In this document: positions 1-64,000 of the stretch, in pieces | Layout: each line of letters opens with the position of its first letter | Position numbering within the stretch: position 1 is the first letter of the stretch | NCBI GenBank assembly: GCA_036172245.1 | Contig: JAYWIR010000003.1 | Coordinates: 7,316,001-7,380,000 of the forward strand | DNA from: Raillietiella orientalis | Taxonomy: Eukaryota | Reading direction: 5' to 3' | Length of the DNA stretch: 64,000 bases | Notes under the pieces: model-generated | Database searches by the model: none | What the model was told of the DNA's origin: nothing | Seen by the model: the letters and a program-made list of their open reading frames with translations, nothing else | Position numbers and translations under genes: made by a program

Positions 1-1816
1 CAGCGTTCAGAGTATCCGTACTTGGAGCAGAACTGCGGAAAGAGACTCAGGCTTCACAAATTAGGAGTTTTTAGAGCACTCCGCCGCAGCTTGACGGCGG
101 AAATAACAACTCACTAAACGACGGCATTTCAGCTGCTAGTGGAGGTTCGCGCCTGTTCCGCGTATACACCACGCTTATTAAAGGCGCTTCCCTAATTACA
201 GCCCCTCTGCACACTGACGGAGATTTGGTTAGCGATCGTTCTTACGACTATCAGTTTGCTTAATGCGGACAGCATCCGCCCAGAGGCTCTTTGCAAACCA
301 CGTCGGCAACGCCGTAAAGCCGGGCACTTCCGAACCGCCATCGAAATACCGAATCGGCATCCGTAAATGAGCGCGAACTTAATTTTCTTTCGAGTTTTCC
401 TGGATTGTTCAAGGACCCGCTTCCAGGCAATCGAAGGACACTGTTTTCGGCGGCGAAGGAGATGCTGCAAGATGCAGGATATGCACGCGTTCCGCAGGAG
501 CCGCGCCATGTTGAGGCGGAAATGCGTCTTCCGCGTAGCAATCGCGGTTGGCGGACGCGCCGCTGGAGGGCGAAGCTCGCCCCTTCTGGCGCCGTTCCCG
601 TGGCACGGATCCCTGCGTTCTGCCGTCCCCCTCTGCCTGGCCACCTATCTCATTTCGGATGTGGTTCGACCACATCGTTCCTGCAAACAGCCGCTCTCAC
701 TCACACGCCCCGGTATTCTCATTCCCGGGTCCCGATGGGTTGGCTGAAGAGCTTCACGGTGGGCCGCCGACTCCGCTCGCGCTCCTGCGATCGGGGAAAC
801 GGCATTGGATGAGAAGGGTGCAAGGTGACGATGCGGGAGGAAGCGGAGGATGAAGGGGAGGAGAGGGGGGGGGGGAAGGCAAACCGGCCAGCCTGCGAGG
901 GAGGTGCAGCGGAAGTAGTCATCGAGGAATTGCGGGAAGCAGCACAGGCGGCGGCGAGCTCCTCGGCGTGTCGGCAGCCGCGCGGGAAGGCGAGACTGCT
1001 CGGCGGCGAAAGAGCTGCGCGCGAATGCGTGTGAGGAAGAAGAAAAAGAGGAGGGAAGGGAGGAAGGCGGGTGGACGTCCAAGGCCAAGGCACCAAGCAT
1101 CTGCACCAGCTCCCCGCCCGGCGGCGGACTGCCTGCCGAGCGGGAAGGACGCTGCTGGGACCGCAGACCCCTCTCTCCGGGTGATGGCAGCTCCATGGGA
1201 ACGGCTAAGGGACGCAGCACCCTGAGGTCAAACACAGCATCCCGTTTGCCTCTCCTATTGTGGCCCGCGCGCCCTACGCTCCGTTGAGCACGGAAGGAGG
1301 GATCGCGTAAACCGGAAGCGCCCCCTTTGCTGGTTACCTGCGCTCCACGGACGGACCGGGGTTACGAGGAGGGCCACATCCACGCCGATGCTGGAAGGAG
1401 GGGGGGACAGAGGCCTGTCAGGATGGCAGCGGAGTTTCCGGGTCGATGAGGCGCAGCCCGGAAGCAGGCCGAGATCTTCTGCGTCATTTCCGGCGCTCCT
1501 CCCTTTGTTCCCTTCTGGAGGAGCGGGTGCTCCCGCCACAGTTTCCCGTTCCGACCTTCCCTTGTCACCTCCTCCCCAAACGGGCCGCCGAGGGTGCCTC
1601 CGGCCTCCTCTTCCTCTCACGTGCCGGGAGCTCCCCGCCATGGCAACCGCTGGGGATCCCGGGAACTCCCTCGCTGCCTCCGCGCGCCTACGCGAGTCTC
1701 CGGTCGCGAGCGTGGGCGAAGCGGGTGCGGGCGGCGCTCTCTCTCTTTCCTCCTCGCTTCCACCCCACTCCTCCTTTTCGCTCCCAGATTCCTGCCTCCA
1801 TTTCCTCGTCTTTCAG

Positions 1817-4800
1817 GTGTCGGGTACAGCATCTGCATCATGAATTTCCACACGGCCCTCTACTATAACACCATCATCTCTTGGGCGCTCTACTACTTCC
1901 TGTCTTCCTTCCGCCGGGAGCTTCCGTGGACTACCTGCGGGAACGCCTGGAACACGCCCAACTGCACGATGATCGAGGACGTGGTTAACGTCTCCGACTA
2001 TATCAGCATGACTACCCCCGCCCAGGAGTTCTTCGAGTGAGTCGGCGGTGGCGGCAGTGCATGCCCTGCGCGACGACCCCTCCCGGGCACGACGATGTTC
2101 CCTCCGGAAAGGGTCTGCGTGCCACCGGAGGGGCCGCCGCCTGCCCTGTGCGGCGGCAACCGCGGGCCCCCCTCTCTCCGAGGCCCGTACTGGCGAGGGA
2201 GGGTCCGTGCCTCTGCAGTGTAGGAGAGGGCGCCGGGTCGCGTGCCTGCTCGCGGCGCCCTTCCTCCTTCCTCCCCGAGGGTGGGTTTTTTGGGCGCGCC
2301 TGCGGCGTTTCCCCCTCAAGGACCGCTCGCCCGCAGGCGCAGCGTGCTGGAGATGCACCGATCGAACGGAATGGAAGACGTGGGCCCGGTCAAGTGGTCT
2401 CTGGCCCTCTGCCTGCTAACCATCTTCCTCATCGTCTACTTCTCCATCTGGAAAGGGGTGAAGAGCACAGGAAAGGTAGGCAAGAGGGTACCTCACTCCC
2501 ACCTTTCGCCCTCACCTCATCCGCCGCTCCTTCCCCTCTCTCCCTCGGGCTGCGCGGAGGAAGGGCGGCAGCTGCCCATGCTCCTATTGTAGGCCGTCTG
2601 GATCACGGCCCTCGCCCCCTACGTTGTGCTGAGCATCCTGCTGGTCCGCGGCGTGACCCTTCCCGGGTCGGGCATCGGGATACGTTTCTACCTGGAGCCG
2701 AAGTGGGAGAAGCTGGCCACGCTCGAAGTCCGTGCTCGCTGGCAGGCGGGGGGAAGGGCGGGGAGGGGGGGACAGGGGGCCTCCGAGGACATCGCTCCCC
2801 GCCGCTCTCCCCCTCCCGCAGGTGTGGACAGACGCCGCGGCGCAGATCTTCTTCTCCCTGGGGCCGGGATTCGGAACCCTGCTGACCCTATCCAGCTACA
2901 ATAAGTTCCACAACAACTGCTACAGGTAAGCCCACGGGGGGAGGGAGCCCGCCTTACCACTCCCTTCCCTCCCCAGGGACGCGATCCTCACCAGCAGCAT
3001 CAATTGCCTGACCAGCTTCCTGTCAGGGTTCGTCATCTTCTCCGTGCTGGGGTACATGGCCCACATGCAGCACAGGAGCATCGAGGAGGTCGCCGAGGAA
3101 GGTGGGTAGCCACCGTGCGCGCCCTTCCCGGAGGGCCTCGGAAACTAGCCAGCTGTCTCCCCTTTCTCCCCTTTTTCCGCGAGGTGGCGGAGGGGCAAGG
3201 ATGGGCGCGCGACGAGCCGGCGCCGCCGCGCCGGGGAGCGTTGATTCCTGTCCCCCTCCCCTTCCCACCTGCGGTAACTGTGGGGGAGGGAGCAGCCATC
3301 GCAGCCTACTGCACCCCCAAGACTTGCTTGCGGGGGGAGGGAGGCCCCACGACGGAAAAGCGCCTGAGGAAGGAGGGAGCTCTTTCCTCCAGTACCCGTG
3401 GCGTCAGGTCAGGTGGGCGTGGACGGTGAGAAGGAAGAAGGGCGGGGTCCACGCGCGCTTCTTCAGCGTGGCGGCTTGCGGGCCCGTAGGGGAGGGAGCG
3501 CGGGCCACAGAGCGGCTCAACCGGCGACCGGGCCGCCTCACCCATAGTTCTGCTTGAGAAGGAAACAGCCCAAGGAGAGACTTGAGGATCCTCGACCTCG
3601 GCTGCTCCGGCTGGCTGCCATCCAGGGGCAGAAGACAGAGAGACAGATCCGGGGGGTCTCTTTCATCACTCTCCCCTGGCTTGGGAGACATCCAGGGATC
3701 CCTGTGGGAAGGAGGAGAGGCTGCGAAAAGGAGGACGGCGGGAGATGCCGAATTCCTCCCGGCGGTCTGGCGGAACTGCCTGGGGCCCATGTTACGGGGC
3801 AGCGTCATCCTCCGGGACTTCCTGGACGACGACAGGCTGGCAGCTGATGGGCGTCCCTCTGCCACCAGCTGCCTGCCTGCCCCATGCCGAGCGCTGTCGC
3901 GAAGGTGAATGGCCCCTGCGTGCGTGAAGGGGAGGAGGAGGTGCTGCCCCCTCCGCTCCTCCCAGGGAGCACCGCCGCCTCCTCGGCTGCTGGGGTCGAT
4001 GTTCACGTGTCCCTCATGCGGGACGCCCCCCAAGTCCGCCAGAGTGCGCTCTCTGACCCGGTCGGGATGATCGTTCCAAGGCAGCGGCCTCCGCCGGCGA
4101 TCCGACCCGTGTAGTACGAGCTCCCTTCCTCCGTCCGAAGCATCCCCTGGCGGCAGGTGTCTTTCTGGGTGCGACATCCCGTGTTCTCCCCGGGAAGAGG
4201 GAAAGACCACCCCCTCTAGGGTGAACTTTTTCCCGGGAAAGGAGGAGTGGCGGCGGTGACGCGCGTGTCTTCCTTTCAGGACCGGGACTGGTGTTCGTCG
4301 TGTACCCTGAGGCCATCGCTACGATGAAGGGGTCCGTCTTCTGGTCAGCAGTCTTCTTCTTCATGCTCATCACCCTCGGTAAGCGGGCTGTAGGGCAGGG
4401 AGGGGATGCCTCCTCTTCCCCCCCACTGACCTTTTCCCTCGACGCTGCCCCATTGGGCACTCCGGTGCTCCGGGATGCCCAGTGGGGGAGGAGACCCAGT
4501 CTGGCCAGCCAATACCACCCCAAGCCCTGAGTGTCCAGCCCGAGGGTATCCATCCGTCCGACCCTTTAAATAGAGGCAGCAGAAGGGACTGCGAGGTGGG
4601 AGGGTCGTCCCTCCCTCTCCTCCCGTCTCCCGACGTCCTTTCCACCGTTATGCTCGGCCCTTGCTGTTCCACTCTCTCCTTCCCTTCTCTCTCTCCCTGC
4701 AGGGCTCGACAGCACCTTCGGGGGCCTGGAGGCCGTCATCACTGGGATGTGCGACGAGTACCCAAAACTCCTGGGGAGACGCCGGGAGGCCTTCGTTGGG

Positions 4801-5800
4801 GCGTTCATAATCCTCATCTACGTCTGCGCCCTGCCCACCACCACCTACGTGAGTTCCCCTGAGCGGGGCACGGGGGTGGCCGGGGCGGGTTGCGGAGACG
4901 CGCTGACATTTGACCCGTGTCCTTCCAGGGAGGCCTCTACCTGGTTACTCTGCTCAACGAGTACGGCCCCAGCATCTCCATCCTGTTCGTGGTCTTCATC
5001 GAGGCCATCGGCGTGTCCTGGTTCTATGGTGTTTTCCGCTTCGCTGAAGACATCCGCAAGATGCACGGATGCAGGCCGGGGTGGTTCTGGATAATCTGCT
5101 GGTCCTTCGTCTCTCCCATGTTCATCTTCGTAAGCTCCTTCTCCTCTCCTCCCTCCCCGATCCCTGCCGCCGGCGCGCCACAGTCATCCACCTCCCCTTT
5201 GTCTTGCAGTTCATCTTCGTGTGCACCCTCCTCTTCAAACCCGTCTTGACCCAGGGCAGCTACACCTTCCCCGACTGGGCCAACAACGTTGGCTGGGCCC
5301 TGACCGCGTCGTCTCTGATCTTCATCCCCACCTACATGCTCTACTCTCTGGCAGCAGCTCCTGGGAGGAGCTTCCTGGAAGTGAGTGCTCCCGCCGCTGG
5401 CGCTGATCCTTCGGCCCCCAGGGCAACCCCGCCCCCTTCGTGAGCCCCGCCTGCTCCCCGACTTCCTCGGCTCCGGGACCGCCACCGTCGATGCGGCAGG
5501 AGGAGGAGGACGGGAGACGCAGCAAGAGGCAAGGCGAAGGGAAGGGAGCAGGAAAAGCACATCCCCGGCCGCACCTCTATGCACCCAGCTGGGTTCGGGG
5601 AGCGTCCGGGGGGTGCCCCCCGTGCTCCCGACGTCAGAACCCCGCTCTCTTCTTTCCACTGCTGCCACTTCTTGCCTGCTACCTCCTTCCAGAAGCTGAA
5701 AGTATCCACGAAGCCCCGCCGCTCCTTCCGCCCTGCGCCCGCGGAGGAGGTCGTCGCCCTCAACTCGGTCGCCGACCCTACCCTCTCGACCGCCGTATGA
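1817..5800 (+). CDS. SerT: SLC6 sodium:neurotransmitter symporter, serotonin-transporter-like (5'-partial; TM1-TM2 exons not found in window)
   Basis: Ten phase-consistent GT-AG exons: 1817-2036, 2337-2475, 2593-2727, 2822-2925, 2977-3101, 4280-4378, 4703-4848, 4929-5129, 5210-5380, 5693-5800 (stop). Motifs: [101 protein letters not shown] (typical of invertebrate SERT). Exact orthology within the monoamine transporters is inferred. Confidence 0.92.
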
Positions 5801-6557
5801 CGTTCCCTGCCCGCTGGCGACTCGCAGCCGGCCGACCCCTCCCAGCAGGGACCGACCCAGAGGAGCTTGCAGTACCGCTTCTCCGTGGAGTGGCTCGTCT
5901 AGGGTCGGCCTGGAACGCGAGGGCGGCCAGCGGTCTCCCCTCAGCCTCACCAGGAGGGGCGGGGGAGGGAGGAGCGGGAAGGGGGTCTCGGAGGGGTAAC
6001 GTGGGACGAGCCGACCTCTGGAGGTGCCCGGGAACCCGGGCGAGGATCCGCGTGCCCGCTACTCCCTTCCCTGGTTGCCTGGAGACGGCGAGGGACTTCC
6101 TGGACCTCTGATCGCTGCCGCCGGCGGGCCCTCCCGCCTCGCCGCCGGGAGAGGAGGACAAGTGAGGGGGTGGGGTGGGGAGCGCAAGAGGGAAAAAGCC
6201 AAAGGAAAACGGAAGGTGAAGAGGGGGGAGCCGGAGAGAAGCGGCAGCAGCGGCGGAAGGGGGAAGATGGACGGCAGAGTGCTGGTGATGCTGCGTTCGT
6301 GCCGGGACGCCCTCCGCGCTCTTGGACAGACCCGCCTCCCCCTCCCGCTCCCCACGGTGCTTTCCTGAGAAGGCAGGGAAGGAGAGTGAAGGGCTCTTCC
6401 TCCGCCCCCCACCCCCCACCCTTTTCTCCGCACCGGCAAGGCAAGGAGGAGACAACAACTCATCACCGCAGAGGCGTGGGGCGCCCGGGAAGTTCCGGCC
6501 GCTGCAGCTGCTGTCGCTGCTGCTGCTGCTGCTTGTTGCGTGTTTGCCGCTTGCGAA

Positions 6558-6563
6558 AATAAA
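6558..6563 (+). terminator. Candidate polyadenylation signal (AATAAA) for the SLC6 gene
   Basis: AATAAA about 760 nt downstream of the stop codon at 5800, in otherwise GC-rich sequence. Confidence 0.45.
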
Positions 6564-7338
6564 CAACCGCTTCTTTGTCGAAGAAGAGGAAGAAGAGTTC
6601 TTTCCTCTGGAGGATTCCTCTCGTCGCCGCCGCTGTCGCCGCGTGGGCCCCGGGCAGCTCTCTGGTGAAGGGCAGCGTCGCACTGTCGAAGGACTCAGGG
6701 CCGAACTTCGGGAGGAAATTTCTATGAGAGGTTCCCGCTCCGGACCGCGCCCCTACCACCACCGACCGCCTGCACTTCGAGCGAAGTGGTCTGTGGTTTT
6801 CTGGAGGCCATGCAGCCGAAGAGGGACGACCCTCACGAGCAGCTCCAGAGCTGCCTAGCCCTGAGGCAAGGGCGCTGGAGAGCGTGTCTTATGCGCGCGC
6901 TCCTCTGCGCACTTTCAGGAAGCTCCTGCCTCCTCACCAAAGAGCGGTGGTCGACTCCTCCTCTTCTTTCCTCCTGCTCGTGGAGGGCAAGGGGCAGGAA
7001 GCAGAACGAGTGTGGCCATGAGTCCTTCCGTCCGTCCTCGGAAGAGAACCACTCCAGGGAAGAGTTCTGGAGGAGGGGGAGACCGGTCTGTCCCTCCTTT
7101 TCTCCGGAGGGGGAAAGGGCAAGGCTTTTTTCCCCTGTACCCTCCGGAGGTGCGCACTGCCTCCCCCCTTTGCCGCGCGACTGCTCATCATCCCACCGGT
7201 TGCCTTCCCTCCCCTTCCCCTGAGAGAAAGGGCGACTGGAGGCTGGTTTCCGTGTTGCTGGCTTCTCCCTAGGTGGCGCTCCCTCCTAGTGAGGAAAGTC
7301 GGGTGGGCCACCGTCCGGCTCGACACCTCCGAGGGTGC

Positions 7339-10300
7339 TCACGCACTTTGCACGCGGGAACCGCCGACATCCTCCCCTTCCGCCGTGGGTTCCTCCGCCC
7401 GCAGCGGCGGAGGCCGGGGCGCTCGCTTCCTCTCCTTCGCTCCCAGAACCAGCAGATCGGCAAAGGTGAGCACGGGATCTTCGGCGAAGACGATGCCCGA
7501 AGCGTTGCATCCCTCCAGGCGACCGTCTTCGTCGTCGTTGCCGCCATTGCAGCGCCGCCGCTGCTGCCGAAGTCCTCCGAGGGCGGCGGCGTCCTTAGGG
7601 GGAGGAGCAGCCTCTCTGGGACCTCCAGCCCCCACATGCACCCCCGCGGCGCTTTCCTGTTCGTCCTCGCCTGCTCCGCAAGCCTCGAGGCCGGCGCCGA
7701 TTTCCTGAGTGAGGATGCTCCTGAGCTTTTTGCAGTTCCTCTTCCAGGCTTCCCCCTCCTGGCGGGAGAGCTCCAGAGACCTCTGCAGGCGGTGCTTCTG
7801 CGACAGTAGGAGAGGAGTTGGGTGAGGGCGGCGTCAGCGCCCGCGCGCGCGCCACCTGACCTCGGTGAGCGCCTCCTCCAGCAAGCCGGAGGTCTGTTCG
7901 TTCTTGCGGGACAGTTCCTGGACGCTGCTCCAGAGCTCCTGCAAGCGGACCTCGATCCCCTGCAGGTCCCGGACCTGCCTTCGCAGGGAAGCGGCCTCCT
8001 CCTCCCGTTCCTGGCACCGCACAAGCGCCTCACGGAGCTTCCGCTCGCTACCAGCGAGGCGCTCTTGCAAGGTCCGGAGGGAGTCGCCGGCCCGCCCGCA
8101 GGGTTGCGGTCCCTGGAGATGCCGCGCCTCTGCGAAGGCCTCTCGGAGACCTGCAAAGGGGCACGTCAGAGGAGGCGAAAAACGGGGATGGGAGGATCTT
8201 TCCAGAAGATTGCTCACTACTCTTATCCTCATCCTCTTCCTCCACCTTTCCCGCGGGCCGGGGACTCCTTGCTCCAGTCAGGCACCGTGATCGCCTCCTG
8301 CAACATTGGGACGCGGTAGAGGGCGCTACCCGGGAAGATGGGTGCCGCGCGCGGAGTTGAGGCGCGGCTTCCCCAAGACAGCCGCCGCCCCTCTCGGAGT
8401 TGCGGGATCCGCGACTGCTTCTTGGATCCATCCTCCTACCCTTTTCCTCTGGGATCTCCCGCCCCTCTCCCATCTCCCGTCCTCCTCCTCTTGCTTTCGC
8501 TTTGTCATCGTCCCTTTTCCGTTCCCTTCCTCTCCCTTTTGCTCTCTCCGCTTCTTTCGCGCTTTCCTGTTGAGCCCCGTGCCACCTACGAGTGCAACCT
8601 CCCGGAAGTCTTTCGCACGCTGTCGCTGCCTTCCCTTCGCCCCTGACCTTCTAGAGGAGGTGGTGAGAGGGCGCTTTCCTGGGCTGCCCGCTTCTGGCTT
8701 CATATCTTCATCCTTACCAGAAACGGCCTTGCGGAGCGCGTCCATACCTTCGGACAGCGCCGCCATCTGCAAGTGGGACCGCCCCGGTCCGCGCGCTCAT
8801 CGCGCCCATGACTACCTGAGCTCTGAGAGCTTCCATCTGCGCCAGGAGAGGGGGGACCCAATCGCGGCTCCTGGAGATCCTCTCCTCCTCCTCTTCTTCC
8901 TCTTTCTTCGCTTCTTCCCCCTCCTTCTCTGCGCTCGTCCGCGGAGGCATGGGGGAACGGAGCCGGCGACCGTCCTGTGCGGGAGCCGCCGCCACCCCCT
9001 CTGCTTTTCCCAACTGCCTGAAAGATGCGTCCGATCCTTCCGTCTCCTCCCTTTCCTCCGGTCAGAAGGAGGTGCCGCGAAACGCAGCTCGAGACGCTCT
9101 CCACTTGTGTTCCTCACCTGTCTCCCACGTCCATCTCGGGTTCCTTCGGGCGGATCGGCAGCAGTGGTACGCCTCCTCCCCGTGCTTCCTGCTTGCCCCA
9201 GCTGACGCGCGTGACCTCGACCTCGAAGAGCAGCACGTCGGAATGACTCGCCTTCGCCAGGGCTCCCTGCGGCCAGATGGAGAAGAGTGGAAAAAAGAAT
9301 CGAGGGAAGGGATCAAGGGGAGAGCGGGGAGGGCAAAGCAGTGCCTAGGTCCCTCCGAAGAGGACAAGGGACTGACACTTTCCGGGGGAAGCGATGGGGT
9401 AGGACGAGTAAAGGGAGGGATGTCTTTTTTCCACAGCCGGAGGGTGCCCCAGGCTGACCTCGCCAATCTCCTGGCAGACGGCAAAGGGAGCGGCAAGGAT
9501 CCTCTTGCCTCCCTTCCTCATTCCTAGGAGACCGGTGTGCCAGCTTCCAGCGGATCGCCTCTTCCCGTCCACGCGGACCTTCAGGATGACGGGGTTTCTG
9601 TCGACCATCTGGGACGACGACGACGGAGGCCTCCCTGGTCAGCAGGAAGCGCGCGCGCACATCCCCTCCTCCCTCCCTCTGACCTCCCCCAGTTTCGTGG
9701 ACAGCAGTTTCCAGCTGGTGTATCGGATCTCCACCGCATCTTCCTCCGAAATCTCGGGTCCCTCCCCCAGGTGTAGATCCTGCCATGCGACGCCTCCAGG
9801 TGCCGCCGTCGGTCCCCACGCACTCCAAACCTTCATCATCAAGACCTGGACGGTCCGTGACCTCCCTCAACAATACCCCATCCTCAGCCACCTGGCGAAT
9901 GAGCTGGTCCTTGTCTTTCTCCGTGCGCGACTTCAGGCGCCACCACATCGACGTCTTCTGATCCTGGAAGCGGATGTAGCCGTCCGGGAGTAGCTGGAAG
10001 GACAAACCAAGCAAGGCTCATCAGGCGTCAGCACTGGAGGGGGCAGCCAGGAGAAGAGGAGGAGAGGAGAGGAGAGGAAGGAAAGGGGAGGAAGGAGAGG
10101 AATTCGACCGACAACAGTATCAGACGCCTCTTTTCCTGCCCTGTGTGCTCACCACCGCAAAGGGTGGGGGAGTGAGGAGGTGCAGTTCCTGAGCAGGCAG
10201 GGAGCGCTGTTCGTCTTCGCGCTGCTCCCACGGAAACTCAGAGAACGATGTCTCTTTGGGAAGAGACGTCCATTCGAAAGGTCAGACCAAGAGTGAACAC

Positions 10301-13300
10301 TCTTCGCGAAGTGACCGAGGGTTGCGACAGCGCCCCGAAAATGAGAAAAAAGATGATCGCCAGGGCAAGGTGATCAAGACGTGAAAGCGTCTCTCGCCTT
10401 GCCAGGGAAGACCGCAGTCCTCAGACGGGGACGGCGGCGGCAGTCGAAAGGGTGGAGTGACCTCCGGTAGGGACGCAAGGAAACTTCTGCGGGTGGCCGT
10501 TGCTAAGAAGCGTGGAATAAACCACCGACACCCATTCCCAACCGTATAGTCCAGGCACGCTTTGAGCTCGTGAAAAGCAGGTGGGCGTCGTCCTTAGGAT
10601 GCGCGATGCACGCTCGGCCGATTGGATCCAGGGTCTGCTTCCCCCTCGTTCCGGAGATCGCACTGGCTAGAAACGGCTCCCAACAGCGTGCCAGCGCAAG
10701 GACAGGAGCAGTGGGTCCAAAGATTCCCCGCTCTGACTATCGAGCTTTTTCTTTTCGGAGCGGGATGACCCGCTTGTCGACGAAGACTCGTGGAGGGAGA
10801 TCGCAAGAAGAATCGTAGGGCGGGCAGCGAGCTTCCACGGCACGCTCTACGAAGAACAAAAGGAAGTGAAGACCGCGGTCTCCTTTTCTCTCTGAAGGAA
10901 GACCTCTCCTACTGAGGCACTTAAAAGAGGTCCCATATGGAGCTGGCATGGAGTCCGACTGTTCTTCTCGAGCGAATTAGAACCCGTCGGATGTGGAAGA
11001 TATTCATCTCTTCGAGCATGAATCCCAGAGGAGGAAACGTACTTCATCGTAGCGGGATCAGGACTTGGATTTCACGCACAAGAACGAAGGAGCGCGAGTT
11101 GCGAGCGAACCATGCAGGATGCGTGATGGAGCACGCAAGGAAATCGCCCTTGAAAGTGCCACTCAGCCGGTAAGTTTCCCATGGTGCTCCAGCAACTACC
11201 TGGCATGTGCTGCGAACAAGGTGGTCGATCGCAACCAGCAGTGCAAGACGAGAAGCGAGGCTGCAGGGTCTCTTTTCATCGAGGGGAACGGTCCAAAGGC
11301 TGCAGTTGGGTAGCACCGGGTTCTCCGTGCAAATCTCTCTGCAGCTTGCAACGCAGCCCCACGCAGAGGGGCAAACACACGCACTCACAGACTGTCAGAG
11401 CACTTGTCGGCCAAATAAATTTGGTTTCCTTCCAACCCGCGGGATGACAGTGCAAAAGAGTAATAAAGAATATTTCCGGGATTTGCCATTTCCCATCTGG
11501 AAACGTGGGGACTGCCGCATGCTAATTTTCCAGTCAGAATTACACGCAGAAAACAAGGAAGAAGTGCAGGTCACCCACCGCGGGCTAAAAGCAGCAGAGG
11601 ACTATGGCAAAAAACAAGGGGACGGAAGGCTAGCGCCTTAGGCATCGCCAAACTCCTTGTGCGATTCTCGTTCGGATGCGACTGTTAGGCAGAGGTCAAG
11701 AAACTTGACTTTGTAAATTTTATGCCACCGACACGACTCCAACCAATGGACATTTATTCTGCCGCTGGATTTAACAGAAGGGTTACCTATGCCAACTGCT
11801 CTCAACCAGTTTCTATTCGAATCAACCCTCTCTTAGCACTCTTCTGTTTATCATTAAAGAATAGTTTCAGAACTCTCTAGTGGAAAGTCACTTTTAGGAC
11901 CTGGTGCAGCCACTGACTGGCAGCCTGAAAGGAGGCTTCTTGATGATCGCAACGAGGGTCTACAAGTCCCATCAACTCGCTGTGCTTGCTTCGTGACTGA
12001 TTACAAACGTCCAGGGTCTTCGAGAATAATTAAAAAGTCAAGATTGACCTGACGAGTAGAGAGAGTGTGTTTGAGTAGTGCCGAGGTTCTGGCCAAGATT
12101 CGCAGAACTTACTGCTATCTCGCTGCCTCAGCACAAGACAGAAGAAGCACTTTAGTTCCCTCTAGCAAGTGCTCGGCGTTATGGAAGCAGCTGTATCTTC
12201 CTCAGCAAGAGTCCTGTGGACATTCCTGGACTGATTTTTAGTGCTATTCTTTCTTCCCAGGTCGTCACAGGAAGATGGCGGAAGCCTCAACGTTTATCCG
12301 GGCACAGCCCACCTATGCTGTGACGGAGCAAAGATCGTCTTTGGCACTCCTTGCAACGATGTCCCCCGAAGCGCACTTCTTGACTTCTTACTTGGATGGC
12401 CATTTACCACTCAACCTGAATACGTTGCGTACTGCCCCCGATTTGCCTGCTGCTGTTGAAGCGAAGCAGGTCAAGACCTGGTTCCATCGGACCAGAATTT
12501 CGCATGCTGCTCTTCTTTTTCCCTTCAGCCACACAGGAAATTTCTTTCTCACGAGGATCGTGTGTTTACAAAATACATTTTTGGTTTCGAAATCATGAAA
12601 ATGTCGCAGAGATTGGTATCTGCGACGTGCAGACAGTTCCCAGGAGTGTCTGACCAAGCCAAAACCTTCACTCAGAGTTGCAACGAGAGTGTTCGATCTG
12701 CATCCCGAAACTGATACGGCAACAGCTGGAACGACTTCTAATTTGCCAGTCCTGTGGCACCTTGTTTCCCTGGAAGGCGCAACCATGGAGACCCCGATTT
12801 TCGCGAACGTTGTCAAGGAAGGCCGTTGGGTCTGGGAAGGAACCTGGGCGTCCGAACGAGCGGAAACGCAGAGAGATAAAATGCTGGCAACAGAGAGTGG
12901 ACCATGCTTTCGCGGCGCGTCTCTTGAAGAGGGAGTGCCTCGGTTAGCCTACCACAGAGCCGATGCATTCCACCTCCGGCAACCATGGACGAATGCCCCC
13001 CCCTGGCCTTTAAGCGCTTCTGAGCACTTTCCGAAACTAAAAACTTGGAAAGTTCACTTGCAGCGCTTTTATGAAGAATTCCTTTGTCGACTTAATGGCG
13101 GATGTGTTTTTTTTTTGGGGGGGGGGGCAATGTCCACTTTCTTTCACTCGTGTTTCCCGCTGCTTCCAGTCCTTGGCCAGATGCAGTGAAGGACAGTAAA
13201 ACTCATTCCGTGCTCCCTAGAAGATGGAAATTCCCTAACTGTGAGATTGTTGCTTCCCACTGTCCTTCCTGATTGCTGTACAACGATGCAGCATGCGATA

Positions 13301-13927
13301 AATCATCACGACGACGGAATGGCATCGAGGACTGGATCCGTGGACCCGTGGCTATTTTCGCACATGCGAAACCATTTTTCAAGGAGGATGGGGGAAGAGG
13401 GCTGCGCAAATGGTGACGGAACGCCGCTTAGAAGGTGAGGGCAAGCGGCCCTCTGAACGCGCAGCTTCCATCCCGACTCGCTCCCGCATGGAATGGGGCG
13501 ACAAGGAGCGGCCAGCAAGTTCGGAGAGATCGAACGGGAGCCGCCGGATCGGCCTCCTCGCTTTGCGTTCGGGAGGGGCCGATGCGGAGGGAACCGAAGG
13601 AGCCAAAGAGGACACTCGCCAGGGCGAAGGTTCGAGAAAGGTGCAGCGGCACACGAGGCCCTGAAATGCTATCGATCCCGGGTGCGTCTTCCCCTGAAAT
13701 GGTTTTCCGCGCGCCCTTCCGGGTTTTCGATCTAGCGAAGTGGCGGGCATGGGGCAAACGAGGGCTAAGAATAGAGGGTGCTACTTGCATTGAAGGTGAA
13801 TTTTGGATCTACCGAGGCCACTGCTTCGGGATTCTGCTTGTCCTTGTACAACACGATTTTGAAGAGCTTCGTCTGGAAATTCCCCAGCAGAGCTGTTCCT
13901 AGGTTCTCGGGAACACGCTTCCCATCT
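7339..13927 (-). CDS. FKBP15: FKBP15 (WAFL/FKBP133)-like protein: WH1/PH-like domain, degenerate FKBP domain, coiled coil (5' end unresolved)
   Basis: Phase-consistent exons (minus): 13927-13789, 9993-9892, 9845-9684, 9608-9459, 9266-9118, 9017-8816, 8766-8718, 8150-7861, 7797-7339 (stop). LGTALLGNFQTKLFKIVLYKDKQNP resembles FKBP15 FGAAVLGNHTAREYRILLYISQQQP. WQDLHLGEGPEISEEDAVEIRYTSW, WHTGLLGMRKGGKRIL and SDVLLFEVEVTRV match the FKBP15 FKBP domain. Heptad-rich exon at 8150-7861. The C-terminal exon choices are less certain. Confidence 0.85.
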
Positions 13928-14392
13928 CTGGAAGGGATAGGTTCTTTGGGAACGGTCGGTGAATGCAAGCGGACGGCGCTTCGTAAATAGTCGTACATCG
14001 AGTACCTTTCCTCCCCCAGAGCTCTTAGCGCTCGCTCGTTTTGTTTCCTGGTTTTTCGCACGCCCGCAACCCCAGAGAATCTGCTGAGGCCTGTAGCCGT
14101 AAAGGATTCCGTCTTTGTGAACCCAATGTGGCGCGGTAGCTGAAGAGCGGCAACTGCATCGTGGCACGAGAGACGAGAGCAGGGGCTACTGACGATAAAC
14201 ATCCTCGTCCAAATAGTTAATTTTTTGAGGAGGGTCACCACGACCGCTTTCGGATGCCTGAGTACACGAACTCTTCTTTTTTTTTTTTTTTTTTTTTTTT
14301 AGCATCTTTCAGGAATTCGGGAGTTGCAGGTTTCCTACTCTGCGAGGTCGTGGTTTCCTATCGAGTCAACCACCACACGGGCATCGAATTCC

Positions 14393-15050
14393 TTAACTGC
14401 TAACCGGGAATTGGGAAATCGCGTGATGCGTTTGCTGCATCATCCCATGAGAAACCGTTCGTCTCCAGGTGACGTAACGGTAGCCAGATTTTCGCGGAGT
14501 TGCACTTTCCGTTGCTCCTTGCTTGCTCGCATCCTCCCAATCCGGGAACACGTGGAAGGTCCGAGAAACACAGATCTTTGTGATTTCCATTTGCGTATTG
14601 CTTTGGGCTCGTTCCTCCAGTTGGTTTGCGTAGGACTTTACTTTGCTCAAATTGACCAAAAAATGCTCCTACTTGTGGGCGGCAATGTTTACTGCGGCCA
14701 AGTCAACGCCGCTGAATCCGAAATTTGGGGTTCTGTCCTCGCCTGTGCCACACGTTTAGGATCGCAATGGCAGAATGCTCTCAATTAGCAGTTGTGGATG
14801 CAATCTTTCTGACTTATTTTCAAGCGAGGGAATGGTGACGGAAGGGACATGCGAAATTCCTTGATGGAGCTTCTCCTTGTGAAACACCCTCACGAAAAGA
14901 GCATTCTTCCAGGAAAGAAACCGCCATCAGAAAGCGGATATGTCCCTGGTCGTCAATAAGTGAAGACAACACCAGGTTTTTCCCTGCACCCATCAGCACT
15001 GTGCTTTCGCAGTTCAAATTAAATTAACGAAATTATTGGGGAATAATAAA
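14393..15050 (-). mobile_element. Possible degenerate DNA-transposon-derived fragment
   Basis: Broken frames with QLEER...TKICVSRTFHVFP and YPLSDG, loosely like the (I/V)xGTRxxHxF and FSDG motifs of invertebrate transposon-associated ORFs; many stops. Confidence 0.25.
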
Positions 15051-15846
15051 ATAAAGGGATAGCAAGAGACTTTCTCCTGGAACGACGCTATCACTGCAAA
15101 CGGAAGTCCAGCACTAGATCGATGGATTGCTCTTAGTGCAGCGACGGAACTCATCTAAAATTGATCTTTGGAATTTTCGTCCTCGAGATTTATCGCACAG
15201 CCCATTTAAAACTCGCGGTGTTACTTCCGGCTGATCGGCGCCATGTTGAGCCCTGGTTCGGCTGGAGAACGTGAAACGTCCAGGATAACTTTAGATATCT
15301 CCTAAACTGCGGCGTCGGCTTCTGTGGAAAAATGAGCCAGCAAAGCAACCCATGGGATGCCGTCCACTTGGCTTCCCCTAATGCCATTCCTTTCGCAACA
15401 AGAAATCTTGCCTATCCACCAACACCTCAGCGATGCGTGCCTTTGTCACGCCCCGTTCCAGGCAGTTTGCTCGAACTTGGTCCTCCTTGAGCGAACACAA
15501 AAACGCCTTTGGTCTGCCGGCTGTCGCGCATTTCCTCCCCTCGCTGGGCTGCTACGTCTTCACCACGATTCTGCTCCCCACTGGAATCCTATCGCCTTCC
15601 AGTTCCAGTATGCTCGTTTTGCTTTATGGGAAAGCAACGGATTGCGCGGGGAGTTTTCTTCAGCTATCACGGAATCGAATATTCAGTTTTGGCCTCTCCC
15701 TTGTTTTTTCTTGGCTTTCTCAAGTACTCGGGGACCGTTCGCCTGGGGGCTCACGGAGCTCTTCAGCGCTGTCCACGCCACCCGGTTTTGATTCTCCAGG
15801 TTCGAAGGCACCCGGGAGGGGATCACCTCATGAATCCAGGAAGGGC

Positions 15847-16194
15847 TCCGGAGGGAAGGGGTCCGTTCCTCCTACGCTAGGTAGCTGAACCCCAAAGGCA
15901 ACCGCTTCCTTATTCTCTTCGGAGGGACCCTCCGGAGGGAGCCACTCCATCATTTCTTCTCCGGAGGGCACCCACCAGCAAGGGAACCGCTCCTTGCTAC
16001 TCCTCCGAAGAGAAACTCTAAGGGGCACGTCCCAATTTTCTCCGGAGGGCCTCTCCCCGAAGGGAGCAGCGCACACTTCTTCAGACTCTGGAGACGTATC
16101 CATCCACCAGCTTCGTGGTACGAGATGGAGGGTCCCTCTCCGAGGAGAGCAAAGGCTCCATTTGCACAACCGGAAAGCAACCCCAAAGGGAACC
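15847..16194. repeat. Degenerate short repeat cluster
   Basis: TCCGGAGGG at 15847, 15931, 15960 and 16041; AACCCCAAAGG(C/G)AACC at 15888 and 16179. Confidence 0.4.
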
Positions 16195-16789
16195 AACTCC
16201 TCGATTCCTGGAAGAATCCCGGAGTCTCAACTTCGAAAACCGGCCACTCAACGGGGGCATCCGATTTCCGACTTCCGCCAGTGTCTCCGACCCGTTTGGG
16301 GACGCTTTGTCGCGACCCTTGGAGCCACCGGCGGCAAGGCAAGAGACGCTGCAAAGCGCCTCTTCTTGCGCGACGCCCTCACGCCGGCCGCATCCCCAGC
16401 AGCGCTTTGCTGCCCACGGGGTGGGACCGTGGCCGCATGGAGCAGCAACGCCAGAGGAGGCCAGGACGACAGCGACGCCATCTGTTTTGCTGTCCTCTTC
16501 ATGAGGACAGCCTCAAGATGGCCCCATCTGGTAGTCTTGAAACAGGAAATTGCCGACATCCATACAAGGATGCAGAGGACACCCTCCAGCACACAGTAAT
16601 CCCTTTCCAATCTCCCCCACCCTCCATTTTTTTTGACTGTATGTTTTTTTTTTTTCTTTTTCTTTGTCTCTCCTTCCCCTGTGCTGTCGAGGCGAACCCC
16701 GCTGGCCTGCGTGCCAATTCCCGGCAGGTTCCTCCTCGTAGTTATAGGTGACGCGGGGCAGGATCGAACGTCCTACCACATACATCGAT

Positions 16790-17005
16790 GTTTATTTTTT
16801 TTATAAATAAACGCCCTGGCGTGACCGGGTGTCGACCAGTGCCGCACCCAAAGTCTTTTAAGGACAACCGACGACATCCTGCTGAGGGAACTCGAAACCC
16901 ACGACGAACTCGTTTCTCCGCCGTCGATCCTTCCCCGGGTGGGATTCGAACCCGCGACGATCGGTACCACGCGCGGAGGCTGCATCCACGCGGCCTCCAA
17001 CGAGA
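16790..17005 (-). mobile_element. tRNA-derived SINE-like element
   Basis: Minus strand has a Pol III B-box GGTTCGAATCC (within plus 16941-16953) inside a T-arm-like stem, an A-box-like GGCCGCGTGG upstream, a non-tRNA body and an A/T-rich tail (TTATTTATAAAAAAAATAAA). No convincing full cloverleaf. Confidence 0.55.
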
Positions 17006-20000
17006 GTATCTCTCTGAGCGTGTTGGAATTTCGCACGGCGCGCGCGAGCGAGCAAAAAAATAATAAAACGGAATAAACAAATGAAAAAAATGTTTAAAAA
17101 CAAAACGCCTTCCCCCAAAATGCAGATCCGCGCAGCACTGACGCGCGTTACTCATTTCACGAAGAGTCCGTTGCCGATTTCCGGAGCGCGCGCGTTGTCC
17201 ACTACTGCTTGTGCGACGTCCGGTGGTCTTCGGAGCCGCAGGAACACAGAGCTTCCGCTGACGCAGCCCTCGTTGGGTCAAGGGCGTTTCGAGTTCAGCA
17301 AGGAGGTTCTCACGGTCGACTACCTGAGGCGCACAGAGCGCGGGGGACATGGGAAAAAATTCCCTCCAAAAAAGCGGGAAGGGAGAGGCGTTGCAGTAAA
17401 CGCAGCTCCGCCCGGTACTTGGCGTGCCACTGGAGGCAAACCAAGAGACAAAGTTTCCTTTCCCGACCGGGTAGCACCGGGAATCAGGGGATCCACAGGC
17501 AAACTCCAAGCATCCATTTTTGCGAAATTCGGAGAAAGATTCCAAGATGGCACAAGATCGGTTTTGCCCATCGGCACTCCACACGCTCAGTGTTGCCAGA
17601 TTTACTCGTCCACTTTGCAGGTTCTTCCCGATTTCAACTCGACTTCCAATGCTTTAAAGGAGTTTCGCGAAAATACCATCCGAAAACTATGCTGTGGATC
17701 GAGAAAGGTCAGACGTCGCGTCATGTGTTCAAATCATCGAACTTGTCCGTGTACGTTCTCGAAAACTCGGAAAGAAAATAGATTGCCAGCATTCATTTCT
17801 TCCACAGAAATTTCAAATCGCAGGCCGTGCTTCTCAGAATGTAAGGTATTGCAGGAACGGAATATCGTAGGTTGGTCAAAAAAAGCTAAAGAGGGACAGA
17901 GAGAGAGAGGCGCAATAGAAAATAGTGATTATGCAGTGTGTTTCTATCCCAAGAATATGCTTCTGTACTTTTTCTTTGGATTCCAAAATACTGACAGTTT
18001 TTCCGTTCATCCTAATTACCGTAACTGATGCAAATTTCGCACTACGGTAGATGATGCTTCCTATCACATACGTTTCCACTTTTTTTTTTTTTTTTAAAAA
18101 AAATTGTCTTCTAAACTAAAATGTTGCATGGTAGCACTGAAAAATGCTTTGCTTATGCAGTATTTATAAAATTGACTGTGGCAGATGCTAGAGACACATG
18201 AACAGAAAAGAGGTTGCCGCAAGATTACCAAAGATTGTTAGTAAAAAATAACTAAATAAAAAAAAAATGCTCTGCAAACGTTCCAAGGATGCTGACCGAT
18301 AGGTACACAAAAGATTTCATTCATCTGGAAGCTGAGGATGCTTTGGATAACAAACGTGCACACTTTCCTTTAGCAGCCCTTTTTCTGAGCATTCGTAATC
18401 CTTTTTTGATTGCCGGCTCTTCGGTCATCAAAGAGCACCGTGAATCAGTGGCGATGGCGCAGCAACGTCCCCGCCCGAGGCCTTCATTGGGTTTGAATCT
18501 TTCGCAAGCATTTCCGGCAAACGATGAGGGTCCCCCCCCCTCCCCCACAGCTCGCGCGTAGAATATCTTTGCAGTGAACGTTCATCCAAGCCAACATTCA
18601 GAATCTTCGCTCGAGCACCTCGTGGGCTGCAAAGATGCAGTTCCATCCGCATGCGCAGGCTGTAGGCCTCAAGTTTCGGATGCTGCCTTTCGGGAGATTC
18701 AGGTGCCCACGCTAAACCAACATGTGTCGGCTCTGGACTCTGCTGACCGTTCATGATTTGCAGGCAGAACATGTGGGATTGGGGGTTTGAGGCCAAGAGA
18801 GATTACGGACGCAGAAAATTCCCAGAAGGAAGACACTGTTAAAGAGATGATAAACAAGAACATGATGACGACGGTGAATGGGGGCATGAGGTCTCCACAT
18901 GATATAGAGCCGTCATGGGTGGGGAGGAAAGGATGAGAATACCTTTCATCTCAACACCCGATATTTTCGCACCACGGGTTGTCACAGGCCAGGAAGACGA
19001 CATGAATCTCAATTCGCAGATTACCTGTACATGTAAAGTGGAGCCAAGGAAGCCCTAGCACAATAAATTCTGCCTATCTATTTGGCAAGGACATTGTCAA
19101 GGACACTGCCAGTGGATCCTTGCCTGTGACTTTCTCTTGCGCGCCGCAGCTGCATCCGGAGCAACGCAGAGAGTGAAATGAAAGCGCGAATCGAAATTTT
19201 CGGGTTGCCACGGCGACTCCCGAAACCCGCGGACGCAGTTCGGCAGGCATCCCGCGTTCCCAGGCAGCTGATTAGAAAGCAACCCATTACTTACTCCTTG
19301 TAAGCGGAGACGGTGATGGCTAGCAGGAGCTCTAAATTGATTGCCTTCACGTCCTGGGATTCAGTGGGAAGCGAGGCATTTCCCGGAAATTTTTTCATGG
19401 TCCGCGCGAAGTGCACTCCGATGTCCTCCGGGCACGTGAATCAGAGGCCGGGCGTCGGCGCTTCCACGGTGCCATCAAACAATGTCGGCGCCATTGTCTC
19501 GCTCGGCATTGTTATCCTCCTGAAGGCATTGGAACATTTGCAGGGGAGCCAAAGTGCGCTGAGGACCCCGCGAGGAGGAAAATTCCGCTGCAGGTCAGCG
19601 GGTTCGTCCTTGGACGCGTGATCCATCGCCGCACAGAGAGGAGGCAATCAGCATTAGGAGCATCTGCTCGCTGAGGACGTCTGGGAGTGAGGTTTGATCC
19701 ATTTGGCCGCTCTCTCTTGCGGGGGGAGGACGTGCTCTTGGTGTCTCTTGGCAGGAGTCCTGCAGACAGTTGACGCCGAAACGCACCATAATTCGTCTTG
19801 GAGGCCTGATTTCTACAGTTTAATTTCTCTGAAAGCCTCTCAATTCGTGTAAAACATGCCCAAGTCAGATCTGCTTTAGCAGCACGACAAGGACTGCTTA
19901 CGTTTCCGCGTACCTTGCCTTCTTCCGTCTGAGTCCACATTGTGCAAAAGCTGCAACAACTTCTACTCGTTTGTTCATTTTGTGATCTGAGTGTGTCCTT

Positions 20001-20494
20001 AAAAAAATGGCGGCCGAATGGGGACCGCTTCTTCCATTTTACCCAAGCTGGTTCTCGAAGCCTTCGTCCTCGAATCAGCGAAGCAAAAGCATCGATGTAA
20101 CCATGCTAACTGAATACTTGTAGCAGTTATCCTGTATCTACTGACGGGAACACCATTGACGACCGTGATGTCGGAAGTTCACTGAAGGAACCCAAAGGCA
20201 AGAGCATAGGAATAAAAAAAAAAAACAACAACAGCACGCTGAATAAAAATACAAGGGGGTAGGCTTTTCTCCGAGCTACGTTTTCACACGGGCAGAGCAC
20301 TTTCTAGTGCAAGGAAAGCAGTTGGACGACCCCTGACTGCAGCCTGCGTCGAATTTCTAGACTCATAGAAATGCATGCCTCGACACTGTGTGCAAGCAGC
20401 TTCTGCACCTTTTGGAAAAAGACTCACGAAGGAGAAAACATCTGCAATCCTCTCCCCTCCTTCAAGCCAAGCAGAACAGAAACACCGTCTGTGG

Positions 20495-21522
20495 CTAAAA
20501 GGAACCAACGCCCCCGCCACTAGTAGGCCGAAGATACGCTTTGTCTGTTCCAGCAGGCGGCGCACTCTCTAAGAAAAACACTTCGATAGGGCGTGGAGGA
20601 AGTCCACTTTTTTCTCCAGAGCCTATCTGTCTCCTTTGTGGAGACGCCAGTGGCCCTTCATTCGGTTCTTTCTGCTCTTCCCCAGCCTCAACAGAGAGCA
20701 ACGTAAGTCTCAGTTTCTACGACAACGGCTCGTGTTGCAAGAACAGGATTCAGAGATCACTCCTTGTTCTAACTTCTGCACATTACCATTCCCTTGAGCC
20801 AAGCCCAAAAATCCAACCCGATTTGGGGCGCCAAAAAAAAAAAAAAAAAATCTTTCTTATCCCAATCTCTTGAGGAGGGAGGTAGTGCGAAGATCAGAGC
20901 AAAGTGCCCGTCGATCCAACGGAGAGCGAATAAACCGCGGAACTCTTAAGTTGGAAGAACGCTTTCCAATAAGTCTCCCCTGAGGGGATCGCGTTCAAAA
21001 CGAGTCTTTGACTTTCTGAATCCGGGATCCATATATCTGGAAGTGAACCAGAGGTTCAGTGGTATGATCCGTTCCTTCTGTCTCTCATTAGTCGCATGCT
21101 GCTCACAGATTCCTGAAGTTCCCTCATGAAGACGGGAAAACTCCTGAGGTGGCCATCTGGTTCCAAACCCTCCATCGAGTATCTAGAAAGAAAAGAGCTT
21201 GTTTGTGCCCAGTACCTACTATCCAGTTCTCCGAGAAATCCTGCTTGCTGCTGCTTGTCCCCAACTCTTCCTTCTAAAGGCAGCCACAGTGCCCTGCTCC
21301 TGCCCCTCTCAGATAGCTGTCTGCTCCAGCTCATGGAAGAAATTTCCCGTGAATTTAGTTGAATCAAGCATTCAAATAAACTCACTATCGAGCGTATTCA
21401 TCCTCACAGGTGCGAACCATGGAGTTGAAGTGCCCAGTTGGTGAGGACTGCTTCTGTGCTTCTTGGGGTGCCTGAATCGGCCAAGGTTGGGCAAGCCATT
21501 CTTGGAAACAGGGAGTTAACAT
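20495..21522 (-). CDS. Candidate spliced ORF of unknown function (about 193 aa), divergent from CDKL
   Basis: Phase-consistent chain 21522-21386, 21329-21107, 20716-20495 with GTGAG donors. There is an upstream 40-nt GT-AG intron-like segment (21591-21552, putative 5' UTR). One acceptor is a weak GAG. No recognisable domain. Confidence 0.35.
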
Positions 21523-22444
21523 AGTGATTTCTTGATCATTCTCCAGCTCTTCTGTAGAGACATAGAGGCAACAGTTTGCAACATTCCTCACCTTGAAATC
21601 AGCCAAATATGAAATCCGACACATTCAACACATCAGGGATGCCCACTTCGACACAAGGTGTGCATGGGCTGTCACAGAGAGTCACAGTCTATCTTAATTC
21701 CAAAATGTTCCTCTTAGTTCACTAATCTGAGAATCTGTGAACAGAGATCCCTGAAAGTCAAATTCAAAACGCGTGATGTGCGTCTCAAATGTCATCTCCA
21801 TGATTGATTATAAAAGATATCCGCAAAACGAGCGTTCCAACATTATCTAATATCAATGTATGAAAACCAAAATATTCTGTTGAAAGTAAAAATCTTCGAT
21901 ATTTTATGACATTTTCCCACCGGGCAACTCCAGCGTGCATCTTCACGTGAAGCACGGGAATGATAATGGATGAAAGGAACAAAACACATGGAAAAATAGA
22001 CTGCCCTGGTTTGATGAATATTGGAGGTAAGTTAATAAGGGCAAAGGACCACATGAATTCGTTTAATGAAAATACAGACTCTATTTCCGTCGTACAATGT
22101 ACACTTAGTCGAATACGAATAAACAACTTTTGCCCATGCTATGAGTCGAATTCCTGAGGGCTCGAAGGCAGTTTGTAACTGAGAATCTCCAAATGATCCG
22201 ATGGTCGACATGTATGAGCAGAAATTATTGCACAGCATCAACTGGAAAGTCTTCCTTTTTCACAATTCCAGGTATTTCACAGTACTTCTGTAGGAGCTCC
22301 GTGATGTGACCGGGAAAATATTTCATTTATTTCGTGATACTGTTGGCACTGGTGGTCAGATGCAGATGTGTTGAAAATATGAGAGCAATGAGCGTACGGT
22401 TCTGATTTGAGTTTCATTTTCAATAATTTCATCCCGTTTAATTT

Positions 22445-24906
<2,462 letters not shown>

Positions 24907-25488
24907 CGTCGTCCATGGGCGCCATTACCACTGTAGCCCTTAGGGCTGCAAGGCGGCCGTTGCCTTTCACCTCTTTTCGGCGAGATGCTAATTTACGTAC
25001 CTGCAAATTGTTGTGCTCTAAAGAAAAACTTATTTTCTCTATAAATTATGACCCTTTCGATCCACTTTATTTCTTGGACTTTCCAGCGTGACACTTTATT
25101 TGAAAGGTACTGAAAGTTAACTGCCTGTGATAGTTGAGAAGGAAGAACAGGGGATCGGAGTATGGAAAGGAGGCGGGAGGAAAGATTTTGTATCCACTCC
25201 GCTATCGGCCTCAGGAGAGGATGGAATTTGGCTTTCTCATCGGTGGTCGTCGACTTTCAGTGTTTTTTCGAGCGTTCCAGCAGGATCTTCTTGTGCGGGG
25301 GTGCGCTTCAAAGGAAGAGAACAGCGGATGCTGCGGATCGACGAAAATGACACATGATGTAACGATGGTCGAGAAGCGGGTCCGGTCTCTTCGGGCCCTT
25401 GGCATGGCTTTCCAAATCAGTGCTTACCAATTGTATGCCAAACTCGTGCATCCGCAAAGACTAGTGCGAGGCACCTGATTGACCCTTG

Positions 25489-26770
25489 TGCACGAAGGAA
25501 AGCAGCTCTGTCTGCACGATACCTACGGGCACCGTCGTGGACGCCTCCTCTTTGGGGGAAACGTCTGCGCGAGTTCCATGACAAAGGGTCTATCCACAGA
25601 AAGACCTGCAGGCGAGTAAGCAAGGACACAGGGAGTTTCGCATGCGCATGGAGGAACGCCAAACAGCACTCAGTGCCCCTTCACGCGAAACATCGGGGAA
25701 CTCCTTTCCAACCTTTCAATCGACTCTTCTTTGGTCTCCGGCAAGAGGAGAACGGAAAGCCAATCCCTCAACCCTTCCCTGTCCTTCTTCCGAGTGCAGT
25801 GACCCAGCAGCTCGAGAGCGAACTCGTTGCTCCTGAGTGAACCCAAAGGGTCCATAGAGGTTTTGAGGGCATCAACATCGTCTGTAAGAAAATTCCATAG
25901 GAAGGCAACTGCGTCCTTTGCCATCGATCCGCTGCGTGAATGCTCAAAGGCTGCTGTTTGTGGCATGGATGGCAGGTGGCTTGGTGAACCTAACGAGCGG
26001 AGTGCGAGTTTCCTCTAGATGCTCGAAGATACTAGACGACCTCTAGATACTAAAGAAGAACCATTCCGTTTGCTGCTACCTTTGTTCGGGATGGTCGAGG
26101 TGAGGGTGCACGAGCACCAGAAGCATTCGTTTCTTGGAGCTCTGCACACGACAGTCTCTCGTGAGCCTACCATGGAGCGCGGATGACTCTCCCCTGCAGT
26201 CTCTTTGCTGAAGGAGAGTCGCAGGCTGCTTTCTTCGCTGTGAGCCGCTCCCACCAACGGCGACTCTGCTGCCTTTGCTTCCTTGGCAAGGGGGCCGGGC
26301 GTGGCAAAAGCTCCGGGCATTGGGGCGCATACTGTTCACGGAGACGGTGATTTGCTTTCCAGCCGTTGCACTGTTTGCTTCGCGAACCCCTGGCGCTACC
26401 TCCATGGACCCTTTGGGTTCACTCAGGAGCAACGAGTTCGCTCTCGAGCTGCTGGGTCACTGCACTCGGAAGAAGGACAGGGAAGGGTTGAGGGATTGGC
26501 TTTCCGTTCTCCTCTTGCCGGAGACCAAAGAAGAGTCGATTGAAAGGTTGGAAAGGAGTTCCCCGATGTTTCGCGTGAAGGGGCACTGAGTGCTGTTTGG
26601 CGTTCCTCCATGCGCATGCGAAACTCCCTGTGTCCTTGCTTACTCGCCTGCAGGTCTTTCTGTGGATAGACCCTTTGTCATGGAACTCGCGCAGACGTTT
26701 CCCCCAAAGAGGCGGCGTCCACGACGGTGCCCCTAGGTATCGTGCAGACAGAGCTGCTTTCCTTCGTGCA
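25489..26770. repeat. Inverted repeat, 373-bp arms (25489-25861 and 26398-26770) with 536-bp spacer
   Basis: Arms are reverse complements with only about 3 mismatches seen by eye. ORFs 25642..25836(+) and 26423..26617(-) translate identically. Confidence 0.95.
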
Positions 26771-28436
26771 GTCTTCATCGCCTTGCCGTGCCTCAGAAGC
26801 CGCCCATCGCTCTTTTCTTCGCACACCTCGTCTTTCTTTCGCTCTTTCCCTTATCGAATCTCTCGTCTCCTCCACTCTTCGCGGCTCTTCTGCACCAGGA
26901 TTGCGCGTGGGCGTTCTAGAGCAGCTCTTGTTAAGCATGCAGCATGAGCGAAGGGCGTGAGTGCGCCGAGTTACGCGGGCGGAGGCGGCGTTCCTTCTCC
27001 TCCTTCGCCCCCAGAGACTCGCACGGATGGTCGAAAAGAAACGCATCTCCTTATCTTCTTGCCCATTATCGTAACATTCGATAAACGCGGAGGAGGCGAC
27101 GATAAACGCCTTTCCGGAAAAGGTAGCATAGGAGTCGACGCAGTCCCCCGGAGAGGAGGATGGTCCGTTTCCCTTAGTGACTCCAGTTGGCGCTCCACGA
27201 AGATGAAGCAGTTGCGAGTCTTCAAGATCAAGTACGTAGGCTTTGCTTTTGTCGGGAGTGGCCGTGCTCCGCGCAAGGAGCCGCTCGCTGTGCCGTCGCA
27301 GCTGCTGCTGCTGCTGCTGCGCAGTGCGGGAAGGGAGGGGGAGGTATTAATGCGAAGTTCCCGGTCCTCCTTCGGGAGCTCTTCACGGAGCGCTGATGAG
27401 TGGAGGGGGAAGCGGGCGGTTACCCCAACATTCCCTCCAGCGGGGATGCGGCAGCTCTTGCTGGCTCAGAAGGAAAGGCGGAGCAAGGGAGAGGCGGAAA
27501 CAAAGAGGCTGCTGGATGGCGAGTCTTCTCCGGAAATTGCGTCACATTCTGGCTCACTGCCTCGGCCATCCGAAGAGGCAGTCGGACCACCAGGTGTGCT
27601 CGCACCACTAGGAGACTCCAGGGGTGCGCTTATTCGGAGGCCGCAGCTAGCCTCTCGTGGCGATCCGGGCGCGTGCTCCCACTTTGGTCGCGCGTCGCCT
27701 TGCAGGACAAGGACTGCCTCGGGTCAGAGCTCCTCTCGGGGAGCCTAGCCGAGGTAGCCCTCGCGCGAGCGCGTGGTGTGTTCGCGGGCCGGAAGAAGGG
27801 AGATCTGCGAGCTGGTGATCCCGGGCAGCTTCTGAGCCAAGTCCAAAGAGCAGGACCATCGCCGGCAGTCAGTGGGATGCCACTGAGACCTGGTCATGCC
27901 GAAGGGAGTGAAGGTAGGAGGGTCAACGGTTCCTTCGAGGGTTACTTTTTCCATCAAATCTCATCTTCCCGCACTCGGTTGCTCAGAAACGCTTCGTTCG
28001 CTCTCCCGGGGGCACTGCAACTCTCTGTTTAGGGGAAAGTAGGCAAGCGAGAAGGCGAGATGAGAGGACAGACGATCAGTGCCAGAGAAGAGACTTCGGG
28101 AATTACGAGGCATGCCGAGTAAGGGAGAGTCCCTGACCGTTCCAAGTGTAGGCCGCTGCTGCTGGGTGGCCCAATACTGTTTTCCCTCGTGACCTGCCTC
28201 TCGGTTCCGCGGTGCCTGCTCCGTGCGCCTCTCCCTTGGAAGAGGGAAGGGACGAAATCTTTCCTGCGACGCCTCCTTGTTGACCGCACCTTCGTCGACC
28301 AGCCAAGGGTTGCCGTGGAAAATGGGACCCGTGGATTCGCCACAAGGGAGACAGGGAGAGAGACGAGGCGCGCTGCGGTGGAGAAGCCCCGCTCACCGAG
28401 GGGGAGAAGCATCCTAGCAACGAGGGCATCGAGAAG

Positions 28437-28481
28437 CCGGGAAGGAGCGCCATCTCCTTAGGAGATGGCGCTCCTTCCCGG
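28437..28481. repeat. Perfect palindrome, 22-bp arms with 1-nt centre
   Basis: CCGGGAAGGAGCGCCATCTCCT-T-AGGAGATGGCGCTCCTTCCCGG. Confidence 0.97.
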
Positions 28482-31400
28482 AGTCGTCTGAAGTCGTCTT
28501 TCTGGAAGCGGAGAGTTCAGGAGGAGGAATTCGGTAGCTGGCGAAGACTAGAAGGACCAGGGAGATGATTCCTTTACAGCGTCCTCCTCCAGTCAAACCA
28601 GTTGCCAGGAACCGACAGCGCCTACGATCCCCTGAGGTCGCTGGGCCATGAAAGACAAGTGAGGGAGACGCATGACGAATCGCGTTGCGCGTTGTTCATC
28701 CGCAGCTCACTCTGAGCCAATAATGAACTGCGGATGCTGGGTCGCCGTCGCAAGAGGTGCAAGAGCGTGAGCGCCGCTGCGCTCGAGGGTTGAGCACGAG
28801 CTTGAGATGAGCGCAGGTGGGAACGCAGCTGAGCATCTGTCCACATAGAGGGAATGTACTGATCAGGACATCTCTGCTCTCCCGCTGTGGGAGTCTTCAT
28901 CGATTTTGCGAGATTTTCTGATGCCAAAAAGCTCTCGGACGATAATTCCAGGAAGTTAAACTGTTTAGAAGCGATTCTCCTTCGTTCATCTTTCTCTGGT
29001 TTACTCAACGCCATTCCCAACGATCACTTTTTGGGGGACATCTCACAAAGCGACGGATGGAACATGAACGTGTTCCATTAGTCAGCAAAACGCAGCTAAG
29101 ATCAGCTCGGAACCTAGCCATGATAACCGCGCACATTCGGAGCTCCTGTCACTTCATGCATCTTCAGGAAGTCCCCAAATCGAACCCTCTGGGAGTGTTT
29201 AGGGATTTTTCGGCCCAGCCAAATGACAGCCTACGTTGGGTGGACTCCGGCGGAACGGGTACTCCCATCAGCTTCGGGTCCAAACATCTTCCAGAGCGCT
29301 GTCGCCTCCATGGCATTCGCGTCCAGTTGCATTGCTAGGGAGCCTCATCCCTTTTGCTGGGGTCACAGCGCTATTTCTCATGAGTTCCAGGACTTCATGC
29401 TTCCCCTTCCCTGCGCATCCGATTCTGCTCTCCTTCCCACCCTCAGGACTGCTCCTGGTGCCATCGTCGGGTCCTCTCAAGGCACCTGTTGGAGGCTTCG
29501 CGGAGTTCGTTTCCGCTTCCTGGCAGCTCACCGTAGAGACAGTTCCCTGCCATCACACCGTGGTCCGACGGATGCGTTCGGAGAGAAAGAAGTGCAAGGA
29601 GAGTGCAAGCCACCCTGGGGGGTGATCCCGTCGAACCGGAGGGAAGAAAGACATAGAAGGACAAAGAAGGGTTCAGGGATTGGGAGGCTTTCCGTTCTCT
29701 CTTACCGGAGACCGAAGAAGAGTCTATTGAAAGATTGGGGGGGAATTGAAGAAGAACTCGCTGACGTCCCCGATGATGTGCGTGGAGAACATTCGACGGA
29801 ATTTGCCTTCCTCTGCCCGTGAGCGAAAGTGAAGCACAGATCTCAACAGAAGAAGAACGAAGTAGAAACGAGCGCATCCAGTTTCAGGATGCTCTCACGA
29901 GGATGGCATCAGGCATTCTCAGCTGCTCAGAACATGAGCAAAGACTGTTCCAGATGCCAAGAAGCTGCGGCTGACATTCGTTCGAAGGGTTTGGAACTTT
30001 TTCGAAGTGTCTGGCGGGTTCCGTGAGGAAAGAAGCCATCCTCATTTTGCCGATGCTTGGCAGCTGGTCATTCGGGTGGCATTGCTGCTGCTTCAGGTGG
30101 ATGTCGGTTCGATTCTCCGTCGCTGACTGCTTTCGGAGGGGATCAGGACCAGAAAAAGACTTGTTGAACTAGGGCTCTGGGCACATCACTGTGCTCCGCG
30201 GTCCCACCACGTGTGCGGCTGCAATCCATTTTCAGATCCGGCGGTCACTCACTCTCGTGGACCCGTGCGTGGGAAGACATATCGTGGCGCGCTGGCTCGT
30301 AGTCTGTTGCTCAAGAAGTCCTTATTCCGGGTACCATTTTACGCTGAAATGGGATGCATGTGCAGCTGAGCATAAAACCTCCATCCCCAACAGCAGCGCT
30401 GGGGCGCTCGTCTGAGTTCCTCAGAGCTGAAGAAGTGGTGCCCTTGGGTGGAGAACTTGCCTCTCCTGATCGCAGAGTGTTACAGAGGAGCAGCGACTTC
30501 CGTTGGTGTTTTTCACACTTTCCTGCTGCCGTAAGGATGTTTGCTGGAGACCTCAACATGGAGTCTCCTCGTGCCTGTCGTGAAAGAGTTCGCCATTCCT
30601 CAGCCCGGTGCTACAAGCCCGCTGTACTGCTGCATCTCGCTGCTGCCGAGTACCACACCTGGCAACATGGGTATCCATCGCTCCGAAAGGAAAAGGGGCG
30701 TACCAGGAGATGGTCCTCGGAGTGTAGAACTCAGTCGTGAGTTCGTTTGTGAGGTGCGATCGACATCCTCAGGCAACGACCCTGCAAGCCAAGGGCGCGT
30801 TTGCCTCGCACTGCTTCCGTGCATCCCTCTTCGCTGGTGAGATGGGGGAGCAAGCAGATCGCTCTCCTCCGGGCCACGCCTGCGCGCAGAACTCGCCCCG
30901 GAGCAGCTTTTCGTCATGTAACCCTGGGATTCGGTTGCTGAGCGATGCGATCCTTTCGCTACCTTCTTGAATCCCGAGGCATCCTCTTGCCTGGCAGGGG
31001 AGGCAACTTCCACGGAAGAGTCTCCTGGACCTTGGAGCCCAAGGAGCTTCCTATGGGTGCGCGCGCTCATCCCCGACGTTCCTATCGAACGGAACGGCTG
31101 AGATAAGCGGCCCTCTTTCGCGAGCCAACTGCTGTCGCCATGTGTGCGAACGCAGATGACGGCAGAGAGGCGCTCCTAAAGGGAAGCGGATAAAGAAGCC
31201 GCGGACCCGATCGCACGCTCTCCAGATTCCCAGACAAAGGCTAGGTCGGCACCTCTACGTTGCGTCTGAGCAAACACGACTCTCTGGAGTGGCTTCTGAC
31301 CTTGAAGGTGGCGGTGGGAGTGCGGGGAGGGAGCGACTCGCCAGCCGGGAACGGAGCAAGGTGCTAACGCAGCGGTTCTTCCTGGTCAGCGTGGGCCCCC

Positions 31401-31899
31401 TCCCAGAAAAAGACGAGCAGGAGCCGCTCGCAGGGGAACCCTGTGCGAGGGAAGTATGGGGGCATCCCCGCCTGGAAGCTGTTTGCGTGCCTGCGCCAAC
31501 AGCCGCCGCGAGCGCACCACGGGAGACGACCGGAAGGCACGACTTCCCGCGATCCCTGAAAAGGGATGGTCGAGATTCCGGGAGGCAGCCGGCTCGCGGA
31601 CGCGCACGGACAAGAAAGCACTCCTTCCTCCTGAGGATCGCGTCCAGCACGGGTCCGAGAGTGGGACGTTCCCCACTTGGGGAACACGCCTCCCGAATAC
31701 AAACTGGCTTCCCTGATTGCAGCCCGTGTAAGCAAAGGGCGCATGTGGCCGAGGCTGCTCAATCGGAGTAAATCGCCTTTGTTTGAGAGAGAGAGAGAGG
31801 AAGAAAGAAGAAAAGAAGAAGAGAACTCCATCCTTATCATTGTGACGTCAGGAGAAGTTGGTTTTCATGGTGACGTTTGTTTTCTATGAGACTACTAAG

Positions 31900-32800
31900 A
31901 AGGCTGGAGGTGGGATGTCCTCCCCTCTCCCTCGTTGTGGGCCCCAGTCGACTCCCAAGCGAAGCTGCTGCTCGCTTATTCCTTCCCGCTGGTCGCTCTA
32001 CTCCCCGCAGCGCTCGAGTCGCCGCGCATCTCGCGGAAACCCTGCCGAAAGAGACCTTCATCGTGCCGGATCTTCGCGAGCCTCCTGGAGCGGGACAGGT
32101 GCTCTTTCGCGATCTCCTGCCTGCTTGCCTCCCCCTCCTCCTTCACAGAAGAACGGACTCCATCTGTCGGTCAGGGACGCTCCCTGACAATAAAATTCGG
32201 CGCGTCTCTCCCTGGTGTTCCGCCAATATGTTCGCCATGGTGTTGACTCCTTTGCTGGCGCGAAGGCGCCTCGAACCGTCATTCGCCAGCGGGGTTCCTC
32301 TGCTCTCAAATGGCTGGAATAGTGGAGCTAGGGTCGGAGATTTGCTTCTCCTGGCACGTCTGACCTCGTCTTGCAAGGTGCTTCGAAGGTGATCTTCAGG
32401 GCGCAGCACTGTGTCGTGGGTCGGTCCGTTGGCTCCTCGCGCGGTCGCGCGCAGAGCGACCTGCGGGAGGCTCTCAAAAGAGGGAAACTCCTTAGGGAAT
32501 ATGCCGTTCCTGGAACGCTTCATCCCGGACCTCCTTCCAGGTTTCCGCTTCGGTGACCAGAAAACCACTATCAAGGAGCTGCCGGGATTCTGTTTTGATG
32601 AGAAAGCTCCCGGGCCGGAGGAAAAAACGATTGACGTTTCTCTTGCAAGACACAGGGCGGAAACGAAGGCATCGCGTAGTCAGTCTCGTAGGAAGTGACC
32701 TTTGCCAACCCCGCCGCGCTTGGCGCCACTTTCTGAGCCGCTCGGCACGCCGCGTCAAGGCGACGGACGCGCTTCTCGCCCTGCCTCGCGTCCCGAGAGG
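31900..32800 (+). mobile_element. Possible decayed tyrosine-recombinase domain of a DIRS-type element
   Basis: LLSNGWNSGARVGDLLLL resembles YR box I (LLxxxxxxRxSELxxL); the surrounding frames are broken. Confidence 0.3.
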
Positions 32801-33999
32801 AAGAGAGGCAGCAGGAACAAAGATTCTCGTGGGAAACCCTGGTTCGCTGCCTCCTCAGGAGACCTGGCGAGCCTCGCAGGGGCGCTTTCGCGCCCACGGT
32901 GCGCTGCCGCGCTCCATCTGTCCCGCCGAGCGAGGCCTCCGTCCGCACTCTGCCAACGGGGCCCGTGGCAGCGAAAACTCGCGGAATGAACCGAGGCCGA
33001 TAAGATGGGACCTCAAAGATAATGCGAAGGGACCTTGTAGGTTGCCAAAACAAAGGTTCTGGGGCTGCACACAACAGCTGATGCCGTGTACAGCTCCAGG
33101 ACCTCAGTGCAGGAGTATTCCGGAACGAAAACCCAGCCTTCTCCGCCCTGTGAGTCCTGCAAGTCTTCTCTGCCCGGGATCTACGCGCTGCCCTTGCCGC
33201 CGCCGAGTTCTAGCAACAGCTCTGATCACGCTTTGGCAGCACGCGATGAGGAAGGAGGGAGGGAGGGAGGGAGACTCTGGCGCAGGCGCGCTGGGGCCAT
33301 GTCGCAAGCATCGTTCCCTTTTTTTTTTGTCTTTCTCGGTTCCTTACTTTATCGCGGGTGCGCTTTCAAGGCGCGAGCGAGTGGGAGTGATGCAACATCG
33401 CTATCGCCATATCCGATAACGTACTGCTCGCACGAAAGTCGAGGAAGGAGGACGGAAGGGAAGATCGACTTGCGCGCGGAGTCACCTCCCTCATCCGAAA
33501 TGGTCCAGGGGGGCGTCCGGCGGAGACCGTAGACGGAAATGAATGTCGCTGTTGCGCAGAAGTCGGTGCTCGTCCGAGTTGCGTGGCCGGGAGGCCGGTG
33601 GGCAGCGCCCGTAAGCGGTTACGGGTGACTGCTGCCTGGAAGCGAGCAGGAGGCCAATCCACGGCGGCGGTGACGCACCTTGCGTGGGCAGGGAGGGAGG
33701 GAAGTAGACGGGGAAGGGGAAGAGAATCGGCACTGATGCCGCTTAACGCACGGAGTAGCGCAAGCGCACGTGGGGCGCCCCGGAAACCCGTGTGGGCAGC
33801 AGCAACAGCCACATGCGTAGGGGTGGCGGCGGGCGACCATGCCTCGGCCCACTGCTTGCCCCCTGAAATTCTCTTCCGGCTGCAAACAGAGGATCTTGCG
33901 GGTTTGGGGGTCCCGCACGCCAGTCGGGGCCTGGAAGTGGGTTGGACAGGATGACGAGGGCAGGCGGTGGGCACGGAAGAATGAAAGCGCTGGAAGAGA

Positions 34000-36900
34000 A
34001 TGACGACGTGGGTAGCGGAGGTGGACCGCAAAGCCGGGCACAGGTAAGTACACCGTGCAGCGTGAGATCGAGCGAAAGAAGTGGACCGCGAATCGCGGAT
34101 CACGTGGAAGGACGGGACGGAGGCTGAAGATGGTGTGTTGGAGGTGGCGCGCGTGGCAGAAGGTGGACGCATGATAACGAGAATGCACGTCTACTTTCGA
34201 GATACGAGGACAGAAGTGAAGACAGAAGTGGACATGGATTGCCCAGGGGAAAGGGGTAGGCAGTGGTGGGGAACGGAGGAGAGCGGAGCAGCAGCCGCGG
34301 GTCAGTCAGGAAGGGAGCGCGTGCGCGGGTGTTGCCGGGTGACGCGACGGCGCGTGGTGTGCTGCGGAGGTCTGAGCCCACCACTCATCGGTCCTCTTTC
34401 TCTTCCTTCCTCTTCCTGCAATCAGGTTCCAGCACTCGAGGTGGCAGACCGTGGTGGTGGTGGTGGCCATGATGGCCTGCTGCCTGGTGATATCGGTGAC
34501 CCTTGGTCTCGGCGTGTCCCGGATCCGCGACCGCGACCTGCAGTACCAGGAGTTCAAGCAGATGTTTTCGAAGAATCCCTCTCCCCTCAAGAAGTTCTCG
34601 AGAGCCGCCGTCAGCGGGGACGCCGGCGCATGCGTGGACACAGCGAAGTAAAAACATGACCTGGCGTCGGAAGTCGCCATCTTCCTCACTTTCTCCTTCT
34701 CCCCTTCTCATCCACCTCCTTCTTGCACATCCTTCGTTTCTTTCGCTTATTCTCCCTCGCCCCTCCCCCCTCCGGTCTTGCTTGCTTCCCCTACACCTTC
34801 CTACTCACAGTTCCATCCTGGAAGAGGGAGGCAATGCGGTGGACGCCACTGTGGCCGGACTTCTGTGCAGCGGCTTGGAGAACCCTCACCTCAGCGGGCT
34901 AGGAGGTGGCCTGCTGATGGTCATCTACAACCGCAAGGAAAAGAAGGCGGTCGTCCTGGACGCCCTCGAGAGCGCCCCGTTAACCATTAGCGAGACCAGC
35001 CTCCAGAAGAACTGCAGCATCTGGAAAGGTGCGTGCACGAGCGCGCTTGCATCCCAGCTTCCTCCGGCTGCAGAGAGCTCCCCCCAATAGGGGTCAGCAG
35101 CAGCCGCGCCTCTCGGACTGCCCCGCCTGTGTCCCCTACCTTCGTCCGCTCCGTGCCGCGGGGACGCCCGCACCGCCAGGCAGTCGCACGTGCGCGCGGC
35201 GGCAGGGTCGGCTAGACGTCCTGATGGGGGTAGTGAGGTCACCGTGCCCTTCACTGCCCTCCCAGCTGCTCACAGGAAAAGCTCTGCCCTCCCGATGATG
35301 CCGCGGAGGCGCACAGGTTACCGCCGTAATTTATCCACGCAGGTCCCCTGAACATCGCGGTGCCCGGTCTGGTTAAAGGCCTCTGGGAGGCCCACCGGAA
35401 GTTCGGAAAGCTGCCATGGGAGCGTCTAGTCTCCCCCTCCGTCTCCATGTGCGAACAAGGGGTGGTTGTAGGCGATCGCCTGTCCAAGGCGCTCGCCCAT
35501 GGCTTGCTCAAGGACTCTTCGGGAAACCTCAGGCAAGTTCTCTCCCACCCGCCTCACTCGGGAGAGCTGCCTCTCCTCTCTGAGGACCGGAGCATGCCCG
35601 GAGGGTACCTTCCTGGCAAGTTCCTTCCTCTTTCAAGGGAGACCCTTCGTCTTTCCCCTATTCGTCGGAGAGTTCCCATGGGGACCAGCGGGAGTTCGTA
35701 GGCCCAGCACTGCGCAGCAAGGGCAGTCCTCGGAGCCCTTCCGGGGCATCCGGTAGTCCCCAGTAGTCGGCTAATCCTTGGTCTACGTGAGCGCTTCCTG
35801 TTTCTCTCCGGAAGCTGCCTCTCTTCCTTTCCGTCCTGACCCGTTCCTCCTCTCCGAGCTGACCACCATCTGTAAGCTAACTCCGTCTTCTCCCCAGAGC
35901 ACTTTTCCTGAGCAACGGAACGCAAAAGATGCTGTCTCAAGGAAACCGCATTTTTTTCCCGAGGATGGCTGCCACCCTGCGGAGCATCGCCGCCAGGGGC
36001 GCGGACGCGTTCTACACGGGAAACGTCGCCGACAAGCTGCTGTCGGACCTGAAACTCAGCGGGTCCCAAATCAGCCGTGGGGACCTGGAAGGCTACAGGT
36101 TTGCCCGCCTCGCGTCCAAGAGAGGAAGAAAGAGAGGAACAGCAGGGGATTCCTGAGGACACAGGGAAAGAGGGGAGGTGGGAAATCGGTTCGCTTTCTC
36201 CGCCGAGCGAACGGGAGCATCTCCCGTATCTGCACTGGTTCCCGGGCAGCGAGCTCTAAGGGAGCACTTCATTGCTCCCCTTTCGAGAAGAGGGGGCTTT
36301 GTCCCGGGGGATCTACAGGAAAATGGAGGTGGATGGCCCCTGCGGAGTAGGAAAGGTGACGGCTGGAGAAGGCGTTCCTATTCTCCAGCGGGTGGTGCAG
36401 GAGACCAGGAGCGGAATGGGCGATGGAGAGACGGAAGGGAAAAAGGATGAAGATGAAGTGCAGTTGCTCCAGATGTTGGTGGCGGCGGCGAGAAAGACGG
36501 CTTTAGTGAAGAGGAAGAGGTGGAAGAGTGGAAGAGAGGAAAAAGAAAGACGTCCAGGAAAAACCCGAGAGGCTGATTCCAGGTGCCCTTTTGTGATCTC
36601 TTCCTTCCAACCGTGGTCTGAGGCTGAGAAACAATCTTGAAAAACCCATGGAGCGAATCTGAGCACGAAAAATCTGGAGTGACGTAAGGGGTCGGGATGA
36701 CCTCACTCACGTCGCCACCACCGTTCCGGTGGTCCATTCGCCCGACTCCGAAGGAATGAATTTTTTTCCTCCATGGAGAACGGCTGAACCTGGAGCTCTC
36801 GGGGGTGCAGGTAGCCTTCCAATGGAGCTTCTCCATCCGTCTCACGCTCCCGAAAGCGCTCTCCGGAATCCGTCCTCTCATTCTTTCTCTCAGGTCTCCT

Positions 36901-39900
36901 CCTTCTCCCCTCTCGCGCATCATGTCTGTAAGGAACAGCCGTCTCGATTCCAGGGCAGTGTGGCGGGAGCCGATCAGGGTCAACTTCCAAGAGCTGACCA
37001 TGTTTGCCCCTCCTTCCCCGGGCAGCGGCGCTGTGCTGGCCTTCGCCCTGTCCATGTTCTCCAAATACTGCAGACGAGAGGAGTTTGCCAGCAGCCGTCT
37101 GGAAGAGCTCGTAGACCAGTTCGTCCTGTACTACCACCGGCTCTCCGAAGTTCTCAAGTTCGCTTACGCCCAGAGGACGTTCCTGGGAGATCCCGACTTT
37201 TCGCAGATACCACAGGTGAGAGGAGCTCACAGGAGCAGCAGCCGCCGCCACGGGGACAGTCCTCTTCCAGGAAATCGAGAAGAAGCTCGCCGATGACGAT
37301 TTCCTGGCCGAGCAAGAGAGGAAAATCAGCGACTCGCAGACCTTTGACCCTGCGTACTACATGCTGAACTTCTCCCAGCCGGAAGACGGGGAAAAGTCGA
37401 TCCTGACAGTTCTAGATGAAGAAGGGAACGCGGTGTCCGCCGTCTCCAGCCTGTACCTGCTGTAAGTGGCCTTCCCAGGACCTGCAGAGCCATCGGAACC
37501 AGAGGTCAGAGCCGCTCTGGCACATCAGATAGTGAAGCGCGTAGGCGTTTCACCGACACTCCGAGTAAGCGGCGCGACCCGGCACGGCCTCTGGCATGCG
37601 ACCCGAACCGCACGGATCGCGCGCCAGCTACGCTCTTTGCACTCTGCCGTTGCTGCGCTCCGGGAGGCTACCGCATAGTCAGCACCTCCCAAGATTCCCT
37701 TCCGGAGACGGCTGGGACCCCTCGCGACGCCGTCGTCACCCTTGAAACGGAAGTACGGACGTGTCCTTTCGCAGCAAAAGGATTTCGCTTCTGGAGATTT
37801 GACCTTTAGTAAAGGATCGGGTCTGCTCCGTCCAGGCGATCCTCCGTTTCCACCCTCCACCTCCGACCTCCTCGCCTCCACTTCTTCCGGATCTTCCTCT
37901 GAAGGACTCTCGTAAATTCCATTTGCTCGACAAGCTTCCTTCCTGCCTGCTGCTCGACACACAGGCGTCCTGACGAACTCACTCTGTAGCTGCTGCGAAT
38001 CCCGCGAGCCGACGACTTTCGTCCTTGAGGAGAAGATGTCCGTCCGGAAGGACGAATTCAGGCAGAAGATGAAGAGGCCAGGAAAAAAGAAGGAACAATG
38101 CCAGAAATGCGCACAGAGCACTTCGAGGGCGCCCCCGGAGAGATAGCGGCAAGAGAGACTGAGCTGGTGAGTGGTGGTCGCTGGGTGCTTCCGTAGCGCC
38201 AACGGGACGTCACACGATACCGGGAAAGGAAGGCACCAAGCTCTGCCGCGAAGGAAGGAGGAGCGGAGGAAGGAAATCCTTCCATGGGAGCTCGCTCTTT
38301 GACACGTAGCGTGCTCCGTGCACACCCTTGGCTCCCTCCAGTGACTCCGTCTCGGGATCGAGCTCCAACCAGGCCAAACCCGCGCATCCAGACTCGGAAA
38401 TCGCAGAGCTATTCTTTTACACACCAACGTCCGCGCGCTGAAAATAAGCGCCCGATCCTCTTCCTCCCCCCAGATGCGTCCGGAGCGCTCCAGCACCAGG
38501 CGGCCAGAGCGAACCGAGGCCAGAAGAGCCGACTTAAGGAGCAGGCGCTGGTGCTCCCGCCCTTCCTCTTCCTGAGAATTCTCTTGCTCCCCCTCTGTAA
38601 CCAGCATTGCTTTCCGGCCGCGGTCCTTTGCCAATCCCCTCTCCCCCGGCCGGTAAAGACGTTTAGAGATTCCCGCTTGTCCTGCCTTGTGCACGGGCAA
38701 TATCGTAGGCGAGGACGCGTGCGGAGCCGCAATTCTTGCCAGTTCAAAACTCCCCCCGGCCAGCCTTGCAGCCTCCCATTACTCCCTTTCCTTCCCCTTC
38801 CGAATCGGCAGACAGGAAGTTCACGAAGGGAGGGCGTAGAGGAAACCCCTGTCATTTTCGTGCTGAACCTCGTCCTCCTGCCAGCCTTCCTTTTCCAGAC
38901 CGGGCAAGATATGGTACTCTCCCTCCACCGGGATATTGCTGAGCAGCAGGATGCTGACCTTCTCGGATGCCCTGGGGAAGAGGAGCTACTCCCCGAGTCC
39001 CAATAACTACATGGCTCCGGGAAAGCGACCTTTGTCTTCTGCTTGCCCGGTGGTGTACGTGGACGGCGAAGGGGAGGTTCGATTCGTAGCGGCCTCCTCC
39101 GCAGGGACTGAGAGCATCGCGGACGTGGCCCAGGTGCGTGCGTGCTTGCGCGCGCGCGAGAGGGGGAACCCCTGGAGCGGCTGGAGGGCGCTTGGGTGAG
39201 TGCGACGTCGTGTAGGCGGTGGTGGTGGAGAGGTGGTAGGGAACCTGCGTTCCCGAGATAAGCACCCTTCCCTAAGATTCGTCCGTCCCCATCGGGCCGG
39301 TTCCGTATCCCATCCGCCGCTCTTCTTGCACCCTTTCTGGACCTGGAGGTCGCGGTTCTCCAAGCAGATCTTCTGCGTGGTCGCGGCTGCCGTTCCCGCA
39401 CGGAACTCTCTCGCGAGAGGGCGGCATTAGAAGGGCGAAACTTCACGCAGATGTCCTGCTTTCCCCCTTGGATCCGCTTCCCTCTCGCTGGGGTGGGAGA
39501 GCGCCTCACTCGCGGAGCAAAGGAGTCTGCGAATGTCATGGAAATGTAAGGGAAGGAGGAAGAAGGAAGGGAGGAAGAAGACGTTGAGCACCTTTGGTTG
39601 ACTTCCCGCTTTGCGCGCGTAGCCGGAAAGCCAATGAACTGCACTTCCCTCCGTGCCGAAAGATACCAGTAAGCTCCGGAGAGGAGGTTACCAGGTAACG
39701 AGAGCAGGACCCTCAGGCAGAAAACGAACGCTTCCGCACATCGTCTTCGTCCGCGAACTCCTTGTCCTCCGCCACTCCGAACTGCTTCCCGGCGGGTCAT
39801 CTTCTGCGAATGAGCAAAACCCGAAAAACTGCCCTCCATTCGCTGGTAGGCTCCTCCCGCACGACAGCGACCGGGACACTTTCATTCTCCCCTTCGACGA

Positions 39901-41265
39901 CAGGAGGAGAGAAAAACTTCATCCGGGGCGCCTTTTGGACCAAAATGCGGGAGGTAAACGGGGTATCTTCGCTCCGAGAGCTCTTCGCTGACTTCCCTCT
40001 CGGCGCCGCAGGGAGACTTGGAACTGTCCCAGACTGTTGCCAGTGCGACTGCGGCGCAAGGCTGCGTCAGGACGGACGCACGCCGGGACACGCGCGCCTC
40101 ATGCAGTGCTAGGGGGAGGGAATGTCAGGTGGGCTGCTGCGCTACCCTTGGAGAACGCTTGTAAATACAAGCTGGAACAGATAAGTGAACGGGGACCGGG
40201 AAATGTCTTGGGAGCTGGGCCGGTTTGCGTGCGGCGAAGGGGTCATGATGACCGTCCGCGAGTGAGGTGGCACAATGCCTCACAAGAGGGAAAAGATGTC
40301 CGAGGTACGAGGGAGTTACGAAGCTCTGCAGAGACCGCGCGTCCAGCAGCCGAGTATCCGCTCATCGCTCGAGCAGCGAAGAGGACGTCGACCGGGGGCT
40401 GCTACCGACCCGGTGGACGACGACGGCCGTACTTGAGCGCGGCCTCAGCTCCCTCCACCTGCCGGTAGCAGCGCGCGCGTCGGTGCCTCGCGCATCGCCC
40501 ACGGCGAACGCACGGCAAACGCGTAGGACGGGATTTTCTCCCAGATGTCCCCATAGCGTCCGTCCTGTTCTTTTTCCCGGAATCCTCTTCCTTGCTCCTG
40601 AGCGCACCTCTCCTTCGGGAACGGCTCGTGATTTATCTGCACCCTCCTTCCAGCTGTCTATCTTGAGGATGTGCTACGGAACGGATCTCAGGAAGGCCAT
40701 CGACACTCCGGTGATCCGTCAGCATCTGGACCCCATCGGTCTGCGATACGAGAGGAAGCTGTGGACCGTGAGTGCATGCTCGAACGCTACCGGCACGACC
40801 GCCTCCGCGTCCCACGCGCAGCTCGGGGGCGGGGTCGCGAGGAAGCCCCAACGTCCTGCCGGCCGTGCACTCCCAGGACTCTTCCCGGAGCTGGAGCTGG
40901 CGGGAAGGGAGAGAGAGAGAAGAAAAACTTTCTTCATCCCTTCCTTGCGCGCTTGCATTTAGAGGAGTCCGGGGGCCGCTTCCGAAGGAGGCGGGAAACA
41001 AGAAAGAAGAAGATTCCTCCCTGCGCTTCCTCTTGCGGTTTTGCCGCGGAGGTGCGTGTTGCCCGAGGACGCGCGGCGGACTTCCTTCCACCTTCTTCTT
41101 TCTATCCTCCAGGAGATCGTCAAGGGACTGACCAAGAAGGGTCACAACTTATCCGAGGATCCCGCTCACCTTTTTGGCGGAACGTGCAGCATCCTGAAGG
41201 TGGACTCCTCGCATATCTGGGCAGCTTCAGATGCAAGACTTGGTGGGCATGTCTCCGGCATGTGA
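34000..41265 (+). CDS. Gamma-glutamyltranspeptidase (glutathione hydrolase)-family type II membrane protein, 609 aa, predicted catalytically inactive
   Basis: Ten phase-consistent exons: 34000-34043, 34426-34647, 34811-35028, 35343-35532 (GC donor), 35898-36098, 36954-37215, 37271-37461, 38899-39133, 40654-40767, 41113-41265; total 1830 nt with no internal stop. N-terminal TM anchor; ILEEGGNAVDA, SGLGGG, IAVPGLVKGLWEAHRKFGKLPW, FYTG, PPSPGSG, KFAYAQRTFLGDPDF, PGKRPLSS, AASDAR. The start exon is less certain than the rest. Confidence 0.92.
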
Positions 41266-42299
41266 GCCCAACCTTTCTCTCCACTCTTCCTGAAGGGAAG
41301 GGTCAGGAGTTTCTTACAATCCTGGTGGAATTACACGGCCAGGGTTCCTGGGCTAAGAAATGTTTACCGGTCACTTCTCGGGAAGGGAGGGAAAAAGAGC
41401 AAGTTCTTCGTGTTCCTCGCTCGCTTCTTCTCGCCCCTTCCCATCTGCTCCTGAAACGCGGACCGAAACTGCGACAGAAAATTCCCATCCTGTCGCTCCC
41501 TTCGCCGGCCGCTCCCTCACTCTTTTCTCCCGTCCTCCCGACTGCAGGCCTTTCTCTTGGATTTCCATCCCAGGAGGAGGCTGCGTTGCTAGTGAAAGGA
41601 GCATTAATCAGGAGAAAAGAAGGTAGAGAAGGGAGGGAAAGTAGAAGGAAGAGGATAAGGAGCTGTTGGATCCGACCTCGAGAAAGAGATCCAGCAGATG
41701 GAGGATTGTGCGCATGTGGCTTTGAGATGCGAGCAGGAGACGCCTTCCAACCCAGGTGACGCACCTTGAAAGGTGAAGTCGGGCCTGTTGCCAACGAACT
41801 TCCATCCAACCCTCCGGCCGGATGAAGAAGAAATTCAGAGCTCCCTGGCAGCTCCCGCGTCGCAGCAACCTCAGCGGAGCGCGAGACACTCGGTTGGCAC
41901 TCTTGACGACGGGAAGGCGCCTTCCTGGTCTTCGTTGGTCGCGTGACCAAAAGCAACTCTGGTTTCCTCCCAGACACTCGACAAGTCGAGCACAACTGTC
42001 GACAGCCCAGAGCCACCTGAGAGGTCATCGTATATGCCCTTGAGGCATTACCACGAAACGCGTTCTGCTGAGCTGGGAAAGAAGCATCTCTAGCGACTTG
42101 TCCGATCTTTTCTGACGCCTTCGAGGGTGACCCTAAAGAGTAGGCGTGTACGAAAGAGCCAGGTAACGCTGGCAAGGAAGGCAACGCCTAGGATACGGTC
42201 ATCGCCTCTTGCAACGAGAGTGGCAAAAAGCGATGAACTCGGATGATGGCATCACCAGTAGCGACAACGGCGGCGTAGAGGCCGTGGCGTCCTCGTCAT

Positions 42300-45200
42300 T
42301 CCGCAGTTCCGTAAGTGTCACCTGCACCACCGTCCTGCTGCCCGCCGATGCTAGAGACACACATGTTGCTGTGTCGCTGACCCCAGACGCAGGACTGGCA
42401 CTCAGCCCTTACCCTATGTGTCCTTTGCGCTGCTCACCGTGCGTTTTCCTGCAACCTTTCCCAACAGCGCCGCCGATCGTGCTTTCCCACCCGCACCACC
42501 TTGCCCACCGTTCTTTGCCCGGCAACGGACTGCGTCCCATTCTGAACCATAAGCCACCTGATCGACACTGGCAGCGCTTATTCTGTGGTACCCTCGTCTC
42601 GTTCGAGCCGCAACCTCGACACGCAGAGCTTTCTGCAGCGTTGGCCGATTTGTTGAGCGCACCCATGACTGGTCAGTCTGCCAACATGAACCTAACGCTT
42701 CGATCACCCTACTGCAAGGCAGAATCAAAGAGTCAGCCATCACCGTGGAGTTTCAGGCCACACAACTGGAACTCACTCTTGCTCCTCGTAGGCAGGCGCG
42801 AAGCGCTGCTGCTCTCGACACGGGTGTGTGGCGACGGGTGTGTAGCGCGGGAGACCGGTGGACGGGCTTCGTGCCGGCATGCTCACGAGACTCAGGGATA
42901 GGCAAGGGATCAGCCCGACCACCCGGACTGCTGGGCCAGCGGACATCATGAGGGCTCGCGCGTCAGTTAACGGTGAGTGAGGATTTTGCGATGACCGCCC
43001 TCGGGTGCGGACCTAGCAACCTCGGACTCGCGCTGCAATCACTCTGCGGCGGGAAGCGGAGTACAAGTCTTTCTACCCGCGACGCACGGATCCGCCATGG
43101 CGACGGCGCCGCAAGCATGCACTATGAAAGACTCGGCAGGAATGCGCGACCTACGCAGACGTCAGGCGTTCTTTCCATGCAGACGTCTTCATCTCCAGCA
43201 AGCCCTGGAGATAGAACTCCTCTTCTTCTTTTTCCTCCATCCCTATTGGAAGCTGCTCATCCTTACGTAAGGCATCATCCTAGTTGATCGCTCCTCCGTC
43301 GCAACCGGAAATCGTCGGAGCTCCTGGAATGAACTGTGGCGCGAATTCTTCTGGGACTCGAGCCTAGAATTCGAACCTTCTTAACTCCCTTCACGGAATA
43401 CCGCATCACAAACTCATCCGAGGTTGCGTCTCCATCGACACCTGGAAGCATCCAGACGACCATCTTCCATCGCGAGGGACTCTGATGAAAGCCCAGTCAT
43501 CCGCTGTGCTGCACACGTCGTCAGCCTCATATGACCCCTGGGCGTCCGCGTAAAGGAAAGGTCACCGGGGATCTCGCCCATCCGTAGTGAGCAGGGCGAC
43601 TACCTTCCAAGGGGGTGGGGATTTCTCCTCCCTATACGAACTCCAAGACGAGTCCATGGAATAAAAAGGGCCAAGAAATACCAGTTGTGCAATCATATGC
43701 AATGGTCACCCACGCTGAAACAGCTCATGAATTTCGTCACAGCTCCTATCGATGAAGGACAGCAGATTTCCTTACTCGGCGCTTACTGTGAAAGACCGCG
43801 CGAATCACCCACTTCCCCATCCTCCCAACGGTTTCCACCTCCCTGCAGAGTGGATGGGATTCTGCTCCTCCCTCGAACTGACTTGCGCACTCATTTGAAG
43901 ACCCTTTCTTTCCATTGTGCTTTGCGGCCAACGGTTGACCTGAGAAGCAGGTTTCGCCAAGAACCCTTCTTGAAGCTCTTGACTACACTTGGATCTACCT
44001 GCTTGTAACCCCAGTACAAGAAGAGTAGCTCCGTATGCCACCCGCTGAGCAGATGTTCCCAGAATCTCGAGCACCGCTAAATGTCGTGCTTCCTGTTCCA
44101 AGGTCATCTGAGGGACCTGCTGGTTCGGCATCACCGATCCGATCCGCATCCTGATGCTCTCCTCGAGAAGAGGACGCGATGAGTTGCAGCTTCGCTTTGC
44201 GAGGGTGGTCATGGCATCACAGCTGCGCACTAAACACGGATTTTCTTCCGCGTTCAACACCCTTCGGAACGCAGCTGGCTTTCTTTTTCTTCCTCCACGC
44301 GCAGCATCGGCAGACTGAGTCTTCTAAGACAACTGTCCTCCCTGTAGAAAGGTCTTCGCTTATTCTGCTGATCTTTCTTCGGCCACTGATGTCCGTAGGA
44401 ATCATGTGGTCCCGAGGAACAGTACAGGAGCGCTCTTTTCTATCCAATACTCCAGCAGAGAGTCCCTAGGAAGCTAAGTAAGAACTTGACGAAGCAGACC
44501 CGGGTCATCGCCTCGCCCCTCTCAGTGGTACCGTGCTTCTCATGAGCGAACATTTCAAAAGGCTAGAGGTTGTTGATCGGTTTACCAGCTAGTCAACTGT
44601 AGCCTTGAACTTTCCCTAGCGAGATTTCGAGACTGCTCAGCTGGCAGCATACGGAGCTGCTCTTCTTGCACTGGGGCCGCTAGCAGAACGAGCGCTGGCC
44701 TCTTTGAGCAAGAAGGAGTCTACCCCCGAAATGTGTGGCAGCGAAGGGGAGATCAGAATGCTGGAGGATAGCAGACCGCTCCGTCGTCGGACGGAGACGT
44801 AAGGAGGAGTTGCTCTTGTGCCTAGAGAACACCCCGTAAGAGCAGCTGAGGCTGTGCTTTAAAGCGAATGGAGCTCCGCCCGCCGACCCAGGCGTGTTGT
44901 GCCGCGTTCGAGCAGTGGTCCCTGCCTGCCACTCGGTTAGGAGGCTTCAGAATCTCAGGAAGATCAAGGAGGACCTTTGTACAGAAAAGAGGACTGATCT
45001 GTGTCGACGGAACTCGTCGCACCCTGCGCCATGGAGCTCAGATGTTGACTTCAAGCTGAACCTACGGGTTGATCGGAAGCTCTTGCAGCTCCATCAGGAG
45101 AAGCCGGTTGCACAGAAGCAGTTCTGCCACCGCGAAGAAGGGGCACCAGTCAGCGTTCGGCGATTCAGGAGGTGCACAGAAGGGACGGCCTCAGGTAATT

Positions 45201-46700
45201 TGGAGAAGTGACAAATCCGATCTTCAGGGTTCATCCCGTCAAACAGGAAACAGAAGGTGCCGCATAGACTCATACGGCTTCTGGTGAACAGAGGACTTCT
45301 GGAAAATAACAGTCATCACACACCGCAACAATCAACATCGCAACAAGAAAATGTATGCACTGGGCGATCGCGGGTAAGAATACAGCAGAAGAACCCAAGC
45401 TCCTGTTGTGTTGGCTTCCGTCTGCTGTTAAACATGTGGCCGAAAGACACAGACCTGAGAGCCACAATCCCTAATCTCAAAATCCCGGAAGTACAGAAGC
45501 TGGAAACTCACAATAACCAAAGATGGAGATCCCGAAAAATGGAATCCCTGGTTTGCCGAGGAGCTTTTCTTAACTGAGTGCCGGGGGATTGAAGAGTGAA
45601 ATGAAGAACTGAAGCATGCCGAAGAGGAGGATTCTGTAAACCCAACCTCGGTAGCATAAAACGGTGGAAGGAAAATGGAAAAGCGAAAGACGAGAAAGGA
45701 AATTCGACACGTGAAAGGGTGAAGCGGTCATTCGTGGGATGAGTGCTGTGCGGGTGAAACCACGAGGCAGCTCGTGGTCGCCTCGTGCATCCGCCGCGCT
45801 CGAGACATTCGCTGGGCGGGTGCCGTCGGCTTGCGCGAGTACCGGGAGGCGCCAAGAACCTGTGAGGACCTTGCTAAGAGGAGCAGCTCTTGGAAGGAGA
45901 GGAAGACGTATCCGACATGAAGCCTGAAGGGCATCCCAAGAAGCGACCTGCTGTGTCACCTCTCGAAGCACAGAATCCACGTGCTGCTGGAAAAAGGGGA
46001 AAAGACAGAGACCTCCCTTTTACCCCCTCCCTGGTAGCGCAAAACTTTGAAGATAAAGATAGGGATGGATTATGAGCCATTGATCACAGGTGGCCCTTGA
46101 GATCCGGACGACGTCCGCTTTCATTAACGATCATGTTTTGAAATCTGGCATGGATGTCAACATCCACTGCCTCAATGAACTGCGATTCTCATTCTCCGTA
46201 AGAGATTTGGGAAGCCAAGCTAGTGATTGGTGGCTGTTCTGGATGTCTGTAACGGCTGAAGATTTTCCTGTTTTGTAAGAGGGTCGCCTGAGGGTGCGCA
46301 CGCGTAGGGAAAAGTCGAATGCCTCGCATGCGACTTCTCAGGTGTCTGGTTGTCTTTGGAGGGCGACCGAAAGGGACCTCATCCTTATTGAGTCCGGACG
46401 AGTCTTCCGAAGAGAGGAATTGCTTACTTTTTCCCTAGAAAAAACCCGGAAAGGATCTGTTCTTGACTTTCTTCTCCGAAAGCAACCTGCAAGGGGAACG
46501 AACTCTATTTGTTCCTCTGGAGGGAACCCTAAAGGGCACTTTTCAAGGGTCGCTTTATGAAGCAAGCATTGCACTTCTTGCACTCTACAGAGGTAACCAG
46601 ACAAGGGGTTATAAGCCAGCTTCATAGGTTTGAATTCGTTTTGATAACCAGGGAGTATCCCTAAGGTTCGGTGGTTACTGATAGGACTCCGGTGCCCCGG
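42300..46700 (-). mobile_element. Decayed DIRS-type retrotransposon (RT, RNase H and possible YR remnants)
   Basis: EQEARHLAVLEI (like ExxxHINxLEL) near 44080; ISPLFCTKVLLDL (RT start-like) near 44970; order consistent with gag-RT-RH-YR on the minus strand; frames broken, boundaries approximate. Confidence 0.4.
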
Positions 46701-46899
46701 CCGGTCAACGGGGATAAGCGGGGTTTCCGGATTCCTCCATTGCTGCACCCCAAGCCTACAGGTCAACTAGCGTCATCCAGCGGGGACACTCGAAAGCCGC
46801 CACGCACCCCCCTGTTCCCGGCTTTGACACTTCCTCGGGCGGGATTCGAACATTCGAACCTGCCACGCCAGCTGCCGCGCCCGGCGACCGCACACACAC

Positions 46900-49350
46900 G
46901 GCCGCCAATGCGGGCCGTGCCCTGCTGTCCGCGCAGATTTCGCGCCAAGCGCACGAGAAGGTGCGCGCAGTGGTTGGACAAGCAAGTGAAGCGCCTCTGC
47001 AGACCAGCGCCTCCCTCCTGCGAAATCACAGGTTAGAGAAAAACGCGAGATGGAAGGTCAGCGGGGCACTGATGGAAGCTGCCATCCCAAGCATCCCACA
47101 GGAAGGACTGTTCCGTTGCTACAATTCCCTAGAGATCCTCCTGGAAGAGCTGGTGCGACCCGTGGAGTCTCCGGAAAGCGACTTGCTCTTCCTTAAATGG
47201 CAGAAATCTACGCTGCAGACGGCGTTTTAGGGGAGTCTCCGATGTGGTGCCAGCCGGCAACTTTCGTCCAGTAAGAGGATAAACACTCACTGCAGCAGGT
47301 GCGAAAGACGAGAGTCCTCCCTGCACATTCATGGAAACCGCGCTACCCTCCGCATCAAAATGAGCAGCGACCGAAGGCGCGTGTCATCAGCAGACCAAGT
47401 ATGGATCACCATCATATAGATAGGCTAGGATCACCGGTCCATATCATATAGTAGCCTCTCTGGATGACAGAAAACTGGAGCTGGAGAGACGTGGAACATC
47501 GAAGTACTCACCTGGCTACGAGAAATCGGTGAGTAAGTGCGCATGTCAGCTGGACCGGTCGTGCGCACGACCATGCTTTTAGCAAAAAAGAGTATAGCCG
47601 TGCCACAGACAGAAACAAGAACAAGGTCGCCACGTGAGCAGATGCCCACTGATGACAAAACGAAGCAGTTTCACCGAAGGGAGCGCAGTACTCCACGTTA
47701 GGGTAGACCTTGAGTCAAAGATCAGGCATCTCCGAGCAAGAAATCGCTCGTCTGCGACAAATCCGTGAGCGGTCCGTTCGAGCATTGCACCTCGTCCGGA
47801 TCCAGCGGGTGCCACAGACCATTGCATAAGAGAGCTAAGCGGGTATCGCACGCCTCTTGCAGCACCTCAGGTGGTCGGCGGAAACGATGTTGTGTACCAG
47901 GACGGTTGGACATCGGAAAACCTCGCGTTATCCTGGAAGACAGCTGGTGGACGGCCTCTCTTTTCTGCAGCAGAGCCTTTGGGAAACTACGAGCGCATCG
48001 CCTGTACCCTTCCTGGAAGGATGTGATTTTTGAATCTCCCATCTATTCCTCTGCCATCTGTGGATAACGAGCCGCTTACGGGACCGTTTGCTTCCCATTT
48101 ATAAGATCCGGAATGGGCCCACCCTTTCGCGAATTTTCGGTGCCGCGGGCTTTCCGGGACACTGCACTTTCCCATGTGAAGTTCACCGTCTCTTGTGTGG
48201 GTAAGCTGATCCGGGAGAAGGGATGAGCGCAGTTTCCAGTATACAGGAGAAGACTTCCTCCATTGCATTCCCGGATGGCAGCCATAATTCGAGAGGCGGA
48301 CTCGTTTAGTGGAAAAAGTGCCGCCGCTGAACAAACAGCCACGCATTTCTGCTTAGTGATTCCATCCTCCGTGAGATGTCACCTCTCGATTTTGATGTGA
48401 CAAGAGATGAAGAGAATTGCAAGAGTCATTCGTTTGAAACAGAGATTTTAGAAAAGTGAGGTCAGATGGAAGAACCGGGTGGATGTTTTCAGACTGTACG
48501 CAACTGCCATCGGGATTTCCGAGGTTGCGCAGAGAAACTGGACGTTCGTGGAATGAATGGCAGGCGGGCATCCACACTACAAAGATGCGAACATTAAAAC
48601 GAGATATGCGCAAGAATTTGTGCACGCGTGGTAGCCAAAGAGATGCCTAATCAAGTAGAGCTGAGCAAACCCCAGCGTTGAGTTTTCCCAAACACCGCCT
48701 TCCCTGGGGGTGCCGAAGAGTCACTCCTCGTTGACACGAGCTGCAGTTCCTTCAGCCATACGGGGCATCAGAGGTCCGACATCTCGGCAAGAGAGAGGAG
48801 CGGAACATCCGTACAGGAAGCTATACGAAAACAAATGAATGAAACTTGAATTGGGATGCCCGGCAAGGGATCTCCTGGTGCTGCTAAGGGTCCCCTGCAT
48901 TCTTTCTGCATGGCAGCATCATCATCCTCAATAACCAATATCCCTAGGTAGAGCCATCCTGCCTAGCATCCGAAGGAAGCCAATAGCCGAGTGGGTGGCA
49001 TATTTGTAGTCCCTGGCTCCTCTGACGGAGCTCCAGGCTGCCAGGGTCACGCCGAAGCAATAAGGAGTCGCAGAAAACGAGGAGGACGGCAGTTCATTTC
49101 GCACGAAGATGACTCGAACTAAAGTCCTGACGCTGCTCATTGGGTCGCGTAGGAGAGAGAAAACGATCTCAAAGAGACCTGAGGGCAGCTCACCCCATCC
49201 AGATGTAGCGAGGACTTTGGTCTTCCAAACTCCTGATCCGTGCAACGTCACAAAATACGACTCCTGCCAGTTAATGGGGAGCAGATAGCTGTTCGTAAAC
49301 AACGCAGACTGCACCAGCTCATCTAGGGGAATCTCGAAGAACTATACTTA
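46900..49350 (-). mobile_element. Decayed Ty3/Gypsy LTR-retrotransposon remnant (gag-pol)
   Basis: gag-like IVFSLLRDPMS...FLRML at 48928-49314; RT-like RFRRPPEVLQEACDTRL near 47860. The latter shares nucleotide similarity (GGGTATC...GCCTCTTGCAGCACCTCA) with 60570-60615. Confidence 0.5.
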
Positions 49351-50199
49351 GCAAAACAATCCAGAAAGCATTGTTCACTTTTCAACCCACTATCACTACA
49401 ATTGCCAAGGATCCATAGTCCTCCCTGTCTCGCCAAAGCGTATATGTAAAAAAAAGAAAATAGAAATCCAGGAGAGATGGACGGGACACCATGTTGCGCC
49501 CAGTCACATCGCCAGAAAAAGGCGCCGAAGAAAACCGCAGGTCATGCAGGACGGTGGAAGAAGAAAATGAAACACCAAAAGGCACTTTTTGGAATCGAAA
49601 GACAAAAACAATGAGGAAAAGAGCAAAGGTGATAACAGCCCACGACGGCGGACCCCCAGCGACTTTACAGGATGCCGAACAGATCCTAGTGAAGGTTTCC
49701 TACTAGTGAAGAGGTCGAAATCATACTTGGGAACCGGGCCGCGAAGAGTATGGCTGTTCAGCCATTTTGGCTACCAGCGAGCCGGAATAACACAACCCCA
49801 CGGAGCCAGAAGACAACGCACAAGTGGCGGGGAACGGCGATCGGGGCTTCCGGTCGCCGCGTGGCACTTCGCACCGAGAGGGAACTTCAAGACGCCGTCT
49901 GTGGTCGTCCACCGGGATGAGCAACAACTCGGAGAGAAGTTTGCGCAAAATCCGGTGGTCAGCACAGAGTGCTGTCAGGCAAGGAGGGCGGACGATTTCC
50001 GTTGCCGCACCTGCAACCATTGGGAATGACGCTCCCCTCGTCCGACGGGACCGGCGCACGTTGCACGCGAGACTCCGAGCTCTGCAGCACCAGCACACGC
50101 CGTCTTCTTTCGCCCTAGAGAGAAGTTGCCCCTAGCCGTAGGGCAGCAGCGGACTGTCTCCTGGAATTCAGAAGGGTCCTCCCTAGCGAAGCCGACCTC

Positions 50200-53100
50200 T
50201 GGGAAACGTAGTAGGTGCTGCAGTGTCTCCAGGCGCGGTCCGGTCTCCAAGATGCTGCCACTTTGCCGGTAGGCACGCGCCTCTTATTTAGCAAGTGGAA
50301 ACCACCGTTGAGGAGAAACGAGCGGCTGCCGGGCGATCGTATGGCTGCTCACCTCCTACGCTGCTTTTTGCGGGCGGTCGTATGGTTCCTCACCTCCTAC
50401 GCTGCTTTTTGCGGGCGGTCGTATGGTTCCTCACCTCCTACGCTGCTTTTTGCGGGCGGTCGTATGGTTCCTCACCTCCTACGCTGCTTTTTGCGGGCAT
50501 CGTATGGTTCCTCACCTCCTACGCTGCTTTTTCCTTCCGCAACCCTCAGGAATTGCAGGGACCGCCTAACTTCCGCCATGGCTTTGGTGATCTTGGCCCA
50601 CGTTCTCCTGTCTCCGGAGCTGGGTGTTCGTGGAATGGCAGAAGATTCACGGATGCTCGTCCTTCTCGAGAGCGACGTCCGCGGGAACGGATAGCCGAGG
50701 GCGGTGAGGCTTCAGCGGTGGCGCGAAAGCAGTGTCGCTAGCGGGTGGTGGCGAGCCACTTGCCTGAGGGGCAGACGTGACTGCACGCGAACGAGCAGGC
50801 GACTTAGTGTTTGGCCATCGGGGCCCGTCTGTTGATCAGAGGACGGCGCATTCCAAGTCACTCCGAAGCCTCTCACGTGTCTGTTCCAGCGAATCAACGC
50901 CCTGCGATGGCCGGGTGATCAAGTTCCCCGCCTCCGGGCGCAGCTGCATCCACTCTCCAGCCATGAATGCCGCGCTCCTCGAAGGAGCCTGCGTGTTGGT
51001 GCTGCGGAGAGGCCGCCGCCTGGGGAGCCGCACAGGCAGTCGCGGCGAGGGTACGCAGCTTCCAAGGCAGCTCCGCCTCTGCCGACCTCCGTGGCCCCGC
51101 ACCGCCAGAACGGCGCGTGCGATTGGCCGGGAACACCGGGAGGATTTGCCGGCCTCCGGGTGTTTGCGTATGGCAATGCCCTCGCATGCTGCCCCGACTT
51201 AACGGTCAGCAAATCTTCAGGCTGACGGTTCTGCAACGCGCTGTATTCCTCGAGAACCTCTTCACACAGGAAGACCGCGCTTCCATCGGGAAGAAACTTC
51301 TTTTTGGCGGACACTGTCCGTGAAAAGGAAGCCGAAGGGCTGGCTGCCCCGAATGACAGCAGTCTTTCCTGCAATTGACCTTTCGCAGCAATGAAGATGC
51401 CGTCCATCGAGGTAGAAGCGAAACTGTGGCCTTCTTCATTAGCGTCAGGTTGTCCGCAGTTACGTCCGGAGCGAAGACGTCAACCGCGAGGTCATTGCGC
51501 GTTTCCATGCGCACTTTCGACTACCGCCGATGCTCCGAAAGCATTGGATGTCGACCGACCGCCCTTCGGCATTCCCTGGAACATCACTTTCTCCTTGGAA
51601 GGTGGGGCTTCCTTCTCTCCGGGAAAGGTGCGGTCTTGCGGCGCCTAAAAAGGCTTCACTCGCTCTTACCCACTTCTGTTCCTGCTCTTCTGGTGTTTCT
51701 TCGATCTGCCGTACAACAGTTTAGGACACCGTCGCATCTCCTTTTTTTTCCTGCCTGCAGCGAAATCCGCGAAGTTCAAGATGAGATCGGTCCTGCATCC
51801 TTCTCCCCGACTTCCGAGGTCGTGGTCGAGGACGAGAAAAGACGAGATCCTAGGTTTGCGTGGTTCAGGCCCGAAGGCGTTCAGCAAGGCCCGCATGTGG
51901 ATCCGGGCAGGGGACGGCTCCAGAGGTAAGACTGAGGACTCGCAGTCATCGCTAACCGAAGACTTCCCATCGCGCCTTTCTCTGCAGGCAGGAAGGGAAC
52001 TCTCGGAGATTCATGACCATGGGCTAGCGCAACGTCGGGCGCTTCAAGAAAGCTGTTGGAACAGATCGATAAAATGGTCGTCCGTCCACTTGAAAGCAGC
52101 GATGCGAACAAGAACCAGTGGAAGCTTCGGGAAATGCTGCCTTTTTTTCGATAGCGGTGGCGTGAGCTGGTAGGAAAGAGTCCCCTCCCTGGAACTTCGG
52201 GCATACTCTGAGAACGCCCATCACGTGGAGGTATCCATCAGCTTCCCAAGAGGTCGAATGCTCGAAGTCGAATTGAACACAGCAGACCAGCGATAGCTGC
52301 CACCGCTCCTGTCGCTGCAAATAACTCCCGCCTATAGTAGGGAGGCGCCTTCCAACATGTCGCTCAGAGTCCGAGTCCGAGGAGATGGATCGAGCCTTCC
52401 TACATTCCATAAAGAATGCCAAGAGTTGTCACGCTCCAGAGATTTCGTGGATAGAGCACGTAAATGTGTGTGGATCCCGGTCGTTGGTACGCCCTTTTTC
52501 GACGTGGCTGCAGGCCGCGTGGATCCGTGGAGTAAGCCAACAGCCGCTGACGACCAGGCTGGCGGCAGTGCATCCAGAGCAAGGAGATGCGCTACAACGA
52601 TCCTAAAGCTGACCACCGAGTTGGAGAGGAGAGCGACGAAACCATCCCTTAGAGACCTAAGGACATTTCAACCTAACCAGATGCCGGAAGTACGCTCGCC
52701 CTCGAAACCTGTAGCAATCTGGAACATATGTTTCCCTGGATGCAAGACATCTGATGGCCATGCATGTTGAACAACCGTGCAGCAAAGCCGACTCATGTGA
52801 GTTGAGAAGTAGTAGATCGGCATTCGTAGACATCATGCATTGCGGCAGCTGCTCCAGGGGTATCTCAATAGAGCGGTCTAAACACAGCGCTGCGATGAGC
52901 TTTTTATGCTGTCAATCCACAGTTACCACGGAGGAAACAAAATATGACACTGATGCCTAAAGTGTTCCTCCTTGGAGGAATGCACACAGAGCTAACGGAG
53001 CTACGAATCCTGCAGAACTCCAGAGTTCAGAATAAGCAAAATGCGGGATGCATCCATCCAAATTTGCTCCAGTGGCTGTTGGTAGGTGCACCGAAGCCCG

Positions 53101-53450
53101 CAAGCGCGGTTCAAAGCGGAAACCCTTTCTTCGTTTCTTATTGACCAGAAGGCAGAGTTGGCAACTGGCGAGAATCCATCAAGAAGCAGCAAGCTTACCG
53201 GACATCGAAGAAGCTCGGTTTCTACCTGCCGTTTGTCAGAACGCCTCACCACCTCAGCTATCTGCACTTGCCCTACCTTACCAGCGAACCACTCTATCGG
53301 CGGCAGACTCCCATCCACCTTCTCTGTCGCCACTTCACAGATAACTGCGGCAGAACAAGTCGACAACTTCTTCGAATGCACACAAGAAGAGAACGAAACG
53401 ACGTCCATTGTTCCCTGAAGTGAAGTTCAACGCAAATCCCGTATCAGGAT
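50200..53450 (+). mobile_element. Decayed Ty3/Gypsy remnant (gag, pol, integrase), left arm of inverted duplication
   Basis: Decayed zinc-knuckle-like segment near 50730-50820; integrase-tail-like PANHSIGGRLPSTF (like PAELLxGRxLRSxL) near 53280; mirrored by 59100-61950(-). Confidence 0.45.
50331..50532 (+). repeat. 41-bp minisatellite, about 4.9 copies
   Basis: Unit TCGTATGGTTCCTCACCTCCTACGCTGCTTTTTGCGGGCGG starts at 50337, 50378, 50419, 50460 and 50500 (last partial); no spacers. Confidence 0.97.
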
Positions 53451-53775
53451 TCAAAGAGTGAAAAGCAACAACGTAACAGGAAGAACTAGAATTGCGGGGG
53501 GAAACGGGAAGTAGGTCGAATCCATGTGCTGAAGAAGCCTCCCAGTCAGAGCCAGGCCAGGAAGAGTAAAAACAGCGAATTCACCAAATGAAGCGCCCCT
53601 CATTGTGTGAGAAAAGGAAAAGTGCACACGCGGTGTACTCGCACAAGAAAGCCAACCGCGTTTCAAAAAAAAATTAAATTAAGTGGCCTCCGAAAAGCAT
53701 CAGTGTCCCTTTAGGAAATCAGCAATGGTCAAAGAAAAAGATAAACTCTATAATTCGACAACTTCAATACACACT

Positions 53776-55825
<2,050 letters not shown>

Positions 55826-56671
55826 CTCGAACTTGTTGAAAGGGAACCCACGTGCACACTGTAGGGCTGCAAGGCGTGCGTGAACTGCACTATATTGAGA
55901 GAGTGGAGTGCTGGTCCCTTCCTGATTGCTTTTTATGGAAAGTCGTTGTATCTACGAGATTGGTCCTTATCTGTTTCTGTTTCGGCGTGTTTCCGATGGG
56001 AAAGTTCTCTGTCATGCTGAAACTCCGGGACGCAGTTCTCACGAGAATCAGTTCCACGAATGGCATCTGTCGGTTTCGCAGATGCTGCACCTCCTTGCAT
56101 TTTTCGTAGCCTTGATTTCGTGATGCGTCTTCACCTTTCGTGGAACTTCAGTCCTTCAGGTCTTCCACCTTCAGTCCTGCACTTTCAAGCAGAACGCCCG
56201 TGCGATAACTTCTCTTAGACCTCGGTTTATTCATTTGCTGGACTCTCAATTGGCTCGCTCTGTTGCACGCTTACTGGCATGTCTTTAGCACCAACTGTAG
56301 TAGCAGTTGACATGAAAATCTTCTCTACGGTTGAGAATTGAGGAAAAAGTACATGCAATAGGGGGTTATAGGGAGGCTCGCAGATAATCACTGAGCATTC
56401 CCAGAAAGGTTCGACAGCAGGCGCCCTGCTTCCGCTAAAGCAGCAGACGCGACTGTTTCGAAATATTGTGTCCTCTTTGCTGCCGCCTCGGCGAATTTAC
56501 TGCGGTGCATCAGCAACGAAACCAACAGGTGCCTTTTCGGGAACAAATTCCCGGAATCCACGCACAACAGTTAAGTCTCCCACAGGAAATACAAACAGAT
56601 AAGGACTAATCTGGGGGTTGCAACAATTTCTTTATATATGTGTCGGTCTGGAGGTTGCAGGGATTCCACTC

Positions 56672-56677
56672 TATATA
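56672..56677 (+). promoter_or_regulatory. TATA-like box upstream of cathepsin-like copy B
   Basis: TATATA about 70 nt upstream of the ATG at 56746; the homologous position in copy A reads CAATATAG. Confidence 0.3.
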
Positions 56678-56745
56678 TCCTGCAGTTCACGCACGCCTTG
56701 CTGGCCCTATAGTGTGCACGTGGGTTCCCTTTCAACAAGATCGAG

Positions 56746-58790
<2,045 letters not shown>

Positions 58791-58797
58791 CGTGGGA

Positions 58798-58803
58798 AAT
58801 AAA
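58798..58803 (+). terminator. Candidate polyadenylation signal for cathepsin-like copy B
   Basis: AATAAA beginning 8 nt after the stop codon, followed by a T-rich tract. Confidence 0.55.
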
Positions 58804-59099
58804 CTTTTCGTAGGAGGGATTACCTTTTTTTTGTATCAGCATTGGTGGTTTCCTGAAACCATGCTGAATGTCCTCTGAGACCACTTAATTTTGTACTTCC
58901 CCCCAAACTTGGTCGGTTCGCTTGTGCGGGAATACTCCATGAACTCCTATCCATGGCTGTCGCTATGAGGGAGCAGCTGCCATTGAAGTTGCTGAAGGCG
59001 ATGCTTTGACTCCTATTTGCCTCTGTATGATGGAGGATTTTGCTCCGTTCTCGCTCCCATATACTTCCTGGTTCCCATCGCTCTTCTTTTGTTCCGATA

Positions 59100-61950
59100 A
59101 AATGTTCCCGTTTGCGCGTTGAATCTTGACACTGTATTTGCGTTGGAGGTTACTTCTGGAAACGGTGGGTGTGTTGCTGTGCTTTTCTTGCTTGCATCTG
59201 AGGAATCCGTGGACTTTGAGCGACCGCTGTTATGCTTGCTGGCAGTCCCTACAAGGAACGCGAGTGTGAGTCTTCCGCCGATACGCTGGTCCTCTGGTAA
59301 TCATGGCCAAGTGTATGTGTGTGTCTTTGAGGCATTGTGAGGAAGGGCAGGTAAGAACCGACTGAGCTGCTTCTTTGACGTTCGCAGTCAATGATCTGGG
59401 TGATGGTTTTTAACTCTTTGTTCAGTGTGCAACGTGAAACCTTTCTGCGTGGAGCCGCGCGAATGGGCTTTCTTTCGCCGACTATCAGCCGCAGCATCAA
59501 TTCTTGCTGCAGGCATTGCCTAGTTTACATGTGGTTCATTCGGAAGTTCTGCATGATTTACAAGTCCATTTAACTTGTGTGCCCTGCTCCGAGGAGGAGT
59601 ACCTTCGCATAAGTATAGTATTTTGAGATTTCTCCCTGGTAACTGTAAACTCAAAGGAGAAGAAGATTCTGTGCACTGATCTCAACGGCCGGAGAATTTT
59701 CCTGGCAGATCAGGTGCCGTCCTCCGTGTCTATCATGAGTGATTCGCTTTTATTCTGCTGGAATCAGTAGGATTTACTGGCATTCCACGGTTTTTCTCCA
59801 TGCGGTGTTTGCCGGCATCTCTCGTCTAGGGAGAGGCATGTCCCGGACTGCTACTGGTTTGGAGGACGAGAGATCTTTTTCATCAGGGAGGGATTGCACT
59901 TACCTCAGATCTCTTTCAGTCCGATTCCTCGCTGTCTTCAAACCCTTTAATGAACGGCTTCATCCCCTAGAGAAGCGAAAATTTTAATTCTGCGAAGAAG
60001 GGGACCCAGGATTCTGCACTTCTCTGCATCTCCACTACGACGCTGCTCGACAGAGACGAGAAGTTGAAGTTCGCGCCGGATCCCGGCAATGTGGAAGATG
60101 ACCAAAGGCGCGAGTCATAAGTAGCCTGCGAGAACTGGAGTCGGAGTGACGTGGAACATAATTGTCTTTTCGGTAACGACACATTGGATCGGCTGACATC
60201 CGTCCAGCCTGCTATCGCATTCTCCAGTCTCTCTCTGGAGCATTTTGATCAAGTGGCACTACCTGCGCCTGCACTTTCAAGGCCATCATTCTGGATGCTG
60301 CAACACGAGTAAGCGCTTGTCTCTTGACGAACGAAGGCTGTGATGAGGAAAGGGCCAGATCCCAAAGGTTGGGTTCAAGCTCGGCACGCGAGCGCCACCG
60401 CCAGTCTTCAAAACTCTGTTCCGTCAAGAGAGTTTTTGCACGCTACCTGGCCGAACTTTCGCTGCGTAGTCGTCACCGTTTTTCTGCCTCCTGGAACCAA
60501 CATCTTCCGTGGGAAGTGATCGGTGCAGCTGAAGGGCCTTAACCGAGAATTCGTTTCAACTCGCAGACCGGGTATCAGATGCCTCTTGCAGCACCTCACG
60601 CTGTCGGCGAAACGTAAATGCCGGAACCCTAGACGATGCATTCTCCCCCAGGAAGAATGTCCTTGGGGAGCGAGGAGATGATGTCCGCAATAAGGAGCCA
60701 CTCCACGCTGGATAGTATCCAGCAATTTGAAAATAAGGAAGTAACCATCGACGGAATGCGTCCGCCCACGACTCATTCCGTCGATATGGAAACAAGCAGC
60801 ATGGTGCCCGTACATAAGGCGGGAGTCGCCGCTCCAACCATCACTACAGTGATGCGTGGACTGGCTTCTTTCTGCCGATAGCGCACTGCTTGTTGGAACG
60901 TAAGGGGGCAGAAGGACGAGGGCAGGAGGCGAGACCTGCGAGCCACACGCGACCTGGCGCTTCCGCAAAAGACGCAAAAGTTCACCGAAGTAGACGCCCA
61001 GAAAATCGAAACGATCGCTGGTGGTTGGCTACCATGGCACGACACTTGCGTCCCCTACCGCGGAATGGCCTTCCTGCTGAAGCCAACCCCCAGAAACGCC
61101 CTGCGCAACGTATAGTTCAACGAGGAAGGTTGAGTTGAAACAGCTTGTGGTCAAGTAGTCCCGCTCGATTCAGCAGGACGTCACGATCGTGTACACGCCC
61201 AGCGGCTACCACAGGCGCGGAGAACGAACAACGCTGAACGAAGATCTGAAGCGCGATAGGCAGCACAAAGCAGACATGCGGAGAGCGCAACACATAGCTG
61301 AGTCTTAAACGGTCGGCAGCTGTCGGGTGCACCGAACGGACGATCCGATCTGGTCGACGAGATTTGCACGGCAACGCACACGAGCAGCTTGTTGACTAGA
61401 GAAGCCGAGGTGGACGAAAGAATCGACCACGTGGCATCCACTGCGACCTGTGCTCACAGGGTGGAAATTGAGGGAGAATACGATCAGAGCTGTCACGCCA
61501 CATTCTGCGTGGGCTCGAGATACATCGGCAGGACAGGGGGCCTCGCAAGCGTACAACCGCCCTTGGGACTGGTTGAACATTTCAGGAGCAGCGGAGCATC
61601 TTCGCTAAGCGCTGTGCGGCTTCGAACTACAGACGCTCGAGGACGGGAAAAACCTAACGCACACAGCCCAAGAGTGCAGGGGCCAGTACCTCCTCGACCG
61701 TCTCCTGCCAGGTTTTGGGAAAGGTTTGAGGACCGAGAGGCAGCACACCGCGGACGTCGCCTCTCCAGAAATTCAGACGCTCTCCGCTGATGACTTTTGC
61801 GACGCAGGACCCTAGTCCATCCGTCATGAGGAGAGACAGTCAGCGCTCAATCTGTACCAAGAGGGCAGGTTCCACCTGCTGGCACCGACCGCGTAACGGA
61901 GCACCTTCGTGGCGACGCTACCTCACGTCCCGATATTTGCATGCCCCGTC
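59100..61950 (-). mobile_element. Decayed Ty3/Gypsy remnant, right arm of inverted duplication
   Basis: Reverse-complement similarity to 50600-53450, plus an RT-like segment near 60570-60615 shared with 47840-47886. Confidence 0.45.
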
Positions 61951-62399
61951 CTACCAGTCGTTCGAAAACGCACCCAAGATCTCGTAACGAAAGCCCTATG
62001 GAATGCAGGGAGGTTCCGAGCCCGTTTCAAAAACTTGTTTTTCTCCTGGAGATGGTCCACTGGGCGTCGCTTCGTTCGACACGCTGGAACGTCTGTTTCA
62101 GATAAGAACACACCCTCGCATTCAGACTGTGGAGTACGCAGTGATGCGCACCTGCACGCCTACCGGACAGAAAAGAAGGAGGCTGCCAAGGGTTTTCTTC
62201 ACTTTTCGTAGCAAACCAAGCGACTCTGTCACTTTGTGGCTGTCAGCTACGTCGAAGAGTGGCTCTGGTGCAGGAGAACCACACCTCCTGGATTACCTGC
62301 ACACTCGTGAACTGCACTGCATGTGTGCAGAAGTCAGCTTCCGCGTGCGAAAAGACGCACGGCTGGAGCGAGGCGAAAAACACCCGCCTCCAGAAAGGA

Positions 62400-63100
62400 A
62401 GGCACGCTCCACAGCTGCTCTAGGAGATTGTGTACAGCCCACGGCACCTGCTGTATGCACCGTTCACCGCCCTTGTCACGGTGCAGACCAACCTAAAAGA
62501 CTGAAGGGTCAGCGACCTTTCGATCAGGTGGTAAATGTCCGCCACCGAAACTGCAAAACCGACCTCTGGACTACTGGAAAAGTCGGCAATTGACAGAGGA
62601 TACTGCGTCCTCGATTGTCCCGCCAAAAGGACATCTATGGTGGGGCGAGCTGCTCTCCATACCTCCGGAGGTGGTGGAATGCCCACTGCGCGTTGAGAAC
62701 TGGCTTCCTCTCTCTAAAGTGCCAGAGGTCGGCATAGCTCGTATTGCACTGGGAAATCCCATGCAAGGCACGCCTTTATCACCAGACACGATGTAGTGTG
62801 CATGCCAATTGGGATCGGTGCGCCCAGAAGCAGACTTTCCCGTCCTCACGCATGGACTGAGTCCCTGGAACCCCTCTGGGATCGACTCTTTCACGAACCA
62901 CGATAAGCGACCTGACGAACAATTTTCGAGGCCTTTCATGCGCGCCTCCCGGCGACGAGCCGCGTCCCTAGCAGTTTTCTGCTGCATATTTCGATTCGTG
63001 GGAGCCTGCAACGCGCAAAGAAAAGGAAAGATGACAGGGACGCCATCAACTGGGAGGTAACATTATTGAATAACGCCTCCAGTTGGTCCCACCTAAGAGA
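62400..63100 (-). mobile_element. Possible additional decayed retroelement integrase fragment
   Basis: HAHYIVSGDKGVPC resembles integrase PxxIVSDNGPxF; frames degenerate. Confidence 0.3.
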
Positions 63101-64000
63101 TCAGGCTAAAGAATTTGTCGGCATCCTCGACAGGATGCAGAGGACGCCTCACGTGGAAATGATTTATGGGCTGCTTCCCTGCTTCTCCCTCAGCACCAGA
63201 TAATCTCTTTTCTCCTGTGTGGGTTCATTTTATTTGTTTCTCCGTCGACGCGGAAACGGACATTGGCGATCCACAAACCGGTCAACACAAGATCTCTCAC
63301 TTGGCAGGACCAAGTGATCCTAAAGATATTTTCAAATTGGGAAGAAGTTTATTATGACATCAATGATGGATGCCCCCACAAAGCAGGAAGAAAAACTTCA
63401 AGGCGGTAGAAAAGAGCGGAGAGCACGATAGGAAAACGACACGATAACAAATAAATGAGGCTTCCGTACGGGCGATTGGACAGAAAAATCGGCTCTTGAG
63501 GAGGGTCCTCAACTTGCTGTCTGGGTGTCAAGAACATCATCATTAATGGAGCTGGTGGTTGCATGGGGCCAAATTACTCACCCTACGAAAGAAGCGAATG
63601 GAAAAGTGAATGGATAGCTTATCGTTGAGGGCTGTTCTCAAGGAGTTCGAGACAGTCTCAATAATGCGGAAGAAGAAAGAAGCTGCTGAAGACGAGGTGG
63701 GCGGCAGTGCATGTCTAAAGAACAAGCGCACCAAAAGGAATCTGAGGGTGCCCATCGGATTACCGAAGATGGCGATAGAATGGTCTCAAATATGCAGAAA
63801 AGGAGCGCAAATTCGTGTAGGTACAGAAAGGACCAAACCCCCACACCTGTCGCGATTCGGAACTTGCCTGGACGAAATCCACCCGCGGGTACTCCATGAA
63901 GGACATTCTGCAACGTGAGGAAAACCAAATGCTGCTGTTTATGGTAAAGCGGATAGTCGTTGGTAGTCACCGCGAACAGCGCAAGGTCATGTAAGCGAAT

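Follow-up and report, generated by a model that had tools for sequence, protein, structure and literature searches.

The window, a stretch of 64,000 nucleotides of Raillietiella orientalis DNA (contig JAYWIR010000003.1), carries an intact gene for a protein with the fold of gamma-glutamyltransferase (GGT) that has probably lost the ability to work as a GGT and has been kept, as a type II membrane protein, for a non-catalytic job. A pseudoenzyme is defined by sequence as a homologue without the conserved catalytic motifs (PMC10211241); by that definition the GGT-like protein, which has the fold of an enzyme family and is missing the catalytic residues, qualifies as one, and it is most likely non-enzymatic.

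Gene structure and family membership

The GGT-like gene comprises ten exons on the + strand, from 33951 or 34000 to 41265, and the spliced frame is open throughout (Table 1). There are two possible start codons, which lie in different frames and both yield an open spliced frame. Translation from ATG 34000, with exon 2 entered through the acceptor before 34426, gives a product of 609 amino acids, so that the intact, membrane-anchored frame of the original prediction was reproduced at its exact length; the first in-frame ATG, at 33951, combined with an exon 2 starting at 34433, gives 623. Eight of the nine introns (389, 163, 314, 365, 855, 55, 1437, 1520, and 345 nt) are of the GT-AG type and one is GC-AG (35533 GCAAGT). 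An alternative donor at 35605 and an alternative acceptor at 36893, both in frame, would add 24 and 20 amino acids, respectively. Exon 4 is of a length consistent with that of relative P0007, as judged by eye. The GC content of the three codon positions is 0.58, 0.45, and 0.76, compared to 0.60 in the introns of the same gene, which is coding-like. Only a single trivial tandem repeat is located inside the gene.

Table 1. Exons of the GGT-like gene, with window coordinates and the features found in each
Exon	Coordinates	Strand	Features
1	33951..34043	+	Short cytoplasmic N-terminus (predicted); donor CAG/GTAAGT at 34044
2	34433..34647 (start 34426 in the 609-aa model)	+	Membrane anchor (predicted) 34448-34516; first Cys of conserved pair
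3	34811..35028	+	GGT domain start; GLGGG motif; Leu CTC 34965-34967 (Arg107 equivalent); Pfam E=3.2e-21
4	35343..35532	+	Pfam E=3.4e-16; followed by GC-AG intron 35533-35897
5	35898..36098	+	Pfam E=1.2e-13; tblastn with relatives
6	36954..37215	+	Pfam E=1.7e-13; alternative start 36894
7	37271..37461	+	Nucleophile position; preceded by 55-nt intron; Pfam E=4.7e-9
8	38899..39133	+	SSRMLTF 38942-38962; PLSS 39029-39040; ASSAGT 39092-39109; 4gg2_B E=3.5e-11
9	40654..40767	+	Junctions; inside blastp alignment to P0064
10	41113..41265	+	C-terminal D-x-R kept; Leu 41239-41241 (Lys562 position); stop TGA 41263-41265

The highest-scoring 19-residue hydropathy windows (Kyte-Doolittle 2.7) all fall at residues 37-59, TVVVVVAMMACCLVISVTLGLGV. 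This stretch of 23 residues is the single N-terminal hydrophobic segment and precedes the GGT domain, as in the membrane-bound GGTs of animals, from which we infer a type II membrane topology. A location at the cell surface is proposed.

Six of the nine frame pieces submitted matched PF01019 (G_glu_transpept) with E values of 3e-21 to 5e-9. All six exceed the gathering cut-off of the family (36-76 bits vs 27), and they follow the profile in colinear order (positions 2-84, 76-129, 142-206, 206-285, 286-350, and 356-430 of 512), so that alignment to this family bears out the assignment of the gene to it. The anchor exon and the pieces with the last two exons had no PF01019 match when searched alone. 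Using blastp, canonical relatives could be aligned over the full length of the spliced model, with identities of 31-35% (E values down to 5e-104), and relative P0064 over residues 40-623. Among proteins of known structure, the heavy chain of human GGT1 (4z9o_A) aligns without gaps with exon 3 (phmmer E=2e-13), as does the light chain (4gg2_B) with exon 8. The whole of exon 7 gave only chance matches to T-cell receptors, with no passing stretch; because GGT chains in the PDB are split at the cleavage site, the search was repeated with the light-chain side (37376-37459). This piece aligns gaplessly with the start of light chain 4gdx_B and places a Lys on Thr381, the E value of the 28 residues alone being 0.28. 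Assignment to MEROPS T03 is by the names of the PDB matches.

An exhaustive search with exon 3 returned 2564 matches at E≤0.001; no orthologue is present among the best 150 of these, in which the best full-length identity is approximately 34-36%. The top match (P0001) was rejected as a close relative, its high score coming only from an N-terminal part that is repeated three times and its sequence ending before the catalytic site. When exons 7 and 8 were used in word-index searches ("longer" lengths, 5.8 billion sequences), nothing was revealed at E≤0.001; such short queries are weak, although a close orthologue would show. The Atlas search with exon 8 found only family-level, length-matched bacterial fragments, and the Atlas clusters near P0064 are from Arthropoda.

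As to the surroundings of the gene, no RNA family was found in the window using Rfam. A cathepsin exon is present, with matches to cathepsins K, S, and L of animals and to fibroinase of insects. The observed/expected ratio of CpG ranges from 0.61 to 0.99 in 4-kb bins of the window, values that speak against genome methylation of the vertebrate type.

Catalytic and pocket residues

Thr381 of human GGT1 is described as the first residue of the small subunit and the nucleophile in both autoprocessing and catalysis; the functional positions of the enzyme are given as this residue, those that bind the gamma-glutamyl group, Gly473-474, and Lys562 (PMC7949050). In the GGT-like protein the Thr381 position is occupied by Lys (AAG, 37394-37396), where 22 of 22 canonical relatives have Thr, and that of His383, described as aiding the activation of Thr (PMC4568574), by Ile (37400-37402). 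The gamma-glutamyl-binding set Arg107/Asn401/Glu420/Asp423/Ser451/Ser452 reads Leu/Tyr/Arg/Thr/Ser/Ser, four of the six being changed. The NAREVAP motif containing Arg107 has become DALESAP, Asn401 is replaced by Tyr in exon 7 (37454-37456), and NNEMDDF has become SSRMLTF, a stretch that also covers the position of Asp422; the two Ser residues are retained in PLSS. In exon 8, GAAGGT has become ASSAGT, which turns the oxyanion pair Gly473-Gly474 into Ala-Gly (Ala at 39101-39103). The Thr381, Arg107, and Gly473 columns are all invariant in the 22 canonical full-length relatives. Since the oxyanion hole of human GGT1 is described as being built from main-chain NH groups (PMC7949050), Ala at this position need not abolish it. 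The Lys562 position is occupied by Leu.

Each sequence-level statement of the original prediction, which had named these replacements other than that of Lys562, was reproduced, and the codons lie at the coordinates it gave: the Lys codon was checked and sits on the gapless 4gdx_B alignment, the change of Arg107 is borne out on 4z9o_A, and those in exon 8, along with the retained PLSS, on 4gg2_B. The broader claim that the nucleophile and most of the gamma-glutamyl pocket have been lost also stands, as the nucleophile, four of six binding residues, and one of two oxyanion glycines are gone. It was further claimed that the pocket has gone from acidic to basic. This holds only as a residue count (Glu420, Asp422, Asp423, and Arg107 lost; Lys gained in place of Thr381 and Arg in place of Glu420), and a corresponding shift in charge is predicted.

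Constraint and alternative explanations

Changes are concentrated in the active site. Considering columns conserved in at least 70% of the 22 canonical relatives, seven of the ten functional positions (PMC7949050) are changed, compared to 35 of 138 others (Fisher p=0.006); with the threshold raised to 90% the figures are 5/8 and 13/63 (p=0.021). These p-values are modest; the two comparisons indicate that the pocket has changed several times faster than the rest of the protein. The remaining 50 of the 63 other columns at the higher threshold are unchanged, which upholds the claim that the fold has been kept. Structural features that are retained include the Cys98/Cys122 pair (the Cys98 column is Cys in 22 of 24 relatives), GLGGG, PLSS, and the C-terminal D-x-R.

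The same comparisons bear on whether we are dealing with a dying GGT duplicate, that is, an unexpressed or near-neutral pseudogene that has not yet acquired a stop or frameshift. Of 56 columns with a conservation of at least 90%, the GGT-like protein departs at 10 and most relatives at 0-5, and its terminal branch in the family tree is long (1.66 vs a median of 0.87); this generally fast evolution would also fit relaxed constraint. Very large protein sets were queried with exons 3, 7, and 8 and yielded no orthologue, and no canonical poly(A) signal (AATAAA or ATTAAA) is located within 1.7 kb downstream of the stop codon. The three longest terminal branches (2.44, 1.89, and 1.66) all belong to Thr-less proteins, as is expected after the loss of catalytic constraint. 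Neutral decay that has reached the pocket should, however, have affected the other parts to the same extent and disrupted the frame, while only about one-quarter of the other conserved columns are replaced. In addition, all 609 or 623 codons are open, each of the nine introns has usable splice sites, and the GC content at third codon positions is well above that of the introns. Decay of this kind is, in our opinion, unlikely.

A still-active enzyme would require either that the adjacent Ser (in Lys-Ser-Ile) serves as a shifted N-terminal nucleophile, the cut falling one residue further on, or that the basic pocket accepts an anionic substrate other than a gamma-glutamyl compound. Ser can replace Thr, albeit slowly: the T380S and T399S mutants are reported to process late and to lose approximately 90% of their activity (PMC8062742), and a nematode relative (P0158) possesses Ser at the Thr position. 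GGT homologues with other chemistry also exist, for instance in actinobacterial C-C cleavage (PMC5519988), and Ser451, Ser452, and Gly474 are in place in the protein described here. Its Ser is, however, found at +1 and not at the nucleophile position, and canonical relatives also have Ser, Thr, or Ala at that site. With the His that helps to activate Thr replaced by Ile (PMC4568574), Gly473 by Ala, and all of Arg107, Asn401, Glu420, and Asp423 lost, continued catalysis is very unlikely.

That an assembly or gene-model artefact hides a true transcript with another exon or base, encoding a normal GGT, is highly improbable. AAG is one base from ACG (Thr), and taken by itself the Lys codon could reflect a polymorphism or a wrong base call, but an error of this sort cannot account for the six other changed functional positions and His383. 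The gene also offers a choice of start codon (two) and of in-frame splice site (two alternatives); the other changed positions, however, are spread over three exons, and the alternative splice choices leave them untouched. In a tblastn search with five canonical relatives the nucleophile region was matched only once (37265-37459), and no further GGT locus was seen in the window; within the gene, none of the frames contains a canonical Thr-x-His motif. Nor does the window contain an alternative exon with Thr-x-His; the different, Thr-bearing exon 7 for which the original prediction had allowed was not found there.

Probable mode of action and known counterparts

The preferred reading, a non-catalytic membrane protein, leads to several expectations. 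Without the Thr hydroxyl the precursor would not cut itself. The Thr to Ala mutants of the E. coli (T391A), H. pylori (T380A), and B. licheniformis (T399A) enzymes, and a Thr to Cys mutant of the last (T399C), are reported as unprocessed, with no detectable activity (PMC8062742), and because of this the absence of autocleavage is, by analogy, a sound prediction. The core of a GGT precursor is described as having the backbone of the mature form, the P-segment being located close to the active site (PMC8062742); the GGT-like protein would accordingly stay a single chain, in which the linker (P-segment) covers what was once the active-site cleft. A gamma-glutamyl substrate would no longer be held by its alpha-amino and alpha-carboxylate groups in the remodelled pocket; replacement of Arg109 by Leu is reported to abolish transpeptidation (PMC8062742). 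If, as the conservation pattern suggests, the fold outside of the pocket is still constrained, the protein would thus have been kept for a non-catalytic job. It could be retained as a type II membrane glycoprotein that binds a partner or ligand, or that escorts or regulates another membrane protein, and roles as a receptor, in adhesion, or in binding a new ligand are proposed.

With human GGT1 (4gg2, 4gdx, 4z9o) the protein shares the fold family, colinear heavy and light parts, the N-terminal type II anchor (predicted here), the Cys pair, GLGGG, and PLSS. The human enzyme is self-cleaving, with Thr381/Arg107/Asn401/Glu420/Asp423/Gly473-Gly474/Lys562 (PMC7949050), where the GGT-like protein has Lys/Leu/Tyr/Arg/Thr/Ala-Gly/Leu. 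The engineered precursor mimics of E. coli (T391A; 2e0w) and B. licheniformis (T399A; 4y23), chains of which are among the PDB matches of exon 8, are described as single-chain, folded, unprocessed, and inactive (PMC8062742); as laboratory point mutants they keep the rest of the pocket intact, unlike the protein described here, in which the pocket has also been remodelled.

Among natural proteins, human GGT2 keeps the Thr. It is described as an uncleaved, inactive propeptide that is 94% identical to GGT1 (PMC11173371, a review citing West et al. 2013). The GGT-like protein is similarly predicted to be an uncleaved, inactive precursor, but its identity to the relatives found does not exceed approximately 35%, and both Thr and the pocket have been lost. 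A third venom gamma-GT of Aphidius ervi is described as a duplicate that is possibly non-functional through active-site mutations (Colinet et al. 2014, PMC4035087). The likeness is one of description only, and the wasp protein is secreted in venom, whereas a membrane anchor is predicted here.

The best natural analogue is found in strongylid nematodes. Database entries for Thr-less GGT-like proteins come from Necator, Cylicocyclus, Haemonchus, Nippostrongylus, Ancylostoma, and Trichostrongylus; all six strongylid orthologues covering the site have Gly in place of Thr and lack Arg107, with 49-68% identity to the Necator protein (P0139). Like the GGT-like protein they are full-length PF01019 members with an N-terminal hydrophobic stretch and a degenerate pocket, and the degenerate pocket and the absence of Thr and Arg107 are conserved across genera. 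They differ in that Gly is accompanied by a retained His383, whereas the protein from R. orientalis has Lys and has lost His383. Since the strongylids occupy another part of the tree, Thr was lost independently in them. The annotation of these entries does not go beyond hypothetical protein or gamma-glutamyltransferase, and a literature search on Thr-less strongylid GGT-like proteins found no paper. Judged from its sequences, the clade is a precedent for the long-term retention of Thr-less GGT homologues.

A more far-reaching reading is that Thr-less GGT-fold ectodomains have repeatedly given rise, under selection, to pseudoenzymes at the cell surface of animals. These might act as non-catalytic partners, for instance by escorting or regulating membrane transporters or active GGTs, much like rBAT and 4F2hc, the glycosidase-like type II heavy chains of amino-acid transporters. 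Such a class may have had at least two independent origins (Lys here, Gly in strongylids), perhaps with a further one in the lineage of P0054, and the switch from an acidic to a basic pocket would in that case point to an anionic ligand not bound before or to a pocket that has been sealed. We regard this extension as distinctly doubtful.

GGT is a textbook N-terminal-nucleophile (Ntn) enzyme, and pseudoenzymes are nothing unusual in most families of enzymes. A naturally Thr-less and otherwise well-kept member would place GGT among the families with pseudoenzyme branches, as would the nematode clade. Both would provide natural precursors, predicted to be uncleaved, in which the fold can be studied without catalysis, and Thr-less genes that are annotated as gamma-glutamyltransferase would be miscounted in reconstructions of glutathione metabolism.

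Gene model and family assignment

Stop-to-stop + strand frames from the 34.4-41.3 kb interval were submitted for Pfam matching, and six of the nine pieces matched PF01019 (G_glu_transpept) with E-values of 3e-21 to 5e-9, at colinear profile positions running from 2 to 430 of 512. By homology the GGT-like protein is thus a PF01019 member, and the family assignment of the original prediction was borne out. Splice junctions were derived from phase, open frames and consensus, and the exons (listed in the table) were joined by coordinates in a script. Eight introns are of the GT-AG type and one (35533-35897, donor GCAAGT) is GC-AG; the latter and the shortest intron, of 55 nt (37216-37270), were included because the frame and homology of the gene require both. 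The frame encodes 623 aa from the first in-frame ATG (33951), and 609 aa, the length originally given, from the ATG at 34000 with an acceptor seven bases upstream of 34433. Two further in-frame splice options (+24 and +20 aa) are possible, neither of which affects the residues at issue. Using tblastn, five canonical relatives (full-length proteins retaining the nucleophilic Thr) matched the same exons, and no second GGT-matching place was found in the 64-kb window.

Animal GGTs usually have a type II layout, in which a short N-terminus is followed by a hydrophobic anchor. The top 19-residue hydropathy windows all lie at residues 37-59 (34448-34516), after a short N-terminus, in accordance with the transmembrane anchor proposed earlier; the protein also has four N-x-S/T sequons. 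The GC content around the gene is 58-62%, and the CpG observed/expected ratio of the window (0.61-0.99 in 4-kb bins) is unlike that of a vertebrate-type, CpG-depleted genome.

Coordinates of the GGT-like exons and of the other genes recognized in the window
Feature	Position	Strand	Remarks
SNF/SLC6 sodium:neurotransmitter symporter exons	1450-5440	+	5 ORF pieces, PF00209, colinear
Protein kinase exons	22442-24316	+	PF00069 profile positions 3-220, four pieces
GGT-like exon 1	33951-34043	+	
GGT-like exon 2	34433-34647	+	
GGT-like exon 3	34811-35028	+	
GGT-like exon 4	35343-35532	+	
GGT-like exon 5	35898-36098	+	
GGT-like exon 6	36954-37215	+	
GGT-like exon 7	37271-37461	+	
GGT-like exon 8	38899-39133	+	
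GGT-like exon 9	40654-40767	+	
GGT-like exon 10	41113-41265	+	
Cathepsin L-like gene	53735-55867	-	I29 propeptide and Peptidase_C1
Cathepsin L-like gene	56704-58831	+	I29 propeptide and Peptidase_C1

The symporter exons have a GC3 of 0.81-0.90; the kinase stretch is much more AT-rich (GC 38-49%, GC3 0.31-0.41), a sharp shift in composition inside 64 kb. The two cathepsin L-like genes form a head-to-head inverted duplication, the 5′ parts of whose arms are 92-94% alike (1116 and 288 nt) and the 3′ parts 78-79%, which suggests gene conversion or unequal divergence; an exon here matches animal cathepsins K, S and L and insect fibroinase. Pfam recognized no ORF of at least 70 aa in 24.4-33.9 kb or 41.3-50.3 kb, nor one of at least 110 aa, the limit of the scan there, in 50.3-53.7 kb.

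Residues at the catalytic and binding positions

The register was set by aligning pieces of the protein with phmmer to human GGT1 chains of solved structure, and every coordinate was read again from the DNA. Exon 3 aligned with the heavy chain (E=2e-13), placing Leu (CTC, 34965-34967) on Arg107. Exon 8 aligned with the light chain (E=3.5e-11); here PLSS is retained, NNEMDDF of the human enzyme reads SSRMLTF, and GAAGGT reads ASSAGT. The piece that starts at 37376 gives an ungapped alignment with the light-chain start, in which Lys (AAG, 37394-37396) falls on Thr381; by itself this piece scores E=0.28, and its register is backed by the exons on either side and by the Pfam match. The replacements listed in the original prediction were reproduced in this way.

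The residue roles assigned there agree with passages of a structural paper on human GGT1 (PMC7949050), in which Thr381 is the nucleophile, Ser451, Ser452, Arg107, Glu420, Asp423 and Asn401 bind the gamma-glutamyl group, Gly473 and Gly474 form the oxyanion hole, and Lys562 binds the glycine carboxylate of the substrate. Aligned by MAFFT with 24 full-length relatives, the protein shows the replacements Arg107 to Leu, Thr381 to Lys, His383 to Ile, Thr399 to Ser, Asn401 to Tyr, Glu420 to Arg, Asp422 to Leu, Asp423 to Thr and Gly473 to Ala; Ser451, Ser452 and Gly474 are kept, and Lys562 is replaced by Leu. By the enzyme's defining features, the nucleophile and binding residues for which it was examined, the predicted protein is not a GGT. 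The pocket has lost three acids and one base and gained two bases, so that the proposed change from acidic to basic stands as a residue count (net acidic to net basic) and extends no further than that count.

Exon 5 encodes an Arg-Gly-Asp tripeptide (36076-36084), the Asp of which sits on a column with Asp in all 24 relatives; P0001, the top exon 3 match, shares the tripeptide. This is probably a chance motif and no evidence for adhesion.

Relatives and repeated loss of the nucleophile

Exons 7 and 8 gave no match in word-index searches. When 1.84 billion cluster representatives were searched exhaustively with exon 3 (HMMER), 2564 matches reached E<=0.001, and the spliced model was compared with the best 150. 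The closest full-length proteins among these are 31-35% identical to it, and hence no orthologue is among them. Twenty-four proteins of 560-680 aa from the best 150 entered the alignment and tree, the other 126 (fragments, fused or longer forms) being excluded. For P0064, one of the nearest relatives, the closest Atlas clusters consist of proteins from arthropods named "glutathione hydrolase 1 proenzyme-like". Together with the matches of the cathepsin exon, this indicates that the window derives from an animal, probably an invertebrate. P0001 (837 aa) carries the anchor and first part of the GGT domain repeated three times and stops short of the catalytic site; a tandem partial duplication or an artefact of gene modeling or assembly probably explains this.

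Two of the 24 relatives, P0054 and P0139 (from Necator americanus), have Gly in place of Thr. P0139 was compared with its eight closest strongylid relatives, and all six strongylid entries that cover the site (P0139, P0151, P0152, P0153, P0155 and P0156, from Necator, Cylicocyclus, Haemonchus, Nippostrongylus, Ancylostoma and Trichostrongylus) have Gly there and lack Arg107. Their annotation goes no further than hypothetical protein or gamma-glutamyltransferase. A second Ancylostoma entry (467 aa) has unrelated C-terminal sequence at the site, where the alignment forces a Leu into the column, the Heligmosomoides entry is gapped there, and P0158, a relative from Parascaris, has Ser. Full-text search of one literature library found no account of a natural Thr-less GGT; human GGT2 is called an inactive propeptide in a passage of a review (PMC11173371, citing West 2013).

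In the tree the Thr-less rows, namely the window protein, P0054 and P0139, fall apart from one another, which implies a minimum of three changes, at least two of them forced by well-supported branches. These rows also carry the three longest terminal branches, in a quick search with SH-aLRT support only, where long branches are hard to place. Animals have thus lost the nucleophile more than once while keeping the gene, an analogy that favors the pseudoenzyme reading and weakens any claim to uniqueness.

Selected pseudoenzyme or dying duplicate

We favor, with moderate confidence, a pseudoenzyme maintained by selection. The pattern of change was assessed against the 22 Thr-keeping relatives at ten functional positions set in advance from passages of PMC7949050. 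In columns at least 70% conserved, changes fall at seven of ten functional versus 35 of 138 other positions (Fisher one-sided p=0.006); raising the threshold to at least 90% gives 5/8 and 13/63 (p=0.021). While the pocket is rewritten, the other conserved positions are unchanged in approximately three quarters to four fifths of cases; GLGGG, PLSS, the conserved Cys pair and the D-x-R near the C-terminus are among the features kept. Neutral time sufficient to replace most of the pocket should equally have altered the rest of the protein and broken the frame; however, every codon is open and all nine introns have usable splice sites. A dying duplicate is therefore doubtful, even with a terminal branch of 1.66 substitutions per site (median 0.87), departures at 10 of 56 highly conserved columns (0-5 in most relatives), and neither AATAAA nor ATTAAA within 1.7 kb 3′ of the stop (41266-43000), all of which speak for it. 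Codon-position GC (0.58/0.45/0.76, versus 0.60 in the gene's own introns) is a weak argument for coding, because GC3 of the neighboring genes (0.31-0.90) follows local GC. An altered but still active enzyme is unlikely, since the Ser beside the Lys is at position +1, which is occupied by Ser, Thr or Ala in canonical proteins too, and His383, described as helping to activate Thr (PMC4568574), is gone.

According to passages of PMC8062742, replacement of Thr by Ala in the E. coli, H. pylori and B. licheniformis GGTs, or by Cys in that of B. licheniformis, leaves no autoprocessing or detectable activity, and in an Arg109 to Leu mutant transpeptidation is lost and about 5% hydrolysis remains. The E. 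coli precursor retains the mature-core backbone, its P-segment (the C-terminal segment of the large subunit) occupying the later place of the lid-loop by the active site. These inactive mutants, together with the replaced nucleophile and binding residues, uphold the predicted loss of catalysis, and by analogy with them the proposed uncleaved single chain is probable. As a selected pseudoenzyme, the protein would be made as a type II membrane glycoprotein with its four sequons and the kept Cys pair; the precursor would be unable to cut itself and would persist as a single chain with its cleft occupied, and with the Arg107, Asp423, Glu420 and Asn401 contacts lost it would be unable to bind the gamma-glutamyl group. 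That the kept fold serves a binding or escort role is a guess, if a natural one, and the surface receptor or adhesion role of the original prediction stays a candidate.

Pseudoenzymes are common. A Thr-less member is unexpected in a family said to keep Thr without exception, and the change of Thr to Lys with a remodeled pocket, basic by residue count, is a new form among inactive enzyme paralogues.
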